This document shows, one piece after another, positions 1 to 64,000 of a stretch of DNA of 64,000 nucleotides. This stretch comes from Corallococcus sp. RDP092CA (GTDB lineage: Bacteria; Myxococcota; Myxococcia; Myxococcales; Myxococcaceae). The stretch lies in the NCBI RefSeq assembly GCF_041903675.1, contig NZ_JAYESI010000001.1, forward strand, positions 160,643 to 224,642, read 5' to 3'. How positions within the stretch are numbered: the stretch's first letter is position 1; every line of letters starts with the position of its first letter. A program made the translations under genes and the position numbers. The notes below the pieces were generated by a model. It did no database searches and was not told the origin of the DNA. It saw only the letters and a list, made by a program, of their open reading frames with translations.

Positions 1-47
1 AAGGAAGGCACGGAGTCCGCGGACTCCCACTACCAGGGGGAACCCTC

Positions 48-446
48 GTGAGCACTGGTACGAAGGCGGTCCTGCGGCTGCGCATGGGCAGCCATGACGC
101 GCACTACGGCGGCAACCTGGTGGACGGGGCGCGGATGCTCGGCCTGTTCGGGGACGTGGCCACGGAGCTGTGCATCCGCTCGGACGGGGACGAGGGGCTG
201 TTCCGCGCCTACGACTCCGTGGAGTTCCTGGCCCCGGTGTACGCGGGCGACTTCATCGAGGCGGAGGGGGAGATCGTCTCCGCGGGCAACACCTCGCGGA
301 AGATGCGCTTCGAGGCTCGCAAGGTCATCAAGCCCCGGCCGGACGTGAATGACTCGGCTGCGGACGTGCTGCCGGAGGCGGTGGTGGTGTGCCGCGCTTC
401 GGGCACCTGCGTGGTCCCGAAGGACAAGCAGCGAGGGCAGCGATGA
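48..446 (+). CDS. Hotdog-fold protein of the 3-aminobutyryl-CoA ammonia-lyase (Kal-like) family
   Basis: 132-aa ORF. Motifs [21 protein letters not shown] and [12 protein letters not shown] are typical of Kal-family hotdog proteins. GTG start with AGGGGG upstream. Stop overlaps the next start (ATGA). Confidence 0.5.
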
Positions 447-1270
447 GCAGGCCCATGGTCCTCACCGCCGCCATGGTGGGGGCGGAGACGACGCGCGAGC
501 AGACGCCGTACCTGCCCATCACCGCGGAGGAGATCGCCGAGGACGCGGTGAAGTGCCGCGAGGCGGGCGCGGCGATGGTGCACCTGCACGTGCGCACGGC
601 GGAGGGCAAGCCGTCCCAGGACGCGGAGCTGTTCCGCGCGGCCATCCGGGCCATCCGCGCGCGCACGGACGTGCTCATCCAGGTGTCCACGGGCGGCGCG
701 GTGGGCATGGGCGTGGACGAGCGGTGCGGCGGGCTGACGCTCACCGGCGCGGACAAGCCGGACATGGCCACGCTCACCACGGGCACGGTGAACTTCGGGG
801 AAGAGGTGTTCTGGAACCCGAGGCCGCTGGTGCGCGACATCGCGAAGCGCATCCGCGCCATCGGCCTCAAGCCGGAGCTGGAGTGCTTCGACGTCGGGAT
901 GATCGACGAGGCGCGCTACCTGGCGAAGGAGGGGCTGGTGGAGCTGCCGGCGCACTTCGACTTCGTGCTGGGCGTGCCGGGCACGCTCCAGGCGCGGCCG
1001 GAGGTGCTGGACTTCATGATCGCCTCGCTGCCGGAGGGCAGCTCCTGGACGGTGGCGGGCGTGGGGCGCCAGCAGCTGCCGTTCGTGGACGAGGCCGCGA
1101 AGCGCGGCGGCAACGCGCGCGTGGGCCTGGAGGACAACATCTACCTGTCCAAGGGCGTGCTCGCGAAGGGCAACTTCGAACTGGTGGCGGAGGCCGCGAA
1201 GCGGGTCCGCGCCGCGGGCCGTGAGGTCGCGACCCCGGAGCAGGCCCGGCAGCTCCTGCGGCTGGGCTGA
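443..1270 (+). CDS. kce: Beta-keto acid cleavage enzyme (BKACE/DUF849; 3-keto-5-aminohexanoate cleavage enzyme-like)
   Basis: Translation ([27 protein letters not shown]...HLHVR...QVSTGG) matches the Kce/BKACE family over its full length. Start overlaps the upstream stop, so the two genes are translationally coupled. Confidence 0.65.
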
Positions 1271-1415
1271 GGACGCCGCGCGCGGTGCCACCCCGTGAGG
1301 CCCGGGAGCGGACGACGCCCCGGGCCTTCGTGTCTCGGGGGCGCTCGCGCCCGCGTGGGCGCCTCGCGTGGAGGATGCCGCTCACGCGCGAGGGAGGTGG
1401 GGCATCCGGGGCCGT

Positions 1416-2885
1416 TCAGGCAGCCCAGGCCCAGCCCACGTGACCATCCGGGCGCACCAGCAGGCCCCCCACGCCTTCGAGGCGGCCCCCGCGCCCCACG
1501 CAGCCGCGTGCGCGCAGCGTCGTCACGTGCGAGGGCCAGCCGGGCTCCCAGCGGGGCAGGGGACGCGCGTCGTCCTCGCCCAGGCCCAGCAGCAGCCACC
1601 GGCCCGGATGCAGCGCCGCGTAGAGCCGCGCTTCCGCCCCGTCCTGGAGCGAAAGCGCCACGTCGCTCAGGCGCCGGCCACGCCAGTCCGCCAGCAGCGG
1701 TGACGTCGCCTCCGGCGCGGGCACGTCCAGCGGCGCGTAGCCCACGTCGAGCGCTCCGATGGTGTCCGCGAGTCGGCGGTTCAGCCCTGGCTCACGGAGC
1801 AGGTCGCTCAACAGCGCGCGCAGGGCCAGCGTCTCCCGCGTGGCGCCCATGAGGGCGGTCTGCGCCAGCGTGTTGTGGAGCAGCGCTTCGCCCACGGGGC
1901 GGCGCTCGCGCGAGTAGCTGTCGAGCAGGGCGTCCGGCGCGCCGTCCTTCACCACCGCCGCGAGCTTCCATCCCAGGTTCATCGCGTCCTGCATGCCGAC
2001 GTTGAGCCCCTGGCCTCCCGCGGGGAAGTGGATGTGCGCGGCATCTCCGGCCAGCAGCACGCGCCCCTCGCGGTAGCGCTCCGCGAGCCGCGTCTCGTTC
2101 CCGAACCGGGACAGCCACCGGGGCTCGCGCATGCCGAAGTCCGAGCCCGCGATGCGCAGCGTGCTCTCTCTCAGCTCCTCCAGCGTCACGGGCTCGCGCA
2201 CGGGCACCTTCTCCCGGAGCGGATCACTCACGACGATGCGATGGACGCCCGGCGCCATGGGGACCACCATCACGCCGCCCTGCTCATTCGAGATGCCGAG
2301 CGCGGGCTGGGCCGGTGGCGCACCCAACGTCACGTCGCCGAGCACCGCCGTGCGCGTCACGTCCGTCCCTGGGAACGGAATGCCCGAGAGCCGCCGGACC
2401 GCGCTCCGCGCCCCGTCCGCGCCCACCACGTAGCGCGCTCGGACCCGGAACGCCCCGGCGTCCGTGGAGCCCTCCAGGTCCACGCCCTCTGCGTCCTGGC
2501 GCAGGGCCTCCACCGTGTGGCCGCGCCGCACGGCCACGCCCAGCTCCTTCGCTCGCTCCTCCAGCAGGGCCTCCGTCATCGCCTGCGGCAGGAACAGCGT
2601 GTAGGGGAAGCGCGTGTCCAGGACGCTGAAGTCCAGGCGCGTGTCGAGCATCCCGAAGTGCCCCGTGGGCAGCGGCCGCCCCCGCTCCAGGAACCGCCCC
2701 TCCAGCCCGCGCAGCGCCAGCACCTCCAGCGAGCGCGGGTGCAGGGTCAGCGCCCGGGACTCGCGCACGGCCTCCCAGCGCCGCTCGAACAGCTCCGCCC
2801 GCCCGCCCGCCAGCGCCAGCTCGCACGCGAGCCACAGCCCGGTGGGACCTCCGCCCACCACTGCCACATCGAGGACCTCCGCCAT
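1416..2885 (-). CDS. FAD-dependent aromatic-ring monooxygenase (PgaE/OxyS/Rox-like, with C-terminal extension)
   Basis: 489 aa. N-terminal VAVVGGGPTG Rossmann motif, and DG/GD motifs including GDAAHIHFPAGGQGLNVGMQDAMNLGWKL. Divergent from a TetR-class repressor. Confidence 0.8.
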   Translation of the reverse strand: MAEVLDVAVVGGGPTGLWLACELALAGGRAELFERRWEAVRESRALTLHPRSLEVLALRGLEGRFLERGRPLPTGHFGMLDTRLDFSVLDTRFPYTLFLPQAMTEALLEERAKELGVAVRRGHTVEALRQDAEGVDLEGSTDAGAFRVRARYVVGADGARSAVRRLSGIPFPGTDVTRTAVLGDVTLGAPPAQPALGISNEQGGVMVVPMAPGVHRIVVSDPLREKVPVREPVTLEELRESTLRIAGSDFGMREPRWLSRFGNETRLAERYREGRVLLAGDAAHIHFPAGGQGLNVGMQDAMNLGWKLAAVVKDGAPDALLDSYSRERRPVGEALLHNTLAQTALMGATRETLALRALLSDLLREPGLNRRLADTIGALDVGYAPLDVPAPEATSPLLADWRGRRLSDVALSLQDGAEARLYAALHPGRWLLLGLGEDDARPLPRWEPGWPSHVTTLRARGCVGRGGRLEGVGGLLVRPDGHVGWAWAA

Positions 2886-2910
2886 GACGACCTCCGCCCG
2901 AAGGCATCAA

Positions 2911-2945
2911 ACTAACGTTGTTAGGGAAAGACTAACGCTGTTAGT
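2911..2945. promoter_or_regulatory. Two tandem palindromic operator candidates (ACTAAC-N3-GTTAG) in the divergent intergenic region
   Basis: actaacgttgttag (2911-2924) and actaacgctgttagt (2931-2945) are each inverted repeats, AT-rich against a 70% GC background. They sit between the divergent monooxygenase and tetR starts. Confidence 0.5.
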
Positions 2946-2968
2946 TTGTCAAGCCAGCGAGGGCCAGG

Positions 2969-3601
2969 GTGGGCATGCGAATCCAGCGGGAGCAGGTGGT
3001 GGCGGCGGCGTGGACGCTGCTGGACGAGCACGGCCTGGAGGGCCTCACGATGCGCGTCCTGGCGAAGGCGCTCTCCATCCAGGCCCCCTCGCTGTACTGG
3101 CACTTCCCAGGCAAGCAGGCGCTGTTGGACGCGATGGCGGACACGCTGGTGCAGGGCGTGGCGCGGACGCTGACGGCGGAGTCGCCGTGGGAGACGGTGG
3201 TGCGCACCGTGGCCGAGGAGCTGCGGCGCGCGTTCCTGGCCCACCGGGACGGCGCTCGCGTCTACGCCGGCACCATCGTCGTCTCCGAGCACACGCTGCG
3301 CGTCGCCGACACCGTCATCGGCGCGCTGACGCGAGCGGGGCTCGACTCGACGGAGGCGGGCTGGGCGGCGTTCAGCGCGCTGGACTACGTGCTGGGCTTC
3401 ACCATCGAGGAGCAGGGCTTCGCCTCGCAGGACGCCGAGGCGAAGGAGCGGGAAGGGGCGCTGCGGCAGCTCGCCTCGGTGCGCTATCCGCACGCGGCCG
3501 GCGCGGTGGACGCCATCCTGGACCGCGACTTCGATCGCCGGTTCGCCTTCGGGCTGGACCTGCTCGTCGCGGGCATCCGCACGCGGCTGTCCCCGCGGTA
3601 G
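2969..3601 (+). CDS. TetR-class (tetracycline-repressor-like) transcriptional repressor
   Basis: Translation aligns by eye along its length with the TetR(B) repressor (GLEGLTMRVLAKALSIQAPSLYWHF; LAHRDGARVYAGT; FAFGLDLLVAGI). Start is GTG at 2969 or ATG at 2975. Confidence 0.85.
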   Translation: MGMRIQREQVVAAAWTLLDEHGLEGLTMRVLAKALSIQAPSLYWHFPGKQALLDAMADTLVQGVARTLTAESPWETVVRTVAEELRRAFLAHRDGARVYAGTIVVSEHTLRVADTVIGALTRAGLDSTEAGWAAFSALDYVLGFTIEEQGFASQDAEAKEREGALRQLASVRYPHAAGAVDAILDRDFDRRFAFGLDLLVAGIRTRLSPR

Positions 3602-3763
3602 CGCGGCGCTGTCAGGAGCCCGGCGCCCAGCTCGTCCCGCCGCCCGGCACGCAGCGCACCCCCTGACACCGCGCCTCCATCCGGCTGTCCGCCCCGGGCG
3701 GCTCGGGCATCATGCCGCGCATCCCTCCCTGTCTAAGGGGAGGCCACGAGGAGCCGCGAAGCG

Positions 3764-4540
3764 ATGGACACGGGACTGCAAGGCAAGGGCGTGCTGGTGA
3801 CGGGCGGCGCGGGCGGCATCGGCTCCGCGCTGGTGCGGGCGTTCGCGGGCGAGGGCGCGAAGGTGGCGGTGCACTACCACCGCAGCCAGCAGAAGGCGGA
3901 GGCGCTCGCGCGCGAGGTGGGCGGGGCGGCCGTGCGCGCGGACCTGACGGTGGAGGCGGACGTGGACGCGCTGGTGCCGCGGGCCGTGAAGGGCCTGGGC
4001 CAGCTGGACGTGCTGGTGTGCAACACCGGCGTGTATCCCGCGCCCGACGAGCCGGTGTGGACGATGTCGCTGGAGCGCTGGCGCCGCACGCTGGCGCAGA
4101 ACCTGGACAGCGTGTTCCTGAGCTGCCGCGCCTTCCTGCGCCACGTGGAGACCACCGGCACGGGCAGCATCGTCATCATCAGCTCCACCGCGGGCCTCTT
4201 CGGCGAGGCAGGCCACACGGACTACGCGGCGGCGAAGGGGGCGCTCGCGGCGGGCTTCGTGAAGAGCCTGAAGAACGAGCTGCACCGCATCGCGCCCATG
4301 GGCCGGGTCAACGTGGTGTGCCCGGGCTGGACGGCGGTGGAGCGCAACCGCGACACGCTGGAGGACCCGCGGTTCGTGGGCCGCGTCACGCGGACGATGC
4401 CGCTGCGCAAGGTGGGGCAGCCAGAGGACGTGGCGCGCGTCGTGGTGACGCTCGCGTCGGATCGCATCTCCGGGCACGTGACGGGTGAGGTCGTCACCGT
4501 GGCCGGAGGCATGGAAGGACGGGTGCTGCATGAAGACTGA
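3764..4540 (+). CDS. SDR-family oxidoreductase
   Basis: TGGAGGIG glycine-rich motif and a YxxxK catalytic motif (HTDYAAAKGA). 258 aa. Confidence 0.85.
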   Translation: MDTGLQGKGVLVTGGAGGIGSALVRAFAGEGAKVAVHYHRSQQKAEALAREVGGAAVRADLTVEADVDALVPRAVKGLGQLDVLVCNTGVYPAPDEPVWTMSLERWRRTLAQNLDSVFLSCRAFLRHVETTGTGSIVIISSTAGLFGEAGHTDYAAAKGALAAGFVKSLKNELHRIAPMGRVNVVCPGWTAVERNRDTLEDPRFVGRVTRTMPLRKVGQPEDVARVVVTLASDRISGHVTGEVVTVAGGMEGRVLHED

Positions 4541-5324
4541 GCTGGATGTCCGGACGTACAACCGCGAGGCGTGGAACGGCGAGGTGGGGCGCGGCAACCC
4601 GTGGACGGTGCCGGTGTCCCCGGAGGTCATCGCCGCCGCGCGGCGCGGCGACTGGAGCGTGGTGCTCACCCCGAGGCGGCCCGTGCCGCGCGAGTGGTTC
4701 GGGGACCTGGAGGGCAAGGACGTGCTGGGCCTGGCGAGCGCGGGCGGCCAGCAGTGCCCGGTGCTCGCGGCGGCGGGCGCGCGCGTCACCGTCTTCGACA
4801 ACTCGCCCGCGCAGCTGGCGCAGGACCGGAAGGTGGCCGAGCGCGAGGGACTGGCGCTCCAGGACGTGGAGGGCGACATGCGGGACCTGTCCGCCTTCGC
4901 CGATGGGAGCTTCGACCTCGTCTTCCACCCGTGCTCCAACTGCTTCGCGGAGGAGATCCTGCCGGTGTGGCGCGAGGCCTTCCGCGTGCTGCGCCCGGGC
5001 GGCGCGCTCCTGTCGGGCCTCTGCAACCCGGTGCGCTACCTCTTCGACCCGGTGGAGGAGGAGAAGGGCGTGCTGCGGCTCAAGTACACGATGCCGTACT
5101 CGGACTTCACCAGCCTCACGGACGAGGAGCGCCGCCGCTACACCGACAAGGGCGAGCCCATGGTCGTGGGCCACTCGCTGGAGGATCAGCTGGGCGGACA
5201 GCTGGCGGCGGGCTTCGTGCTCACCCACCTCTTCGAGGACAAGTACGACGCGAAGGACCTGCTCTCCACGTTCCTGCCCACCTTCATCGCCACACGCGCC
5301 GTGAAGCCCTTATCGCGTTCGTGA
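4530..5324 (+). CDS. Class I SAM-dependent methyltransferase
   Basis: MKTELDV start overlaps the SDR stop. Motif I-like VLGLASAGGQ and an acidic loop VTVFDNSP. About 264 aa. Confidence 0.65.
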   Translation: MKTELDVRTYNREAWNGEVGRGNPWTVPVSPEVIAAARRGDWSVVLTPRRPVPREWFGDLEGKDVLGLASAGGQQCPVLAAAGARVTVFDNSPAQLAQDRKVAEREGLALQDVEGDMRDLSAFADGSFDLVFHPCSNCFAEEILPVWREAFRVLRPGGALLSGLCNPVRYLFDPVEEEKGVLRLKYTMPYSDFTSLTDEERRRYTDKGEPMVVGHSLEDQLGGQLAAGFVLTHLFEDKYDAKDLLSTFLPTFIATRAVKPLSRS

Positions 5325-5416
5325 CACAGACTTGCGTTGCGCCTGGCCGTCTCGAAAGCCTACAGATAGAGGTGTCCGGGTCCTCCCGGACTTCCCCCTA
5401 TCCGTAGGAGTCGTTC

Positions 5417-5968
5417 ATGAAGGTGTCGCTGCGTCTTTCCGCCGTGTTGCTGATGGGTGTGTCGTTGCTGGGCCTGGGCTGTGAGGGTGCGGGCGCGAGG
5501 GATCCGCTGAACGCCATCGAGGCGGGCGCGCAGGTGGCGGTGGATCCGTCGCTGGCGGAGGTGAAGCAGGGCGCCGTGGGCGACACGGTGCTGCGCTGCA
5601 CGCAGCCGCAGGACGGCAGCTACCTGGAGGTCGTGCAGACCGCCACGGGCTACGAGGCGGCCACGGTGTCCGAGGCCTACGACCCGTGGGACTGCCGCTG
5701 CACCTACGAGAAGCGCGTGGTGCTGGGGGAGTACACGCGGTGCAACCGCTCCACGGTGGATCCGCGCATCCTGAACTGCTTCCGCATCGAGCCCAGCGGC
5801 ACGACGGGCAAGGTGGTGCTGTCCACCACGCGCGTGCAGCGCACGCAGATGGTCATCGGCGGCACGCAGACGGTGTCGTACACGGACCTGAGCATCGCGG
5901 CCATCAACCAGGACCCGGGCCACACGCCGCGCCAGGACTTCACCTACAGCATGGACGACTGCGAGTAG
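5417..5968 (+). CDS. Hypothetical lipoprotein
   Basis: Signal peptide with LLGLGC lipobox. No recognisable domain. Confidence 0.45.
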   Translation: MKVSLRLSAVLLMGVSLLGLGCEGAGARDPLNAIEAGAQVAVDPSLAEVKQGAVGDTVLRCTQPQDGSYLEVVQTATGYEAATVSEAYDPWDCRCTYEKRVVLGEYTRCNRSTVDPRILNCFRIEPSGTTGKVVLSTTRVQRTQMVIGGTQTVSYTDLSIAAINQDPGHTPRQDFTYSMDDCE

Positions 5969-6096
5969 CCGGCGGTCCTCCGGAGGCGATTTAACCTTCG
6001 GCGGGCTCCGGGGTCTTGAGTGTCAGAGCGCGACGGGAGGCGGGCCTGCACGGCTGCTCCCGGAGCGTTTTGACCTGAACCCGGAGTCCACACACC

Positions 6097-6480
6097 ATGT
6101 CGCTCAAGTCCATGCTTCGCGGTACCGCCGTCGCCTCGCTGCTGTTCGCCGTGCCCGTGTTCGCCCAGGCCGTCGCGCCGTCCGACACCGCCAACAAGGC
6201 GGGCCCGTGCGAGGGTCGCCGGGGCCGCCACGGCGGGGGCCACAAGTTCGGCCACATGGAGCACCGGCTGGACAAGCAGGTCGCCGAAGGGCGCCTGACG
6301 CAGGCCCAGGCCGACAGCTTCAAGGCGGAGGCGAAGCAGCTCCACGAGGAGATGAAGGCCGCGCGCGCCTCCAACAACGGCCAGGTGGACGAGGCCACGC
6401 GCGCGCAGTTCAAGGAGCGCCGCAAGGCCCTGAAGGAGAAGATCAAGGCCGCGCTGGCGCCCACGCAGCAGGGCGCGTGA
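6097..6480 (+). CDS. Small periplasmic protein with LTXXQ motif (Spy/CpxP-like)
   Basis: Signal peptide (AVPVFAQA). LTQAQADSF LTXXQ motif. Charged helical remainder. Confidence 0.45.
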   Translation: MSLKSMLRGTAVASLLFAVPVFAQAVAPSDTANKAGPCEGRRGRHGGGHKFGHMEHRLDKQVAEGRLTQAQADSFKAEAKQLHEEMKAARASNNGQVDEATRAQFKERRKALKEKIKAALAPTQQGA

Positions 6481-6563
6481 GGTCCCCGCCGTGAATGGGG
6501 GACGTGACGCGAGGGCCCCGGCCGGCACAGACTGACCGGGCCCTTTCGTCCACGGGAGTCCCC

Positions 6564-7493
6564 ATGCTTCGCAGCCTCCTCGTCGCCCTCGTCGCCCTGA
6601 CCGCCGGCTGCCGCGCGCACCCTGGCGCGACGCAGGCCCCGGTGGACGCGCAGGCCCCGGCGGAGTCGCCGGTGGCGCTGGTGGCGGACGAGGAGCTCCA
6701 GCGCGTGCAGCGGCGCGCGCGGTACATCGTCGAATCGGAGAAGGGCGCCATCCGCGCCACGGACCTGCTGCTCGCGCGCCCGGACCTGGACCGCACGCGG
6801 ATGCACAGGTTCTTCACCGTGCCGCGCGGCAACGCCTGGTACGCCGTCTTCGGCCGCTTCAACTCCGAGGACGCGTTCGTCCCCGCGTATGCGTACCGCG
6901 CGCCCATCGAGTTCTCCGGCGAGATGGAGGACTTCCCCGTCGAGTCCCTCCCGGAGGGCATGGACGCCCTGGCCCGCGCGGTGAACGCCGCGTGCGAGCG
7001 CGTCTTCCAGGTGCATGGCCGCAGGCAGCTCAACCCCGTCGTGGTGGAGGAGGACGGCGGCATCACCGTCTACGTGCTCCAGGGCTTCGACGACTCGAAC
7101 CTGTACCTGCTGGGCGGGGACTTCCGCTTCAAGTTCAGCAAGGACGGCCGCCAGCAGCTCCAGGAGCTGCCCCTGCACCAGGGGCTCATCCCCGTGTCCG
7201 TCGCGCCGGACGCGGACGGCGAGCGGCCCGCCTTCTCCGCGCACGCGCACGTGCTCTTCCCGGGGCCGCTGGAGACGGAGCTCGCGCTGGTGATGCTCTA
7301 TCCCGCGCTGGGCGGCCTCTTCGTGGGCGTGCCGGACCAGGACTGCGTCTACGCGCTGTCGCCGGACGGCACCATCCGCGCGGTGCGCCTGAGCCGCGAG
7401 GAGGTCCTCCGGGAGCTTCGGCCGGACGGCATCTTCGCGCCGCCCGAGGAGCTGAACAGCGACCCGGAGTCGGGCGCGGACGTGGCGCTCTGA
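6564..7493 (+). CDS. Hypothetical lipoprotein
   Basis: MLRSLLVALVALTAGC lipobox. No recognisable domain. Confidence 0.45.
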   Translation: MLRSLLVALVALTAGCRAHPGATQAPVDAQAPAESPVALVADEELQRVQRRARYIVESEKGAIRATDLLLARPDLDRTRMHRFFTVPRGNAWYAVFGRFNSEDAFVPAYAYRAPIEFSGEMEDFPVESLPEGMDALARAVNAACERVFQVHGRRQLNPVVVEEDGGITVYVLQGFDDSNLYLLGGDFRFKFSKDGRQQLQELPLHQGLIPVSVAPDADGERPAFSAHAHVLFPGPLETELALVMLYPALGGLFVGVPDQDCVYALSPDGTIRAVRLSREEVLRELRPDGIFAPPEELNSDPESGADVAL

Positions 7494-7636
7494 ACAGCTC
7501 CCGCCGCCGCAGTGTTGAGCTTCGTTCAGGCCGTGTGTGGACGCATGACATCGCCCACGGGCAGGAGGCCTAAGTTCGCGACCTCACGGGGGGATGACGC
7601 GATGCGAGTCCCCCGTGCACTGACAGGAGGACGCGG

Positions 7637-8032
7637 ATGGCCCTGCAGAACGACTACCAGGACGTGCTGGACGTGGCGAAGACCGTGGGCGCGAAGATCG
7701 AGACGCGCGAGGAGAACGGAAAGCTCATCATCAAGGGCTCCGTGGACCACGCCTTCGACCGCGACCGCATGTGGGATCAGATCAAGGCGAAGCACCCGAA
7801 GTGGAACGATGAGGTCATGGTCATGCTGACCGTGACCCACGACGAGCCCTACGGCCTCCACACCGTGAAGTCCGGCGACACGCTCAGCAAGCTCGCCAAG
7901 GACATCTACGGGGACATGAAGCTCTACACGAAGATCTTCGAGGCCAACAAGGATCAGCTCAAGGACCCGGACCACATCAAGGTGGGCCAGATCCTCAAGC
8001 TGCCGCCGAAGACGATCGCCAACCGCGCCTGA
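7637..8032 (+). CDS. BON/LysM-domain protein (Kbp/YgaU-like)
   Basis: C-terminal YTVKSGDTLSKLAKDIYGD...YTKIFEANKDQLKDPDHIKVGQILKLP matches the LysM region of E. coli Kbp. Confidence 0.7.
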   Translation: MALQNDYQDVLDVAKTVGAKIETREENGKLIIKGSVDHAFDRDRMWDQIKAKHPKWNDEVMVMLTVTHDEPYGLHTVKSGDTLSKLAKDIYGDMKLYTKIFEANKDQLKDPDHIKVGQILKLPPKTIANRA

Positions 8033-8089
8033 GGCTTCAGCGCTCGAAGTGCCGGTGGACCGCCACCGCGCGGCCCGCCGGCCCCCGGC

Positions 8090-8755
8090 TCAAGGGCAGT
8101 ACGGGCAGTCCACCGACGCCTCGAGCGAGTCGTACACGAGGCAGTTCTGGTCCGCGGCGCTGTCGTTCTTCTGCTGGCAGCGGTGGTTCCACACGGACGC
8201 GCACTGCGTGTAGACCTGCGCGTCGCCGGTGGGCCCCTGGTAGGTGGCCGTGCACGTGCCGCCCGAGCTCCCGCCCGACACGGTGCAGGTGTTGGGGTCC
8301 GTGTTGCTGGTGCAGCGCATGTCGGAGCAGGCGGTGCCGCTGCCCAGCCACTTGCCCGAACAGCTGGAGGCCCCCGCGCGCTGATCACACAGCACGCGGT
8401 TCAGGCTCGAGTCGTAATAGGCGCACGCGCCCTTGCCGCTGCCGCTGGAGCCCCCGGACGGCGTTCCCCAGCTCCAGTCAGGCGACCTCGGCTCGGAGAA
8501 GGAGGTCTGGGAGACCATGTCGTCCGTGAAGCCGATGTCCTCGCACGAGTCACCGTCGAAGTAGCCGCAGTAGTCCCAGCTCTCGCACCAGAAGTCGCGG
8601 CACTCGTCCTCGGTGTCGTCCGAGCAGAAGTACAGCGTCGAGCCATGGACGCAGGCGCCCTGATCGAGGAAGCACCCTGGCAGGACGAGACCCACGGCGA
8701 GGGACAGGAGGACGGCGGACACAACGCCCGCGCGCGGACGAGGGGATGGGGTCAT
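8090..8755 (-). CDS. Cysteine-rich secreted lipoprotein, hypothetical
   Basis: LPGC lipobox. 19 Cys in about 195 mature residues. Gly/Ser-rich. Confidence 0.45.
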   Translation of the reverse strand: MTPSPRPRAGVVSAVLLSLAVGLVLPGCFLDQGACVHGSTLYFCSDDTEDECRDFWCESWDYCGYFDGDSCEDIGFTDDMVSQTSFSEPRSPDWSWGTPSGGSSGSGKGACAYYDSSLNRVLCDQRAGASSCSGKWLGSGTACSDMRCTSNTDPNTCTVSGGSSGGTCTATYQGPTGDAQVYTQCASVWNHRCQQKNDSAADQNCLVYDSLEASVDCPYCP

Positions 8756-8813
8756 CCGCCGGAATGTAGCTTCAAGCGCTCGGGGAATTCAGCTGGGTCA
8801 CCGTGACCATGGG

Positions 8814-10373
8814 CTAGAGCCCGCGCAGGCGAGCAGCCCAGGCGAGGTACGCGCCGCGTGGCTCCTCGAGCGGATCCCGGAAGAGCGAGCGGACGTCGTC
8901 GGTGTCCACCTGACCCGCTTCGAAGGCGCGGTAGAGGCTGTCCCCCAGCAGGTAGCCCAGCGCGTGGCTGACGCCGTGGAACAGGCGGTCGCGGCGCAGG
9001 GGGAGGAGCTTCACGGCCTCGTCGGGGGCCTCGGACTCCGTGGCCTTGTGGGCGAGGACGAAGGCGGCGATCTGCCGCTCCAGGCCCCGGGCCTCGCCGA
9101 AGCGCTTCGCCCACTCCGGGATGCCGGGGCAGGTGCGGCGCGGGTTGATCAGCTTGGAGCCGAAGAAGCCCAGGGCCTCCTCCAGGCAGCGCGCATAGAA
9201 GGCCTCGGACGCGCCGCGCGGGGCGTCCATGGCGTCGCCCACGGCGCAGTGGCGCACGAAGTGGGTGGCCTCCTCGGCGGCGTGGTTGAGGGACAGCGAC
9301 GCGAGGTAGGCCGTGCGCGCGCGGGGGATGTAGCCGCTCTCGCGCGAGAGGATGTGCTTGCGCAGCTGGGACAGCTCCGACTGGGTGAAGCGGCCACGTC
9401 GGCGGATGCGGGCGAGCACGTCGCCGTCCGCCGCCGTCGTCACCTCCACCGAGTCCAGCTCGCGGCCCACGGGCACGCCCGCGAGCCCTCCGATGAGCTC
9501 CGCCATGTCCCGGAAGCGCTCCGCGGCGCTGCGGTCCAGGAGGGGCGCGTCGTCGCCCTCGGCCTCCAGGTAGTCCAGGAAGCTCTGCTGGCAGAGGACG
9601 GGCGAGGCGTTCATCAGGCACAGCGCGCCGTCCGCCAGCTCCACGGCCTCCGCGCTGCCCAGCCGCCCCTCGCGCGCGAGCCGCCACCAGAGGCCCTCCG
9701 CGTTCTGGTACACGACGAGGCCCCGGCGCGGGTGGGCCTCACCCAGGGCGCGCTCCACCTGCGCGGGCAGGTGGCAGGGCGCGGCGTGGAACTGGCCCAC
9801 CAGCACCATCACCAGGGGGACGTCCTCCGCGCGGGCCACGCGGGCGATGCGCTCCGCGGCGAAGGCGTCACGCAGCGCGAGCGAGCGCTCGCCCTGGGCC
9901 CGCCGGTCGATGGCGGCCACCTGGAGCTTGAGGCGCTTCGCGAAGGCCAGCACCGCGCGGATGCCGGCGCCGGGACCGAAGCCCGGGGTGGGGCCGTGGC
10001 CCAGCCGGGCCATCAGGGTGCGCTCGGGCATCCGGCCCGCGAGGTACGCGTCGAGCGCCGCCTGGTGACGGCCCTCCACGCACTCGAGCGCGAGGACGAC
10101 GCGGCGCCCGGAGGCGAGGGCGCGCTCGACGAGCTCCAGGTAGGTCTGCTGGGCCAGTGGCAGCGTGTGGTAGTCGCCGACGTAGACGAGGTCCGACGCC
10201 GCGATGCGCTGGTGCACGTGGTGCAGGGGGACCACGCGCTGATAGGTGCTCGTGCGCCGGCGGTAGCGGGCCTCGTAGGCGCGGAAGGCTTCGGTGCGGC
10301 CCTCGACCACCCGGGCAATCTGGGCGCGTTGACGGCGGAAGAGGGCGAGGTGAAGGGCAAGCGACGCGCGCAT
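8814..10373 (-). CDS. Hypothetical protein with N-terminal ChaN/Tiki-like domain
   Basis: 519 aa. DLVYVGDYHTLPLAQQ and VLALECVEGRHQAALD resemble the ChaN/Tiki (Cofac_haem_bdg) signature. Uncertain. Confidence 0.4.
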   Translation of the reverse strand: MRASLALHLALFRRQRAQIARVVEGRTEAFRAYEARYRRRTSTYQRVVPLHHVHQRIAASDLVYVGDYHTLPLAQQTYLELVERALASGRRVVLALECVEGRHQAALDAYLAGRMPERTLMARLGHGPTPGFGPGAGIRAVLAFAKRLKLQVAAIDRRAQGERSLALRDAFAAERIARVARAEDVPLVMVLVGQFHAAPCHLPAQVERALGEAHPRRGLVVYQNAEGLWWRLAREGRLGSAEAVELADGALCLMNASPVLCQQSFLDYLEAEGDDAPLLDRSAAERFRDMAELIGGLAGVPVGRELDSVEVTTAADGDVLARIRRRGRFTQSELSQLRKHILSRESGYIPRARTAYLASLSLNHAAEEATHFVRHCAVGDAMDAPRGASEAFYARCLEEALGFFGSKLINPRRTCPGIPEWAKRFGEARGLERQIAAFVLAHKATESEAPDEAVKLLPLRRDRLFHGVSHALGYLLGDSLYRAFEAGQVDTDDVRSLFRDPLEEPRGAYLAWAARLRGL

Positions 10374-10485
10374 GGAGCGGCAGGCACCGTCGCATGCGCT
10401 CGCGGGGGCGGCAAAAAATCAGCGGGATGTGACAGGGGTGGTGGCTTGACTCGCACCGCCCTGCAACGGACCATCGTCTCCAATC

Positions 10486-13400
10486 TTGCAGACCGTTCTT
10501 CCTCGCACGCTCATCCTCTGTGTCGCGGTCTTCGCCGCGGCCCCCGTCCACGCGCAGGAGGCCGCGCTGTTGCACGCTGCGCCGCCTCGCGCCGAGGCCC
10601 GGCAGCCCCTCCAGTTGGATGCGACGCTGGTGGATGGCGGCAGGGTGCTGGAGCTCTTCGTCCGCTATCGTGGACCGGGAGAGCCGTACGTCCAGGTCCC
10701 CATGGAGCGGCAGTACGGGGACCTGTACCGCGCGCTGATCCCCGCCGAGCACATGGTGCCCCCCGGCGTGGAGTACTTCGTCGAGGCGGCCATGGTGGAC
10801 GGAGCGCGCACGCCGCTCTTCATGTCCGCGCTCCGGCCCGCGAGGGTGATGGTGGGGACGCAGCCCGCGGAGCCTCCGCCGGGCCGTGCGTCGCCGGGCC
10901 GCAGGGGGGCCCGTGAGCCTCCGAGGTCCGCACCCGAAATCGATGCGTTCGCGCCGCCGTCGGCGGCAGGGGAGGGCAACGACGCGGGAGGCGCATCGGC
11001 TTCGCCCCCGGCCTCAGGCACGGATTCCCGGGCTGCGACCCGGCCGGGAGCCGCTGACTCCCGCGCAGCGAGCACTCCGGATGGCACGGACCCGCGCGCC
11101 TCCACGCATGCGAATGGTCCGGACTCGGCCGAGCCGGGCCGCACGGATGGCACGGGCTCACGCGCCGTGAACCGCGCGGATGCGTCCGACCCGCGCGCCC
11201 CAACCCGCGTGAACGGGACGGACCCGCATGCCTCGAGCCGCACGGATGGCGCGGACCCGCGGGCCCCGCGCCGCGCGGACGCGTCCGACCCGCGCGCCTC
11301 CACCCGCACGGGCGGTCCGGATGCACGGGCGCCCGGCCGTGCGGACACCCAGGGCTCACGGGCTCCGGGCGACTCCGATGACGCCATGGCCGCGCTCAAC
11401 GCGGACCTCCCTCCAGACACCCGCTCCGACTCCCGCGCGTCGCCTTCCTCCCGCTCCACCATGGATGACGACCTGGCGCTCTACAGCGCGGAGGACGTGC
11501 TGGCGGTGACGACCCTCCAGGAGGAGGCCGTGCGCACCGTGCCGGCCATCGGCGCGTCCTTCAACCGCGCGCAGATGATCGCCCTGGGCGCCCGCACCGT
11601 GGCGGACGTGCTGGACGTGGTGCCCGGTGTGTCCGTCAGCCGCGACGTGCAGGGCTTCCACCGCACCGCCATCCGGGGCCTGCGCAACGACGCGGAGGTC
11701 CTCTTCCTCCTCGACGGCCACCGCCTCAACAACTTCTACGACGGCAAGGCGCTGATGAACCTGCCGGTGGAGAACCTGGAGCGCATCGAGGTCATCCGCG
11801 GCCCCGGCTCCGCTGTCTACGGCGCGGGCGCCTTCCAGGGCGTCGTCAACCTCATCACGAACCACGCGGACGGCGTGCGCGGCGCCATCACCACCGGCGG
11901 CGTCCCCCGCGACGATGGCCGCCTCGCGCTCGCCACCGATGGCCACCTGTCCGCCGCGCACACCACCGGCGACCTGCGCCTGTTCGCGGACCTGGACCTG
12001 TGGAGCCAGGAGGGAGGCTCGCTCGTCGTCAGCCACGACGCGCTCGACGACGAGGCCGTGGCCCAGGGGCTGCGCGACGTGGAGCAGCCGGCGGGCAGCA
12101 CCCGCGACGGCCGCTTCCTCCTCAACGCGGGCGGGGGCGTGTCCTACGGCCTGGACAGCGCCGGCCGCGTGGGCGTCACCGCGCGCTACCTCACGGAGAA
12201 GCGGGACGCGCTCGTCGGCCTGTTCGACACCGTGGGCAACGACTCGCGGCTGTCCTGGGACGTGCTCCTCGCGGACCTCACCTGGGAGCGGCCCCTCGCC
12301 GACGGCGGCCAGGTGCGCGCCCGGCTGGGGTTCGATCAGCAGTCCACCGACCGCCTGTTCCAGCTCACCCCCCACGACTTCCGCACCGGCGCCGGCGCGG
12401 AGCGCCTCTTCCCCGACGGCCTCCGCGAGCAGACGCAGGTCACCGTGCGCACCGTGTCGGGCGCCGTGGACGCGGACCTCGCGCTGGCCAAGGAGAACCA
12501 CCTCACGCTGGGCTTCGTCGCCGAGCAGCAGTCCCTGTCCCGCTACGACTACACCACCAACTACACGCTCGACGGCCGCCTGCGCCCCAGCCCCGCCGCC
12601 CCCGAGGGCCTGGTGGACCTCACGCAGGGCGCGGCCGCCCGCCGCCTCAGCCTGGGCCTGTCCGCGCAGGACCAGTGGACCGTGCTCTCCGCGCTCACGC
12701 TCACCTTCGGTCTGCGCCTGGACGCCATCCAGCTACCGGACGCGGACGCGGCTGAGGGCGTGCTCGACACGAGCAAGATGGTGGTGCGCGTCAACCCGCG
12801 CGTGGGCCTGGTCGTCGCCGCGTCGGACGCGCTCGTGCTCAAGGCGCTGTACGGCCGCGCCTTCCGCGCCCCCACGCCCCAGGAACTGGTCGAGCGCATC
12901 CCCGACACCACCTACAACCAGGGCCGCTTCGAGGGAAACCCGCTCCTGCAGCCCACCACCGTGGACACCTTCGAGCTGGGCATGGACCTGGTCCAGGCCG
13001 CGGGCGACACCCGCGTGCGCGTGCGCGCCAACGCCTTCCTCCAGAACTTCGCCTCGCCCATCACCCCGGTGGACACCAGCGGCAACATCGTCCCCCTGCG
13101 CAACCGCGAGCTGGGCGTGCGCGTGTACGGCGTGGAGGCGGAGGCCCGGCTGGAGGCGTCGAAGCGCGCCGCCGCGTGGGTCAACGCCAGCCTGTCGCGC
13201 GCGCAGGACCTGGAGCTGCCGGACCAGTCCCGCCTGCTCACGGACGTGCCCCAGGCGCGCTTCAACGCGGGCGTGTCCATGCCGCTGGGCGACTGGCTGA
13301 ACCTGGACGTGGTGGTGCGCTCCGGCGCCGAGCGCCGCAACAACAACCGCTCCACGCTGGAGCTCATCCGCCGCTACCAGATTCCCGCCTACAGCCTCAT

Positions 13401-13572
13401 CACCGCGCAGCTGCGCACCGAGCCCATCTGGGAGCACTTCGAGGTGACGCTCTTCGCGCAGAACCTCTTCGACCACGACCTGCGCGACGACGTGCCCCGG
13501 CCGGACCGCCTCACCGGCCTGCTGCCGCGCGAGGGCGTGTCCGGCTACCTCACCCTGAGGGCCTTCTACTGA
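10486..13572 (+). CDS. TonB-dependent outer-membrane receptor with long N-terminal extension
   Basis: Signal peptide, then a roughly 140-aa N-terminal domain, an Asp/Pro/Arg-rich repeat linker, a plug domain (TVPAIGASFNRAQ...IEVIRGPGSAVYG) and a beta-barrel ending LTLRAFY. Apparent TTG start. Confidence 0.75.
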   Translation: MQTVLPRTLILCVAVFAAAPVHAQEAALLHAAPPRAEARQPLQLDATLVDGGRVLELFVRYRGPGEPYVQVPMERQYGDLYRALIPAEHMVPPGVEYFVEAAMVDGARTPLFMSALRPARVMVGTQPAEPPPGRASPGRRGAREPPRSAPEIDAFAPPSAAGEGNDAGGASASPPASGTDSRAATRPGAADSRAASTPDGTDPRASTHANGPDSAEPGRTDGTGSRAVNRADASDPRAPTRVNGTDPHASSRTDGADPRAPRRADASDPRASTRTGGPDARAPGRADTQGSRAPGDSDDAMAALNADLPPDTRSDSRASPSSRSTMDDDLALYSAEDVLAVTTLQEEAVRTVPAIGASFNRAQMIALGARTVADVLDVVPGVSVSRDVQGFHRTAIRGLRNDAEVLFLLDGHRLNNFYDGKALMNLPVENLERIEVIRGPGSAVYGAGAFQGVVNLITNHADGVRGAITTGGVPRDDGRLALATDGHLSAAHTTGDLRLFADLDLWSQEGGSLVVSHDALDDEAVAQGLRDVEQPAGSTRDGRFLLNAGGGVSYGLDSAGRVGVTARYLTEKRDALVGLFDTVGNDSRLSWDVLLADLTWERPLADGGQVRARLGFDQQSTDRLFQLTPHDFRTGAGAERLFPDGLREQTQVTVRTVSGAVDADLALAKENHLTLGFVAEQQSLSRYDYTTNYTLDGRLRPSPAAPEGLVDLTQGAAARRLSLGLSAQDQWTVLSALTLTFGLRLDAIQLPDADAAEGVLDTSKMVVRVNPRVGLVVAASDALVLKALYGRAFRAPTPQELVERIPDTTYNQGRFEGNPLLQPTTVDTFELGMDLVQAAGDTRVRVRANAFLQNFASPITPVDTSGNIVPLRNRELGVRVYGVEAEARLEASKRAAAWVNASLSRAQDLELPDQSRLLTDVPQARFNAGVSMPLGDWLNLDVVVRSGAERRNNNRSTLELIRRYQIPAYSLITAQLRTEPIWEHFEVTLFAQNLFDHDLRDDVPRPDRLTGLLPREGVSGYLTLRAFY
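10990..11390 (+). repeat. Degenerate tandem repeats (about 30-33 nt units) encoding (D/S)PRA-rich low-complexity linker inside the TonB receptor gene
   Basis: Repeated gacccgcgcgcc/ggacccgcgggcc-type units. Protein shows roughly 11 iterations of xDPRAxxRxxG. Confidence 0.6.
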
Positions 13573-14402
13573 TGGATCGCCGCCACCTGACCGCCGCGCT
13601 CGCGGCACTCGCGCTGCTGCCCGGGTGCCTCGCCTACAACGACTCCTGCGCCCCCCTGGTGGACGATCCCGACGCCATCGTCGGCTACCTGGGCGAGGAG
13701 GTGCAGCTGGGCTCCGCCTTCACCCGCCACGACAACAACGCGCTGGGGCAGCTGGCCGCGGACGCGTTCCTCCACGCGGAGGACGGCGCCTCGAAGCCCA
13801 CCGACCTGGGCATCATCAACGGCGGCTCGCTGCGCGACGAGGGCCTGTGCGTCACCCGCACGTCCCTGCGCACGGGGCCGCTCACCGACGGCGTCCTGCA
13901 CGAGGTCATCCTCTTCGAGAACCTCGTCGTGACGGTGGACCTCACGGAGAAGCAGCTGGTGGACCTCTTCGAGCACTCCGTGGAGGCGCTGGCCGTGGAA
14001 GGGCAGGCCATCGTGTCGCCGTCCGGCGCGTTCCTCCACGTGTCCGAGGGCACCACCCTGCGCGTGGACTGCTCGCGTCCCGTGGGCCAGCGGGTGACGG
14101 CGCTGCGGGTGCGCGGGCGCGACGTGGCCATCCCCGCGCGCGACGACGCGTCCATCCGCTACCGCGTGGCGATGTCCACGTTCCTGCTGAACGGAGGGGA
14201 CGGCTACGGGAACATCCTGGGCAATGTCGGACAGGACCCGGACCGCAACCCGGTGACGGCGCGCAAGCTGGGCGGCACGGACGCCAACATCGCGGCGGCG
14301 TACATGAAGAGCACGTACCCCAGCCCGGTGCAGGCCCTGAAGGAGGCCCCACGCGTCGTGTTCGAAAGCTGTGCCCGGCCCGCCCGGCCCACCCCGCGCT
14401 GA
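13572..14402 (+). CDS. 5'-nucleotidase C-terminal (substrate-binding) domain lipoprotein
   Basis: ATG overlaps the receptor stop (TGATG). LLPGC lipobox. NALGQLAADAFL, GGSLRD and YRVAMSTFLLNGGDGY match UshA C-terminal-domain motifs. No metallophosphatase domain. Confidence 0.65.
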   Translation: MDRRHLTAALAALALLPGCLAYNDSCAPLVDDPDAIVGYLGEEVQLGSAFTRHDNNALGQLAADAFLHAEDGASKPTDLGIINGGSLRDEGLCVTRTSLRTGPLTDGVLHEVILFENLVVTVDLTEKQLVDLFEHSVEALAVEGQAIVSPSGAFLHVSEGTTLRVDCSRPVGQRVTALRVRGRDVAIPARDDASIRYRVAMSTFLLNGGDGYGNILGNVGQDPDRNPVTARKLGGTDANIAAAYMKSTYPSPVQALKEAPRVVFESCARPARPTPR

Positions 14403-14449
14403 CAGCGCGCGCGGATGCGAGGCTTGCGGGGGCCGGGGCGGACGGTGCC

Positions 14450-14731
14450 CTACTGCTTGGAGGGCTCGTCCGAGGAGGCCGGGGCGCTGGTCGTCACCGC
14501 CGCCGGAGCGGAGGTGGCGGTCTGCGCCGCGGCGGCCACCGGCCGTGGAGGCAGGGGGCCCAGCACGTCATTGACCGAGGGCATCCGACGGATGTCAGCG
14601 CGGGCGACCTTCCACGCCTGCTGGACGATCCACGACAGGGAACGATCCTGTCGGGTCGCCTCGCGCTGGATCTCTTCCAGCATGTCCTCGGGGAAATAGA
14701 GGGATTGCTTGCGGTGATCCGTGGTGGCCAT
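14450..14731 (-). CDS. Ribbon-helix-helix (CopG/Arc-like) DNA-binding protein
   Basis: MATTDHRKQSLYFPEDMLEEIQREATRQDRSLSWIVQQAWKVA is an RHH fold pattern. Disordered C-tail. Confidence 0.55.
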   Translation of the reverse strand: MATTDHRKQSLYFPEDMLEEIQREATRQDRSLSWIVQQAWKVARADIRRMPSVNDVLGPLPPRPVAAAAQTATSAPAAVTTSAPASSDEPSKQ

Positions 14732-14739
14732 TGCCCTGT

Positions 14740-14949
14740 CTACGGCCTTTCTTCGCGCGGGTCATTGCGCTCGTCGCCCGTGACGTCATTGACGGCGGGG
14801 AATGACTTGATGCGGTCGCGGGCGATCTTCCAGGCCTGCTGCACCACCCATGAGAGGGAGCGGTCCTGCCGGTTCGCCTCCTCCTGGATCTCCTTCAGCA
14901 TCTCCTCGGGGAAGTACAGCGACTGCTTGCGCTTGTCGGTGCCTGCCAT
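14740..14949 (-). CDS. Ribbon-helix-helix protein, tandem paralog
   Basis: MAGTDKRKQSLYFPEEMLKEIQEEANRQDRSLSWVVQQAWKIA is about 75% identical to its neighbour. DNA is also clearly duplicated. Confidence 0.55.
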   Translation of the reverse strand: MAGTDKRKQSLYFPEEMLKEIQEEANRQDRSLSWVVQQAWKIARDRIKSFPAVNDVTGDERNDPREERP

Positions 14950-15384
14950 GCCTGGGTCTCCGGGGCGGATTCGAGGTGACGACCTGAACACACCGGAGCG
15001 GTTATCCGACAGACTCCCTGAAGGGTCAACGGTTTCGGAGCACTCAAGCGTGCGCCCGCGCGCTGAACGCTCCGCTTCCGACAATGCGTGGCAAGTGAAA
15101 AAAGAGAAACGCCCCGGCCTCCGCGAGGGAGACCGGGGCGCTTCGGAAAGAGGGACCGCCGGGAGCGAATCTCCAAGCGGCCCCGTGGGCCCAGAGGGGG
15201 AGGGGGGGGACCCCTAGGCCCAACGTCATGAAGTCCAGAACGTCCGACCAACAACCGCGAGGCGCCGTTCTATTTCCGCCCCGCGTCCTTCTGTTGTGGG
15301 AATCATGGAATGTCTTCCCACGCCTTCCGGCCACCGCGACTCTGTAACCCGGCCATCTGACACTCCATTCCGGACCTGGGCGCC

Positions 15385-16752
15385 ATGCCTCGCGCGTCTC
15401 CTGCACGTCCCTCGCTGACCGCCGCGCTCGCCCGCTCCTATGCCGAGCAGGGCGCCCGCTCGCGCTCGGTGCTGCTCGCGGTGTCCGGAGGCGCGGACTC
15501 CACCGCGCTCCTCGTCGGGACGGCGCGCGTGCGCGAGGCGCTGGCGCTGCGCGTGGAGGTGGCCACGGTGGACCACGGCCTCCGGCCTGAGGCCGCGGGG
15601 GAGGTGACCTCCGTCGTGGGGCTGGCCTCGCGCCTGGGCCTGACCTGCCACGTCCGGCGGCTGGCGCTGGGACCCGGGGCGGGCCTGGAGGCGCGGGCGC
15701 GCGAGGCGCGCTACGCGACGCTGGAGGCCCTGCGGAAGGAACTCGGGCTGGACTTCGTGGCCACCGGCCACACGCTCGACGACCAGGCGGAGACGCTGCT
15801 GATGCGCCTGTCCCGGGGGGCGGCGCTCCGGGGCGCGCGGGCCATCCACGCGCGCGCCTCCACGCTCCTCCGCCCGCTGCTCGCGTGCTCGCGCGAGGAC
15901 GTGCTCGCCTTCCTGGCCGCCGAGGAGGTGGGGTTCGTGCGCGATCCGATGAACGCGGACCCCTCCTTCTTCCGCACGCGCGTGCGCCGGGACGTGCTGC
16001 CCGCGCTGAACCGCGCGGCGGGCTTCAGCACCGTGGAGCACCTGGCCACCTTCGCGCGGCTCGCCTCGGAGGACGAAGCCCTGCTCGCCGGGCTGGCGGA
16101 CGCGGCGTGGGAGCGGCTGGCGCTGCCGGGCGGGGGGCTGGAGGCCGTGGGGCTCCGCGCGCTGGAGCCGCCCCTGGCGCGCCGCGTGCTCGCCCGGCTG
16201 CTGGGCGCGGCGGGCGCGCGGGTGGACCACGCCACGCTCGAGCGCGGACGCGAGGTGGTGGCTCGCGGGGGCGCCATGCCGCTCAGCGGCGGCCTCCTCC
16301 TCAAGGCCACCGGCGGCCGGGTGCGCTGCGTGGGGGCGCGGCGGGACGCGGCGCCCGCGCCGCTCGTGCTCGAGGGGCCGGGGGCGCGGGGCGACTTCGG
16401 CGCGTGGCGCTTCCAGGTGGCGGAAGGAACGCCGCCCCCAGGTGTGTTGGCCCTGGGATTGGAAGCGGAGACGGCATGGCCCCTCACGGTGCGTTCGAGG
16501 ACCCAGGGCGACCGCATCCGGACGCGCGCGGGCCACCGCAAGGTGCAGGACGCCCTGGTGGATGCCCGCGTTCCCTCGGAGGCGCGCGACGCTCAACCCG
16601 TGGTGGTGGACGCGCGCGGCGAAGCGCTGTGGCTTCCCGGCGTCCTGCCGCGCTCCAGCGAGCCCCGCGCCGCTTCGCGCGAGGGGTCTTCCCGACAGTC
16701 GCTGTGGGCCCTTCCGCCGCCCACGAGCGAACGAAAGACCCCTCCGTTATAG
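15385..16752 (+). CDS. tilS: tRNA(Ile)-lysidine synthetase
   Basis: SGGADS PP-loop motif. Conserved position ahead of ftsH. Confidence 0.85.
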   Translation: MPRASPARPSLTAALARSYAEQGARSRSVLLAVSGGADSTALLVGTARVREALALRVEVATVDHGLRPEAAGEVTSVVGLASRLGLTCHVRRLALGPGAGLEARAREARYATLEALRKELGLDFVATGHTLDDQAETLLMRLSRGAALRGARAIHARASTLLRPLLACSREDVLAFLAAEEVGFVRDPMNADPSFFRTRVRRDVLPALNRAAGFSTVEHLATFARLASEDEALLAGLADAAWERLALPGGGLEAVGLRALEPPLARRVLARLLGAAGARVDHATLERGREVVARGGAMPLSGGLLLKATGGRVRCVGARRDAAPAPLVLEGPGARGDFGAWRFQVAEGTPPPGVLALGLEAETAWPLTVRSRTQGDRIRTRAGHRKVQDALVDARVPSEARDAQPVVVDARGEALWLPGVLPRSSEPRAASREGSSRQSLWALPPPTSERKTPPL

Positions 16753-16934
16753 AGTCGATGCCTCGAATCGAGGGGATGGTCGCGGTCCCCTAAATAGTTG
16801 AGGGCTTTTTGCTGTTGCTGATACGGTCCGTCGCTGGCCTGCACACGGGCGGGCGCCGGGCACATGACGAACTCCGCCAGGGTTTCTCCTGGCACGGCCC
16901 TCATCCCGCCGAGTACCGAAAGGGCAGCTGAAAC

Positions 16935-18851
<1,917 letters not shown>

Positions 18852-18870
18852 CGCCTCTGGGGGTTCCCTC

Positions 18871-18920
18871 CTGAAGTGACGAAGGCCCTCCCCGCTTCAC
18901 GGGGAGGGCCTTTTCCGTTT
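18871..18920 (+). terminator. Rho-independent terminator (nested hairpin + T-tract) after ftsH
   Basis: gtgacgaa ggccctccccg cttcac ggggagggcc ttttccgttttcgtcac. GC stem followed by a T-run. Confidence 0.5.
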
Positions 18921-19007
18921 TCGTCACGGCCTGCTATCCAGGGGGGATGGGGCCGGTCGACCTGGGGTTCGCCACCGCCTCCATGACTCTCCGCAGGGGA
19001 CCCGAAC

Positions 19008-20231
19008 GTGCTGCGTGCCCGCCTCATCTCGCGAGACCGTCCTGACGACCTGTCACTCGTCCTGCGTCGTCTGAACCTGTCGCCCCGCTTGCGGGAGCAC
19101 CTGACGCGCGAGCTGGGCCACGCGCACGTGCTCATCACCGGGGGCCGCCCCTCCTACGAGGAGGAGCTGGTGCCGCCGCACGGCTCCAGGGAGCGGGAGA
19201 AGCTGCCCACCTGGACGGCGGGCGGCCACCTGGACCATCCCGGCGAGGCGCTCCTGTCCGGCAGCCGCCAGCAGTTCGACCGGCTCATCATGCTCGCCCG
19301 CAAGTCCCCGCGCACGGACGGCCTGGCGCGCGCGCTGGAGGAGGCGCTGGCCCCCCAGGTCGTGCCGGCGCTGGCCCTGAGCGGACGCCGGTTCGAGTGG
19401 GGCTCGCGCACGTACCTCATGGGCGTGGTGAACGTCACGCCGGACAGCTTCTCCGACGGCGGCAGCCTCCCGGACGCGGACAGCGCGGTGGAGCACGCGC
19501 TGCGGCTGGTGGACGCGGGCGCGGACATCGTCGACGTGGGCGGGGAGTCCACCCGGCCGGGCTCGCTGCCGGTGTCCGCGGACGAGGAGCTGTCGCGCGT
19601 CCTCAAGGTGGTGGAGGGCATCAAGCGCCGCTGCACCGTGCCCATCTCCGTGGACACCACGAAGGCGGCGGTGGCCAGGGAGGTGCTCAAGGCGGGCGCC
19701 CACCTCATCAACGACGTCACCGGCTTCCACTCGGACCTGGCGCTGCCCGGCGTGGTGGCCGCCGCGGGCGCCGCGTGTTGCCTGATGCACACCCAGGGGA
19801 TGCCCCGGACGATGCAGGAGTCCCCCCGCTACGAGGACGTGGTGGGCGAGGTGATGGACTACCTGGAGGAGGGGATCTTCCAGGCCACCGAGGCCGGCAT
19901 CCCGCGCGAGCGCATCCTCCTGGATCCGGGCATCGGGTTCGGCAAGACGCTGGAGCACAACCTCTTCCTCCTGCGCCGCCTGGAGGAGCTGCGCGGGCTG
20001 GGGCAGCCCCTGCTGGTGGGCACCAGCCGCAAGTCCTTCCTCGGGACGCTGGCGGGCGGCAAGGGCCCCCAGGAGCGCCTGGCGGCCACCCTGGGCTCCG
20101 TGGCGGCCATGGCCATCATGGGGGGCGCGGACGTGGTCCGCGTGCACGACGTGGGCGAGGTCCGGGACGCGCTGGCCGTGGCGGACGCCATCCGGCGGGC
20201 CCGGGGCGGCGGGGACCTGTACGGCGGATGA
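19008..20231 (+). CDS. folP: Dihydropteroate synthase with about 130-aa N-terminal extension
   Basis: YLMGVVNVTPDSFSDGG and DIVDVGGESTRPG motifs. Start uncertain. Confidence 0.85.
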   Translation: MLRARLISRDRPDDLSLVLRRLNLSPRLREHLTRELGHAHVLITGGRPSYEEELVPPHGSREREKLPTWTAGGHLDHPGEALLSGSRQQFDRLIMLARKSPRTDGLARALEEALAPQVVPALALSGRRFEWGSRTYLMGVVNVTPDSFSDGGSLPDADSAVEHALRLVDAGADIVDVGGESTRPGSLPVSADEELSRVLKVVEGIKRRCTVPISVDTTKAAVAREVLKAGAHLINDVTGFHSDLALPGVVAAAGAACCLMHTQGMPRTMQESPRYEDVVGEVMDYLEEGIFQATEAGIPRERILLDPGIGFGKTLEHNLFLLRRLEELRGLGQPLLVGTSRKSFLGTLAGGKGPQERLAATLGSVAAMAIMGGADVVRVHDVGEVRDALAVADAIRRARGGGDLYGG

Positions 20232-20395
20232 CGGGCGCAAGCCCGCGCGTCGCGAACGGGCCCGTTCCGCCTGCCCGGGTGCTTGCCTGGGTGGCGCCGC
20301 ATCCCTAGCTTCGGGCGCACGTGCCGGACGGGGTATAAGCCCCGGACGTGAGTGGCCGGAGCCCTTCCGGCAATGGGAAAGGTGGAGCGGCACAC

Positions 20396-21790
20396 ATGGC
20401 GTACAGGATGGGCATGCCCCTCAAGGAAGCGCAGAAGACGGAGCGGCTGTTCGGCACGGACGGCGTCCGTGGCGTGGCCAACGTCTATCCGATGACGGCC
20501 GAGGTCGCGATGAAGCTGGGCCGCGCCCTGGCGTACCTCATCCGCAACGGTCCGCACCGCCACCGCGTCATCGTGGGCAAGGACACGCGCCTGTCCGGGT
20601 ACATGCTGGAGCAGGCCTTGGCCGCCGGCCTCATCTCCATGGGCGTCGACGTGGAGCAGGTGGGCCCGCTGCCCACGCCCGGCATCTCCAACCTCACCAC
20701 GTCCATGCGCGCGGACGCGGGCGCGGTGATCTCCGCGTCCCACAACCCGTACCAGGACAACGGCATCAAGTTCTTCTGGCGCGACGGCTTCAAGCTGCCG
20801 GACGAGACGGAGGCGAAGATCGAGGAGCTGGTCTCCAGCGGAGAGATCGACAACATCCGCCCCACGGCGACGAAGATTGGCCGGGCCATCCGCCTGGACG
20901 ACGCGCGCGGCCGCTACATCGTCTACCTGAAGGCCACGTTCCCCCGCGAGCTGACGTTGGAGGGGATGACCATCGTGGTGGACTGCGCCAACGGCGCGGC
21001 GTACCGCACGGCGCCGGCGGTGCTGGAGGAGCTGGGCGCGAAGGTCATCGCGCTGGGCGTGTCCCCGGACGGCAAGAACATCAACCACAAGTGCGGCGCG
21101 CTCCACCCGGAGGGCCTGGCCAAGGCGGTGGTGAAGCACGGCGCCCACCTGGGCGTCGCGCTGGACGGTGACGCGGACCGCCTCATCGTGGTGGACGAGA
21201 AGGGCAACGTCGTGGACGGCGATGCCATCATGGCCATCTGCACGGGCGAGCTCGTCGCGCGCAAGGAGCTGAAGAAGAAGACGCTCGTCGCCACGGTGAT
21301 GAGCAACATCGGCCTGGAGCGCGCGGTGTCCCGGTGGGGCGTGAAGGTGGCCCGCACGCGCGTGGGCGACCGGCACGTCGTGGATGAGATGCGCCGCAAC
21401 GGCTACAACCTGGGCGGTGAGCAGAGCGGCCACCTCATCTTCCTGAACCACACCACCACGGGCGACGGCACGCTCGCGGCGCTCCAGCTGCTGGCCGTGA
21501 TGTGCCGCCAGCAGAAGCCGCTGTCGGAGCTGGCCGCCATCTTCCAGCCGGTGCCGCAGACCCTGCTCAACGTCGTGGTGAAGCAGAAGCGCGAGCTGGG
21601 CGAGCTGCCCACGGTCATGAAGGCCATCAAGAACGTGGAGCAGAAGCTGGGCAGCGCCGGCCGCGTGCTGGTGCGCTTCTCCGGCACGGAGCCCAAGGCC
21701 CGCGTGCTGATTGAAGGCGAGGACGCGGCGCGCAACGAGGCATACGCCCGCGAAATCGTCGAGGCGCTCTCCAAGGCGCTCAACGGCTAG
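20396..21790 (+). CDS. glmM: Phosphoglucosamine mutase
   Basis: LFGTDGVRG and [15 protein letters not shown] active-site motif. RBS GAAAGGTGGAG upstream. Confidence 0.9.
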
Positions 21791-21891
21791 CGACAGCGGT
21801 TGACTTCCGGGCGCCGGCCACGAATAGAGGGGCCGGCGCGGGCCCGGGCCTTCGGACAATCCCGCACCGCGCCAGCGCAAGGAGCGGGACG

Positions 21892-22617
21892 ATGGGACAG
21901 CGACTGGGTGTCAACGTGGATCACGTGGCGACGCTGCGGCAGGCGCGGCGCACCGTGTATCCGGATCCCGTGACGGCCGCGGCGATGGCGGAGCTGGCCG
22001 GCGCCCGGCAGATCACCATCCACCTGCGTGAGGACCGGCGCCACATCCAGGACCGCGACCTGCGCATCCTCCGGGAGACGGTGCAGACGCTCCTGAACCT
22101 GGAGATGGCCGCCACCGCGGAGATGGTGAAGATCGCCTACGAGTACAAGCCGGACGTGGTGACGCTCGTCCCCGAGCGGCGCGAGGAGCTCACCACCGAG
22201 GGCGGCCTGGAGGTGGCCGGCCAGCGCGAGTCCATCGCGAAGATCATCAAGAACCTCAAGGACGGGGAGATCGCCGTCTCGTTGTTCATCGACCCGGACC
22301 TGGACCAGGTGCGCGCGGCGCACAAGGTGAACGCGGACCGGGTGGAGCTGCACACGGGCCGCTACTGCGAGGCGCGCAACGAGAAGGAGCGCGCGCGGGA
22401 GCTGGCGCGCATCGTGGACGCGGCCAAGGCGAGCGCCAAGCTGGGCATGGGCGTGGCCGCCGGCCACGGGCTCAACTACGACAACGTGCAGGACATCGCG
22501 CGCATCCAGGAGATCGACGAGCTGAACATCGGCCACGCCATCGTGGCGCGCGCGGTGCTGGTGGGCTTCGAGCGCGCGGTGCGCGAGATGCTCGAGCTGA
22601 TGCGCGACCCGGGGTAG
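21892..22617 (+). CDS. pdxJ: Pyridoxine 5'-phosphate synthase
   Basis: [16 protein letters not shown]-terminal signature. About 241 aa. Confidence 0.9.
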
Positions 22618-22623
22618 GACCGT

Positions 22624-22998
22624 ATGCCCATCGTCGGCCTGGGGTTGGACCTCTGCTCCATCGAGCGCATCCAGCGCATCCTCGACGGTCCGCGCGCGGA
22701 CGCGTTCCTGAAGCGCGTCTACACGGACGGCGAGCGGGCGTACTGCGCGCCCCGGCACGACGCGGCCAGCGCGTACGCGGCGAGGTTCGCGGCGAAGGAG
22801 GCGCTGGTGAAGGCGATGGGCGTGCCTCCGGGCGTGAAGTGGCGGGACATGGAGGTGGTGCGCGAGGGCGGCCCGCCGCGCTTCGTGCTCTCCGGGGTGG
22901 CCCGCGAGGTGATGGAAGCGCGAGGATGGGAGGCGATGCTCGCGCTCACCCATGATGCCGGCGTGGCCGCGGCCACGGTGGTGCTCCAGACGAAGTAG
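22624..22998 (+). CDS. acpS: Holo-ACP synthase
   Basis: IVGLGLDLCSIERI motif. 124 aa. Directly follows pdxJ. Confidence 0.85.
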   Translation: MPIVGLGLDLCSIERIQRILDGPRADAFLKRVYTDGERAYCAPRHDAASAYAARFAAKEALVKAMGVPPGVKWRDMEVVREGGPPRFVLSGVAREVMEARGWEAMLALTHDAGVAAATVVLQTK

Positions 22999-23012
22999 GG
23001 AGGGAGGAACCC

Positions 23013-24545
23013 ATGCAGCGCGTGCTCACCGCGAACCAGATGCGAGAGGCCGAGAAGGCCGCCCAGGACCAGCACGGGATGCCGTCCGGGTTGTTGATGG
23101 AGAACGCGGGCCGCGCGCTCGCGGAGGCCGCCCGAGGCGTCGCGGGCCCGGGGGGGCGCTTCACGGTGCTCTGCGGCCCCGGCAACAACGGCGGGGACGG
23201 CCTGGTCGCCGCGCGCTTCCTCCTGGAGGGCGGCGCCCGGGTGGTGGTGTCGCTGGTGGGGGACCCCGGCAAGCTCACCTCGGAGGCGAAGCGCAACCTC
23301 CAGGCGCTGGAGGGCTTCGGTGAGTCGCCGCGCGCCTTCGAGGCGCTGCCGGAGGCGGGCCCGGGGGACGTGGTGGTGGACGCCCTCTTCGGCACGGGCC
23401 TGAAGCGCGCGCCGGAGGGCGCCTTCGCGGACGCCATCGGCACGGTCGCGCGGTGGCGGCGCGCGGGGGCGAAGGTGGTGGCGGCGGACGTGCCGTCGGG
23501 CCTCCAGAGCGACACGGCGGAGCCCTACACGCCGTGCGTGGAGGCGGACGTCACGGTGGCCTTTGGCTTCGTGAAGCCCGCGCACGAGCTGGAGCCTGGC
23601 GCGTCGCTGTGCGGCGAGGTGCGGCGCGTGGACATCGGCCTGGGCGGCGAGTCCTCGCGCGCGGTGTCCGGCGCGGAGTTGTTCCGGGTGGAGGAGAAGG
23701 ACGCGCGGGAGGCGCTGCCCAGGCGCCGCGCGGACTCGCACAAGGGCACCTACGGCCACGTGCTGGTGGTGGCGGGCAGCCCGGGCAAGACGGGCGCCGC
23801 GGCGATGGTGGCCCTGGCCGCGCTGCGCAGCGGGGCGGGGCTCGTCACGGTGGCGACGCGCCCGGAGGCGCTGACGTGGGTGATGGCGCACTCGCCGGAG
23901 ATCATGGGCCTCCCGCTGCCCGGCGAGGGCCCGCTGGGCAAGGGCGACCTGGAGGCCCTCAAGGCCGCGCTGGAGGGCAAGGACGCGCTGGTGATCGGGC
24001 CGGGCATCCCCCGCGGGCCGGAGACGGGCGCGCTGATTGGCGACCTGCTGGCCTCGGTGGAGATGCCCGCGGTGCTGGACGCGGACGCGCTCAACGCCGT
24101 CGCGGAGGACCTCAAGGTGCTGAGCCAGGCGAAGGGGCCCGTGCTGCTCACGCCGCACCCCGGGGAGATGGCGCGGCTGTGGGGCCGGACGACGAAGGAC
24201 GTGCAGGCGCACCGCGTGGGCGTGGCGCTCAACATGGCCACGTCGCTCAACGTGACGGTGGTGCTCAAGGGCTCGCGCACGCTCATCGCGGAGGCGGGCG
24301 GGCGCGTGTTCATCAACCCCACGGGCAACGCGGGCATGGCCACGGGCGGCACGGGCGACGTGCTGTCGGGCGTGTGCGGCGCGCTGCTCGCGCAGGGGAT
24401 CCCGCTGCCCAAGGCCGCGTGGACGGCCGTGTACGCCCACGGGCTCGCGGGCGACCTGATGGCCCGGCAGCGCGGCTTGATGGGCCTCATCGCCACGGAC
24501 CTGTTGAAGGGCCTGGGCCACGTCTGGGTGCGGTGGGAGCGATGA
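23013..24545 (+). CDS. nnr: Bifunctional NAD(P)H-hydrate repair enzyme (epimerase/dehydratase)
   Basis: YjeF-N (LCGPGNNGGDG) and YjeF-C (GTGDVLSG) motifs. Confidence 0.85.
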   Translation: MQRVLTANQMREAEKAAQDQHGMPSGLLMENAGRALAEAARGVAGPGGRFTVLCGPGNNGGDGLVAARFLLEGGARVVVSLVGDPGKLTSEAKRNLQALEGFGESPRAFEALPEAGPGDVVVDALFGTGLKRAPEGAFADAIGTVARWRRAGAKVVAADVPSGLQSDTAEPYTPCVEADVTVAFGFVKPAHELEPGASLCGEVRRVDIGLGGESSRAVSGAELFRVEEKDAREALPRRRADSHKGTYGHVLVVAGSPGKTGAAAMVALAALRSGAGLVTVATRPEALTWVMAHSPEIMGLPLPGEGPLGKGDLEALKAALEGKDALVIGPGIPRGPETGALIGDLLASVEMPAVLDADALNAVAEDLKVLSQAKGPVLLTPHPGEMARLWGRTTKDVQAHRVGVALNMATSLNVTVVLKGSRTLIAEAGGRVFINPTGNAGMATGGTGDVLSGVCGALLAQGIPLPKAAWTAVYAHGLAGDLMARQRGLMGLIATDLLKGLGHVWVRWER

Positions 24546-24760
24546 GCGGCGCGTCGGACGGGCCGCGCGCGCGGACGCCGTGGCGCGTGTCAGCGCGTCG
24601 GGCGGGCCGTGCGGGTGGGCCGCGGCCTCGTCGCGGCGCGGAGGTCGCGATGAGCGGCGCGGCGGGCGCGCGGACGCCGTGGCGCGTGTCGTCGCGGCGC
24701 GCGGTCGTGCGGGTGGGCCGCGGCCTCGTCGCGGCGCGGAGGTCGCGATGAGCGGCGCGG
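24541..24760 (+). repeat. Tandem direct repeat (about 100-108 bp, 2 full units plus a partial third) duplicating the nnr-stop/tsaE-start junction
   Basis: gatgagcggcgcg...ggcctcgtcgcggcgcggaggtcgc recurs starting at 24541, 24649 and 24747. Confidence 0.7.
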
Positions 24761-25233
24761 CGCAGCCCACGCGCTCCTGGCGGCTCGTGTCTCCGTCTCC
24801 GGAGGAGACGCACCGGCTGGGCGTGAAGCTGGGGGCGCTGCTCCAGCCCGGGGACTTCGTGGGGCTGATTGGCGACCTGGGCGCGGGCAAGACGCACCTG
24901 GCGCGCGGCGTGGCGGAAGGGGCGGGCGTCGCGCGCTCCGAGGTGGCCAGCCCCACCTTCGCCATCGTGTATCCGTACGCGGGCCGCATCCCGCTGTACC
25001 ACGCGGACCTGTACCGCCTGACGGACTACGACGAGCTGTACGCCACCGGGTTCCTGGACCTGGTGGGCGGCGACCACGCGATGCTCGTGGAGTGGCTGGA
25101 CCGCATCCCCCAGGCCGCGCCGCGCGACTTCCTGCGCGTCACGCTCCGCCACGAGGGCGAGGAGGCGCGGAGCCTCGACGTGGAGGCCTTCGGCGCGCGG
25201 CCCGCGGCGCTGCTCGACGCGTGGCTGGGGTGA
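24748..25233 (+). CDS. tsaE: tRNA t6A37 biosynthesis ATPase TsaE
   Basis: GDLGAGKT P-loop. Small size. Conserved position after nnr. Likely start is the ATG of the third repeat unit. Confidence 0.8.
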   Translation: MSGAAQPTRSWRLVSPSPEETHRLGVKLGALLQPGDFVGLIGDLGAGKTHLARGVAEGAGVARSEVASPTFAIVYPYAGRIPLYHADLYRLTDYDELYATGFLDLVGGDHAMLVEWLDRIPQAAPRDFLRVTLRHEGEEARSLDVEAFGARPAALLDAWLG

Positions 25234-25234
25234 G

Positions 25235-26104
25235 TCAGGCCATGGAGTGCTGAGCCGCGGGCCGCGGATTCAGCACGCCGTCCGCCAGCGTCTGCACCTT
25301 CCAGCGGTGGAACACGAGCCGCGCGTCCACGCCCACCACGTCCTCTTCATCCACGGGCACCCAGTGCGGCCCGCCGCACAGCGACTCGCTGGCGACGAGG
25401 AACTGCTGGAGCGGCACGCGCGTGTTCTGCCCGCGCAGCACCTCCGGGCAGCCGCTGAGGCCGGAGGAGATGAAGAGGGTGCGGTTGCGGCGCGTGGCCA
25501 CCATCGCCTCGCCATCCGTGACGAGGAAGTTCATCGCGGAGCGCTCCTTCGGCTCGCGACTTCCCGGCACGTCCGTCATCGCGGACACCAGCGTCATCGT
25601 CTCCGCGAGCGCCTGCGCCATCGCCTCCACGCTCACCGTGCCGTCGAGCGGCCCGCGCGCCGACAGCCGCGACAGGAACAGGTAGAAGCAGCGCTCGCTG
25701 TCCGTGGTGCCCTTGATGTTCACCCGCAGCTCTGGGTGGATGAGCGCCTCCACGGCGGCCTTGTGCTTCGCGAACTCGCGCAGCGTGCCGTTGTGGACGA
25801 AGGACCAGCGGCCGAAGTGGAACGGGTGCGAGTTGCGCAGCTCCACCGCGCCCACGCTGGCCAGGCGGATGTGCGCCACGACCGTGCGCGCGGAGACCTG
25901 GCTCGACACGCGCTCGAAGTCGGGGTCGCTGTGCGCGGGCCCTACGCCGTGCGCGACGAGCGGCGAGGAATCCACCCCGTAGGTGGCGATGCCCCAGCCG
26001 TCCTTGTGCTCACGCGACTGGATGAGGAGGGAATTCCTCTCCGTGACAAGGGCGGTGTGGACAGCGGCGGGAACGGCACTCCTGAAACCAAATAATCGGC
26101 ACAT
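25235..26104 (-). CDS. Class II (Ntn) glutamine amidotransferase, YafJ-type
   Basis: MCRLFG N-terminal Cys nucleophile, HIRLAS and NSHPF motifs. Confidence 0.7.
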   Translation of the reverse strand: MCRLFGFRSAVPAAVHTALVTERNSLLIQSREHKDGWGIATYGVDSSPLVAHGVGPAHSDPDFERVSSQVSARTVVAHIRLASVGAVELRNSHPFHFGRWSFVHNGTLREFAKHKAAVEALIHPELRVNIKGTTDSERCFYLFLSRLSARGPLDGTVSVEAMAQALAETMTLVSAMTDVPGSREPKERSAMNFLVTDGEAMVATRRNRTLFISSGLSGCPEVLRGQNTRVPLQQFLVASESLCGGPHWVPVDEEDVVGVDARLVFHRWKVQTLADGVLNPRPAAQHSMA

Positions 26105-26191
26105 GGTGGCAGCTGATCTCTACAACGGCCGGCCCACGACGGAAGTTCCACCTGCCCCCTTGTCCAATGCCGGGTGTTCAGCGGCATCCAA

Positions 26192-27457
26192 TCAGGGGCA
26201 GTGATTCATTCGCGCGCGAAACACCACACGTCCGCCCTTCACCACCACGCGCGCGTGACTGACCCCCAGATGATAAGGCAGATGCCGGTAGTCGCGACAG
26301 GCGAACACCACCAGGTCGCCCGCGTCACCCACGGCCATCCGCCCCTGCCGTTGCAACCCCAAGCACTGCGCGGCCCCGCGGGTGGCGGCCCAGTAGGCCT
26401 CTGCGGCCGACAGGCCGTTCTCCAGGCAGGCGAGCCCCAGCACCAACGCCAGGTTCTCCGTCATGGAGGAGCCCGGATTCACGTTGGAACCCAAAGCAAT
26501 GTTGACGCCCGCGTCGCGCAGCTTCCGGCCGGGCGCGTAGGGGCGCATGCGCAGGAAGAGGGTGGAGGTGGGTACGAGTACGGCGGTGACGTTCGCGGCG
26601 GCGAGCGCGCGGATGCCCTCGTCCGTCACCTGCTCCAGGTGGTCCGCGCTGGCGGCGCCCACCTCCGCGGCGAGCGCGGAGGCCCCGCACGCGGTGAGCT
26701 GATCCGCGTGCAGGCGCGGCGTGAGGCCCAGCGCCTTCGCCGCGTTGAGCAGCCGGCGCGACTCGTCCACGGTGAAGGCGCTGTCCTCCGTGAAGACGTC
26801 GCAGAAGCGCGCCAGGCCCTCGCGCGCCACGGCGGGGAGGATCTCGTTGATGCAGAGGTCCAGGTACTCGGCGCGGCGGTCCTTGTACTCCGCGGGCACG
26901 GCGTGCGCGCACAAGAGCGTGGGCACCAGCTCCAGCGGGGACATCCCGCCCAGCCGGCGCACCGCGCGCAGCATCTTGAGCTCGTCCTCCAGGGAGAGGC
27001 CGTAGCCGCTCTTCACCTCGGCGGTCGTCACGCCCTGCGCGAGCAGCCGCTCCAGGCGGGGCAGGGCGAGCGCGGCCAGCGCCTCCTCGCTCGCGGCGCG
27101 CGTGGCGCTCACCGTGTTGACGATGCCGCCGCCGGCCCTGGCGATCTCCAGGTACGTGGCGCCCTGGTTGCGCAGGTCGAACTCCCGGGAGCGCTCGCCC
27201 GCGAAGACGAGGTGCGTGTGCGGATCCACGAAGCCCGGGCCGACGAAGCCGCCCTCGGCGTCGATGACCTCCGTCGCGTCCGTGAGCGCGCCCTTCGGCA
27301 GGCCGGATTCGGGGCCCACGTAGGCCACGCGGCCGTCCCTCACGCCGATGCCCGCCGCCGGGCGCGGCGTGAGGGCCTCCTCCGCCGGCTGGCGGTGGGT
27401 GCCCTCCACGGTGAGCACCTCGGAGGTGTTGCGCACCCACAGGTCCAGGGCTTCCAT
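26192..27457 (-). CDS. hutI: Imidazolonepropionase
   Basis: GFVDPHTHLVFAG metal-binding motif and HADQ motif. GGAGG RBS ahead of MEALDLW. Confidence 0.9.
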   Translation of the reverse strand: MEALDLWVRNTSEVLTVEGTHRQPAEEALTPRPAAGIGVRDGRVAYVGPESGLPKGALTDATEVIDAEGGFVGPGFVDPHTHLVFAGERSREFDLRNQGATYLEIARAGGGIVNTVSATRAASEEALAALALPRLERLLAQGVTTAEVKSGYGLSLEDELKMLRAVRRLGGMSPLELVPTLLCAHAVPAEYKDRRAEYLDLCINEILPAVAREGLARFCDVFTEDSAFTVDESRRLLNAAKALGLTPRLHADQLTACGASALAAEVGAASADHLEQVTDEGIRALAAANVTAVLVPTSTLFLRMRPYAPGRKLRDAGVNIALGSNVNPGSSMTENLALVLGLACLENGLSAAEAYWAATRGAAQCLGLQRQGRMAVGDAGDLVVFACRDYRHLPYHLGVSHARVVVKGGRVVFRARMNHCP

Positions 27458-27459
27458 CC

Positions 27460-28188
27460 TCAACGTCCTCCGCGTACGCCCGCCAGGGGCGCGTTCCAAC
27501 GGGTGTCACCCGAGTGCGCGCGGCCGAAGCCGCCGGACAGCTCCAGCTTCGTGCGCGACTCGCCGAACTTGAGCTGCGCCGCCACCACGGCGCCATAGAG
27601 GTAGGTGGTCACCTGCGAGCCGGGGTTCACCAGCGACTGCTGCACGCTGACGAACGGCACCAGGCCCAGCGACATGCCGGGCTCCGGCTGCACGGTGAAG
27701 GCGCAGGTGGCCTCCACGCCGAAGAGGCTGCTGGTGCTGTCCGTGTCGCCCAGGCCGAAGTCGGACGCGCCGCGCAGGGAGAGGGCCGGGGCCAGCCCCA
27801 GCCGCTCCGACCCGACGTAGTACGACACCCCCGAGTAGACGCCGTAGCCGGGCACCGGCAGGCCGACGAACTCGCCCTGGAGCCCGAGGTGCCACGACAG
27901 CCGGTCGCTCACGGGCACCGTCACCGAGCCGTCGAGGTCGAGGCCCCACTGCTCGTTGATGAAGGGCTTCGCGTCGCCCTGGAAGGCGCCGTGCTCGCCG
28001 CGCTCCGACAGCTGCGGGGCGTTGAGGCGGGGGCCGGCGCGCACGCCCAACTGGAAGAAGTTCTCCCGGGGCAGGCCCGGGCCCAGGCGCATCACCATGG
28101 GCCCGGCGGTGGTGGGCGTGCAGCCGGCGAGCACCCCCACCCCCGCTGTCATCAGCAACGCTCGGACGCGACGTGGCATCCGGCGCAC
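27460..28188 (-). CDS. Hypothetical lipoprotein embedded in hut operon (possible outer-membrane beta-barrel)
   Basis: VGVLAGC lipobox. Gly/aromatic-rich. Stop lies 2 nt from the hutI start and its start overlaps the hutU stop. Confidence 0.45.
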   Translation of the reverse strand: MRRMPRRVRALLMTAGVGVLAGCTPTTAGPMVMRLGPGLPRENFFQLGVRAGPRLNAPQLSERGEHGAFQGDAKPFINEQWGLDLDGSVTVPVSDRLSWHLGLQGEFVGLPVPGYGVYSGVSYYVGSERLGLAPALSLRGASDFGLGDTDSTSSLFGVEATCAFTVQPEPGMSLGLVPFVSVQQSLVNPGSQVTTYLYGAVVAAQLKFGESRTKLELSGGFGRAHSGDTRWNAPLAGVRGGR

Positions 28189-28189
28189 T

Positions 28190-29845
<1,656 letters not shown>

Positions 29846-30113
29846 GCGGAGTGCTCCTGGAAAGAGGGCGCCAGGAAGGGGCGCTTTGGCGGGCACCCTA
29901 ACCGAACACCGGGGCCGCGGGGGGGCCGGCGTGCGGGGCCGCCGCCACCCTGGAGCCCGCTGGACGCTGTGCGTCAGCAGGCCTTGCGCGCGTCGATGGA
30001 GGCGCTGGCGTGGAGCACGGGGGAGCCCCGGGCGGGCCTTGAAGGGGCTGTCGAGGCCCGCGGGCTGGCTCGGGCCGGTGGTGCGGTAGAGTCGCGCCGC
30101 GCGGAGGTGGGAC

Positions 30114-32474
<2,361 letters not shown>

Positions 32475-32564
32475 GCCCGTCGAGGCTCCAGGTGCTGGGC
32501 TCCAGGCTCCAGGGTGCTCGGGGCTTGCGCCCACGCGCCATTCGCGTGAGCCTCTCGAGGTCCC

Positions 32565-34784
32565 ATGCCGCCGTCGGTTGAAGCCTCCTGGCCAGCGCCG
32601 CTCCTGGCGCTCCACGCTCGCGTCGCCGCCGCGGCGCCGCGAGAGGCCGTGGCGTCGAGCGCGGAGTGGCGCGAGGACTTCGCCCGCTGGGTGCGCGGCG
32701 CTTCGCTGGAGGAGCGCACGCGCGCCCAGGCCGCCGCGTGGGAGCGGCTGTCCCCGGGCGAGCGCACCCCGGCGGAGCTCCTCTTCCTCCTGTCCACCCT
32801 CAGCGAGCTGCTCTGGCCGTATGAAGAGCCGCGCCCCGGGCTCTTGAAGCAGCTGCTCGCGCGCCGGGACGCCGCGGTGACGGCGCTCCGCGACGCGGGC
32901 GATCCGGAGAGCGCGGACCGCGTCCATCGCGAGTCCGCTGTCACCATCTCCACGGTGCTCACGCGCTACCTCAAGCGCCACCCGGAGACGCTGTCGGCGC
33001 TGGTGCGCGACGTGCCCTGCACCTACGACGGCCGCGCGCTGCGCTTCCTGGGCGCGGTGGAGGTGGATCTCAAGTACGTCATGGGCACGGGGGCGAGGTC
33101 GGTGGACCTGCTGGAGCAGCTGCGCTCCCTGCTCCCCGACACGCGCGATGGCGGCCGCGACAAGCTCACCGACTTCATCCGCACGCGCGCGGCCCGCATG
33201 CCGTGGCGCGAGGCCAGTGAAGTGCTGGGCGAGCGCCTCTTCGCGCTGGCCACGTCGCCGGACGGCCGGAGCAGCATGCGCGGCTTCCTCGCGTGCTACC
33301 CCAACGGGCGCAAGGAGCCGGACTGGTGCTCGCGCGCGGGCCTCCTCCTGGCGCGCACGGTGGAGGTGGGCGGGCCGCCCGCGGTGGTGGAGAACCTCTG
33401 CGACCTGCTCACGCTCTTCGACGCGCCCCCGGTGGACGGGCTGCGCGGCGCCCTGGGCGCGCTCGTGCAGAGCGACTTCGAGACGGCCGCGGACCTGGGG
33501 CACGCGCGCTTCGTGCTCGACCACTGCCAGGCCACGATGCGCAAGAGCGAGCCCGCGCTGGCGCTCACGCTCCTGTGGCTGGAGGAGCGCCTGTTCCGCG
33601 CCTCCGTCCGGCGCGGTGTGCCGGAGGCCTTCGAGCGGCGCACTCGCGCTCGCGCGAAGCTGGAGGCGCTGTCCGGCTTCACGCACCTGGTGTGGCTGGC
33701 GGAGGAGTGCGCGGAGATGTGGCCGCGCTTCCGCACGCCCTCGCGTCCCGGGCTGGACGGGCTCGTCGCGTGGCGCGCGGAGGTCGCGCGGCGCATGGGC
33801 AACAAGCCCGTGCTGCGCAAGGCGGCCATCGAGTTCCTCCTGTGGTGCGCGCCGGACGAGGCCTCGTCGGAGGCGGAGCTGGCCACGCTGTCGCTGGTGC
33901 GCACCGCCACGGACCGGCGGCTGGTGCGCCGCATGCTGGAGCACCCGTCCCCCCGGGCCCGCTTCCGCGCCCGCGCGCTCCAGTCCTTCCTCCAGGCCGG
34001 AGCGGGGCAGGGCGCCGCTCCCGTCGAGCCCTCCGAACCCGCGACGCTGACCGGCTCCCTGCGCCACCTGCACGCGACGCGCTCGGTGCCGGTGGGCGGC
34101 CGCACGTGGCTGCGCGACCGCGACCTGGAGGACCTGCTGGTGGGCGCGGTGGGCCGCGTGGAGGCGGAGGCCGCCCAGCACCACCCCCGGCGCTTCCGCG
34201 AGGAGACGCCGGAGCTGATCGCGGGGCTGCTCGAAGGCCTGCGCTCGGAGCTGGAGCGCGTGCAGGCGGACCTGGGGTCGCTGGTGTCATCGCCGCTGTC
34301 GCTGTCCATGGCGGTGCACCGCCACGCCGAGCCTCCGCCGGAAGCCGCATCCGAGGTCGCCTTCGTCGTGTCGGTGGAGCGCGAGGGCTTCGCGCGCACC
34401 CGCCGCGTCGTCCGCGTGCCGGTGGCCAAGCTGGAGCAGCGCGGGGAGGGGCAGTGGCTGCCCACGCTCCGCCTGGGCCGCGAGCGCCTGGACGCGCTGC
34501 TCTCCCGCACCGAGGCCGCCTTCTGCCTCTTCCTGGTGCCCGCCTTCGTGCGCCCGGAGCTGTGGGTGACGCCGGCCCGGCTGGCCCGGGCGTTGATGGA
34601 GGCTCAGGGCGCCCTGTCCGGCGTGCCCCGCGAGGCCGCGCAGGCCGCGTCCCGGCCCCTGGCCCAGTGGCTGGTGTACGACGTGCTGGGCCTGTGGGTG
34701 GGCGATGAGCGCCCCGACGTCATCGACGCCGCCCGCGAGGGAGCCGCCGCCGCGGGCTTCGTGGTGGACGTCACGATCCGCTGA
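32565..34784 (+). CDS. Hypothetical protein (739 aa, Ala/Arg/Leu-rich helical)
   Basis: Long, coherent ORF with coding-like composition. No recognisable motif. Confidence 0.4.
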   Translation: MPPSVEASWPAPLLALHARVAAAAPREAVASSAEWREDFARWVRGASLEERTRAQAAAWERLSPGERTPAELLFLLSTLSELLWPYEEPRPGLLKQLLARRDAAVTALRDAGDPESADRVHRESAVTISTVLTRYLKRHPETLSALVRDVPCTYDGRALRFLGAVEVDLKYVMGTGARSVDLLEQLRSLLPDTRDGGRDKLTDFIRTRAARMPWREASEVLGERLFALATSPDGRSSMRGFLACYPNGRKEPDWCSRAGLLLARTVEVGGPPAVVENLCDLLTLFDAPPVDGLRGALGALVQSDFETAADLGHARFVLDHCQATMRKSEPALALTLLWLEERLFRASVRRGVPEAFERRTRARAKLEALSGFTHLVWLAEECAEMWPRFRTPSRPGLDGLVAWRAEVARRMGNKPVLRKAAIEFLLWCAPDEASSEAELATLSLVRTATDRRLVRRMLEHPSPRARFRARALQSFLQAGAGQGAAPVEPSEPATLTGSLRHLHATRSVPVGGRTWLRDRDLEDLLVGAVGRVEAEAAQHHPRRFREETPELIAGLLEGLRSELERVQADLGSLVSSPLSLSMAVHRHAEPPPEAASEVAFVVSVEREGFARTRRVVRVPVAKLEQRGEGQWLPTLRLGRERLDALLSRTEAAFCLFLVPAFVRPELWVTPARLARALMEAQGALSGVPREAAQAASRPLAQWLVYDVLGLWVGDERPDVIDAAREGAAAAGFVVDVTIR

Positions 34785-35004
34785 CGGCCCGGCGCTCCGG
34801 CGCAGCCGGAACGGCCCCGAAATTGTCCGGGAATATCCAAAAGCCCCGGCGTAAAGCCGGGTGAGGGGTGCTGGAACACACCCGGGAGGGGTCCCGGGCA
34901 CAGGTCCGTCCGTGGGCTGACGGAGATGGCATGCCTCGACAGCCTCCGCGCCTCCTGAGCGCGGTCCACCATCCGTCACCGGTTCCGGGGGGACCGTTTC
35001 CTCA

Positions 35005-36258
<1,254 letters not shown>

Positions 36259-36316
36259 CGCGGGCCCTCGCACAAATCCCGCGCGCGACGGGAGCGGGTG
36301 GCGGAGAATCCGCCGC

Positions 36317-37186
36317 ATGTCCGCACCCATCCTCGACCTGCACTCGCTCCCGTCGATGCCCGCGACCCTGCTGCGCGCGGCCAATCCCTTCGGGAAGTCC
36401 CGGGGCGGCGCCGCGCTGCCGGCCCTGGCGCTGCGGGCGCACGGCTGCCGCGCGTCGCCCGTCCTGCTGGAGCGCTACCGCGCCGCCTGCGGCTTCGACG
36501 CCGACGGCTTCCTGCCGCTCCCGTACCCGCAGGTGCTGGCGACGCCGCTGCACCTGGAGCTGCTGGGGCTGCCCGACTTCCCGTACTCCGCGATGGGCAT
36601 CGTGCACGTGCGCAATCACATCCAGCAGCACCGCCGCGTGCCGGACACCACCGCGCTCACGGTCACCTGCCGCTTCGAGGCCCGGCGCGAAGTGCCCGTC
36701 GGCCACGAGTTCGACATCGAGACGCGCGTCGAGTCCCAGGAGACCGGCGAGCTGCTCTGGCAGGCCCTCAGCACCATGCTGCGCCGCCACGCCGCCCGGA
36801 GGGAGAAGGACGGCGCGCGCAAGGCCCCGCCGGAGGACCCGCGCTTCGCGTCCAGCCGTCCCGCTTCCTGGAGCATCCCCGCGGACACCGGGCGCCGCTA
36901 CGCCCAGGCGTCCGGCGACTTCAACCCCATCCACCTCACCGCCCTCACCGCGAAGCCCTTCGGCTTCCCGCGCGCCATCGCGCACGGCATGTGGACGCTC
37001 GCGCGCTGCGTGGCGGAGCTGGGCGAGGCGGCCCACGCGGACTTGCTCCACCTGGAGTGCGACTTCAAGAAGCCCCTCCTCCTGCCGTCGCGCGTGACGT
37101 TCCAGACGGCGCGCGAGTCCGCGGGCGTGGCGTTCCGGGTGCTGTCGGAGGAGGGGAAGCCGCACCTCGTGGGGCGGCTGGGCTGA
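36317..37186 (+). CDS. MaoC-like (R)-hydratase/dehydratase, double hotdog
   Basis: ASGDFNPIH MaoC motif in the C-terminal half. About 289 aa. Confidence 0.7.
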   Translation: MSAPILDLHSLPSMPATLLRAANPFGKSRGGAALPALALRAHGCRASPVLLERYRAACGFDADGFLPLPYPQVLATPLHLELLGLPDFPYSAMGIVHVRNHIQQHRRVPDTTALTVTCRFEARREVPVGHEFDIETRVESQETGELLWQALSTMLRRHAARREKDGARKAPPEDPRFASSRPASWSIPADTGRRYAQASGDFNPIHLTALTAKPFGFPRAIAHGMWTLARCVAELGEAAHADLLHLECDFKKPLLLPSRVTFQTARESAGVAFRVLSEEGKPHLVGRLG

Positions 37187-37235
37187 GGCGGGCGGGCGAC
37201 GCGCCGGCGGGCCGGAGAGGGGCCCGCCAGCCGCG

Positions 37236-37472
37236 TCAGTCACTCAGCTCCGGCAGGTCCGGCAGGCTGTCCGGATCCAACTTCATCAGGGCGCACAGCC
37301 GGCTCAGCGTGGGGATGGTGGGGACCATCACCCCTCGCTCGACGCGGGCCAGGACTTCCACGCCCAGTTCCAGATGCTCGGCGACTTCCTCCATGGAGAG
37401 CCCCGCCTGCTGCCGCGCTGCCTTCAGCGCGGCGCCAAGCGCTTCGGCCCGCTCTCTCCGACTCTGTGTCAT
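37236..37472 (-). CDS. XRE-family helix-turn-helix regulator
   Basis: LKAARQQAGLSMEEVAEHL is an HTH_XRE pattern. Start ambiguous (alternatives at 37520 or 37580). Confidence 0.55.
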   Translation of the reverse strand: MTQSRRERAEALGAALKAARQQAGLSMEEVAEHLELGVEVLARVERGVMVPTIPTLSRLCALMKLDPDSLPDLPELSD

Positions 37473-37792
37473 CCCCCGAGCATGGCGCCATCCGGCCCGC
37501 ACGTCACTTGAATCCCACATGCCCCCAGTGAGGACGGTGGCCCGGCCGGGAGGCGCCTCCCCGGGACGTGAAGTCCCCAACAGCCCTCATCCCCCGAGGC
37601 CCGGGCCTCCGCCACGTCTCCCGCCGCCCCCGCGCCCGCTCCTGGCGGACAGGGCCGGGTGGGGTGGCCACGCGTCCCGGGCGTGCGCACGCTGCTCCCA
37701 GGAGGGGCCTTGCGCATTGGCGCCGGGCAGGGGCTGTGTTACGCCGCCGCACCCTGCCGTTCATCTTTGGGACCCCAATCGAGGAGAAGTGA

Positions 37793-38200
37793 ATGACCCG
37801 TCGTCACGTGCGAGTCGTCGGCGCGATGCTCCAGAACGAGATGGGTCGCTACCTCATCACCCAGCGTCCTCCCACCGCGTCGCTGCCCCTGCTCTGGGAG
37901 TTCCCGGGCGGCCGGGTGGAGGAGGGGGAGCAGGACACGGCGGCGCTCGCCCGCGAGCTCCATGAGGAGATGGGCATCCACATCGAGGTGCTCGAGCGGG
38001 TCATGCACACCCGCCACGAGTACCCGACCTATGACATCGACTTCCGGGTGTTCCGCTGCCGCCTGAGCCACCCGGACGCGGAGATCCAGCACCTGCGCGT
38101 GCACGACCACCGCTGGGTCGCGCTGGAGGAGATGGGCCAGTACCGCTTCCCCGACGCGGACGCGAAGACGCTGGCCCGGCTGCTGGACCTGGACCACTGA
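37793..38200 (+). CDS. NUDIX hydrolase (MutT-like)
   Basis: Nudix box GGRVEEGEQDTAALARELHEEMGI. Confidence 0.8.
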   Translation: MTRRHVRVVGAMLQNEMGRYLITQRPPTASLPLLWEFPGGRVEEGEQDTAALARELHEEMGIHIEVLERVMHTRHEYPTYDIDFRVFRCRLSHPDAEIQHLRVHDHRWVALEEMGQYRFPDADAKTLARLLDLDH

Positions 38201-38202
38201 CC

Positions 38203-39141
38203 GTGCGGCCCTCCCTGCGCCTCCTCGCCGCCGCGGGCCTCCTGCTGTCCACCGCCTGCTCCGGCTCCCGCCCCACGCCCACGGGCTCCCAGGCTCCGGA
38301 CGCCGGCATGCCGCAGGTGCCCGCCACCGGCCTGGAGGGGTGCCTGCTCTACGCGGACGGTCGCCAGACGGGCACCGTGCCCCGCCAGGTGCCGGAGCTG
38401 TCCGGCCTGGCCGCCAGCCAGCGCCACCCGGGCATCTTCTGGGGCCACAACGACTCCAACAACGCCTTCGAGCTGTTCGCCCTGGACGAGACGGGCGCGG
38501 TGAAGGCCACGCTGACGCTCACCGGCGCGGACCCCCGCGACATCGAGGACGTCGCCGTGGGGCCCTGCGCGCCGGGCGACAAGGACAGCTGCGTCTTCCT
38601 CGCGGACACCGGCGACAACTTCGAGCGGCGCAAGGAGGTGCGCCTGTTCCGGCTGCCGGAGCCGGCGACCGTCGCCGACGCCACGCTCCCGGTGGAGGCG
38701 CTGCCCTTCACCTACGAGGACGGCGCCCACGACGCCGAGTCCCTGATCGTCGACGACCGCTCCGGGCAGGTGGGCATCCTCACCAAGACGCGCGCGTCGC
38801 TGGGGGACCTGTACGCCGTGGAGGGGCTGAAGCCCGGGGCCACCGGCAAGGCGCGCAAGCTGGGCACCCTGCGCGTGCCGGACGACGTGGACCGCCTGTC
38901 CACCGCCGCCGCCCTGCACCCGTCCGGCCAGCGCCTGCTGGTGCGCACGTACACCCGCGTGTGGGAGCTGCGCCGCCCGGACGCGAAGCGGCTGGAGGAC
39001 TTCGTCCAGGCCCAGGTGGTGGAGGTGCCGGGCGCCAGCCAGGCCCAGGCGGAGGCCGTGACGTACCTCCAGGATGGCCGCGGCTACCTGTTGGGCAGTG
39101 AGTTCGCGGGCGAGCCCCTGGTGCGCGTCGACTGCCGCTGA
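38203..39141 (+). CDS. Hypothetical lipoprotein
   Basis: GTG start 2 nt after the NUDIX stop. LLLSTAC lipobox. Confidence 0.45.
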   Translation: MRPSLRLLAAAGLLLSTACSGSRPTPTGSQAPDAGMPQVPATGLEGCLLYADGRQTGTVPRQVPELSGLAASQRHPGIFWGHNDSNNAFELFALDETGAVKATLTLTGADPRDIEDVAVGPCAPGDKDSCVFLADTGDNFERRKEVRLFRLPEPATVADATLPVEALPFTYEDGAHDAESLIVDDRSGQVGILTKTRASLGDLYAVEGLKPGATGKARKLGTLRVPDDVDRLSTAAALHPSGQRLLVRTYTRVWELRRPDAKRLEDFVQAQVVEVPGASQAQAEAVTYLQDGRGYLLGSEFAGEPLVRVDCR

Positions 39142-39281
39142 GCGGACAGTCCCGGCCGGTTTCGTCATCGTCCTGTCACGCCTTGCGGTTGACGGGTTGG
39201 CGGTGGTGACCATCTTTGGCCGGCTGAGGGAACCGTCACACGACATGGTGTCGGTGTGTACGGGGGAGGGGGAGGGCGAGC

Positions 39282-41336
39282 GTGCCGACGATGAAGCCAC
39301 AGGACCTGCCGCCGGGGATGGGCCCGCGCGGAAAGAAGAGCGACAAGCCAACGCCCACGAAAGGTGGGTTCAAGTTTGGCTCACCACTGGGCTACATCCT
39401 CCTGCTCGTCCTGGGGTTCCTGCTGTTCCGGAACGTGTTTCAGGACGCGGGCGTGCGCCGGGTGTCGTACAGCCAACTGCGCGACGCGGTGGAGAACAAC
39501 CAGTTCAGCCGCGTGCAGATCTCCAACGAGTGGGTGAAGGGCTACCTGAAGGACAACGCCCAGCCGCCCCCGGGCGAGCGCGGCACGCTGCGCAGCGAGC
39601 CCAGCGCCCTGCCGTGGATGGCCTACCGCGTCCCCGGTGACGAGGGCCTGGTGCCGCTGCTGGAGCAGAAGGGCATCCAGTTCGAGGCCGTCCCGCAGTC
39701 CAGCTTCAGCGAGGTGTTGTGGATCTGGCTCATCCCCATGGGCCTGCTCATCCTCTTCTGGAGCTTCATGATGCGCCGGATGTCCGGCGGCATGGGCCAG
39801 GGGCCGCAGAGCGTCATGTCCTTCGGCAAGACGCGCGCGAAGGTGCAGGCGGAGTCCGACACCGGCGTGGGCTTCAAGGACGTGGCCGGCGTGGACGAGG
39901 CCGTGGACGAGCTCCGGGAGATCGTCGAGTTCCTCAAGACGCCGGAGAAGTTCCGCCGCCTGGGCGGTCGCATCCCCAAGGGCGTGCTGCTGGTGGGGCC
40001 GCCGGGCACGGGCAAGACGCTGCTGGCGCGCGCCGTGGCCGGCGAGGCGGGCGTGCCCTTCTTCAACCTCTCCGGCTCGGAGTTCGTGGAGATGTTCGTG
40101 GGCGTCGGCGCGGCCCGCGTCCGCGACCTCTTCGCCCAGGCCACGGCCAAGGCGCCGTGCATCATCTTCATCGACGAGCTGGACGCCATCGGCAAGAGCC
40201 GCAACTCGGGCGTGGCCGGCGGCCACGACGAGCGCGAGCAGACGCTCAACCAGCTGCTGGCGGAGATGGACGGCTTCGACAGCCGCGCGGGCCTCATCAT
40301 CCTGGCGGCGACGAACCGCCCGGAGATCCTGGACAGCGCGCTGATGCGCCCGGGTCGCTTCGACCGGCAGGTGCTGGTGGACCGCCCGGACAAGCGCGGC
40401 CGCGAGCGCGTGCTCGAGATCCACGCCAAGGGCGTGAAGCTGGCGGCGGACGTGGACCTGAAGCAGATCGCCTCGCGCACGCCGGGCTTCGCCGGCGCGG
40501 ACCTGGCCAACGTGGTCAACGAGGCGGCGCTGCTCGCCGCGCGCAAGAACCGCGACGCGGTGATGCGGGCGGACTTCGACGAGGCCATCGAGCGCGTGGT
40601 GGCGGGCCTGGAGAAGAAGAACCGCCGCATGAACGAGCGCGAGAAGGAGATCGTCGCGCACCACGAGGCCGGCCACGCGGTGGTGGGCTGGATGCTGCCC
40701 TACGCGGAGCGGGTGACGAAGGTGTCCATCATCCCGCGCGGCCTGGCGGCCCTGGGCTACACCATGTCGCTGCCTCTGGAGGACCGCTACCTCATGTCCT
40801 TCGACGAGCTGCGCGACAAGATGGCCGGCATGATGGGCGGCCGCGCGGCGGAGGAGATCTTCATCGGCGAGGTGTCCACCGGCGCGTCCAACGACATCAA
40901 GCAGGCGACGGAGATCGCCAAGATGATGGTCCGCGACTACGGCATGAGCACGCTGGGGCCGGTGGCGCTGAGCGGGGAGCAGGGGCCGGGCTTCCTGCGG
41001 TCCGCGGGCCTGCCGGAGTCGCGCAGCTACTCCGAGCAGACGGCGCGGATGATCGACGAGGAGGTCCGAAAGATGGTCTCCGAGGCGCTGGACCGGGCCC
41101 GGGCGCTCCTCCACACCCACCGTGAAAAGGTGGAGGCCCTGGCGGCGCGGCTGCTGGCCACGGAGGTCATCGAGGAGGAGGCGATGATCACCATCCTGGG
41201 GCCCAAGGTGCAGGCGCAGCGCGGCCTGCTCCACCCGGAGGCGCGCACGGTCATCTCCGCCCACCCCGTGGGGGGGACGGAGACCGAGCCGCCGGTGCCG
41301 CCCACGCAGCACTCCGAGGGCAAGCTCGACTCGTAG
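39282..41336 (+). CDS. ftsH: ATP-dependent zinc metalloprotease FtsH, second paralog
   Basis: GPPGTGKT Walker A and HEAGHAVVG zinc site. Basic N-terminal tail and C-terminal extension. Confidence 0.9.
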
Positions 41337-41420
41337 CGCGTGCCTGCCTGCCCTCCGGGCAGACCGTCGCCCACCGGATTCACCGTCAGCCTGCGGTGGC
41401 CGGTGGGCGAAATTACTTTC

Positions 41421-41690
41421 ATGCGACAAGGAGGCGTCGCCGTGGAGAACCGGATCGGAAAGAGCTACGTCGCGCGCAAAGCGTTGTTCGCCAAGGGCCT
41501 GAAGGACGGCCGGCTCACGGTGCAGGAGATCGAGGAGGCGCTGCCCGCGGGGACGCTGACGGCCGCCGAGCGGTGGCTCCTCTACTACTCCCTTCGCGCC
41601 GCCCAGGTGGAGATCATCGACGAGGTGACCGGGCAGGTGGACCACGGCTTCATGGCGGAGGCTCCGCCCGCGGCCCCGTCCAATCACTAG
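41421..41690 (+). CDS. Small hypothetical protein (sigma-70 region 1.1-like pattern)
   Basis: GRLTVQEIEEALPAGTL resembles RpoD region 1.1. Good RBS (AAGGAGG) before the in-frame GTG at 41443. Confidence 0.3.
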   Translation: MRQGGVAVENRIGKSYVARKALFAKGLKDGRLTVQEIEEALPAGTLTAAERWLLYYSLRAAQVEIIDEVTGQVDHGFMAEAPPAAPSNH

Positions 41691-41773
41691 GCGCGTTGAC
41701 AGACCCGCCCTCGCGGTTACGTTCGCGCCACTCACGCGGTTCGCTTCTTCCAACCCCTGGCGCAGGTTCGACA

Positions 41774-42364
41774 ATGGACGGCAATCCCCGCAGCGACGAA
41801 ACCCCGGACACGCAGCCCCCCGCCGACACGGAGGTGGAGGCCGCGAGCTCCGAAACGCAGCCCGAGTCCGCCCAGGACGGCGAGGTGGCGCGGCTCCAGG
41901 CGGAGCTGGAGGCGGCGCGCCGCCGGGTGAACGAGCTGGCGCGGGGCCTCCAGGACCTCACCAAGGACCGCGAGGAGTTCAAGCAGCGCATCTCCCGGGA
42001 GCGGGAGCGCATGCTCGACGTGGAGCGCGGCAACGTGGCCCGCACGCTGCTGGAGGCCATCGACGAGCTGGACCTGGTGTTGAACGCCAGCCCGCAGGAC
42101 ACGTCCCCGGTGGTGCAGGGCGTGCGGATGATCCGCGACAGCCTGCTGTCCAAGGCCCAGGCCACCGGGATCGAGCGCATCCAGGTGGTGGGGCACCCGT
42201 ATGATCCGAACGTGGCCGAGGCGGCGGACATGGAGGTGACGCCGGTGGAGGGCGACGACCAGAAGGTGGTCGCCGAGTTCCGCGCGGGCTACCGCCTGAA
42301 GGACCGCGTCATCCGCCCCGCCCGGGTGAAGGTGGCCCGGTACGTGGCCCCCGCCCAGGCCTGA
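41774..42364 (+). CDS. grpE: Nucleotide exchange factor GrpE
   Basis: Acidic N-terminus, coiled coil, C-terminal IRPARVKV beta domain. Confidence 0.85.
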   Translation: MDGNPRSDETPDTQPPADTEVEAASSETQPESAQDGEVARLQAELEAARRRVNELARGLQDLTKDREEFKQRISRERERMLDVERGNVARTLLEAIDELDLVLNASPQDTSPVVQGVRMIRDSLLSKAQATGIERIQVVGHPYDPNVAEAADMEVTPVEGDDQKVVAEFRAGYRLKDRVIRPARVKVARYVAPAQA

Positions 42365-42427
42365 GCTCACCCCCTCGCGCCCCCGCACGGGCGGGGGCGC
42401 GGACGGGGAAGGGCGGAGGCCGTCAGC

Positions 42428-43981
42428 GTGTTGGGCCCTGTCGCCATGGCCCGCCGTGTAAGCTGCCGCTCCGTGTCCGTCCGACTGCTCAGCGTCCTTC
42501 TCGTGGTGTCGCTCGCCCCGGTGGCGGGAGCCGCCGGGGATCCGCTCACGCCCTGGCTCCAGGCTCGCGTGCGCGAGCACCTGGCCTGGTTCGCCGCGCC
42601 TCCGCCCGCGACGACCGAGGCGCCGGCCACCGCGGGCGCGTCCTCGCTGTGGCGCGAGCGCCCCGCGGGCTACGCGGGCCTGCCCCGCTTCACGCCGCCC
42701 ACGTCCCTGGCGCCGCTGATCCGCGCGGTGGAGGCGAGCGTGGTGAACATCACCACGGTGGGGCCCGGCGCGGTGGCGGGCGCGGTGAAGCGCTCCACCG
42801 GCTCCGGCTTCGTGCTGACGCCGGACGGGCTCGTCGTCACCAACAACCACGTGGTGGCCAGCGCGCAGGGCCCGGCGGAGTCCGCCAGTGGCGCGGGCGT
42901 CACGCCGGGCAAGGACGGCCCCCGCGAGGTGCCAGTGCAGCAGGTGTCCGTGCGGCTGGCGGACGGCCGCGAGTTCCCCGCGGAGGTGGTGGGCCGGGAC
43001 GCGTCCACGGACGTGGCGCTCCTGCGGCTGAACGGCGCGGGGCTGGGGACGCTGCCGGCGGTGTTCCTGGGGGACTCGGACGCGCTGGAGGTGGGGGACT
43101 GGGTGGTGGCCATCGGCAACCCGTTCGGCCTGGACCACTCGGTGGCGCACGGGATGATCTCGGCCAAGGAGCGCGTGCTGGGCGTGGGCCAGTTCGACGA
43201 CTTCATCCAGACGGACGCGCTCATCAACCCCGGCAACTCCGGCGGCCCGCTCTTCAACATGAAGGGCGAGGTGATTGGCGTGAACACCGCCATCATCAGC
43301 GAGGGGCAGGGCATCGGCTTCGCGGTGCCCATCAACCTGGTGAAGGACCTGCTGCCCAACCTGCGGGAGAACGGCAAGCTGGAGCGCGGCTGGCTGGGCG
43401 TCGTCATCAACGAGGACGGCGCGGACACCACCGCCACGGCGCCGGTGGTGAAGGACGTCTACCGGGGCAGCCCCGCCGCCCAGGCGCACATCCGCCCCGG
43501 GGACCGGCTGGTGGCGGTGAACGGCCGGCCCATTGGCAGCTACCTCCAGCTGCTGCGCAAGGTGGCGCTCCTGGCCCCGGGCACGGAGGCGCGGCTGACG
43601 CTGCTGCGCGACGGCGGCACCCAGGAGGTGGCGGTGCGGCTCGTGGCCCGGCCCGCGCAGGAGGCCACCGAGGGGCTCACGAAGCGGGGCGGCAGCAGCG
43701 CGAACGACCTGGGGCTGGTGCTGCGGGACCTGACGCCGGAGGTGGCCGCGCCCCTGGGCTACGAGGCCTTCCTGGGGGCGCTCGTGTCCGGCGTGGTGCC
43801 GCGCAGCCCGGCGGAGCAGGCCGGACTGCGCGCGGGCGACGTCGTCACGGAGGTGAACCGCCGCCGGGTGAAGGACTCCGCCGCGGTGAAGGCCGCCCTG
43901 GAGCGGGGCAGCAGCGGGGCCAGCATCCTCCTGCGCGTCCAGCGGGGCGACGCGCTCCAGTACATCGCCATCGCCCGCTGA
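42428..43981 (+). CDS. htrA: Periplasmic serine endoprotease DegP/HtrA (Do family) with two PDZ
   Basis: His (TNNHVV), Asp and GNSGGPL catalytic motifs. Two PDZ-like C-terminal segments. Confidence 0.85.
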   Translation: MLGPVAMARRVSCRSVSVRLLSVLLVVSLAPVAGAAGDPLTPWLQARVREHLAWFAAPPPATTEAPATAGASSLWRERPAGYAGLPRFTPPTSLAPLIRAVEASVVNITTVGPGAVAGAVKRSTGSGFVLTPDGLVVTNNHVVASAQGPAESASGAGVTPGKDGPREVPVQQVSVRLADGREFPAEVVGRDASTDVALLRLNGAGLGTLPAVFLGDSDALEVGDWVVAIGNPFGLDHSVAHGMISAKERVLGVGQFDDFIQTDALINPGNSGGPLFNMKGEVIGVNTAIISEGQGIGFAVPINLVKDLLPNLRENGKLERGWLGVVINEDGADTTATAPVVKDVYRGSPAAQAHIRPGDRLVAVNGRPIGSYLQLLRKVALLAPGTEARLTLLRDGGTQEVAVRLVARPAQEATEGLTKRGGSSANDLGLVLRDLTPEVAAPLGYEAFLGALVSGVVPRSPAEQAGLRAGDVVTEVNRRRVKDSAAVKAALERGSSGASILLRVQRGDALQYIAIAR

Positions 43982-43993
43982 AGGACGGGCGCG

Positions 43994-44628
43994 CTACCTG
44001 CCGCCCGCGTCCTTGCCGTTGAGCCACAGCCCCAGCTGGTTGCCGGTGCGGCCCTCGGTGACGAGGATGGCCTCGATGCGGGCGTTGACGCCGTAGTTCT
44101 TCCCGCCGCCCTTCTTGGGCAGCGTCCACACCGACTGCGGCGTGAAGACGACCTGCGCGCGCACGCCCCGCGCCCGGAACATGCGGTCGAAGGTGCCGCC
44201 GTTCCACATGTCCGGCGCCGTGCCGCTCACCACCAGGTAGTTCATCACCGGGTTGCCCTGCGCGTCCGTCTTCTTGGGCGCGCCGTGGCACAGGCCGTAC
44301 TTCCCGCCCGCGAAGAAGGGCGTGATGTTGATGGTGTACTCGTTGGTGCCGGGGTTGAAGTCGCCGGGGGACAGCATGTTCGCGTCGTCCTCGGTGACGA
44401 TCATGTACAGGCGCTTGCCCGTGTACTTCTTGCGGAAGGCCTCCGCCTGCTGCTTGCACTGCGGATCCACCAGCGCCCCGTCACACTCGCCCACGTACTT
44501 CTCCAGGAAGGCCCCCAGCCCCCCCAGGGGCTCGGACTCGTCGCGGAGCTTCGCGAAGCGTGAGTCCACGTCGGCCAGGGCGAGCGTGGGCACGAGGAGG
44601 GCAAAGGCGGCGGCCAGGAAGCGATTCA
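43994..44628 (-). CDS. Secreted hypothetical protein
   Basis: GTG start after GGGAG. Signal peptide FLAAAFALLVPTLALA. Confidence 0.4.
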
Positions 44629-44748
44629 CGGAGAGGAACTCCCGGAAAAAAGGGGGAAGGACTGCCCGGCGATGGTGCCACTTCCGGCCGCGCCGGGGGC
44701 AGCGCTTTCCCGAGCCCGGAACATGGTGCGTCACGGTGCGCCAGGGTG

Positions 44749-44774
44749 GATGTAGGTGATTATTTGCCTACATC
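44749..44774. promoter_or_regulatory. AT-rich inverted repeat GATGTAGG-N10-CCTACATC upstream of the PilZ gene
   Basis: Perfect 8-bp arms with spacer tgattatttg, about 50 bp upstream of the ATG at 44826. Confidence 0.3.
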
Positions 44775-44825
44775 TGGCTACCGTGTAGTTTGCCCCTGTC
44801 CCCACCTGTTTCGGAGCCCTCCCCG

Positions 44826-45186
44826 AATGAACACGCAGCCCCAGGAACGCCGCTCCCATCTGCGCTTTGACAAGATTTTTACCGTTTACCTGTCCACGCA
44901 GGATGGGATGATGCGGGGAATCGGCCGCAACATCAGCGCGCGGGGCATGTTCATCGAGGTGCGCGACTCGCTCAGCCTGGGCGAGAAGCTGAAGGTGACG
45001 TTCGCGGGCGAGGACGGCACGGAGATGACGTGCCTGTGCGAGGTCCGCTACCAGGTGGCGCTGGCCTTCGGCCGCAAGGACGGGCGGCCCGGCAACAGCC
45101 GCGGGGTGGGGCTGCGCATCGTGGCCTACGAGACCCTGGACGACGCGCCGCTGCTCCTGGTGGACCGCGAGCGGGTGATGCACTGA
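44826..45186 (+). CDS. PilZ-domain protein
   Basis: RRSHLRF...DGMMRGIGRNISARGMF matches the c-di-GMP-binding PilZ motifs RxxxR and (D/N)xSxxG. Confidence 0.6.
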
Positions 45187-45270
45187 GACACCGCGGGGCA
45201 CGGCCCTTCCCCATGGAAGCGGGAAGACACCGTGCCCCGGGGGGCGAAGCGGGAAGCGGCCTTCAGCCGG

Positions 45271-46821
45271 CTACTGCGAGAAGCCCTCGAGGAGGTAGTG
45301 GGCCTCGATGCGCTTGAGCGCGAGGATCATCGCGGCGCAGCGGCTGTCCACCGTCTTCCCGATGCAGTACGGGCGGCTGTCGTGCATCTCCGTCTTGCGC
45401 GGCTGGTTGCGCGAGATGTCCCGGATGATGCGGTAGTTGCGCTTCATGGCGCGCTCGAGGCGCTGATCGACCTCCGCCTCGCTCCAGCGCTCCATGCGCT
45501 TGTTCTGGATCCACTCGTAGTAGGACACCGTCACGCCGCCGGCGTTGGCGATGATGTCCGGGATGAGCTCGATGTTGCGCTTCTGCAGGACGCGGTCGGC
45601 CTCCGGGGTGGTGGGGCCGTTGGCGCCCTCCGCGATGAGCTTGACCTTGAGGCGCTCCGCGATGTCCGCGGTGATCTCGCCCCCCAGGGCGGCGGGGACG
45701 AGGATGTCCGCCTGCACGTCCCAGAGGTCCTTCTTCTCGATGCGCTGGGCGCCGGGGAAGCCCACGACGGAGCGCTTGAGGTTCTTGGGGTCCGCCACGT
45801 AGGCGGCCAGCGCGTTCACGTCGATGCCGTCGCCGTTGAAGATGGAGCCGTCGGCGTCGTTCACGGCCAGCAGGCGCGCGCCCATGTTCGACAGGATGAG
45901 GGCGGCGTTGCTGCCCACGTTGCCGAAGCCCTGGAGGACGAAGGTCTTGCCCTTCACGCTCTCGCCGCGGTCGGCGTAGTAGTCCTCGATGCAGAACGCG
46001 ACGCCCTGGCCGGTGGCCTTGCCGCGGCCCTCGGAGCCGCCGATGCGCACGTCCTTGCCGGTGACGATGCCGCGCAGGTTGTGGCGCTCGCGCTCACCGT
46101 CGGAGAACTGGCGGTACAGCAGCGCCATGATCTCCGGGTTGGTGCCCACGTCCGGCGCCGGGATGTCGATGTTCGGCCCGATGAGGCTCTTGAGCCGGTA
46201 CATGAAGCGCAGGGTGATGGCCTCCAGCTCCTCGCGGCCGTACTCGCGCGGATCCAGCTGGATGCCGCCCTTGCCGCCGCCGAACGGGACCTCCGCGATG
46301 GCGGTCTTCCAGGTCATCTCCGCGGCGAGCGCCTTGAAGAGGTCCAGGGACACCTCGCGGTGGTAGCGCAGGCCGCCCTTGTAGGGGCCGCGGGCCTGGT
46401 TGTGCTGGACGCGGTAGGCCTTGAAGCGCTGCGACTCACCGGGGACCAGCTGGTACACCAGCCCGTCCGGCAGGCGCAGGTGGCCGTGGCGGATGGCGAC
46501 GTCGGAGCCCAGCAGGGCGCGGCCGTTCAGGATGAGGTTGCCGTTGGCCAGGCGCTCCAGGCCCTCGGGGTTGCGCACCTGGGTGACGGAGAGGTCGGCG
46601 AAGGACTTCGCCGCCTCGGCGGACAGCGGCACGAGCCGGTCCTTGAGCTTCGCGGTGACGTAGAAGATGTGCTCGTAGTCGGGCTCTTCGAGCTCCAGAC
46701 GCACCCGCTTGTCCAGGCCGATGAGATCCGCCGCGAAGTGGAAGATCTCCATCGCCTCCGTGTAGATGGTGCGCTTGGGCGTAGGGGCCGGGGCGCGCAT
46801 GAAAGTCTCTTCGCTGGCCAT
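45271..46821 (-). CDS. gdhA: NAD(P)-specific glutamate dehydrogenase
   Basis: KGGLRYH active-site Lys motif, GFGNVG dinucleotide fold. 516 aa. Confidence 0.85.
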   Translation of the reverse strand: MASEETFMRAPAPTPKRTIYTEAMEIFHFAADLIGLDKRVRLELEEPDYEHIFYVTAKLKDRLVPLSAEAAKSFADLSVTQVRNPEGLERLANGNLILNGRALLGSDVAIRHGHLRLPDGLVYQLVPGESQRFKAYRVQHNQARGPYKGGLRYHREVSLDLFKALAAEMTWKTAIAEVPFGGGKGGIQLDPREYGREELEAITLRFMYRLKSLIGPNIDIPAPDVGTNPEIMALLYRQFSDGERERHNLRGIVTGKDVRIGGSEGRGKATGQGVAFCIEDYYADRGESVKGKTFVLQGFGNVGSNAALILSNMGARLLAVNDADGSIFNGDGIDVNALAAYVADPKNLKRSVVGFPGAQRIEKKDLWDVQADILVPAALGGEITADIAERLKVKLIAEGANGPTTPEADRVLQKRNIELIPDIIANAGGVTVSYYEWIQNKRMERWSEAEVDQRLERAMKRNYRIIRDISRNQPRKTEMHDSRPYCIGKTVDSRCAAMILALKRIEAHYLLEGFSQ

Positions 46822-46926
46822 GATGAAACTCGCTCCTTGAGGGCCCACCTGGAATGGGGGCCACTGGGAAAGCGGCGCCCTTATGTGCACAGGCGCTCGG
46901 GGGATTCAACCCGTCTGGCGGAGGGG

Positions 46927-46952
46927 CATTTCTCCAAATTAATGGAGAAATG
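46927..46952. promoter_or_regulatory. Perfect 10-bp inverted repeat CATTTCTCCA-aattaa-TGGAGAAATG upstream of gdhA
   Basis: AT-rich palindrome about 105-130 bp upstream of the gdhA start, in a 70% GC context. Confidence 0.35.
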
Positions 46953-47119
46953 TCGCGGACTTAGCCAACGCGGTGTGTCACCGCGACGAATGCGCCGTGT
47001 CATGGATGTCAGGGCTTCTGGGGGGTAGAAGCGGGCGTGGAGGCGGGGGCTTGAAGATCCCCGGAGAAACTCCTTGCCGGGTCCGGATGCGGGTGGTACT
47101 TACGCGCCGCTTTCGGTGC

Positions 47120-47195
<76 letters not shown>

Positions 47196-47202
47196 AGAAG
47201 TC

Positions 47203-47240
47203 CAAGGGCTTGGGTGGCTTCGGTCGCCCAAGCCCTTTTT
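47203..47240 (+). terminator. Rho-independent terminator after tRNA-Thr
   Basis: caagggcttgggtggcttcggtcgcccaagccc followed by ttttt. Confidence 0.6.
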
Positions 47241-47475
47241 CTATGTTGCCTACGAGGCTCCGCGCCGTTTCGAGTGCCCGCGCGACCGGGCCGAGGAACT
47301 GGTGCATCAAGGAGCCTGACGTCCTCCACTCCCCCCGTCCAATCGTGGCGCGAACAGCGACCGGTCGCTCGTGCCGGTGCCGAGCGGGAGGACCGCGCAA
47401 GCTTCGCTGGGATTGTCGGACCCTGAAGTCAGGATGCCGCGCCTCCTGATTCCAGGAAGGTACCTTGGGGGGAGT

Positions 47476-48774
47476 ATGAGATTGATTGCAGTGGCGTCTT
47501 TGCTGCTTCTGTTGGCGGGGTGCGCGACCCCCCGCGTTGTCCACATCGACGTTGGGAATGGGCAGCGAGTCGTCCATGAGTCGGTGGAGGTTGACCCAGT
47601 TCAGGTGGGTGAGGACGAGTTCAAGGCGGCCCTCACGCAGCTCCTCCTCGACATGCGAATGGACGTTGCCTTCCGCGAGACGGATGCAGCCGACCGGCGA
47701 GGGTGGGTGAGGTCCCGGTCGTTGCTCGCATCCTCGAAGGGGCTCGCGGATTCGGGGGCTGGGGTGTCTCCGGAGTCCCTGTATTCGCGCATCTGCCCCG
47801 AGGGCGACGAGTGCTTGACCCTGGTGGACGGCACGGGGCTGCCCTTCTCGCGCAAGGACCGAACGTTGATGGCCCTGTCGTTCGCGCTGGATACGGTCTG
47901 GGGGAGCGTCGAGGCCGAGATCGGCAAGCTGCTGAACCCGGTGGTGCTCAAGGCCATGGTGACCTCCGCGGCGCTGACCGTGCTCCTCACGATGGCGCTG
48001 CCCGAGCCTGTCACGAAGGTCCTCGCCGTGGCGTTGACGGCGGCGATGGTGGCCTACCTGGGGGTGGTGCCTGTCTGGGAGATGGGACGGGGCTTCGTGC
48101 GGCTGTGGGACAACGCGGAGAGGGCAACGAGCGTCCTCGAGTTGCAGGACATCGGTCATCGCTTCGGGAAGGTGCTGGGGACGAACGGCACGCGTGTCCT
48201 GGTGCTGCTGGTCACGGCGGCCCTGGGTGGGAGGAACGCGATGGCGGCCCAGGGGCCCCGGCTCCCGGGCTTCCCCCAGGCTGTGTCCCGAGGACAAGCC
48301 GAGGCGGGCTTCCAACTCGGAGCGGCGATGAATGGCGGCGTGTCGTCCATCGCGCTGCCCGCTGCTGGAGTGCTGAACGTGACGCTGGCTCCGGGCGCGA
48401 CCGCTGTCGTCGCGATGTACTCGAATGGTATTCAGGGTGACGCTGAAGGTCCGGTTCACCACATCTGTACGAACAAGAACCCGGTTTCGGCTGTATCAGG
48501 CGGTCCCTGGACACCGTTGTGCGAAGAGGTCTTTGCCCGAGCCGGGATGTCCCTGGAAGATGTCTCCAACAAAGTCCGACTCGGGGGACACCAGGGACCT
48601 CATCCACGCGAATACCACGAGGCGGTATTGCGGCGCTTGAATGACGCGCTAGGAAAATGCAGGAGCATGGACGCGTGTCGGAGTCGCCTGGTCGAAGAGC
48701 TTGCCAGAATCGCAGAGGAGCTTCTGACGCCAGGTTCAGCGCTTCGGCGCCTGATTGTGCCGAAAGAGGGCTAG
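47476..48774 (+). CDS. Lipoprotein polymorphic-toxin candidate with C-terminal AHH/HNH-type nuclease domain (SitA-like)
   Basis: MRLIAVASLLLLLAGC lipobox after GGGGGGAG RBS. Two hydrophobic helices mid-protein. C-terminus VHHICTNKN...AGMSLEDVSNKVRLGGHQGPHPREYHEAVLRRL resembles the AHH nuclease signature. GC drops at the C-terminal domain. Confidence 0.55.
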   Translation: MRLIAVASLLLLLAGCATPRVVHIDVGNGQRVVHESVEVDPVQVGEDEFKAALTQLLLDMRMDVAFRETDAADRRGWVRSRSLLASSKGLADSGAGVSPESLYSRICPEGDECLTLVDGTGLPFSRKDRTLMALSFALDTVWGSVEAEIGKLLNPVVLKAMVTSAALTVLLTMALPEPVTKVLAVALTAAMVAYLGVVPVWEMGRGFVRLWDNAERATSVLELQDIGHRFGKVLGTNGTRVLVLLVTAALGGRNAMAAQGPRLPGFPQAVSRGQAEAGFQLGAAMNGGVSSIALPAAGVLNVTLAPGATAVVAMYSNGIQGDAEGPVHHICTNKNPVSAVSGGPWTPLCEEVFARAGMSLEDVSNKVRLGGHQGPHPREYHEAVLRRLNDALGKCRSMDACRSRLVEELARIAEELLTPGSALRRLIVPKEG

Positions 48775-48777
48775 TGG

Positions 48778-49368
48778 ATGTTCAATGGAAATTACTATGA
48801 TGTTGGAATTGCGGATGTCCCTCAGTGGGTGCTGGAGTTGCCTGTTCTTGCATCTGGCGACGAGCTAGACGACCCGTGGATGTTTGGGGACGGAAGGCGC
48901 CTGCCAGAGCCAGGACTCCTCAAGAGCAGGCCGTTCCGTGACGGGCCACAACGGTCCTTCTCTGTGGCGAATTCAGGGAGAACGCCTATCGCAGACGAGC
49001 AGGCTGCGAATGTCTTTCGCAAGCTGGCGCCTGCTGATGTTCAGGTGTTCCCCATCGAAGTCGCAGGAGCGAGGAAGCCACTCTTTGTCATCAACGCAGC
49101 CAGGTGCTTCAAATGCGTTGATGAGACAAACTCCAAGGAGGTGCAGATCTATCCTCCAGAGGGTGTCGCACCGGAGAGAGTCGGAACGTACCGTGCCATT
49201 TACGGACTGCGTATCGACCCTTCCAAATCAGAGGGTGCCCGGGTCTTTCGGATACAAGGCTATTCTTCTGCGTTCATCGTCTCTGAGGACATCAAGACCG
49301 CCCTCGAAGCAGTCGGGAACCTGGGCGTTTCGTTCGAGCGTGTGACCGGACCGCACGAGCCTCACTGA
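48778..49368 (+). CDS. Candidate cognate immunity protein
   Basis: ATG lies 4 nt after the toxin stop. Lowest-GC part of the window. 196 aa. No signal peptide. Confidence 0.4.
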   Translation: MFNGNYYDVGIADVPQWVLELPVLASGDELDDPWMFGDGRRLPEPGLLKSRPFRDGPQRSFSVANSGRTPIADEQAANVFRKLAPADVQVFPIEVAGARKPLFVINAARCFKCVDETNSKEVQIYPPEGVAPERVGTYRAIYGLRIDPSKSEGARVFRIQGYSSAFIVSEDIKTALEAVGNLGVSFERVTGPHEPH

Positions 49369-49375
49369 CGGTCGG

Positions 49376-49615
49376 TCAGGGGCGCGACAGCGTCGCGGGT
49401 GCTCCTCCCGAGGGGAGCAGCGCTTCGCGGTTCTTGAAGAAGATGAAGACACCCATGACGACGAGGAACAGGGAGAAGGCCCGTTTGAGCGCCGCCTGGG
49501 AGACGTAGTGGGACGCCCAGGTGCCGAGGAGGATCCCGGCCACGGCGATGGCCGTGAAGATCCCCAGCGCGCGCCAGGGGACCTCCACGTGGCCCAGGTA
49601 GCCGGCGAAGCCCAC
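49376..49615 (-). pseudogene. C-terminal remnant of a TauE/SafE (TSUP) sulfite-exporter family gene
   Basis: 79-aa ORF equal to the last two TM helices of TSUP proteins (ILLGTWASHYVSQAALKRAFSLFLVVMGVFIFF). No in-frame upstream continuation. Confidence 0.45.
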
Positions 49616-49702
49616 GAAGGCCGAGCGTGGCGAGCCGCGAGGCTTGGAGGTCTTGATAGGGGGAGGGCGTCATCGCTTGTCTCCTGAGGGCCGCGTGGGA
49701 CG

Positions 49703-50404
49703 TCACGCGTCCTGGGGTGAGGGCGCCGTGTGACCACAGGCGCGGTTGGCCGGGACGGCGAGGTCCATCTTCCGGGGCTTGGGAAGATGGAGGTTCTCCA
49801 TGATGTGGATGAACTCCTCGCGGCTCTTGCCGACGAGGCGCGGGTGGTGCCGCTTCTCCTCGGCGATGGTCGTCATCGTGAAGCCCCTGTAGTCATGGGC
49901 GGGGTAGACGCGCGTCGCGTCCGGCAGGTGGAAGAGGACGCGGGTGATGGAGTCGTGGAGCCGGGCCGCGTCTCCGTTCTGGAAGTCGGTGCGGCCGTTG
50001 CCGCGCACGAGCAGCGCGTCGCCGGTGAAGACCCGATCGCCCAGCAGGTAGCTGACGCTGTCATCCGTGTGGCCCGGCGTGGCGAGCACCTGGAAGACGA
50101 GTTGCCCGATGCGCACCTCGTCCCCGTGGCGCACCTGGAGATCGGCGCAGGCGGCGCCGCCCACGCTCCCCACCACCGTGCACCGCGTGCGCTCGCGCAG
50201 CACGCCCGACGCGGTGACGTGGTCGGCGTGCACGTGGGTGTCGAGGACGTGCGTGAGGGTGAGGTCCAGCTCGCGGACCAGTTGTAGATCGCGGTCGACC
50301 TGCTCCAGCACGGGATCGATGAGGACGGCCTGCCGCGTGGCCTCGTCACCGAGGAGGTAGGTGTACGTCGAGGACTCGGAATCGAAAAGCTGGCGGAAAA
50401 TCAT
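49703..50404 (-). CDS. pdo: Persulfide dioxygenase (ETHE1/Blh-like MBL-fold)
   Basis: MIFRQLFDSESSTYTYLL N-terminus. HVHADH metal motif. 233 aa. Confidence 0.8.
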   Translation of the reverse strand: MIFRQLFDSESSTYTYLLGDEATRQAVLIDPVLEQVDRDLQLVRELDLTLTHVLDTHVHADHVTASGVLRERTRCTVVGSVGGAACADLQVRHGDEVRIGQLVFQVLATPGHTDDSVSYLLGDRVFTGDALLVRGNGRTDFQNGDAARLHDSITRVLFHLPDATRVYPAHDYRGFTMTTIAEEKRHHPRLVGKSREEFIHIMENLHLPKPRKMDLAVPANRACGHTAPSPQDA

Positions 50405-50522
50405 GGTCGAAGCCTCCTGCCCGTGAGAGCCAGGGCGCCGCGAAAGGATTCAGGAGGGGGCCCGGTGATACATCCTGGCCGCGGTCCGAATCCTCCGCGG
50501 TGGAACCTGGCTCTCATCCGGC

Positions 50523-50948
50523 ATGACCTCCTTCATCCTCCTTCCCCTCGTGGGCGGGGCGCTCATCGGCCTGAGCGCCTCCTTGCTCCTCCTGGCCAAT
50601 GGCCGGGTGGCCGGAATCAGTGGGGTGGTGGGCTCGCTGCTCACCCCCGCCCGCGGCGACATCGCCTGGCGCCTGTCCTTCCTCGCAGGGCTCCTGGGCG
50701 GCGGGCTGCTGCTGGCGGCGGTGCGCCCCGGGACCTTCGCGGCCACCGCGCCCCCGGGCGTCGGCGGCGCCATCACGCTGGTGGGCGCCGGACTGCTGGT
50801 GGGCTTCGGTTCGCTGCTGGGCAACGGCTGCACGAGCGGACACGGCGTCTGCGGCATCAGCCGGGGGGCGACCCGCTCCATCGCCGCCACGCTCACCTTC
50901 ATGGCCACTGGCGGCCTCACCGTCTTCCTCGTCCGCCACGTCTTCTAG
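50523..50948 (+). CDS. YeeE/YedE-family sulfur-transport membrane protein (half 1)
   Basis: [12 protein letters not shown] signature. 4 TM segments. Confidence 0.7.
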
Positions 50949-50960
50949 GGAGGCCGCTCC

Positions 50961-51437
50961 ATGCGTTCCAACCTCAGTGCGCTGCTCAGCGGCGCTCTCT
51001 TCGCGGTCGGGCTGGGCCTCGCGGGCATGACGGACCCGGCCAACGTTCTCGGGTTCCTCGACGTCGCGGGGGACTGGGACTTCCGGCTCGCCTTCGTGAT
51101 GGCGGGCGCCATCGCCGTCCATGCGGCGCTGCGGCCCCTCGTCCTCCGACGTGAGCGCCCCCTGTTCGCCGGGACGTTCCCTGCCTTCACATCGACGCGG
51201 GTGGACCCCAGGCTCCTCGTGGGGGCGGGCCTCTTCGGCGTGGGGTGGGGGCTCGGAGGCTACTGCCCGGGCCCCGCGCTCACCTCCCTCGCCAGCGGGG
51301 CGTCAGGGGTGCTCCTCTTCGTGCCCGCGATGTTGGTGGGCATGGGGCTCGCCCACGGGTGGCGGTCGCGGCACGGCGGGCGTGCGGACGCCGCGGACCC
51401 GGAGTCCGCGAGCGTGGGCGCGACGCCAGCGTCATGA
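50961..51437 (+). CDS. YeeE/YedE-family membrane protein (half 2)
   Basis: [11 protein letters not shown] signature. Confidence 0.7.
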
Positions 51438-51866
51438 CTCGAGCGAGCGCTTTTTCGGGAGCGCCGCCGCGCTGGCACCTCGGCGTCCGGGGAATGGCGA
51501 TGTGAAGCGGATGGAGTCCGCGCGCTGCCGCCTGGGACCTGACCCCAGGCCGTCAGGGCAGGCGCGCCTCTTCGCGGCTCGGCCCGGGGGGCCTGACGCG
51601 GACCCAGAGGGGGCCCACCTGCCTCCCGCGGCAGTGGCTTCCCGGGCCCGAGCCTGGACGCCGGGGGGAAACGAGGGGGAGGGGGCCCTGGCCGGCCGAC
51701 CCGCTGGCGACCTGAACCCGGCGATAAGCCCGAAGCTGGCCGCCTGCCTGCTTTCCCTGGTGTCAACAGGGAATCTGTCGCACAACGTCACCCGTTAACT
51801 GGCGCGTTCGGCCGTTCGTGCGAGGCGCACGGGAACGCCGCCGGCCCTCTTCGGGAGTCAACGACC

Positions 51867-52640
51867 GTGAGCAACCTCATGAAGGAGTCCGTGCTGCGCG
51901 TGCACCACTGGACCGACACCCTCTTCAGCTTCGTCACCACGCGCGACCCGGGGTTCCGCTTCGCCAGCGGCCAGTTCACGATGATTGGCCTGGAGGTGGA
52001 GAACCGCCCGCTGCTGCGCGCCTACAGCATGGTGAGCGCGCACTATGACGACCACCTCGAGTTCCTCAGCATCAAGGTGCCCGGCGGGCCCCTGACCTCC
52101 CGGCTCCAGCACCTCAAGGAGGGCGACAACGTCCTGGTCAGCCGCAAGGCCACCGGGACGCTCGTCCTCAAGCACCTGCTGCCCGGCAAGAACCTCTACA
52201 TGCTGAGCACGGGCACGGGCCTGGCGCCGTTCCTGAGCCTCGTGAAGGACCCGGAGATGTACGAGCAGTTCGACCGCGTCATCCTCACGCACACCTGCCG
52301 GCGGGCCGAGGAGCTGGCCTACCACGACCTCTTCCTCCATGAGCTGCCGCGCAACGAGTTCTTCGGGGAGCTGGTGAAGCAGAAGCTCACGTACTACCCG
52401 AGCGTCACGCGCGAGGACTTCCGCAACACCGGCCGCATCACGGATCTCATCCGCAGCGAGAAGCTGTTCAAGGACGTGGGCCTGCCGCCGCTGAACCCGG
52501 AGGTCGACCGGGTGATGCTCTGCGGCAGCCCCGCCATGCTCGCGGACCTCACGGTCATGCTGGAGGAGCGCGGCTTCCGGGAGGGCACCCCGGGAGAGGC
52601 CGGCCACTACGTCACCGAGAAGGCCTTCGCCGAGCGCTGA
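51867..52640 (+). CDS. fpr: Ferredoxin/flavodoxin--NADP+ reductase
   Basis: VHHWTDTLFSF...RAYS FAD-binding RxYS motif. MLSTGTGLAPF NADP motif. About 257 aa. Confidence 0.8.
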   Translation: MSNLMKESVLRVHHWTDTLFSFVTTRDPGFRFASGQFTMIGLEVENRPLLRAYSMVSAHYDDHLEFLSIKVPGGPLTSRLQHLKEGDNVLVSRKATGTLVLKHLLPGKNLYMLSTGTGLAPFLSLVKDPEMYEQFDRVILTHTCRRAEELAYHDLFLHELPRNEFFGELVKQKLTYYPSVTREDFRNTGRITDLIRSEKLFKDVGLPPLNPEVDRVMLCGSPAMLADLTVMLEERGFREGTPGEAGHYVTEKAFAER

Positions 52641-52759
52641 GCGGCCACGACCCGCGGCCTGCTGGAGCGGGTCGTCGCCGGGCTGCTCAAAGAGGCGGTC
52701 CCACGGGCCGGCGCCCTCCGGCCGGTAGACCGCCTCCGGCCAGTCCATCGGGGAGACCT

Positions 52760-53125
52760 CTAGCGTGGGGCCGGGTCCTTTCCGGGGGCCCGCGGTGGAT
52801 CCGCCTTCTTGAACGTCTCCTTGGCGACGTTCATCGCGGACAGGGCCTTGGGCCAGCCGCAGTAGAAGGCCAGGTGCGTGAGGGCCTCGACGAGCTCCGA
52901 CTCGGAGAGGCCGTTCTCCCGGGCCTTGGCGAGGTGGAAGGGCAGCTGTTCGGTGTTGCCGCCCACGGTGAGCGCGGCGACGGTGACGAGGCTGCGGTCG
53001 CGGGGCGCAAGCCCCTGGCGCTCCCAGACATCGCCAAACAGCACGTCATCCGTGAGCTGCACCAGCTTGGGCGCGAAGTCGCCCAGCTGCTTCTGGAGCG
53101 CGGAAGGTTCTTTCTTCAGGGTCAT
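52760..53125 (-). CDS. Carboxymuconolactone decarboxylase/AhpD-family protein
   Basis: AhpD-like fold with HLAFYCGWP motif. 121 aa. Confidence 0.7.
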   Translation of the reverse strand: MTLKKEPSALQKQLGDFAPKLVQLTDDVLFGDVWERQGLAPRDRSLVTVAALTVGGNTEQLPFHLAKARENGLSESELVEALTHLAFYCGWPKALSAMNVAKETFKKADPPRAPGKDPAPR

Positions 53126-53236
53126 GGCTCCCTACAGGTATGTCCGCCCCCAACCGACGACCAGGAGGCAGGGGGGGATGGGCTTTGAAGCCAGGGTTGA
53201 TGATGAAGTGACGCTGTCCGAGAAGGGACCTTCGCG

Positions 53237-54142
53237 ATGAAGCCGGCGCTCCTTCCCCACCTCCAGGTGTTCCTCGTCGTGGCCCGCCTGCGCAGCTTCA
53301 GCGGCGCGGCGCGCGAGCTCGGCGTCTCCACGACCGCGGTGAGCCAGTCGGTGCGTCACTTCGAGGAGCAGCTGGGGGTGACGCTGCTCGCGCGCACGAC
53401 GCGCAGCGTGTCGCTGACGGATGCCGGCCGGCGCCTGGTGGAAGGCGCCGGTCCCGGGCTGGGCCAGGCCCTCTCCGCCATCCGCGAGGTCTCCGCGCAG
53501 CCGGGCGAGACCGTGGGCCGGCTGCGGCTGTCGGTGCCGCGCTCGGCGGTGCCGTTCCTCATCACCCCGGTCCTCCCCACCTTCCGGGAGCGCCATCCCC
53601 GGGTGGAGGTGGAGGTCGTCGTCGAGGACCGCTTCGTGGACATCGTGGCCGAGGGCTACGACGCGGGCGTGCGGCTGAGCGAGGCCATCGAGCGCGACAT
53701 GGTGCAGGTGCGGCTCACCGACGCGTTCCGCTTCGTGGTGGTGGGCGCGCCCGGCTACCTCGCGCGCCAGGGCTCGCCCCAGCGCCCCGAGGACCTCCTG
53801 AAGCACGAGTGCATCACCTTCCGCTCGCAGTCCACCGGGACGCTCTACGCCTGGGAGCTGGAGCGTGGCCGCCGGAGCTGGCGCGTGCCGGTGCGGGGCG
53901 GCGTCGTCAGCAATGACAATCAGACCACCGTGGCGCTCGCGGAGGCGGGGCTGGGGCTGGCGTATGCCTTCGAGCCGGCCGCGGAGGAGCGGCTGCGCGC
54001 GGGGCGGCTCGTGCGGGTGCTGGAGGCCTATGCGCCCACCGTTCCTGGCTTCTTCCTCTACTTCCCCAGCCGGGCCCAGCGCTCCATGCCCTTGCGCCAC
54101 TTCATCGAGGTCGCGAAGGAGCTGAGCGCCAGGCGGCTGTGA
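53237..54142 (+). CDS. LysR-family transcriptional regulator
   Basis: N-terminal HTH (FSGAARELGVSTTAVSQSVRHFE) and LysR substrate-binding domain. Divergent from the AhpD-like gene. Confidence 0.85.
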   Translation: MKPALLPHLQVFLVVARLRSFSGAARELGVSTTAVSQSVRHFEEQLGVTLLARTTRSVSLTDAGRRLVEGAGPGLGQALSAIREVSAQPGETVGRLRLSVPRSAVPFLITPVLPTFRERHPRVEVEVVVEDRFVDIVAEGYDAGVRLSEAIERDMVQVRLTDAFRFVVVGAPGYLARQGSPQRPEDLLKHECITFRSQSTGTLYAWELERGRRSWRVPVRGGVVSNDNQTTVALAEAGLGLAYAFEPAAEERLRAGRLVRVLEAYAPTVPGFFLYFPSRAQRSMPLRHFIEVAKELSARRL

Positions 54143-54203
54143 AGGCTCCCGGGGCGTGAGCTCAATCCCATCCAGGAAGGCATGGTAACCCCGTGCGTTC
54201 CGC

Positions 54204-55325
54204 CTACCGCGGCGAGGGCCGGGCCGCGGGACGCCGCGCGACGTGGAAGACGCTGCCGCCCAGGTCCTTCACGATGGACTCGATGGACCGCTGCGCGCGC
54301 ACGCTGTTGCCTGCCTCATCCAGGGGCGGCGCGAACGCGGCCACCGCGTACTTGCCGGGCACCACCGCGACGATGCCTCCGCCCACGCCGCTCTTGGCGG
54401 GCACGCCGACGTCAAAGGCCCAGGTGCCGGAGTCCTCGTAGAGGCCGGCGGTCATCATCACCGCGAGGGTGTGCGCGGCCACGTCGGGGCTCACCACCGC
54501 CTTGCCGGTGAGGGGGTTGGTGCCGCCCGCGGCGAGGGTGGCGCCCATCGCGGCCAGGTCCTTCACGGTCACCGCCACCGAGCACTGCCGCGTGTAGACG
54601 TCGAGCGCCTCCGCCGGGTTGCCGGGGATCACGTCATACGCCTTGAGCAGGTCCGCGATGGAGCGGTTGCGGGTGTTGGTCTTCGACTCGGACTTGTAGA
54701 TCTCCTGATCCACCGAGAGCTCGCGGCCGGCGAACGCGCTGAGGGTGCCCAGGACGCTGTCCCAGCGCGCGTCGGCGTTCGCGGCCTTCAGGTTCCCCAC
54801 GGTGGCGATGGCGCCCGCGTTCACCAGGGGATTGCCGGTGGGAGGCTCCTTCTGCTGCTTGTTCCGCTCGATGGCCTCGATGGAGTTGAAGGGGAGGCCG
54901 GTGGCATTCACCCCCAGCTTGTCCTCCACGCGCTGGATTCCCAGCTCCGACATCAGCTTCGCCGCCATGAAGGGCTTGGAGATGGACTGGATGGAGAACG
55001 CGTGGCCGGTGTCTCCAATGGAGAAGGCCCTTCCGTCCACGGTGAGGATGGCGATGCCGAACAGCTTCGGGTCGACCCTGGCGAGCACCGGGATGTAATC
55101 GGCGTTCTTGCCGGCGGTGACCCCCTTGTTCGCGGAGTAGGACCGCTGCATGGCGGACTGGAACTCCTCATCGGTGGGGAGGCCGGCCTCCGGTGCGCTC
55201 TGGGTGCGCGCGGGGGCCTCCGCCGGGGCGCTGGCGGGCGCCTGTGCCCAGGCGCCTGTCGTGAGCGTGACGACGGTGAGCGCCGCCCAGAGGGCGCTCC
55301 TGCGAACACGGTTGCCTTCGAGCAT
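54204..55325 (-). CDS. glsA: Glutaminase A with signal peptide (possibly Tat: RVRRSALW)
   Basis: SIQSISKPF serine-lysine active site. GGGAGG RBS before the MLEGNRVRRSALW start. Confidence 0.8.
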   Translation of the reverse strand: MLEGNRVRRSALWAALTVVTLTTGAWAQAPASAPAEAPARTQSAPEAGLPTDEEFQSAMQRSYSANKGVTAGKNADYIPVLARVDPKLFGIAILTVDGRAFSIGDTGHAFSIQSISKPFMAAKLMSELGIQRVEDKLGVNATGLPFNSIEAIERNKQQKEPPTGNPLVNAGAIATVGNLKAANADARWDSVLGTLSAFAGRELSVDQEIYKSESKTNTRNRSIADLLKAYDVIPGNPAEALDVYTRQCSVAVTVKDLAAMGATLAAGGTNPLTGKAVVSPDVAAHTLAVMMTAGLYEDSGTWAFDVGVPAKSGVGGGIVAVVPGKYAVAAFAPPLDEAGNSVRAQRSIESIVKDLGGSVFHVARRPAARPSPR

Positions 55326-55448
55326 GAGGACCCCTCCCACTGTGAATGGCTTTCACCGCGCAACCTAGGTCGCCATCGACAGTCGGACAGCCTTGGGGAG
55401 GGGGGCCTCGCGTGCGCCACCTCGGCCGCCTGGCTCGCCCGTGGCCAG

Positions 55449-56591
55449 TCAGAGCATGCTCTTGCCGAGCTCCAGCACCACCTCGATGAAGCGCCGGTTG
55501 GCGAGGAGCAGGGGCACCAGGGGCGCCATGGCCGCGGCGACGACGGTCAGCGCCGCGCGGAGGTCCACCGGGAGCGAGCGCATGCCGCGTGTCGTCTTGA
55601 AGGACGTGCCCAGGTCCGCGAGCGAGGAGAAGTCATCCGCGCTCAGCGGGTCCAGCCCCTCCGGAAGCTCGCGGTGGAACCACCGCCGCTCGAAGCGCTG
55701 CGAGTGCCAGGCCGCCACGGCCGAGAGGTCCTGGTCCCCCTTTTGCTTCGCCCTCAGCAGCTGACGGAAGAAGGGCAGCAGCGGGGCGAAGACGACGACG
55801 AGGCAGAGGAGCGCGAAGGCGAACAGGTGCAGGGCGTAGTCGGTGAAGTCCGTGGTGGGGGCGTGCGGCAGGCGATGCGCGGTGAGCGTGGCGGCCACGG
55901 CGAGGACGATGAGGGAGAAGCTGGCCTGGACCGTCCCGAGGAAGCCCAGTCCGCCCGCCGCGTCCGGATGGGTGGGCACGAGGGCGAGCGGCAGCCGGGA
56001 GACCTTGAACAGGAACCTTGCCCACAGGACCCCGTGCCACAGCCAGCGCAGGAGCTGGAACCGGAGGAGGGGCATGCTCACCGCGAGGTACCACCCCCCG
56101 GCCAGGGTCAGCGGGCCCCGGGGCTCCGCGTGGAGCCAGGACGGACGGATCGTCAGGTGGGGCACGTCCAGGAAGGACGCGGCGAAGGAGAGGACCAGCA
56201 ACCCCGCCTCGATGAGGACGCTCCGCCGCGTCCGCACCACGCTGTTGGCGATGCCCTCGTAGCGGGGCAGGTCCTTCGCGGCAATCAGCTCCGAGACGAC
56301 GAACTGGCGCACGGCCGCCGAGAGGCTCAGGTCGATGTAGCGCTCGGACGCGACGAGCAGTGGCAGGGACACCAGGAACTGGACATGGGTCGCCGCGTCG
56401 CGGAGGAAGGCGCGCGACACCGCCCCTCCATCCAGGAGCGACAGGGCGAAGAGCGGAAGCCAGCTCACCAGCGTCAGGGCGAGGATGCGCGCCCACCTCG
56501 AAGCCCGCCGAGGAAGGGCGCGGCGCCGCGACCAGCCGAGCACGGGGCCCTGGACCAGTGAGAAGTCGAGCAGCGAGGCAGGGACGTCCAT
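55449..56591 (-). CDS. Integral membrane protein, hypothetical
   Basis: Multiple hydrophobic helices. Start uncertain (56591 or 56681). Confidence 0.4.
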   Translation of the reverse strand: MDVPASLLDFSLVQGPVLGWSRRRALPRRASRWARILALTLVSWLPLFALSLLDGGAVSRAFLRDAATHVQFLVSLPLLVASERYIDLSLSAAVRQFVVSELIAAKDLPRYEGIANSVVRTRRSVLIEAGLLVLSFAASFLDVPHLTIRPSWLHAEPRGPLTLAGGWYLAVSMPLLRFQLLRWLWHGVLWARFLFKVSRLPLALVPTHPDAAGGLGFLGTVQASFSLIVLAVAATLTAHRLPHAPTTDFTDYALHLFAFALLCLVVVFAPLLPFFRQLLRAKQKGDQDLSAVAAWHSQRFERRWFHRELPEGLDPLSADDFSSLADLGTSFKTTRGMRSLPVDLRAALTVVAAAMAPLVPLLLANRRFIEVVLELGKSML

Positions 56592-56916
56592 GGCCGCATC
56601 AAAGCTGCGCCGTAGGGGTGGCTCCCGCCAGTCGGGAGGGCGCCGAAGGAGGGAGTGGCGGCCAGGCCCGTCCGCCCCCACGGCAGCGGATGCGAGACAT
56701 CGAGCCCGCGCCGGGCGCGATGTCAGCGCTGGAGCGGAGCTGCTTCATGAACGCGTGCGGCGCGGGGAGGCCCGACTCCCGGAGGCTTCGGGGCGTGTCG
56801 CGCAGGCGGTCCTCGACGAGGCCGTCGGATGCAGGGGTGACGGCCTCGTGGATGCGTCGGCGCCGCGACCCGGACCGCCTTGCGCGCGGCGGCGGTTGAG
56901 AGAAGGCAGCCCGCTC

Positions 56917-57711
56917 CTACTGACGGGCCTGCTCCGCTGATGGCAGGCCCAGGGCCGCCGCGAGCTCCGTGAGCTTCGCCTGCACCTTGCGCATGTTCTC
57001 CGGGCCCATGCGCAGCAGGTGCTTCTCCGCCGCGCTCAGCGCTTCGAGGTTCGGATCCGCGTAGGCATAGAGCGCGCCCTTCGGCGTGAGCTCCGGAGGC
57101 GTCTTCGGGACGGGGACCCGGGTGAGGCGTCCGATGGCCCGCGACAGGGTCGCGTCCAGGCTCCGGCCCGGCGGGGCGAGTTCCGCGTGGGCGGCGTCCA
57201 GCAGCGGCTTGAGCTCCTGATACACCGGCCCGGCCTTCTTCACGTCCAGGGAGACGATGACGCGGACCACTCCGTCGTAACGGGTATGGCTCTCCGGCGC
57301 CGTCACCGTGTGGCCCTGACGCTTCGTCACGCGGAAGGTCCCCGCGGGTGCCATGAAGGACAGCGGCATGCGCGGGCTCTGCCCTTCGGCGACCAGGTTC
57401 ACGGACGCGGCGAAGCGGCGGGCCAGGTCCCCGGCGGACAGCCAGCGCGCGAAGTCCGCGTCCGTGGAGAGCCCTCGCAACAGCTCCCTCACGCGCGCGT
57501 CGGTGCCGGAGAGCTGCACCGCCGGGGGCGGAGGCGGCGCCGGAGGCGTCGGCTCGGCGTAGGCGGGCGTGGGCGCGGGAGGCGGCTCCGACGTGCGCAG
57601 GAGGAAGATGCCCGCTCCGCTCAGGAGCGCCACGACGGTGGCGATGCCCAGGGGCCAGCGCATGGAACGGACGAGAGACGGCGGGAGGGGGGCGTTTTCG
57701 CTGGGGCTCAT
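56917..57711 (-). CDS. Membrane-anchored hypothetical protein (DUF3014-like)
   Basis: N-terminal TM helix, Pro-rich linker, about 180-aa domain. Confidence 0.4.
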   Translation of the reverse strand: MSPSENAPLPPSLVRSMRWPLGIATVVALLSGAGIFLLRTSEPPPAPTPAYAEPTPPAPPPPPAVQLSGTDARVRELLRGLSTDADFARWLSAGDLARRFAASVNLVAEGQSPRMPLSFMAPAGTFRVTKRQGHTVTAPESHTRYDGVVRVIVSLDVKKAGPVYQELKPLLDAAHAELAPPGRSLDATLSRAIGRLTRVPVPKTPPELTPKGALYAYADPNLEALSAAEKHLLRMGPENMRKVQAKLTELAAALGLPSAEQARQ

Positions 57712-57747
57712 ATGAGTGGGGCTGCGGTGGAGGTCGGTTGAGAGGGA

Positions 57748-58284
57748 TTACAGCTCGCCGGCGCGGGCCTGCTCGGCCAGGCGGAAGGAGAACTCCGCGC
57801 GGCGGTTCTTCTCCGGGGCGTTCGGGTCGGCGGGCCGCTCCTCGCCGTAGGAGATGACGGAGATGCGCCCGGGCTCGACGCCCAGGTTCACCAGGTAGGC
57901 GCGCACGCTCGCGGCCCGGCGCTGGCCCAGCGCGAGGTTGTATTCCGTCGTGCCCAGCTCGCAGGTGTGGCCCGCCACCGTCACCTTCGCCAGGCTCCGC
58001 TGACGCAAGGCCCGCGCGATGCGCGACAGCTCCTCGGTGGCCTCGGGCGGGAGGAGGGACGAGTCGAGCGGGAAGTAGATGGGCGCGGCGTTGAGCGCCG
58101 CGAGCGCCTGCTCCGTGTCATCCGGTCCGGGCCGTGGCGCGCGGTCCCGGTCGCTGACGCCGGGCGGCGGTGGATGGGTCGCCGCGTCGGCGGTGCTGGG
58201 GTTGGCCGCGCGCCGCGCGCATCCGGTGAGACCCATCACAGACATCAGGAGCACCCAGGAGGTTCGGTTCATGCCCTGAGACAT
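57748..58284 (-). CDS. OmpA-family peptidoglycan-associated lipoprotein (Pal-like)
   Basis: LTGC lipobox. OmpA_C motifs (VTVAGHTCELGTTEYNLALGQRRA). Confidence 0.7.
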   Translation of the reverse strand: MSQGMNRTSWVLLMSVMGLTGCARRAANPSTADAATHPPPPGVSDRDRAPRPGPDDTEQALAALNAAPIYFPLDSSLLPPEATEELSRIARALRQRSLAKVTVAGHTCELGTTEYNLALGQRRAASVRAYLVNLGVEPGRISVISYGEERPADPNAPEKNRRAEFSFRLAEQARAGEL

Positions 58285-58360
58285 GAGCAAGGGCTGTGCC
58301 GCGGTTCTCTCCTCTGGGGCCTCGCGCGGCGGGGCGCGCTGACTGGCAAAGCGCGTCGTC

Positions 58361-59734
58361 CTAGCGTTGCGAAACGCCGCTGTCGGTCCGCTCCCGGCGG
58401 TGGATGGTGGAGACATCAATCCCCAGCAGCTCCGCCGCCCGCGTCTTGTTGCCTCCGCAGCGGGCAACCACCCACGCGATGTACTCACCCTCCAGCTGTC
58501 GCAGCGGCACCACCTGCCCGTGGGCCGCGGCCAGCGGGTGGGCTTCCGGCGCTCCGTCGGAGGTGTGCAGCCGCAGCTGGGCCAGGTCCACGGTGGGCTG
58601 CGCCCCCAGGACGACCAGGCGCTCCACCAGGTTCTCCAGCTCGCGCACGTTGCCGGGCCACGGCATGCGCGTGAGCGTGGCCACGACCTCCGGGGACAGG
58701 GTGGTGACGGGGGAGCGCGGGTTGCGGGCGCGGGCCTGGGCCACGAAGTGCTCGGCGAGCTTCGGGATGTCCTCCGTGCGCTCGCGCAGCGGGGGGACCC
58801 GGAGCGAGACGACGTTGAGCCGGTAGAAGAGGTCCGCCCGGAACCGGCCTTCCTTCACCCGCGCGTCCAGGTCCTGGTGCGTGGCGGCGAGGATGCGCAC
58901 GTCCACCTTGCGCGAGCCGTCCGCGCCCACCGCGCGCACCTCGCCGTCCTGGAGGACGCGCAGCAGCTTCGCCTGGAGCTCTGCGGGCATGTCCCCGATT
59001 TCGTCGAGGAAGAGCGTGCCCTCGTCCGCCTCCACGAAGAGGCCCCGGCGCGTGGTGGTGGCGCCGCTGAAGGCGCCCTTGATGTGGCCGAACAGCTCGC
59101 TCTCCAGCAGGGCGTGGGGCAGGGCGGTGCAGTTGACCGCCACGAAGGGCGCCTGGCTGCGCGGCCCCTCGGAGTGCAGCGCCCTCGCGACCAGCTCCTT
59201 GCCGCTGCCGCTCTCGCCCCGGATGAGCACCGGCGCCTCGGAGGCCGCCACGCGGTCGATGAGCTCATAGAGCGTGCGCATGGGCACGCTGTGGCCCAGC
59301 AGCGCCCCCATGCCGTTGCGCTGGACCACCTGGCGCTTGAGGTCGCGGTGCTCGGAGCGAAGCCGGCGGGTCTCCAGCGCCCGACCGACGTGGAGCAGCA
59401 CTTCGTCCAGCCGGAAGGGCTTGGTGAGGTAGTGCCAGGCGCCGCGCTTCATCGCCTCCACCGCGCTCTCCACCGCGCCGAAGGCGGTCATCAGCAGCAC
59501 CGGCAGCTCCGGGTCGTGGCGGCGCGCCGCCGCGAGCACGTCCAGCCCGTCCACCTCCTCCATGCGCAGGTCGCACAGGATGACGTCGTAGACGCGGGCC
59601 TTGAGCTGGGCGATGGCGTCCGCGCCGCTCGTGGAGAGGTCCACGCGGTAGCCCGCGTCCGTGAGGGGCTCCTTCAACATCTGTCCCATCTCCTCGTGGT
59701 CATCCACCACGAGGATGCGCGCGCTAGACGGCAT
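58361..59734 (-). CDS. Sigma-54-dependent response regulator (NtrC family)
   Basis: Receiver domain (ILVVDDHEE...CDLRMEEVDG), AAA+ with ESELFGHIKGAFSGA, C-terminal HTH. GGGAGG RBS. Confidence 0.9.
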   Translation of the reverse strand: MPSSARILVVDDHEEMGQMLKEPLTDAGYRVDLSTSGADAIAQLKARVYDVILCDLRMEEVDGLDVLAAARRHDPELPVLLMTAFGAVESAVEAMKRGAWHYLTKPFRLDEVLLHVGRALETRRLRSEHRDLKRQVVQRNGMGALLGHSVPMRTLYELIDRVAASEAPVLIRGESGSGKELVARALHSEGPRSQAPFVAVNCTALPHALLESELFGHIKGAFSGATTTRRGLFVEADEGTLFLDEIGDMPAELQAKLLRVLQDGEVRAVGADGSRKVDVRILAATHQDLDARVKEGRFRADLFYRLNVVSLRVPPLRERTEDIPKLAEHFVAQARARNPRSPVTTLSPEVVATLTRMPWPGNVRELENLVERLVVLGAQPTVDLAQLRLHTSDGAPEAHPLAAAHGQVVPLRQLEGEYIAWVVARCGGNKTRAAELLGIDVSTIHRRERTDSGVSQR

Positions 59735-61904
59735 GCCGTTCCTCCCAGCCGGACGCCGCGGCCACCGGCCACCGCAGCGTGAAGACGGTGCCCCGGCCGG
59801 GCTCGCTCTCGACCCCCACCTGGCCACCGTGATTGCGGACGATCTGCGCCACCACGCTCAGCCCCAGGCCCGTGCCCTGGCCGCGCTTCTTGGTGGTGAA
59901 GAAGGGGTCGAACACCTGGTGCAGGTGCTCCGGTGCGATGCCCCGGCCGTCGTCCTGGAGGCGGATCTCCACCGCCGGGGTGTCCCCCGCCATGCACGCG
60001 GACGCGCTCAGCCGCACGTGGCCCCCGGCGCTGCACGCGTCGCAGGCGTTGAGCGCGAGGTTGAGGAGCACCTGCTGGAGCTGATCCGCGTCCGCGGCCA
60101 GGCTGGGCAGCCGCTCGGGCACGTCCAGCTCGAAGTGGACGCGCCGGCGCTCGGCCTCCACGTCGAGCAGCTCCTGGAGGCCGCGCACCACGGGCGCCAG
60201 CGGGACGACGCCCGCCCGCGCGGGTTGCAGGCGCGACAGGTCCAGCAACTGGCGGATGATGCGGCTCACCCGGTCGATCTGCGTGACGATGGCGGTGAGG
60301 CCCCGGCCCTGCGGGTGCTCCACGCCGCCCACCTTCAGGAGCATGTACTCGGCGTGGCCGCGGATGATGCCCAGCGGCGTGCCGATCTCATGGGCCACGC
60401 CCGCGGCGAGCACGCCCACCGTGGCCAGCTTCTCCGCGCGCAGCAGCTGGTCCTCCAGCATGCGCACGTTGCTCAGGTCCTCCAGCACGAGCAGCGTGCT
60501 GGCCTCGCCGTCGCCGTGCTCCAGCGGGACGGCGTGGACGTTGAACTGGTCCTTCTCGTTGAAGAGGCTGAGCGGCTCGCCGTGCAGGCTGCGCACGGCG
60601 CCCTGGTCCCGCGCGGCCAGCACCATCGCCTCCAGCCGCTGCACCGCCGCCGCGGGCGCGGCGGGGAAGGCCTCAGGGAGCGTGCTGCCCACGGCGGTGG
60701 CGGACAGGCGCGCGCGCAGGGCCTGGTTCACGGCGCTGATGCGGCCCTCGTGGTTCAGGGCCAGGATGCCCGTGGGGATGTGGTCGAGGATCTTCTGCGT
60801 CTTCTCGTGCAGGTGCGCGAACCGGGCGGCGTGGCGCAGGCTCTCCCGGAGCGCCACCGCGCGGCGGTTGGCGAGCACCACATAGGTCCCGAACGCCACC
60901 AGGAACACCGCCACGAGGAGCGCCGCCAGCGACAGGCGGAGCACCAGCGTGCGCTCGTGGGAGCGCAGGGCGCTGGTGGAGGAGAGCGTCGCCACGGACC
61001 AGGACGCCTCGCCCCGCATGCGCAGCGGGCGGAACGTGGCCACCGCGTCCGCGGAGCCCAGGCCCAGGCGCGAGGCCACCGCCTCGTGGAGGCGCAGCGT
61101 CCCGGACCCGCCCGCGCGCATCCGCTCCACCAGCGCGCGCAGCCCGGGCACGCGCGCGCCGTCGGGGCCCTCCAGCCGCCGGTACCAGGACGCCAGGGTC
61201 GGGTCGCTCATGGGGGCGGGCGTGCCGTGGGCGCCCAGGAGGAGCAGCCGCGTGTTCTCCTCCACCGTCACCATGCGCAGCGGCGCGAAGAGGGGCTCGG
61301 TGTCCACGAGGATGGCGACGGCGCCTCCGCCCCCGGGCGCGTCGGCGTCGAGGCGGGTGGCGAAGACGCGCATCCAGCCGGAGGAGGCGGGCCCCTCGAT
61401 GGGGTGCGAGGGGATGACGTACCCCGCCGGGGCCGTGAGCGCCTGCCGCGCGGTCTCCACGAGCGCCGCGGGGTGGACGGCCTCCCGGGACAGGTGGCGC
61501 GACTTGTGGTCCACCAGGAAGAGCCGCTCGTCGCCGTCCGGGCCCAGCACGGCGATGGCGCGATACTGGCCCACGGACTCCAGCAGGGCGCGCAGCTCGT
61601 TGTGGTGATCCGCGGCCGAGCCGGGCTGGGCGAGCAGCTCGCTCGCGAAGCGCAGGTTGTCCCCCAGGTCCTCGAGGGACCGGGCGACGCCGCTGGCGGC
61701 CTCATCCAGCTGGGCCTGCCGGTCGCGCGCGAACTGCTCCACCAGGGCCTGCCGGTCGCGCTGGATGAACCACACGGCGCCGCCCGCCACGCTGGCCAGG
61801 GAGACGAGCAGGAGGACGAGGGGCGCGAGGAGCCGGTGCATGGGGGAGAGGAGCCAGGACAACGCAAGGCCCGGGCCAGTCGTTCCCCCAGGGGACCTCG
61901 CCAC
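59724..61904 (-). CDS. Sensor histidine kinase (NtrB-like partner)
   Basis: TM helix, periplasmic domain, second TM, HisKA H-box (AHEIGTPL), HATPase (GLGLSVV). Overlaps the regulator start by 11 nt. Alternative start at 61841. Confidence 0.85.
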   Translation of the reverse strand: MARSPGGTTGPGLALSWLLSPMHRLLAPLVLLLVSLASVAGGAVWFIQRDRQALVEQFARDRQAQLDEAASGVARSLEDLGDNLRFASELLAQPGSAADHHNELRALLESVGQYRAIAVLGPDGDERLFLVDHKSRHLSREAVHPAALVETARQALTAPAGYVIPSHPIEGPASSGWMRVFATRLDADAPGGGGAVAILVDTEPLFAPLRMVTVEENTRLLLLGAHGTPAPMSDPTLASWYRRLEGPDGARVPGLRALVERMRAGGSGTLRLHEAVASRLGLGSADAVATFRPLRMRGEASWSVATLSSTSALRSHERTLVLRLSLAALLVAVFLVAFGTYVVLANRRAVALRESLRHAARFAHLHEKTQKILDHIPTGILALNHEGRISAVNQALRARLSATAVGSTLPEAFPAAPAAAVQRLEAMVLAARDQGAVRSLHGEPLSLFNEKDQFNVHAVPLEHGDGEASTLLVLEDLSNVRMLEDQLLRAEKLATVGVLAAGVAHEIGTPLGIIRGHAEYMLLKVGGVEHPQGRGLTAIVTQIDRVSRIIRQLLDLSRLQPARAGVVPLAPVVRGLQELLDVEAERRRVHFELDVPERLPSLAADADQLQQVLLNLALNACDACSAGGHVRLSASACMAGDTPAVEIRLQDDGRGIAPEHLHQVFDPFFTTKKRGQGTGLGLSVVAQIVRNHGGQVGVESEPGRGTVFTLRWPVAAASGWEERHAV

Positions 61905-62030
61905 GGGCCCCGCCGCGACCGCCGCAAATCACCACACCGGGGCTGGCACTTTGCCGGACCCGACCGGCGCCGGCCCCCTCCGGGCCTGCGCTAGAGTGGC
62001 CGGCCCCTCGAACGGAGCCCGAGCCTGAAC

Positions 62031-62582
62031 ATGAGCCAGAACCTCTACGACATCCCCCTCACCGGCATTGACGGTTCCCCCCGCACGCTCGGTCAGTACC
62101 GGGGCAAGGTCCTGCTGGTGGTGAACGTCGCGTCCAAGTGCGGCCTGACGCCCCAGTACGAAGGCCTCCAGAAGCTCTACGCGAGCCGGCAGGGCCAGGG
62201 CCTGGAGGTGCTGGGCTTCCCCGCGAACAACTTCCTGGGGCAGGAGCCGGGGAGCGAGGCGGAGATCCAGCAGTTCTGCACCACCACGTACGACGTGACC
62301 TTCCCGCTGTACTCGAAGATCTCCGTGGTGGGGCCGGACAAGCACCCGCTCTACCACGCGCTGACGGGCGCCATCCCGGAGGCCACGGGGGAGGGGCCCA
62401 TGCGCGCGAACCTCAAGGGCTACGGCATCGAGCCCAACCCGCAGCCGGAGGTGCAGTGGAACTTCGAGAAGTTCCTCATCGGCCGGGATGGCCGCGTCGC
62501 GGGCCGCTTCGCGCCGGACGTGACGGCGGACGATCCGCGGCTCGTGCAGGCCATCGACGCGGAGCTGGCGAAGCCGGCCTGA
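62031..62582 (+). CDS. gpx: Glutathione peroxidase
   Basis: LLVVNVASKCGLTPQY active-site Cys motif and FPANNF/WNFEKF motifs. Confidence 0.9.
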   Translation: MSQNLYDIPLTGIDGSPRTLGQYRGKVLLVVNVASKCGLTPQYEGLQKLYASRQGQGLEVLGFPANNFLGQEPGSEAEIQQFCTTTYDVTFPLYSKISVVGPDKHPLYHALTGAIPEATGEGPMRANLKGYGIEPNPQPEVQWNFEKFLIGRDGRVAGRFAPDVTADDPRLVQAIDAELAKPA

Positions 62583-62584
62583 GG

Positions 62585-63280
62585 TCAGCGCTCCGGCGGC
62601 GGGAGCCGTCCGCAGGCGCGGTTGGCCGGGACGGCGACGTCGATCTTCCGGGGAGGCGGCAGCCGGAGGTCCTTCATCACCTGGATGAACTCCTCGCGGC
62701 GCTTCCCCGCGAGGCGCGGGTTGTGCCGCTTCTCCTCGCCGATGCTCGTCGCCAGGTGCCCGTGGTAGTCGTGCCCGGGGTGGACGAGCGTCGCGTCCGG
62801 GAGCCGGAAGAGGACGCGGGTGATGGAGTCATAGAGCTGGCCCGCGTTGCCGTTCTGGAAGTCGGTGCGGCCATTTCCGCGCACGAGCAGCGCGTCGCCG
62901 GTGAACACGCGGTCCCCCAGCAGGTAGCTCACGCTGTCGTCCGTGTGGCCCGGCGTGGCGAGCACCTGGAAGGCGCACCCGCCGACGCGCACCGTGTCGC
63001 CGTGCCGGAGGTGGAGGTCGGCGCACTCGGCCCCGCCGGCTCCGGCCACCACCTGGCACCGCGTGCGCTCGCGCAGCGTCCCCGACGCGGTGACGTGGTC
63101 GGCGTGCACGTGGGTGTCGAAGACGTGGGTGAGGGTGAGGTCCAGCTCGCCGACGAGCCGCAGGTCGCGCTCCACCTGCTCCAGCACCGGGTCGATGAGC
63201 ACGGCCTGACGCGTGGCCTCGTCACCGACGAGGTACGTGTACGTCGAGGACTCGGAGTCGAAGAGCTGGCGGAAGACCAT
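62585..63280 (-). CDS. pdo: Persulfide dioxygenase, second copy
   Basis: About 80% aa identity to the 49703-50404 product. DNA similarity visible over about 700 bp. Confidence 0.8.
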   Translation of the reverse strand: MVFRQLFDSESSTYTYLVGDEATRQAVLIDPVLEQVERDLRLVGELDLTLTHVFDTHVHADHVTASGTLRERTRCQVVAGAGGAECADLHLRHGDTVRVGGCAFQVLATPGHTDDSVSYLLGDRVFTGDALLVRGNGRTDFQNGNAGQLYDSITRVLFRLPDATLVHPGHDYHGHLATSIGEEKRHNPRLAGKRREEFIQVMKDLRLPPPRKIDVAVPANRACGRLPPPER

Positions 63281-63429
63281 GACGAGGCTCCTATCACGGG
63301 AGGAGCGCCTCCTCCGGCTGCCAGGGGGCGCGGCAGGGGTGTCCGCTCCTCGACGTTCCGCCACCTCGGAGGTCAGTAGGCGCGGGCCGCCTCGCCGCGC
63401 AGGCTCGCCCGCGTTCAATGGAGGACGGC

Positions 63430-64000
63430 ATGTCCCGTTCCACGCAGCACCACCGGGTGCTGATCATCGGCGGTGGCACCGCGGGCCTCACGGTCGCGGC
63501 GCGGCTGAAGCGCAAGGGCGTGCAGGGCGTCGCCGTCCTCGAGCCCTCCGCGCATCACTACTACCAGCCGCTGTGGACGCTGGTGGGCGGCGGGGCCGCG
63601 GACATCGCGAGCACCGTGCGGCCGGAGGCGGACTACATCCCCCGGGGGACGCAGTGGATCCGGGACCGGGCGGAGGAGGTGGACCCCGTCCAGCGGCAGG
63701 TGCTCACCCGAGGTGGCGAGCGCGTGTCCTATGACTTCCTCGTGGTCGCTCCCGGCATCCAGCTGGACTGGGACCGGGTGCGCGGCCTGCGCGAGGCGCT
63801 GGAGACGCCGTTCGTGTCCAGCAACTACGACTTCCGGCTCGCGCCGAAGACGTGGGAGATGGTGCGGGCGTTCCAGGGGGGCACGGCCCTGTTCACCCAC
63901 CCGGCCACGCCGGTGAAGTGCGCGGGGGCGCCGCAGAAGATCATGTACCTGGTGGCGGACCACCTGCGCCGGAGCGCGCTCGCCGGGAGGTCACGGGTCG
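63430..64000 (+). CDS. sqr: Sulfide:quinone oxidoreductase (5' partial, runs off window)
   Basis: Manual translation gives MSRSTQHHRVLIIGGGTAGLTVA...HHYYQPLWTLVGGG (FAD Rossmann plus SQR-like motifs). GGAGGA RBS. Not in the supplied ORF track because no stop lies within the window. Confidence 0.65.
   Translation, partial: MSRSTQHHRVLIIGGGTAGLTVAARLKRKGVQGVAVLEPSAHHYYQPLWTLVGGGAADIASTVRPEADYIPRGTQWIRDRAEEVDPVQRQVLTRGGERVSYDFLVVAPGIQLDWDRVRGLREALETPFVSSNYDFRLAPKTWEMVRAFQGGTALFTHPATPVKCAGAPQKIMYLVADHLRRSALAGRSRV

Follow-up and report, generated by a model that had tools for sequence, protein, structure and literature searches.

The 64,000-nucleotide stretch of DNA from Corallococcus sp. RDP092CA analyzed here (the window) contains, directly behind a putative toxin gene, an open reading frame of 196 codons beginning with ATG. 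The initial annotation regarded its product as a candidate immunity protein of an unrecognized family. The locus therefore raises the question to which family this protein belongs, which toxin it would neutralize, and whether both genes together form a known type of system. Our answer, which we give with high confidence, is that the open reading frame is sitI5 and codes for the cytoplasmic Imm11 immunity protein of a two-gene sitAI5 toxin–immunity cassette operating by the mechanism proposed below.

The tight coupling of sitI5 to the upstream gene was seen correctly before, but the spacer is 3 nt and not 4 nt long: the stop codon TAG of sitA5 at position 48772–48774 is followed by TGG and then by the sitI5 start codon. 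The same 3-nt spacing is found in the orthologous cassette of Myxococcus xanthus. As read from the sequence, the GAGG motif within the 3′ end of sitA5 (Table 1) is likely to be the site of translational coupling. We found no sigma-70-like promoter between positions 46800 and 49800 and no terminator-like site downstream of sitI5. Both genes lie in the same frame; within positions 48772–48780 only the TAG and the TGG part them, and read-through of the stop codon would yield a toxin–immunity fusion.

The GC content of sitI5 is 56.7%, compared to 71.6% for the window. As all segments of 591 nt that are this GC-poor (within 2 points) start within 48392–48800, the gene indeed has the lowest GC content of the window, as had been stated. 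The absence of a signal peptide is likewise consistent with our checks of residue composition, Kyte–Doolittle hydropathy and lipobox, which were used rather than a dedicated predictor. The N-terminus of SitI5 (MFNGNYYDVGIADVPQWVLELPVLASGDELDD) has neither lysine nor arginine among its first 10 residues, carries 7 acidic residues among the first 35 and has no hydrophobic core, the highest 19-residue Kyte–Doolittle mean of the protein being 1.06. In addition, no lipobox was found in the N-terminus.

The family of the protein can be named. When checked against the Imm families of Pfam, as had been proposed, SitI5 matches Imm11 (PF07791) at 29.7 bits, which exceeds the gathering cut-off of 22.1 (E 5e-7). 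The match is modest and covers residues 74–189 only, corresponding to profile positions 75–192 of 194. Imm11 was previously called DUF1629, so that the earlier guess of an Imm or DUF family was right. Among 5.8 billion proteins searched, a full-length NCBI entry with 100% identity is named "imm11 family protein [Corallococcus sp. RDP092CA]", and 184 homologs were found at E ≤ 0.001 (best E 4e-128). PF07791 is precomputed in 117 of the 120 homologs listed, and their hosts, where named, are Myxococcus, Corallococcus, Pyxidicoccus, Cystobacter, Stigmatella, and Hyalangium. Among 1.84 billion cluster representatives, a search by profile retrieved 1,438 relatives at E ≤ 0.001; judged by these matches the family is large. 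Two proteins from the profile search (P0123 with 854 aa and P0124 with 840 aa) contain two Imm11-like stretches each and may be polyimmunity or fusion proteins.

The NCBIfam models gave 0 matches to the immunity protein. A single-sequence search of the PDB returned no match, and with the SitI5 profile MXAN_0049 was reached at a non-significant E of 0.61. The structural comparison is more telling. An AlphaFold model of SitI5 based on an alignment of 115 sequences (pLDDT 91.3, pTM 0.87) was compared by Foldseek to 350,542 PDB chains and had a sole significant match (E 4.7e-7), namely 6A4C, the NMR structure of MXAN_0049; the second-best match had an E of 0.64. Model and structure superimpose with TM scores of 0.61/0.56 over 206 aligned columns at 14% identity. 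An earlier model from 20 sequences (pLDDT 69.8, residues 112–163 unresolved) likewise had 6A4C as its top match. Given this low identity and the E of 0.61 of the profile link to MXAN_0049, the assignment rests on the Pfam match, the fold and the gene context taken together. From sequence and model we conclude that SitI5 is a member of the Imm11 family with a predicted alpha+beta fold of the MXAN_0049 type. Thus, the family is not an unrecognized one: the Pfam cut-off is passed, the NCBI name is imm11 and the fold is that of MXAN_0049.

The context is provided by the upstream gene sitA5, whose start is most likely the ATG at 47476; the M. xanthus ortholog has been called at 433 aa. A regular expression search located the lipobox LAGC at residues 13–16 of the product, and its N-terminal hydrophobic window of 12 residues has a Kyte–Doolittle mean of 3.0. 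The product also matches the SitA5_escort model NF050093 of NCBIfam with 285 bits, where 160 would suffice as cut-off. Further downstream follows the AHH nuclease domain (PF14412, 72.6 bits against a cut-off of 22.3), in which the motif VHH...N...H..H...YH can be read completely. AHH is the only Pfam domain of SitA5 above the cut-off (DUF2512 stays below the threshold with E 0.089), and a T6SS-associated domain was not among the Pfam matches. For the toxin domain no sequence relatives were found in the PDB. These matches identify the product as a predicted lipoprotein toxin of the SitA5 family with a C-terminal AHH nuclease domain.

Table 1. Positions of the features of the sitAI5 locus in the window; functions are predicted from the sequence
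Feature	Position	Strand	Description
tRNA-Thr (anticodon CGT)	47120-47195	+	280 nt upstream of the sitA5 start
Terminator-like hairpin	47204-47237		15-bp stem, after tRNA-Thr
sitA5	47476..48774	+	SitA5-family polymorphic lipoprotein toxin, 432 aa plus TAG stop
Lipoprotein signal peptide	47476..47523	+	MRLIAVASLLLLLAGC; lipobox LAGC (Cys16)
SitA5 escort domain	47500..48237	+	Residues 9-254; NCBIfam NF050093, profile positions 2-261 of 262
AHH (HNH/EndoVII-fold) nuclease toxin domain	48421..48723	+	Residues 316-416; Pfam PF14412, E 3e-20
GAGG Shine-Dalgarno-like motif	48766..48769	+	Sequence reading; within sitA5 3′ end, 8 nt before sitI5 ATG
sitI5	48778..49368	+	Imm11-family (PF07791) immunity protein, 196 aa, predicted cytoplasmic
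TauE-type (sulfite exporter family) C-terminal remnant	49391-49624	-	81% identity

The locus thus has all the parts by which a sitAI5 cassette is recognized, that is a lipobox, a SitA5 escort domain, a polymorphic C-terminal toxin and an immunity gene downstream on the same strand. Imm11 genes are expected next to a nuclease domain of the AHH, HNH, or SHH type (PMC3482391), and in the window an AHH gene is indeed located 3 nt upstream. [quoted passage not shown] The window pair does not belong to this subtype, because its toxin is a SitA5 lipoprotein.

The same order of lipobox, escort, AHH domain, and downstream imm11 gene is known from the SitAI5 cassettes of Myxococcus, for example, from the sitAI5 Mf2 allele with AHH and from eight loci of DK1622 (PMC8546572, PMC12077181). 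The pairing of the AHH and Imm11 families was described earlier (PMC3482391), and each of the eight ahh–imm11 loci of the DK1622 SitAI5 family has its imm11 gene downstream of the toxin gene (PMC12077181). AHH-bearing SitA5 toxins are lipoproteins which are passed between cells by TraAB-mediated outer-membrane exchange (PMC8546572). Their escort domain governs the entry into the cytoplasm, and their C-terminal domains are modular nucleases; in the tested alleles this entry involved ExbB1, through which resistance likewise maps to the escort (PMC8546572). Transposon insertions in the SitI5 genes of DK1622 lower fitness (bioRxiv 10.64898/2026.08.28.747804). As the AHH–Imm11 pairing and the ahh–imm11 loci of SitAI5 are published and as the exact protein is annotated at NCBI, the sitI5/sitA5 pair is already known: it is an ordinary myxobacterial toxin–immunity pair for kin discrimination. 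The value of our analysis is mostly corrective, in that an unplaced gene is recognized as a textbook SitI5/Imm11 gene in a SitA5–AHH cassette for distinguishing kin from non-kin; no new question is opened by it. The window allele itself comes from a genome of the Corallococcus type, and its toxin tip and immunity protein differ by 15–50% from those of other alleles. Since each allele adds one element to the published "self-identity barcode" of a strain, it should be useful for predictions of strain compatibility.

The present analysis establishes the family, the fold, the toxin architecture, the gene coupling, the adjacency among homologs, the co-variation, and the purifying selection. For the binding and neutralization by SitI5, the transfer by outer-membrane exchange and the nuclease activity, we infer from the published relatives how the cassette might work. 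SitA5 would be lipidated at Cys16, placed in the outer membrane and handed to neighboring cells during TraAB-mediated outer-membrane exchange. The N-terminal escort domain would then bring the toxin into the cytoplasm of the recipient, where the C-terminal AHH nuclease (HNH/EndoVII fold) would degrade nucleic acid. SitI5, co-translated from the same operon, would stay in the producer cell without being transferred and would bind the AHH domain 1:1 and thereby block it. Clonemates with the same allele would survive, whereas non-kin lacking the allele would be poisoned. Neither traA nor traB was seen within the 64 kb, and it is from the family of the escort domain that we assume a delivery by outer-membrane exchange.

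If SitI5 is the partner of an AHH toxin, its homologs should be neighbors of such toxins as well, and the neighborhood search proposed earlier bears this out. The sample comprised 80 loci from GTDB species genomes. The upstream neighbor of the sitI5 homologs carries an AHH domain in 66 of 79 cases and a SitA5_escort domain in 58 of 79. Considering all imm11 genes in the fetched loci of these other myxobacterial genomes, 77 of the 92 are located directly behind an open reading frame with an AHH-type domain, which means that this frame ends −40 to +200 nt upstream. The remaining 15 comprise 4 tandem second or third copies, 1 gene at a contig edge and ∼10 orphans. The imm11 homologs thus overwhelmingly adjoin toxin genes, and the concern that they might never do so is clearly removed; the adjacency is not universal, as ∼10 of the 92 have no AHH domain directly upstream. 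In M. xanthus the ortholog, which is 85% identical, lies 3 nt behind the AHH protein gene in every place examined.

In some Corallococcus genomes one or two extra imm11 genes follow the orthologous sitAI5 cassette (L008, 4801–5991; L007, 4738–5316; L069, 4652–5218). With SitI5 of the window the extra proteins share 50–57% identity in L007 and L008 and 38% identity in L069, and the tandem genes constitute homogeneous polyimmunity arrays. We also considered such an array for the window and rejected it, as the window has a single imm11 and a single sitA5 gene and no second copy of either was found within its 64 kb.

The existence of orphans and tandem extra copies (∼10 and 4 of the 92) shows that imm11 genes can stand alone as protective genes. 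One could therefore suppose that the window cassette has decayed, with a toxin that no longer works and an imm11 gene that persists solely as an "orphan" shield, protecting the cell from AHH toxins which other strains deliver. The neighborhood of the cassette would fit, as it has suffered deletions: genes present in M. xanthus are missing, and the TauE-type gene is reduced to a remnant. The toxin gene, however, does not look like that of a decayed cassette. It is an intact open reading frame of 432 codons in which the lipobox, the whole escort domain, and all of the xHH...N...H..H..YH motif are present, and in comparison to M. xanthus its dN/dS ratio is 0.16, in the escort part as well as in the toxin part. 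For sitI5 the ratio is 0.14; hence both genes are under purifying selection. We therefore regard a decayed cassette as quite improbable and retain the reading of a working sitAI5 pair.

A second alternative is that SitI5 is not the partner of the adjacent lipoprotein toxin at all but concerns AHH toxins of the T6SS. MXAN_0049 is the prototype of Imm11; it binds and neutralizes the nuclease MXAN_0050 (PMC12077181, PMC12077131), a T6SS effector. SitI5 shares with MXAN_0049 the Pfam family, the full-length fold, and the type of toxin partner, AHH, and Imm11 homologs with as little as 46% identity are reported to cross-protect (PMC12077181). On the other hand, SitI5 and MXAN_0049 share no more than 14% identity, and the upstream protein is a predicted outer-membrane lipoprotein devoid of a T6SS-type N-terminal domain. 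In addition, the MXAN_0049/MXAN_0050 pairs of the T6SS and the pairs of outer-membrane exchange are assigned to distinct clades in a published commentary (PMC12077181).

The divergence of the immunity protein also bears on this question. Over 41 curated toxin–immunity pairs the identity of the immunity protein correlates with that of the toxin domain (r 0.93), and the correlation persists when the escort identity is taken into account (partial r 0.83, Mantel p ∼0.001, a partial Mantel result which shared ancestry can inflate), whereas for the escort the partial r amounts to −0.35. Many loci share 78–87% identity with the window in the escort, but 60–70% in the AHH domain and 49–55% in the immunity protein. 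The divergence of the immunity protein thus follows the adjacent toxin domain and not the escort; taken with the points above, it is very improbable that SitI5 serves another toxin. That the immunity protein goes together with the upstream toxin is well founded on the SitA5/AHH neighbor, by the adjacency in the 77 loci and by this co-variation. That SitI5, a predicted inhibitor, is instead an accessory protein or chaperone for the stability or export of SitA5 is hardly credible, as the prototype of the family neutralizes its own nuclease (PMC12077181) and SitI5 has no signal peptide or membrane segment with which it could join an exported lipoprotein; and a chance open reading frame in a low-GC spacer is ruled out by the 184 homologs and the dN/dS of 0.14.

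Toxin tip and immunity gene also share their base composition. In the window GC3 falls from 0.85 for the escort part to 0.64 for the toxin domain and 0.61 for sitI5, with the drop at ∼48376–48421, the junction of escort and AHH domain. The corresponding medians of 40 homologous loci are 0.84, 0.71, and 0.71, and typical genes of these genomes have a GC3 of ∼0.95. Low GC is thus a trait of the tip-plus-immunity module throughout the family and does not indicate that this genome imported the module recently. Tip and immunity gene probably form one co-evolving low-GC module that would set the specificity of the allele.

The comparison to M. xanthus leads to the evolutionary side of the locus, which we find mildly interesting. 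In both genera the cassette is found at the same chromosomal site, between a glutamate dehydrogenase gene and a gene for a protein with metallo-beta-lactamase fold, and it has the same arrangement of AHH gene, 3-nt gap, and imm11 gene. By blastn the cassettes are 82.8% identical in nucleotide sequence and the whole aligned flanking segments 81–82%, while the flanking coding genes taken alone are more conserved than the cassette (glutamate dehydrogenase 90%, lactamase-fold gene 88%). As the tRNA-Thr gene lies shortly upstream of sitA5, the cassette is situated in a tRNA-adjacent variable region. Between tRNA or hairpin and sitA5, M. xanthus alone has a DUF2381 gene and an open reading frame of 166 aa (window 47243–47392 vs. 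L003 2972–4612). Downstream of sitI5 the window lacks, in comparison to M. xanthus CP017170, an open reading frame of 138 aa, TehB, most of TauE (its 5′ part) and a rhodanese gene; the TauE remnant corresponds to residues 183–260 of the 265-aa M. xanthus protein. Insertions or deletions therefore distinguish the two genomes on either side of the cassette. Nothing argues for a discrete integrated element, since a search of the whole window found no repeat of the 3′ end of tRNA-Thr and no meaningful or att-like direct repeats were found to flank the cassette.

We also considered a recent horizontal transfer from a low-GC donor and rejected it in view of the homologs, the dN/dS values, the flank-like divergence (82.8% vs. 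81–82%) and the low GC3 throughout the family. The flank-like divergence in the blastn comparison of whole segments and the same gene neighborhood in two genera rather suggest that the low GC3 of AHH domain and imm11 is maintained and is not a signal of recent transfer. Usually sitAI loci are regarded as mobile cargo of recent acquisition; mildly unusual is here that a low-GC module, the parts of which co-vary, has persisted in the same tRNA-Thr-adjacent neighborhood of two genera. The further-reaching idea of an old allele that stayed at its site across genera, its unusual base composition being actively upheld, appears rather unlikely to us. Such an upkeep could be brought about, for example, by recurrent exchange of tip and immunity gene or by selection for low expression. 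Possibly SitI5 cross-protects against the 85% identical toxin of M. xanthus, and if this is true, cross-protection would link kin groups across genera.

A more distant relation exists to the double_CXXCG proteins (PF09535), which go with SitA6, are also immunity partners of lipoprotein nucleases and belong to the same Pfam clan (CL0767) as Imm11 (PMC12077181). Nevertheless, they are a different family; Pfam gives no PF09535 match in SitI5, and the partner of SitI5 carries the escort of SitA5 and not of SitA6.

Finally, the cassette may be compared to the CdiA-CT/CdiI and Rhs-CT/RhsI systems. Their proteins share no homology with those of sitAI5 outside the toxin-domain superfamily, and they employ a two-partner or type VI secretion apparatus, whereas SitA5 would be delivered as a lipoprotein by outer-membrane exchange. 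Like sitAI5, however, these systems combine a conserved delivery part with a variable tip, to which the gene for the cognate immunity protein is tightly linked. In Rhs and CDI systems the tip-plus-immunity module has a lower GC content than the delivery part, and the GC3 values measured in the window give the same picture for sitAI5.

Follow-up and report, generated by a model that had tools for sequence, protein, structure and literature searches.

Two type I persulfide dioxygenase paralogs and a candidate ECF-type promoter pair in Corallococcus sp. RDP092CA

The 64,000-nucleotide stretch of Corallococcus sp. RDP092CA that was analysed (the window) was found to contain two anciently diverged type I persulfide dioxygenase (PDO) paralogs at two loci, accompanied by a predicted sulfide pathway, a recent deletion and a pair of ECF-type promoter-like motifs, and this explanation, taken as a whole, is considered very probable (Table 1). 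PDO1 belongs to a family-wide pdo-rhodanese-tauE cluster divergent from yedE1-yedE2, and PDO2 is a genus-specific paralog divergently paired with a type II sulfide:quinone oxidoreductase (SQR). The SQR is predicted to oxidise H2S to sulfane sulfur, which would be trapped as glutathione persulfide, and YedE1E2 would import extracellular zero-valent sulfur into the same glutathione persulfide pool, followed by the conversion of glutathione persulfide with O2 to sulfite and glutathione by the PDO. The enzyme activities and the direction of sulfur flow are assigned by analogy with characterised families. PDO1 and yedE1 would each be transcribed from an ECF-type GAATCC-N16/17-GGCTCTCA promoter via a sigma-ZAS protein, in which an ECF sigma factor and a zinc-finger anti-sigma (ZAS) domain are joined in one chain.

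Table 1. Features of the two loci in the window
Feature	Position	Strand	Description
tauE remnant	49376-49619	minus	TSUP sulfite-exporter family, last ~82 codons; Pfam TauE match at 49376-49615
Rhodanese remnant	49620-49673	minus	First 18 codons only; ATG at 49673; blastn match to L081 8704-8758 and to L086
PDO1	49703-50404	minus	Type I (ETHE1-like) Fe(II) persulfide dioxygenase by sequence; 233 aa; Pfam Lactamase_B; ortholog of M. xanthus PDO (PDB 4YSB)
Motif toward PDO1	50424-50451	minus	GAATCC-N16-GGCTCTCA; putative ECF-type -35/-10, followed by GGAGG and ATG
Motif toward yedE1	50488-50516	plus	GAATCC-N17-GGCTCTCA; ends 6 nt before ATG
yedE1 (PmpA-like)	50523-50948	plus	Half-size YeeE/YedE membrane protein; 141 aa; Sulf_transp
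yedE2 (PmpB-like)	50961-51437	plus	Half-size partner; 158 aa; Pfam DUF6691 5e-38
gpx	62031-62582	plus	Glutathione peroxidase; Pfam GSHPx 5.6e-35
PDO2	62585-63280	minus	Second type I persulfide dioxygenase by sequence; 231 aa; Corallococcus-specific paralog clade
SQR	63430-64000	plus	Type II (human SQOR-like), N-terminal 190 aa; gene runs past the window end

The two persulfide dioxygenases

In phmmer searches against the PDB, PDO1 was found to match the M. xanthus enzyme (MxPDO; 4YSB, described by Sattler et al. 2015 as cited in PMC6060420) at 2.7e-134 and human ETHE1 (4CHL) at 3.7e-70, and PDO2 was found to match the same two entries at 2.5e-122 and 1.6e-66, respectively. The two copies are of the same length as MxPDO, with an identity of 84% for PDO1 and 77% for PDO2. 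No match was obtained when PDO1 and its 99% relative P0001 were looked up by exact sequence. Against the GloB (hydroxyacylglutathione hydrolase) equivalog both copies scored 110-116 bits, far under the cut-off of 200.8.

Both copies were found to contain the T56-H57-x-H59-A-D61-H62, H112, D129, R138 and D140 residues of MxPDO, followed by the presence of identical H170, Y172, R189, P210 and C223 residues (key-residue list and type I motif definition from PMC6060420). The 2-His-1-Asp iron ligands H57, H112 and D129 (MxPDO numbering), the T-H-x-H-A-D-H-x-T/S motif, the second-sphere residues and the glutathione-binding Arg/Tyr/Arg were conserved, as were the type I-specific C-terminal cysteine (C223; C247 in hETHE1) and a pair of surface cysteines (C86 and C223), whereas both copies were found to carry a conservative Arg in place of Lys211 of MxPDO, a predicted GSH contact. 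By sequence, PDO1 and PDO2 are genuine members of the type I persulfide dioxygenases, with a predicted activity, and the first-pass annotation, which had made PDOs of the two MBL proteins, is upheld by the catalytic and substrate residues present in both. In contrast to MxPDO, PDO2 was placed in a Corallococcus-only paralog clade without a characterised member, and the second PDO of M. xanthus (P0118) differs from it in lineage and in its unrelated context.

At the protein level 181 of 228 residues (79%) were identical between PDO1 and PDO2 (BLASTP, E 7e-137), and at the DNA level an identity of 85.2% over 676 nt, with 92 mismatches and 6 gaps, was obtained by blastn, in agreement with the earlier figure of about 80% amino acid identity and recognisable DNA identity. 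In the blastn comparison the likeness was found to be confined to the coding sequence (49734-50405 against 62610-63281) and to stop exactly at the start codon. The earlier description of a dispersed duplication of a whole module did not survive this comparison; the PDO coding sequence alone is common to both loci and the partner genes differ. The dN/dS comparisons gave 0.2-0.4, which is uninformative because GC3 is 91-96%.

The two loci and their history

Beside PDO1, YedE1 was found to contain about four hydrophobic segments by hydropathy and a marginal match to Pfam Sulf_transp (26.6 bits, below the threshold of 27); no match to YedE1 was found in the PDB sequence search at E up to 1, and NCBIfam contained no model for the YedE halves. 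The YedE1 signature occupied residues 102-111 and carried C103 and C110, followed by the presence of GYCPGP at residues 100-105 of YedE2, carrying C102, and these three cysteines were invariant in 17/17 homologs. The pair is intact, with a gap of 12 nt between the genes, and is divergent from PDO1, as had been annotated. YedE1E2 is known to import zero-valent sulfur, for which both halves and both cysteines are needed, the essential cysteines of the Cupriavidus protein being CpYedE1 C104 and CpYedE2 C101 (PMC10812762), and yeeE-yedE-pdo2 operons have been published (PMC7315123). The window pair resembles YedE1E2 of Cupriavidus pinatubonensis, PmpAB of Serratia and yeeE-yedE-pdo2 of Acinetobacter baumannii in that two adjoining half-size proteins lie beside a PDO, with the cysteines at positions nearly equal to those of Cupriavidus. 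It differs from these systems (PMC10812762, PMC7315123) in being divergent from the PDO and not co-transcribed with it, and in the lack of a BigR/ArsR repressor, with a promoter of another type predicted. By analogy with the characterised family, the pair is probably a zero-valent-sulfur importer of the published type.

On the other side of PDO1, the tauE remnant was found to correspond to residues 191-272 of the intact 275-aa TauE of Corallococcus interemptor (tblastn), against about 250-275 aa for a full-length TauE/SafE, and the upstream gene offers it no start in the same frame. The rhodanese start and the tauE tail lie in different reading frames and meet at a junction at 49619/49620, whereas a metagenome contig (L170) of 99-100% identity was found to contain the missing ~851 bp together with an intact rhodanese (108 aa) and an intact tauE. 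The window tauE accordingly reads as a pseudogene fragment, and a strain-level deletion of ~851 bp evidently removed the rhodanese and two thirds of tauE very recently. The TSUP remnant had been correctly identified in the first-pass annotation and is here corrected to one end of this deletion, by which the rhodanese was lost too. The full set of PDO, YedE1, YedE2, rhodanese and TauE was found together in 17 of the 88 PDO-centred loci, mainly in Myxococcota.

At the second locus the SQR was found to match human SQOR (6MP5/6OI5) at 9.5e-58 over residues 6-185 (phmmer) and to contain the conserved PVKCAGAPQK segment with the first redox cysteine and the FAD-binding N-terminus. It was 89% identical to the SQR of C. 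interemptor, and the orthologs in L081, L084 and L085 were full length (404-422 aa). As earlier annotated, PDO2 is divergent from this partial SQR and convergent with gpx, which ends 2 nt from the PDO2 stop. The gpx gene is a conserved positional neighbour of PDO2, and the arrangement was also found in L082, L084, L085 and L088. The locus resembles the SQR-PDO units of heterotrophs (the FisR-regulated pdo-sqr of Cupriavidus and A. baumannii; PMC7315123) in that a type II SQR adjoins a type I PDO and that TauE and rhodanese accessory genes occur in the ancestral cluster, whereas here the SQR is divergent from a PDO2 paralog, no sigma-54 promoter was found, and the position of the SQR varies among Corallococcus genomes: it was located after yedE2 in C. 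interemptor and CP172866 and beside PDO2 in the window, Corallococcus sp. EGB and C. exercitus. A relocation of the SQR by inversion or recombination between the PDO copies was considered and dropped because the copies are in direct orientation and the genes otherwise follow the order of C. interemptor.

The PDO paralogy is old and genus-wide in Corallococcus, and therefore neither recent nor an assembly artefact. The PDO2 clade was monophyletic, the clade and its gpx context were found in every Corallococcus genome sampled, and the pair of contexts in which the two paralogs lie is shared by C. interemptor, CP172866, Corallococcus sp. EGB and C. exercitus. That PDO1 and PDO2 result from a recent duplication, or are one gene doubled during assembly, would agree with a DNA identity of 85% across the whole coding sequence, but is extremely improbable given the number of mismatches and gaps, the abrupt end of the identity and these shared contexts; the flanks of the two copies are unrelated, and they are therefore not assembly duplicates. 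It is also unlikely, though less remotely so, that locus 1 is decaying, with PDO1 and YedE1E2 poorly expressed or redundant and PDO2-SQR as the working sulfide pathway. Such decay is suggested by the ~851-bp deletion, missing from so similar a contig, by the region after yedE2, where the window was found to contain a 430-bp gap followed by an FNR gene and neither the SQR nor the sigma-ZAS gene of C. interemptor, and by a slightly higher dN of PDO1 to its orthologs (0.09-0.10 vs 0.066 among those orthologs, at a GC3 above 90%). Against it, the PDO1, YedE1 and YedE2 frames are intact with all critical residues kept, both promoter-like motifs are intact, and the deletion is too recent to reveal decay; the SQR lies at locus 2 in two other Corallococcus genomes too, and its placement is therefore not a loss.

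Promoter-like motifs and candidate regulators

The exact motif pattern was found in 2 copies in 64 kb, both between PDO1 and yedE1, vs 0.01 expected by chance, and was conserved in Corallococcus and Myxococcus loci. As the motif toward yedE1 ends 6 nt before the ATG, the transcript would be leaderless; this distance was the same in L081 and L086. A scan of 49300-51900 for sigma-70 promoters and terminators found none. Scanning of both intergenic regions and their orthologs for sigma-54 promoters (GG-N10-GC scored against TGGCACG-N4-TTGCW) gave low, non-conserved scores only, and no ArsR-/CsoR-like sequence was found in the 64-kb window by tblastn with ArsR and CsoR query sequences, the same queries having matched ArsR-type genes beside the PDO in L013, L020 and L039. 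No member of the CstR, SqrR-BigR or FisR classes was recognised in the window on these grounds (no ArsR/CsoR-like sequence, no -24/-12 element in either intergenic region). The first-pass annotation, in which no regulator of these types was evident, therefore holds for the ArsR/CsoR types and for a sigma-54 promoter, but it had missed the divergent motif pair as well as an FHA-GAF sigma-54 activator encoded one or two genes past the SQR in Corallococcus relatives.

In relatives, the motif was found to co-occur with a sigma-ZAS gene inside the cluster, the encoded protein containing ECF sigma2/sigma4 regions followed by a C-terminal HxxxCxxC zinc-finger domain with invariant cysteines; this gene was absent from the 64-kb window. 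The motif, in its exact or relaxed form, was present in 7/7 PDO loci encoding sigma-ZAS and was not found in the inspected Myxococcota PDO loci without it (5 by eye, and more loci with a narrower regex). Among 80 loci picked by sigma homology alone, the motif density was 0.76/kb at distances of up to 200 nt from the sigma gene vs 0.04/kb elsewhere. GAAyCC-N16/17-GGCTCyCA was found upstream of genes, conserved across genera and enriched beside the sigma gene. The genes downstream of the motif in the sigma-selected loci included PDO, thioredoxin and DUF302, and recognisable PDO, YedE, TauE or rhodanese neighbours were found in only 13 of 44 such loci (>= 4 kb, that is, at least 4 kb long), which points to a broader thiol/redox-type regulon that is not PDO-specific.

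From this association GAATCC-N16/17-GGCTCTCA is read as a putative ECF-type promoter that would be served by sigma-ZAS. It is tentatively proposed, as a reading with a substantial though less than even chance, that ECF-type promoters of the form GAAyCC-N16/17-GGCTCyCA drive the PDO/YedE1E2 genes, PDO1 and yedE1 included, in Myxococcaceae and some Polyangiales, and that an ECF sigma factor made as one polypeptide recognises these promoters. Its fused HxxxCxxC ZAS-like domain, with ~8 invariant cysteines, would enable this sigma factor to sense thiol/sulfane sulfur. In other Myxococcota lineages this gene set appears to be under FisR-type sigma-54 activators. SigR-RsrA is an example of a known system with which the candidate can be compared. 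The sigma-ZAS of relatives is similar to systems of that type in its ECF sigma2/sigma4 regions, its HxxxCxxC zinc finger and the thioredoxin gene among its apparent targets, whereas its sigma and ZAS-like domains are contained in one soluble polypeptide of ~271 aa and it is linked to PDO and YedE genes, a link not found described in the literature searched. That literature contained nothing relevant on an ECF sigma factor linked to persulfide metabolism, and no regulator assigned to reactive sulfur in Myxococcota was found in it.

The elements could also be the operator of a SqrR/BigR-type (ArsR family) persulfide-sensing repressor and not two promoters. The GAATCC/GGATTC elements are mutually inverted and contain ATTC...GAAT, SqrR operators are of the form ATTC-N8-GAAT, and in the Myxococcus locus L086 the inner arms are perfectly palindromic over 8 bp, with 6 nt between them. 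This reading is nevertheless quite improbable, as three genera gave copy-to-copy distances of about 10, 38 and 100 nt against a fixed spacing of 16-17 nt from GAATCC to GGCTCTCA, single unpaired copies were found in metagenome loci immediately after sigma-ZAS genes, and the ArsR/CsoR queries that matched elsewhere matched nothing in the window. For PDO2-SQR, control by a FisR-like sigma-54 activator is doubtful but deserves somewhat more weight. A 574-aa FHA-GAF-Sigma54_activat protein (FHA-GAF-AAA+) was found beyond SQR/ProCA in 4/4 Corallococcus loci, and judging by these relatives its gene would fall just past the right end of the window; an alternative candidate is the NtrC-type pair of histidine kinase and regulator at 58361-61904, which adjoins gpx/PDO2 in the window and three relatives and in which the regulator (58364-59734) is a REC-domain two-component protein. 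Sigma-54 activator genes near the PDO in other Myxococcota loci, and -24/-12-like sequences with TGAAAC..GTTTCA repeats seen by eye in L001, L007, L008, L018 and L023, are consistent with such control. Against it, neither 63281-63429 nor any conserved position of the orthologous intergenic regions was found to contain a convincing GG-N10-GC -24/-12 element, the kinase/regulator pair was missing from the PDO2 locus of C. exercitus, where the linkage is not kept, and the FHA-GAF activator gene lies outside the window. The GAATCC-type motif was also absent from the PDO2-SQR intergenic region, an alignment of the PDO2 upstream regions of four genomes contained no common motif except the ribosome-binding region, and the inverted repeat GGAGGAG-CGC-CTCCTCC at 63299-63315 was not conserved.

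Significance for Corallococcus and the Myxococcota

A soil predator bacterium is found here to contain the standard SQR/PDO enzymes of sulfide detoxification, of which PDO1 is orthologous to an enzyme with a crystal structure; the two-PDO locus is known biology, and the putative sigma factor is the sole novel element. The loss of the rhodanese and the sulfite exporter provides a natural mutant in which it can be asked whether the accessory genes matter. If the proposal is true, sigma-ZAS would add another class to the reactive-sulfur-responsive regulators CstR, SqrR/BigR and FisR, and the motif pair, together with its co-occurrence with sigma-ZAS, offers a concrete, testable candidate for reactive-sulfur sensing in Myxococcota.

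Persulfide dioxygenase genes and their partner genes

The two persulfide dioxygenase (PDO) genes of the window (G+C 71.6%), PDO1 and PDO2, were found to encode proteins of 79% identity (BLASTP, E 7e-137) with a DNA identity of 85.2%, which bears out the pair reported in the first-pass annotation. PDO1 matched PDB 4YSB, the persulfide dioxygenase of Myxococcus xanthus (MxPDO) of which it is the ortholog, at 2.7e-134 and human ETHE1 at 3.7e-70, and PDO2 matched the same proteins at 2.5e-122 and 1.6e-66. On the type I PDO checklist of PMC6060420, both copies were found to contain the conserved T-H-x-H-A-D-H motif and the iron ligands H57, H112 and D129, followed by the second-sphere residues D140, H170 and S116, the GSH-binding R138, Y172, R189 and P210, and the cysteines C86 and C223; the sole departure from MxPDO was Arg instead of Lys211 in both. 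Since the checklist residues are present in both copies, a loss of substrate-binding residues does not stand against these MBL proteins being PDOs. The glyoxalase II equivalog model scored far under its cut-off.

Coordinates of the sulfide and persulfide genes and of the neighbouring tRNA gene
Feature	Position	Orientation	Description
PDO1	49703-50404	-	233 aa (ORF listing, Pfam, BLASTP)
PDO2	62585-63280	-	231 aa (ORF listing, Pfam, BLASTP)
YedE1	50523-50948	divergent from PDO1	small membrane protein; Pfam Sulf_transp 26.6 bits, cut-off 27
YedE2	50961-51437	divergent from PDO1	small membrane protein; DUF6691 5e-38
Glutathione peroxidase (gpx)	62031-62582	convergent with PDO2	
Sulfide:quinone oxidoreductase (SQR)	first 190 codons, off window end	divergent from PDO2	
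tRNA-Thr(CGT)	47120-47195		

The DNA similarity was confined to coding sequence (49734-50405 against 62610-63281) and ended at the start codon; because of the 92 mismatches and the unrelated flanks, the two copies cannot be assembly duplicates. In identity profiles and an NJ tree, PDO2 fell within a monophyletic clade of Corallococcus species only, and PDO1 grouped with single-copy orthologs of Myxococcus, Pyxidicoccus and Archangium, 4YSB included. The PDO2-gpx adjacency was conserved in C. interemptor, CP172866, Corallococcus sp. EGB and C. exercitus, and the second PDO of M. xanthus belonged to another lineage in an unrelated context. Protein searches and look-ups assigned the window to Corallococcus: neighbouring proteins were 94-99% identical to their C. 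interemptor counterparts, in colinear gene order. The dispersed duplication of a whole module proposed earlier was not upheld: the PDO coding sequence alone was common to the two loci, the PDO1 locus (locus 1) containing the transporter genes and the PDO2 locus (locus 2) the SQR gene. The pair is an old gene duplication and not a module duplication.

The surroundings of PDO2 were as first annotated, the partial SQR matching human SQOR at 9.5e-58 with PVKCAGAPQK conserved. SQR was found to face PDO2 in the window, EGB and C. exercitus; in C. interemptor and CP172866 it was located 3′ of yedE2 at locus 1, beside a 271-aa sigma factor gene, and PDO2 faced carbonic anhydrase. The SQRs were mutually 85-90% identical whichever their position, and SQR reads as one ortholog moved between loci. 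Only an apparently non-coding 430-bp gap (51438-51866) separates yedE2 from the FNR gene in the window; SQR and the 271-aa sigma factor gene occupy that place in C. interemptor and CP172866, with which the gap aligned from 51675 onward only.

The split YeeE/YedE genes divergent from PDO1 were likewise recovered. C103 and C110 of YedE1 and C102 (GxCPGP) of YedE2 were invariant in 17 of 17 YedE1/YedE2 pairs adjoining PDO genes in the fetched loci. Zero-valent sulfur import needs both halves together, neither alone being sufficient, and each half has one essential cysteine, which in Cupriavidus is C104 of YedE1 and C101 of YedE2 (PMC10812762), as against C103/C110 and C102 in the window. Operons of yeeE-yedE-pdo2 are known from Acinetobacter and Serratia (PMC7315123); the association of YedE1/YedE2 with PDO is therefore already described.

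Probable rhodanese-tauE deletion and strain-level differences

The TSUP remnant thought to trail PDO1 was found as a 79-codon ORF with a TauE match downstream of that gene. Of the rhodanese and tauE genes seen in C. interemptor and Myxococcus, the window retains only fragments: the 18 initial rhodanese codons (ATG at 49673) and, joined to them in a different frame at 49619/49620, the ~82 terminal codons of tauE. Most of the rhodanese gene and ~190 codons from the start of tauE are missing. A look-up with the PilZ protein of the window yielded a 6.4-kb metagenome contig, L170, which was 99.1-100% identical to the window on either side of the deletion and in which tauE (264 aa) and the rhodanese gene (108 aa) are both intact. 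About 851 bp of L170 (5124-5972), running from rhodanese codon 19 through tauE codon ~190, were missing from the window, and the junction shows 2 nt of microhomology. Because this near-identical contig has no deletion, the gap is either a very recent, strain-level loss or, with lower probability, an error of assembly.

A 467-aa ORF for a polymorphic toxin of the AHH-nuclease type and an Imm11 immunity gene were located at 47371-49368, just downstream of tRNA-Thr(CGT). At blastn level, the C-terminal part of the toxin and the immunity gene (48513-49269) had no alignment to L170, elsewhere 99-100% identical, which suggests that near-identical strains have swapped a toxin/immunity cassette. Self-comparison also revealed short tandem direct repeats at 14565-14931 and 11135-11307 (151 bp at 79% and 74 bp at 82%), and in two FtsH protease paralogs (16935-18851 and 39282-41336) a 709-bp part of the AAA+ core was 78% identical in DNA.

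Putative promoter pair and candidate sigma factor

The PDO1-yedE1 intergenic region was found to contain two divergent copies of GAATCC-N16/17-GGCTCTCA, the only ones in the 64 kb (0.01 expected), and a relaxed pattern recovered the same two only (0.29 expected). The divergent pair recurs in Corallococcus and Myxococcus. The distance between the halves of each motif was constant and that between motifs varied from ~10 to ~100 nt, which argues for two promoters over one palindromic operator. In all three genera, exactly 6 nt separated the end of the yedE1 motif from the ATG, the distance that a leaderless transcript would need. From these comparative data we infer a pair of ECF-type promoters. 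The earlier statement that no regulator is evident holds in part: ArsR- and CsoR-like sequences were not found in the window with ArsR and CsoR query sequences, which as a control picked up ArsR-type genes adjoining PDO in three further loci, and no convincing sigma-54 promoter was present in the PDO1-yedE1 or PDO2-SQR intergenic regions; a regulatory signal, the motif pair, is present.

A protein of ~271 aa with ECF sigma2/sigma4 and C-terminal zf-HC2 (HxxxCxxC) domains was encoded in all seven motif-bearing PDO loci, four of them Polyangiales/Myxococcales MAGs with the relaxed motif, and contained nine invariant positions (C40, C82, C196, C216, H222, C226, C229, C233 and C243). Its gene was not found in the 64-kb window. 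A set of 80 metagenome loci, picked by homology to this protein alone, served as an independent test; motif density was 0.76/kb up to 200 nt from the sigma gene versus 0.04/kb elsewhere, and PDO, thioredoxin, DUF302 and RND efflux components lay immediately downstream of the motif. With PDO, YedE, TauE or rhodanese nearby in only 13 of the 44 longer loci, the family looks like a broader thiol/redox-stress regulator with the PDO cluster as one target. The literature search found no paper tying an ECF sigma factor to persulfide metabolism. In the Myxococcus locus L086 (5036-6879), yedE1-yedE2 were followed by a separate ECF sigma factor (175 aa) and a zf-HC2 anti-sigma factor with HxxxCxxC (253 aa), and then by rhodanese, 5′-nucleotidase-family (Metallophos + 5_nucleotid_C), YeiH-like and DsrE genes, a cluster preceded in Myxococcus by a third motif copy.

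Myxococcota PDO loci without the ~271-aa protein contained sigma-54 activator genes nearby instead, such genes lying near PDO/YedE in comparison loci L001, L002, L004, L007, L018 and L023. TGGCACG-N4-TCGCA-like -24/-12 elements and TGAAAC..GTTTCA repeats were seen by eye in L001, L007, L018, L023 and L008, the last despite no detected activator gene. These features hint at FisR-type control, in place of the ECF-type design, in other Myxococcota PDO/YedE loci. Four Corallococcus genomes contained an FHA-GAF sigma-54 activator gene just beyond SQR/ProCA, a position that would fall past the right end of the window; no promoter matching a sigma-54 activator was visible at PDO2/SQR. In C. exercitus, PDO2 had no linkage to the pair of histidine kinase and NtrC-type regulator that lies at 58361-61904 in the window. 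This response regulator (58364-59734) is paired with a PAS histidine kinase (59724-61904), and its AAA+ domain was 76% identical in DNA over ~350 bp to that of another sigma-54 activator (35305-36234). The start codon of PDO2 is preceded, at a distance of 19 nt, by a perfect 7-bp inverted repeat, GGAGGAG-CGC-CTCCTCC (63299-63315); the orthologous stretches of three Corallococcus genomes do not share it.

As judged from its genes, the system of the window is the known SQR/PDO/YedE1E2 set for sulfide and persulfide detoxification, and for one of its enzymes the structure of an ortholog has been solved. Only the recent rhodanese-tauE deletion and the putative ECF-type promoter pair go beyond the ordinary.
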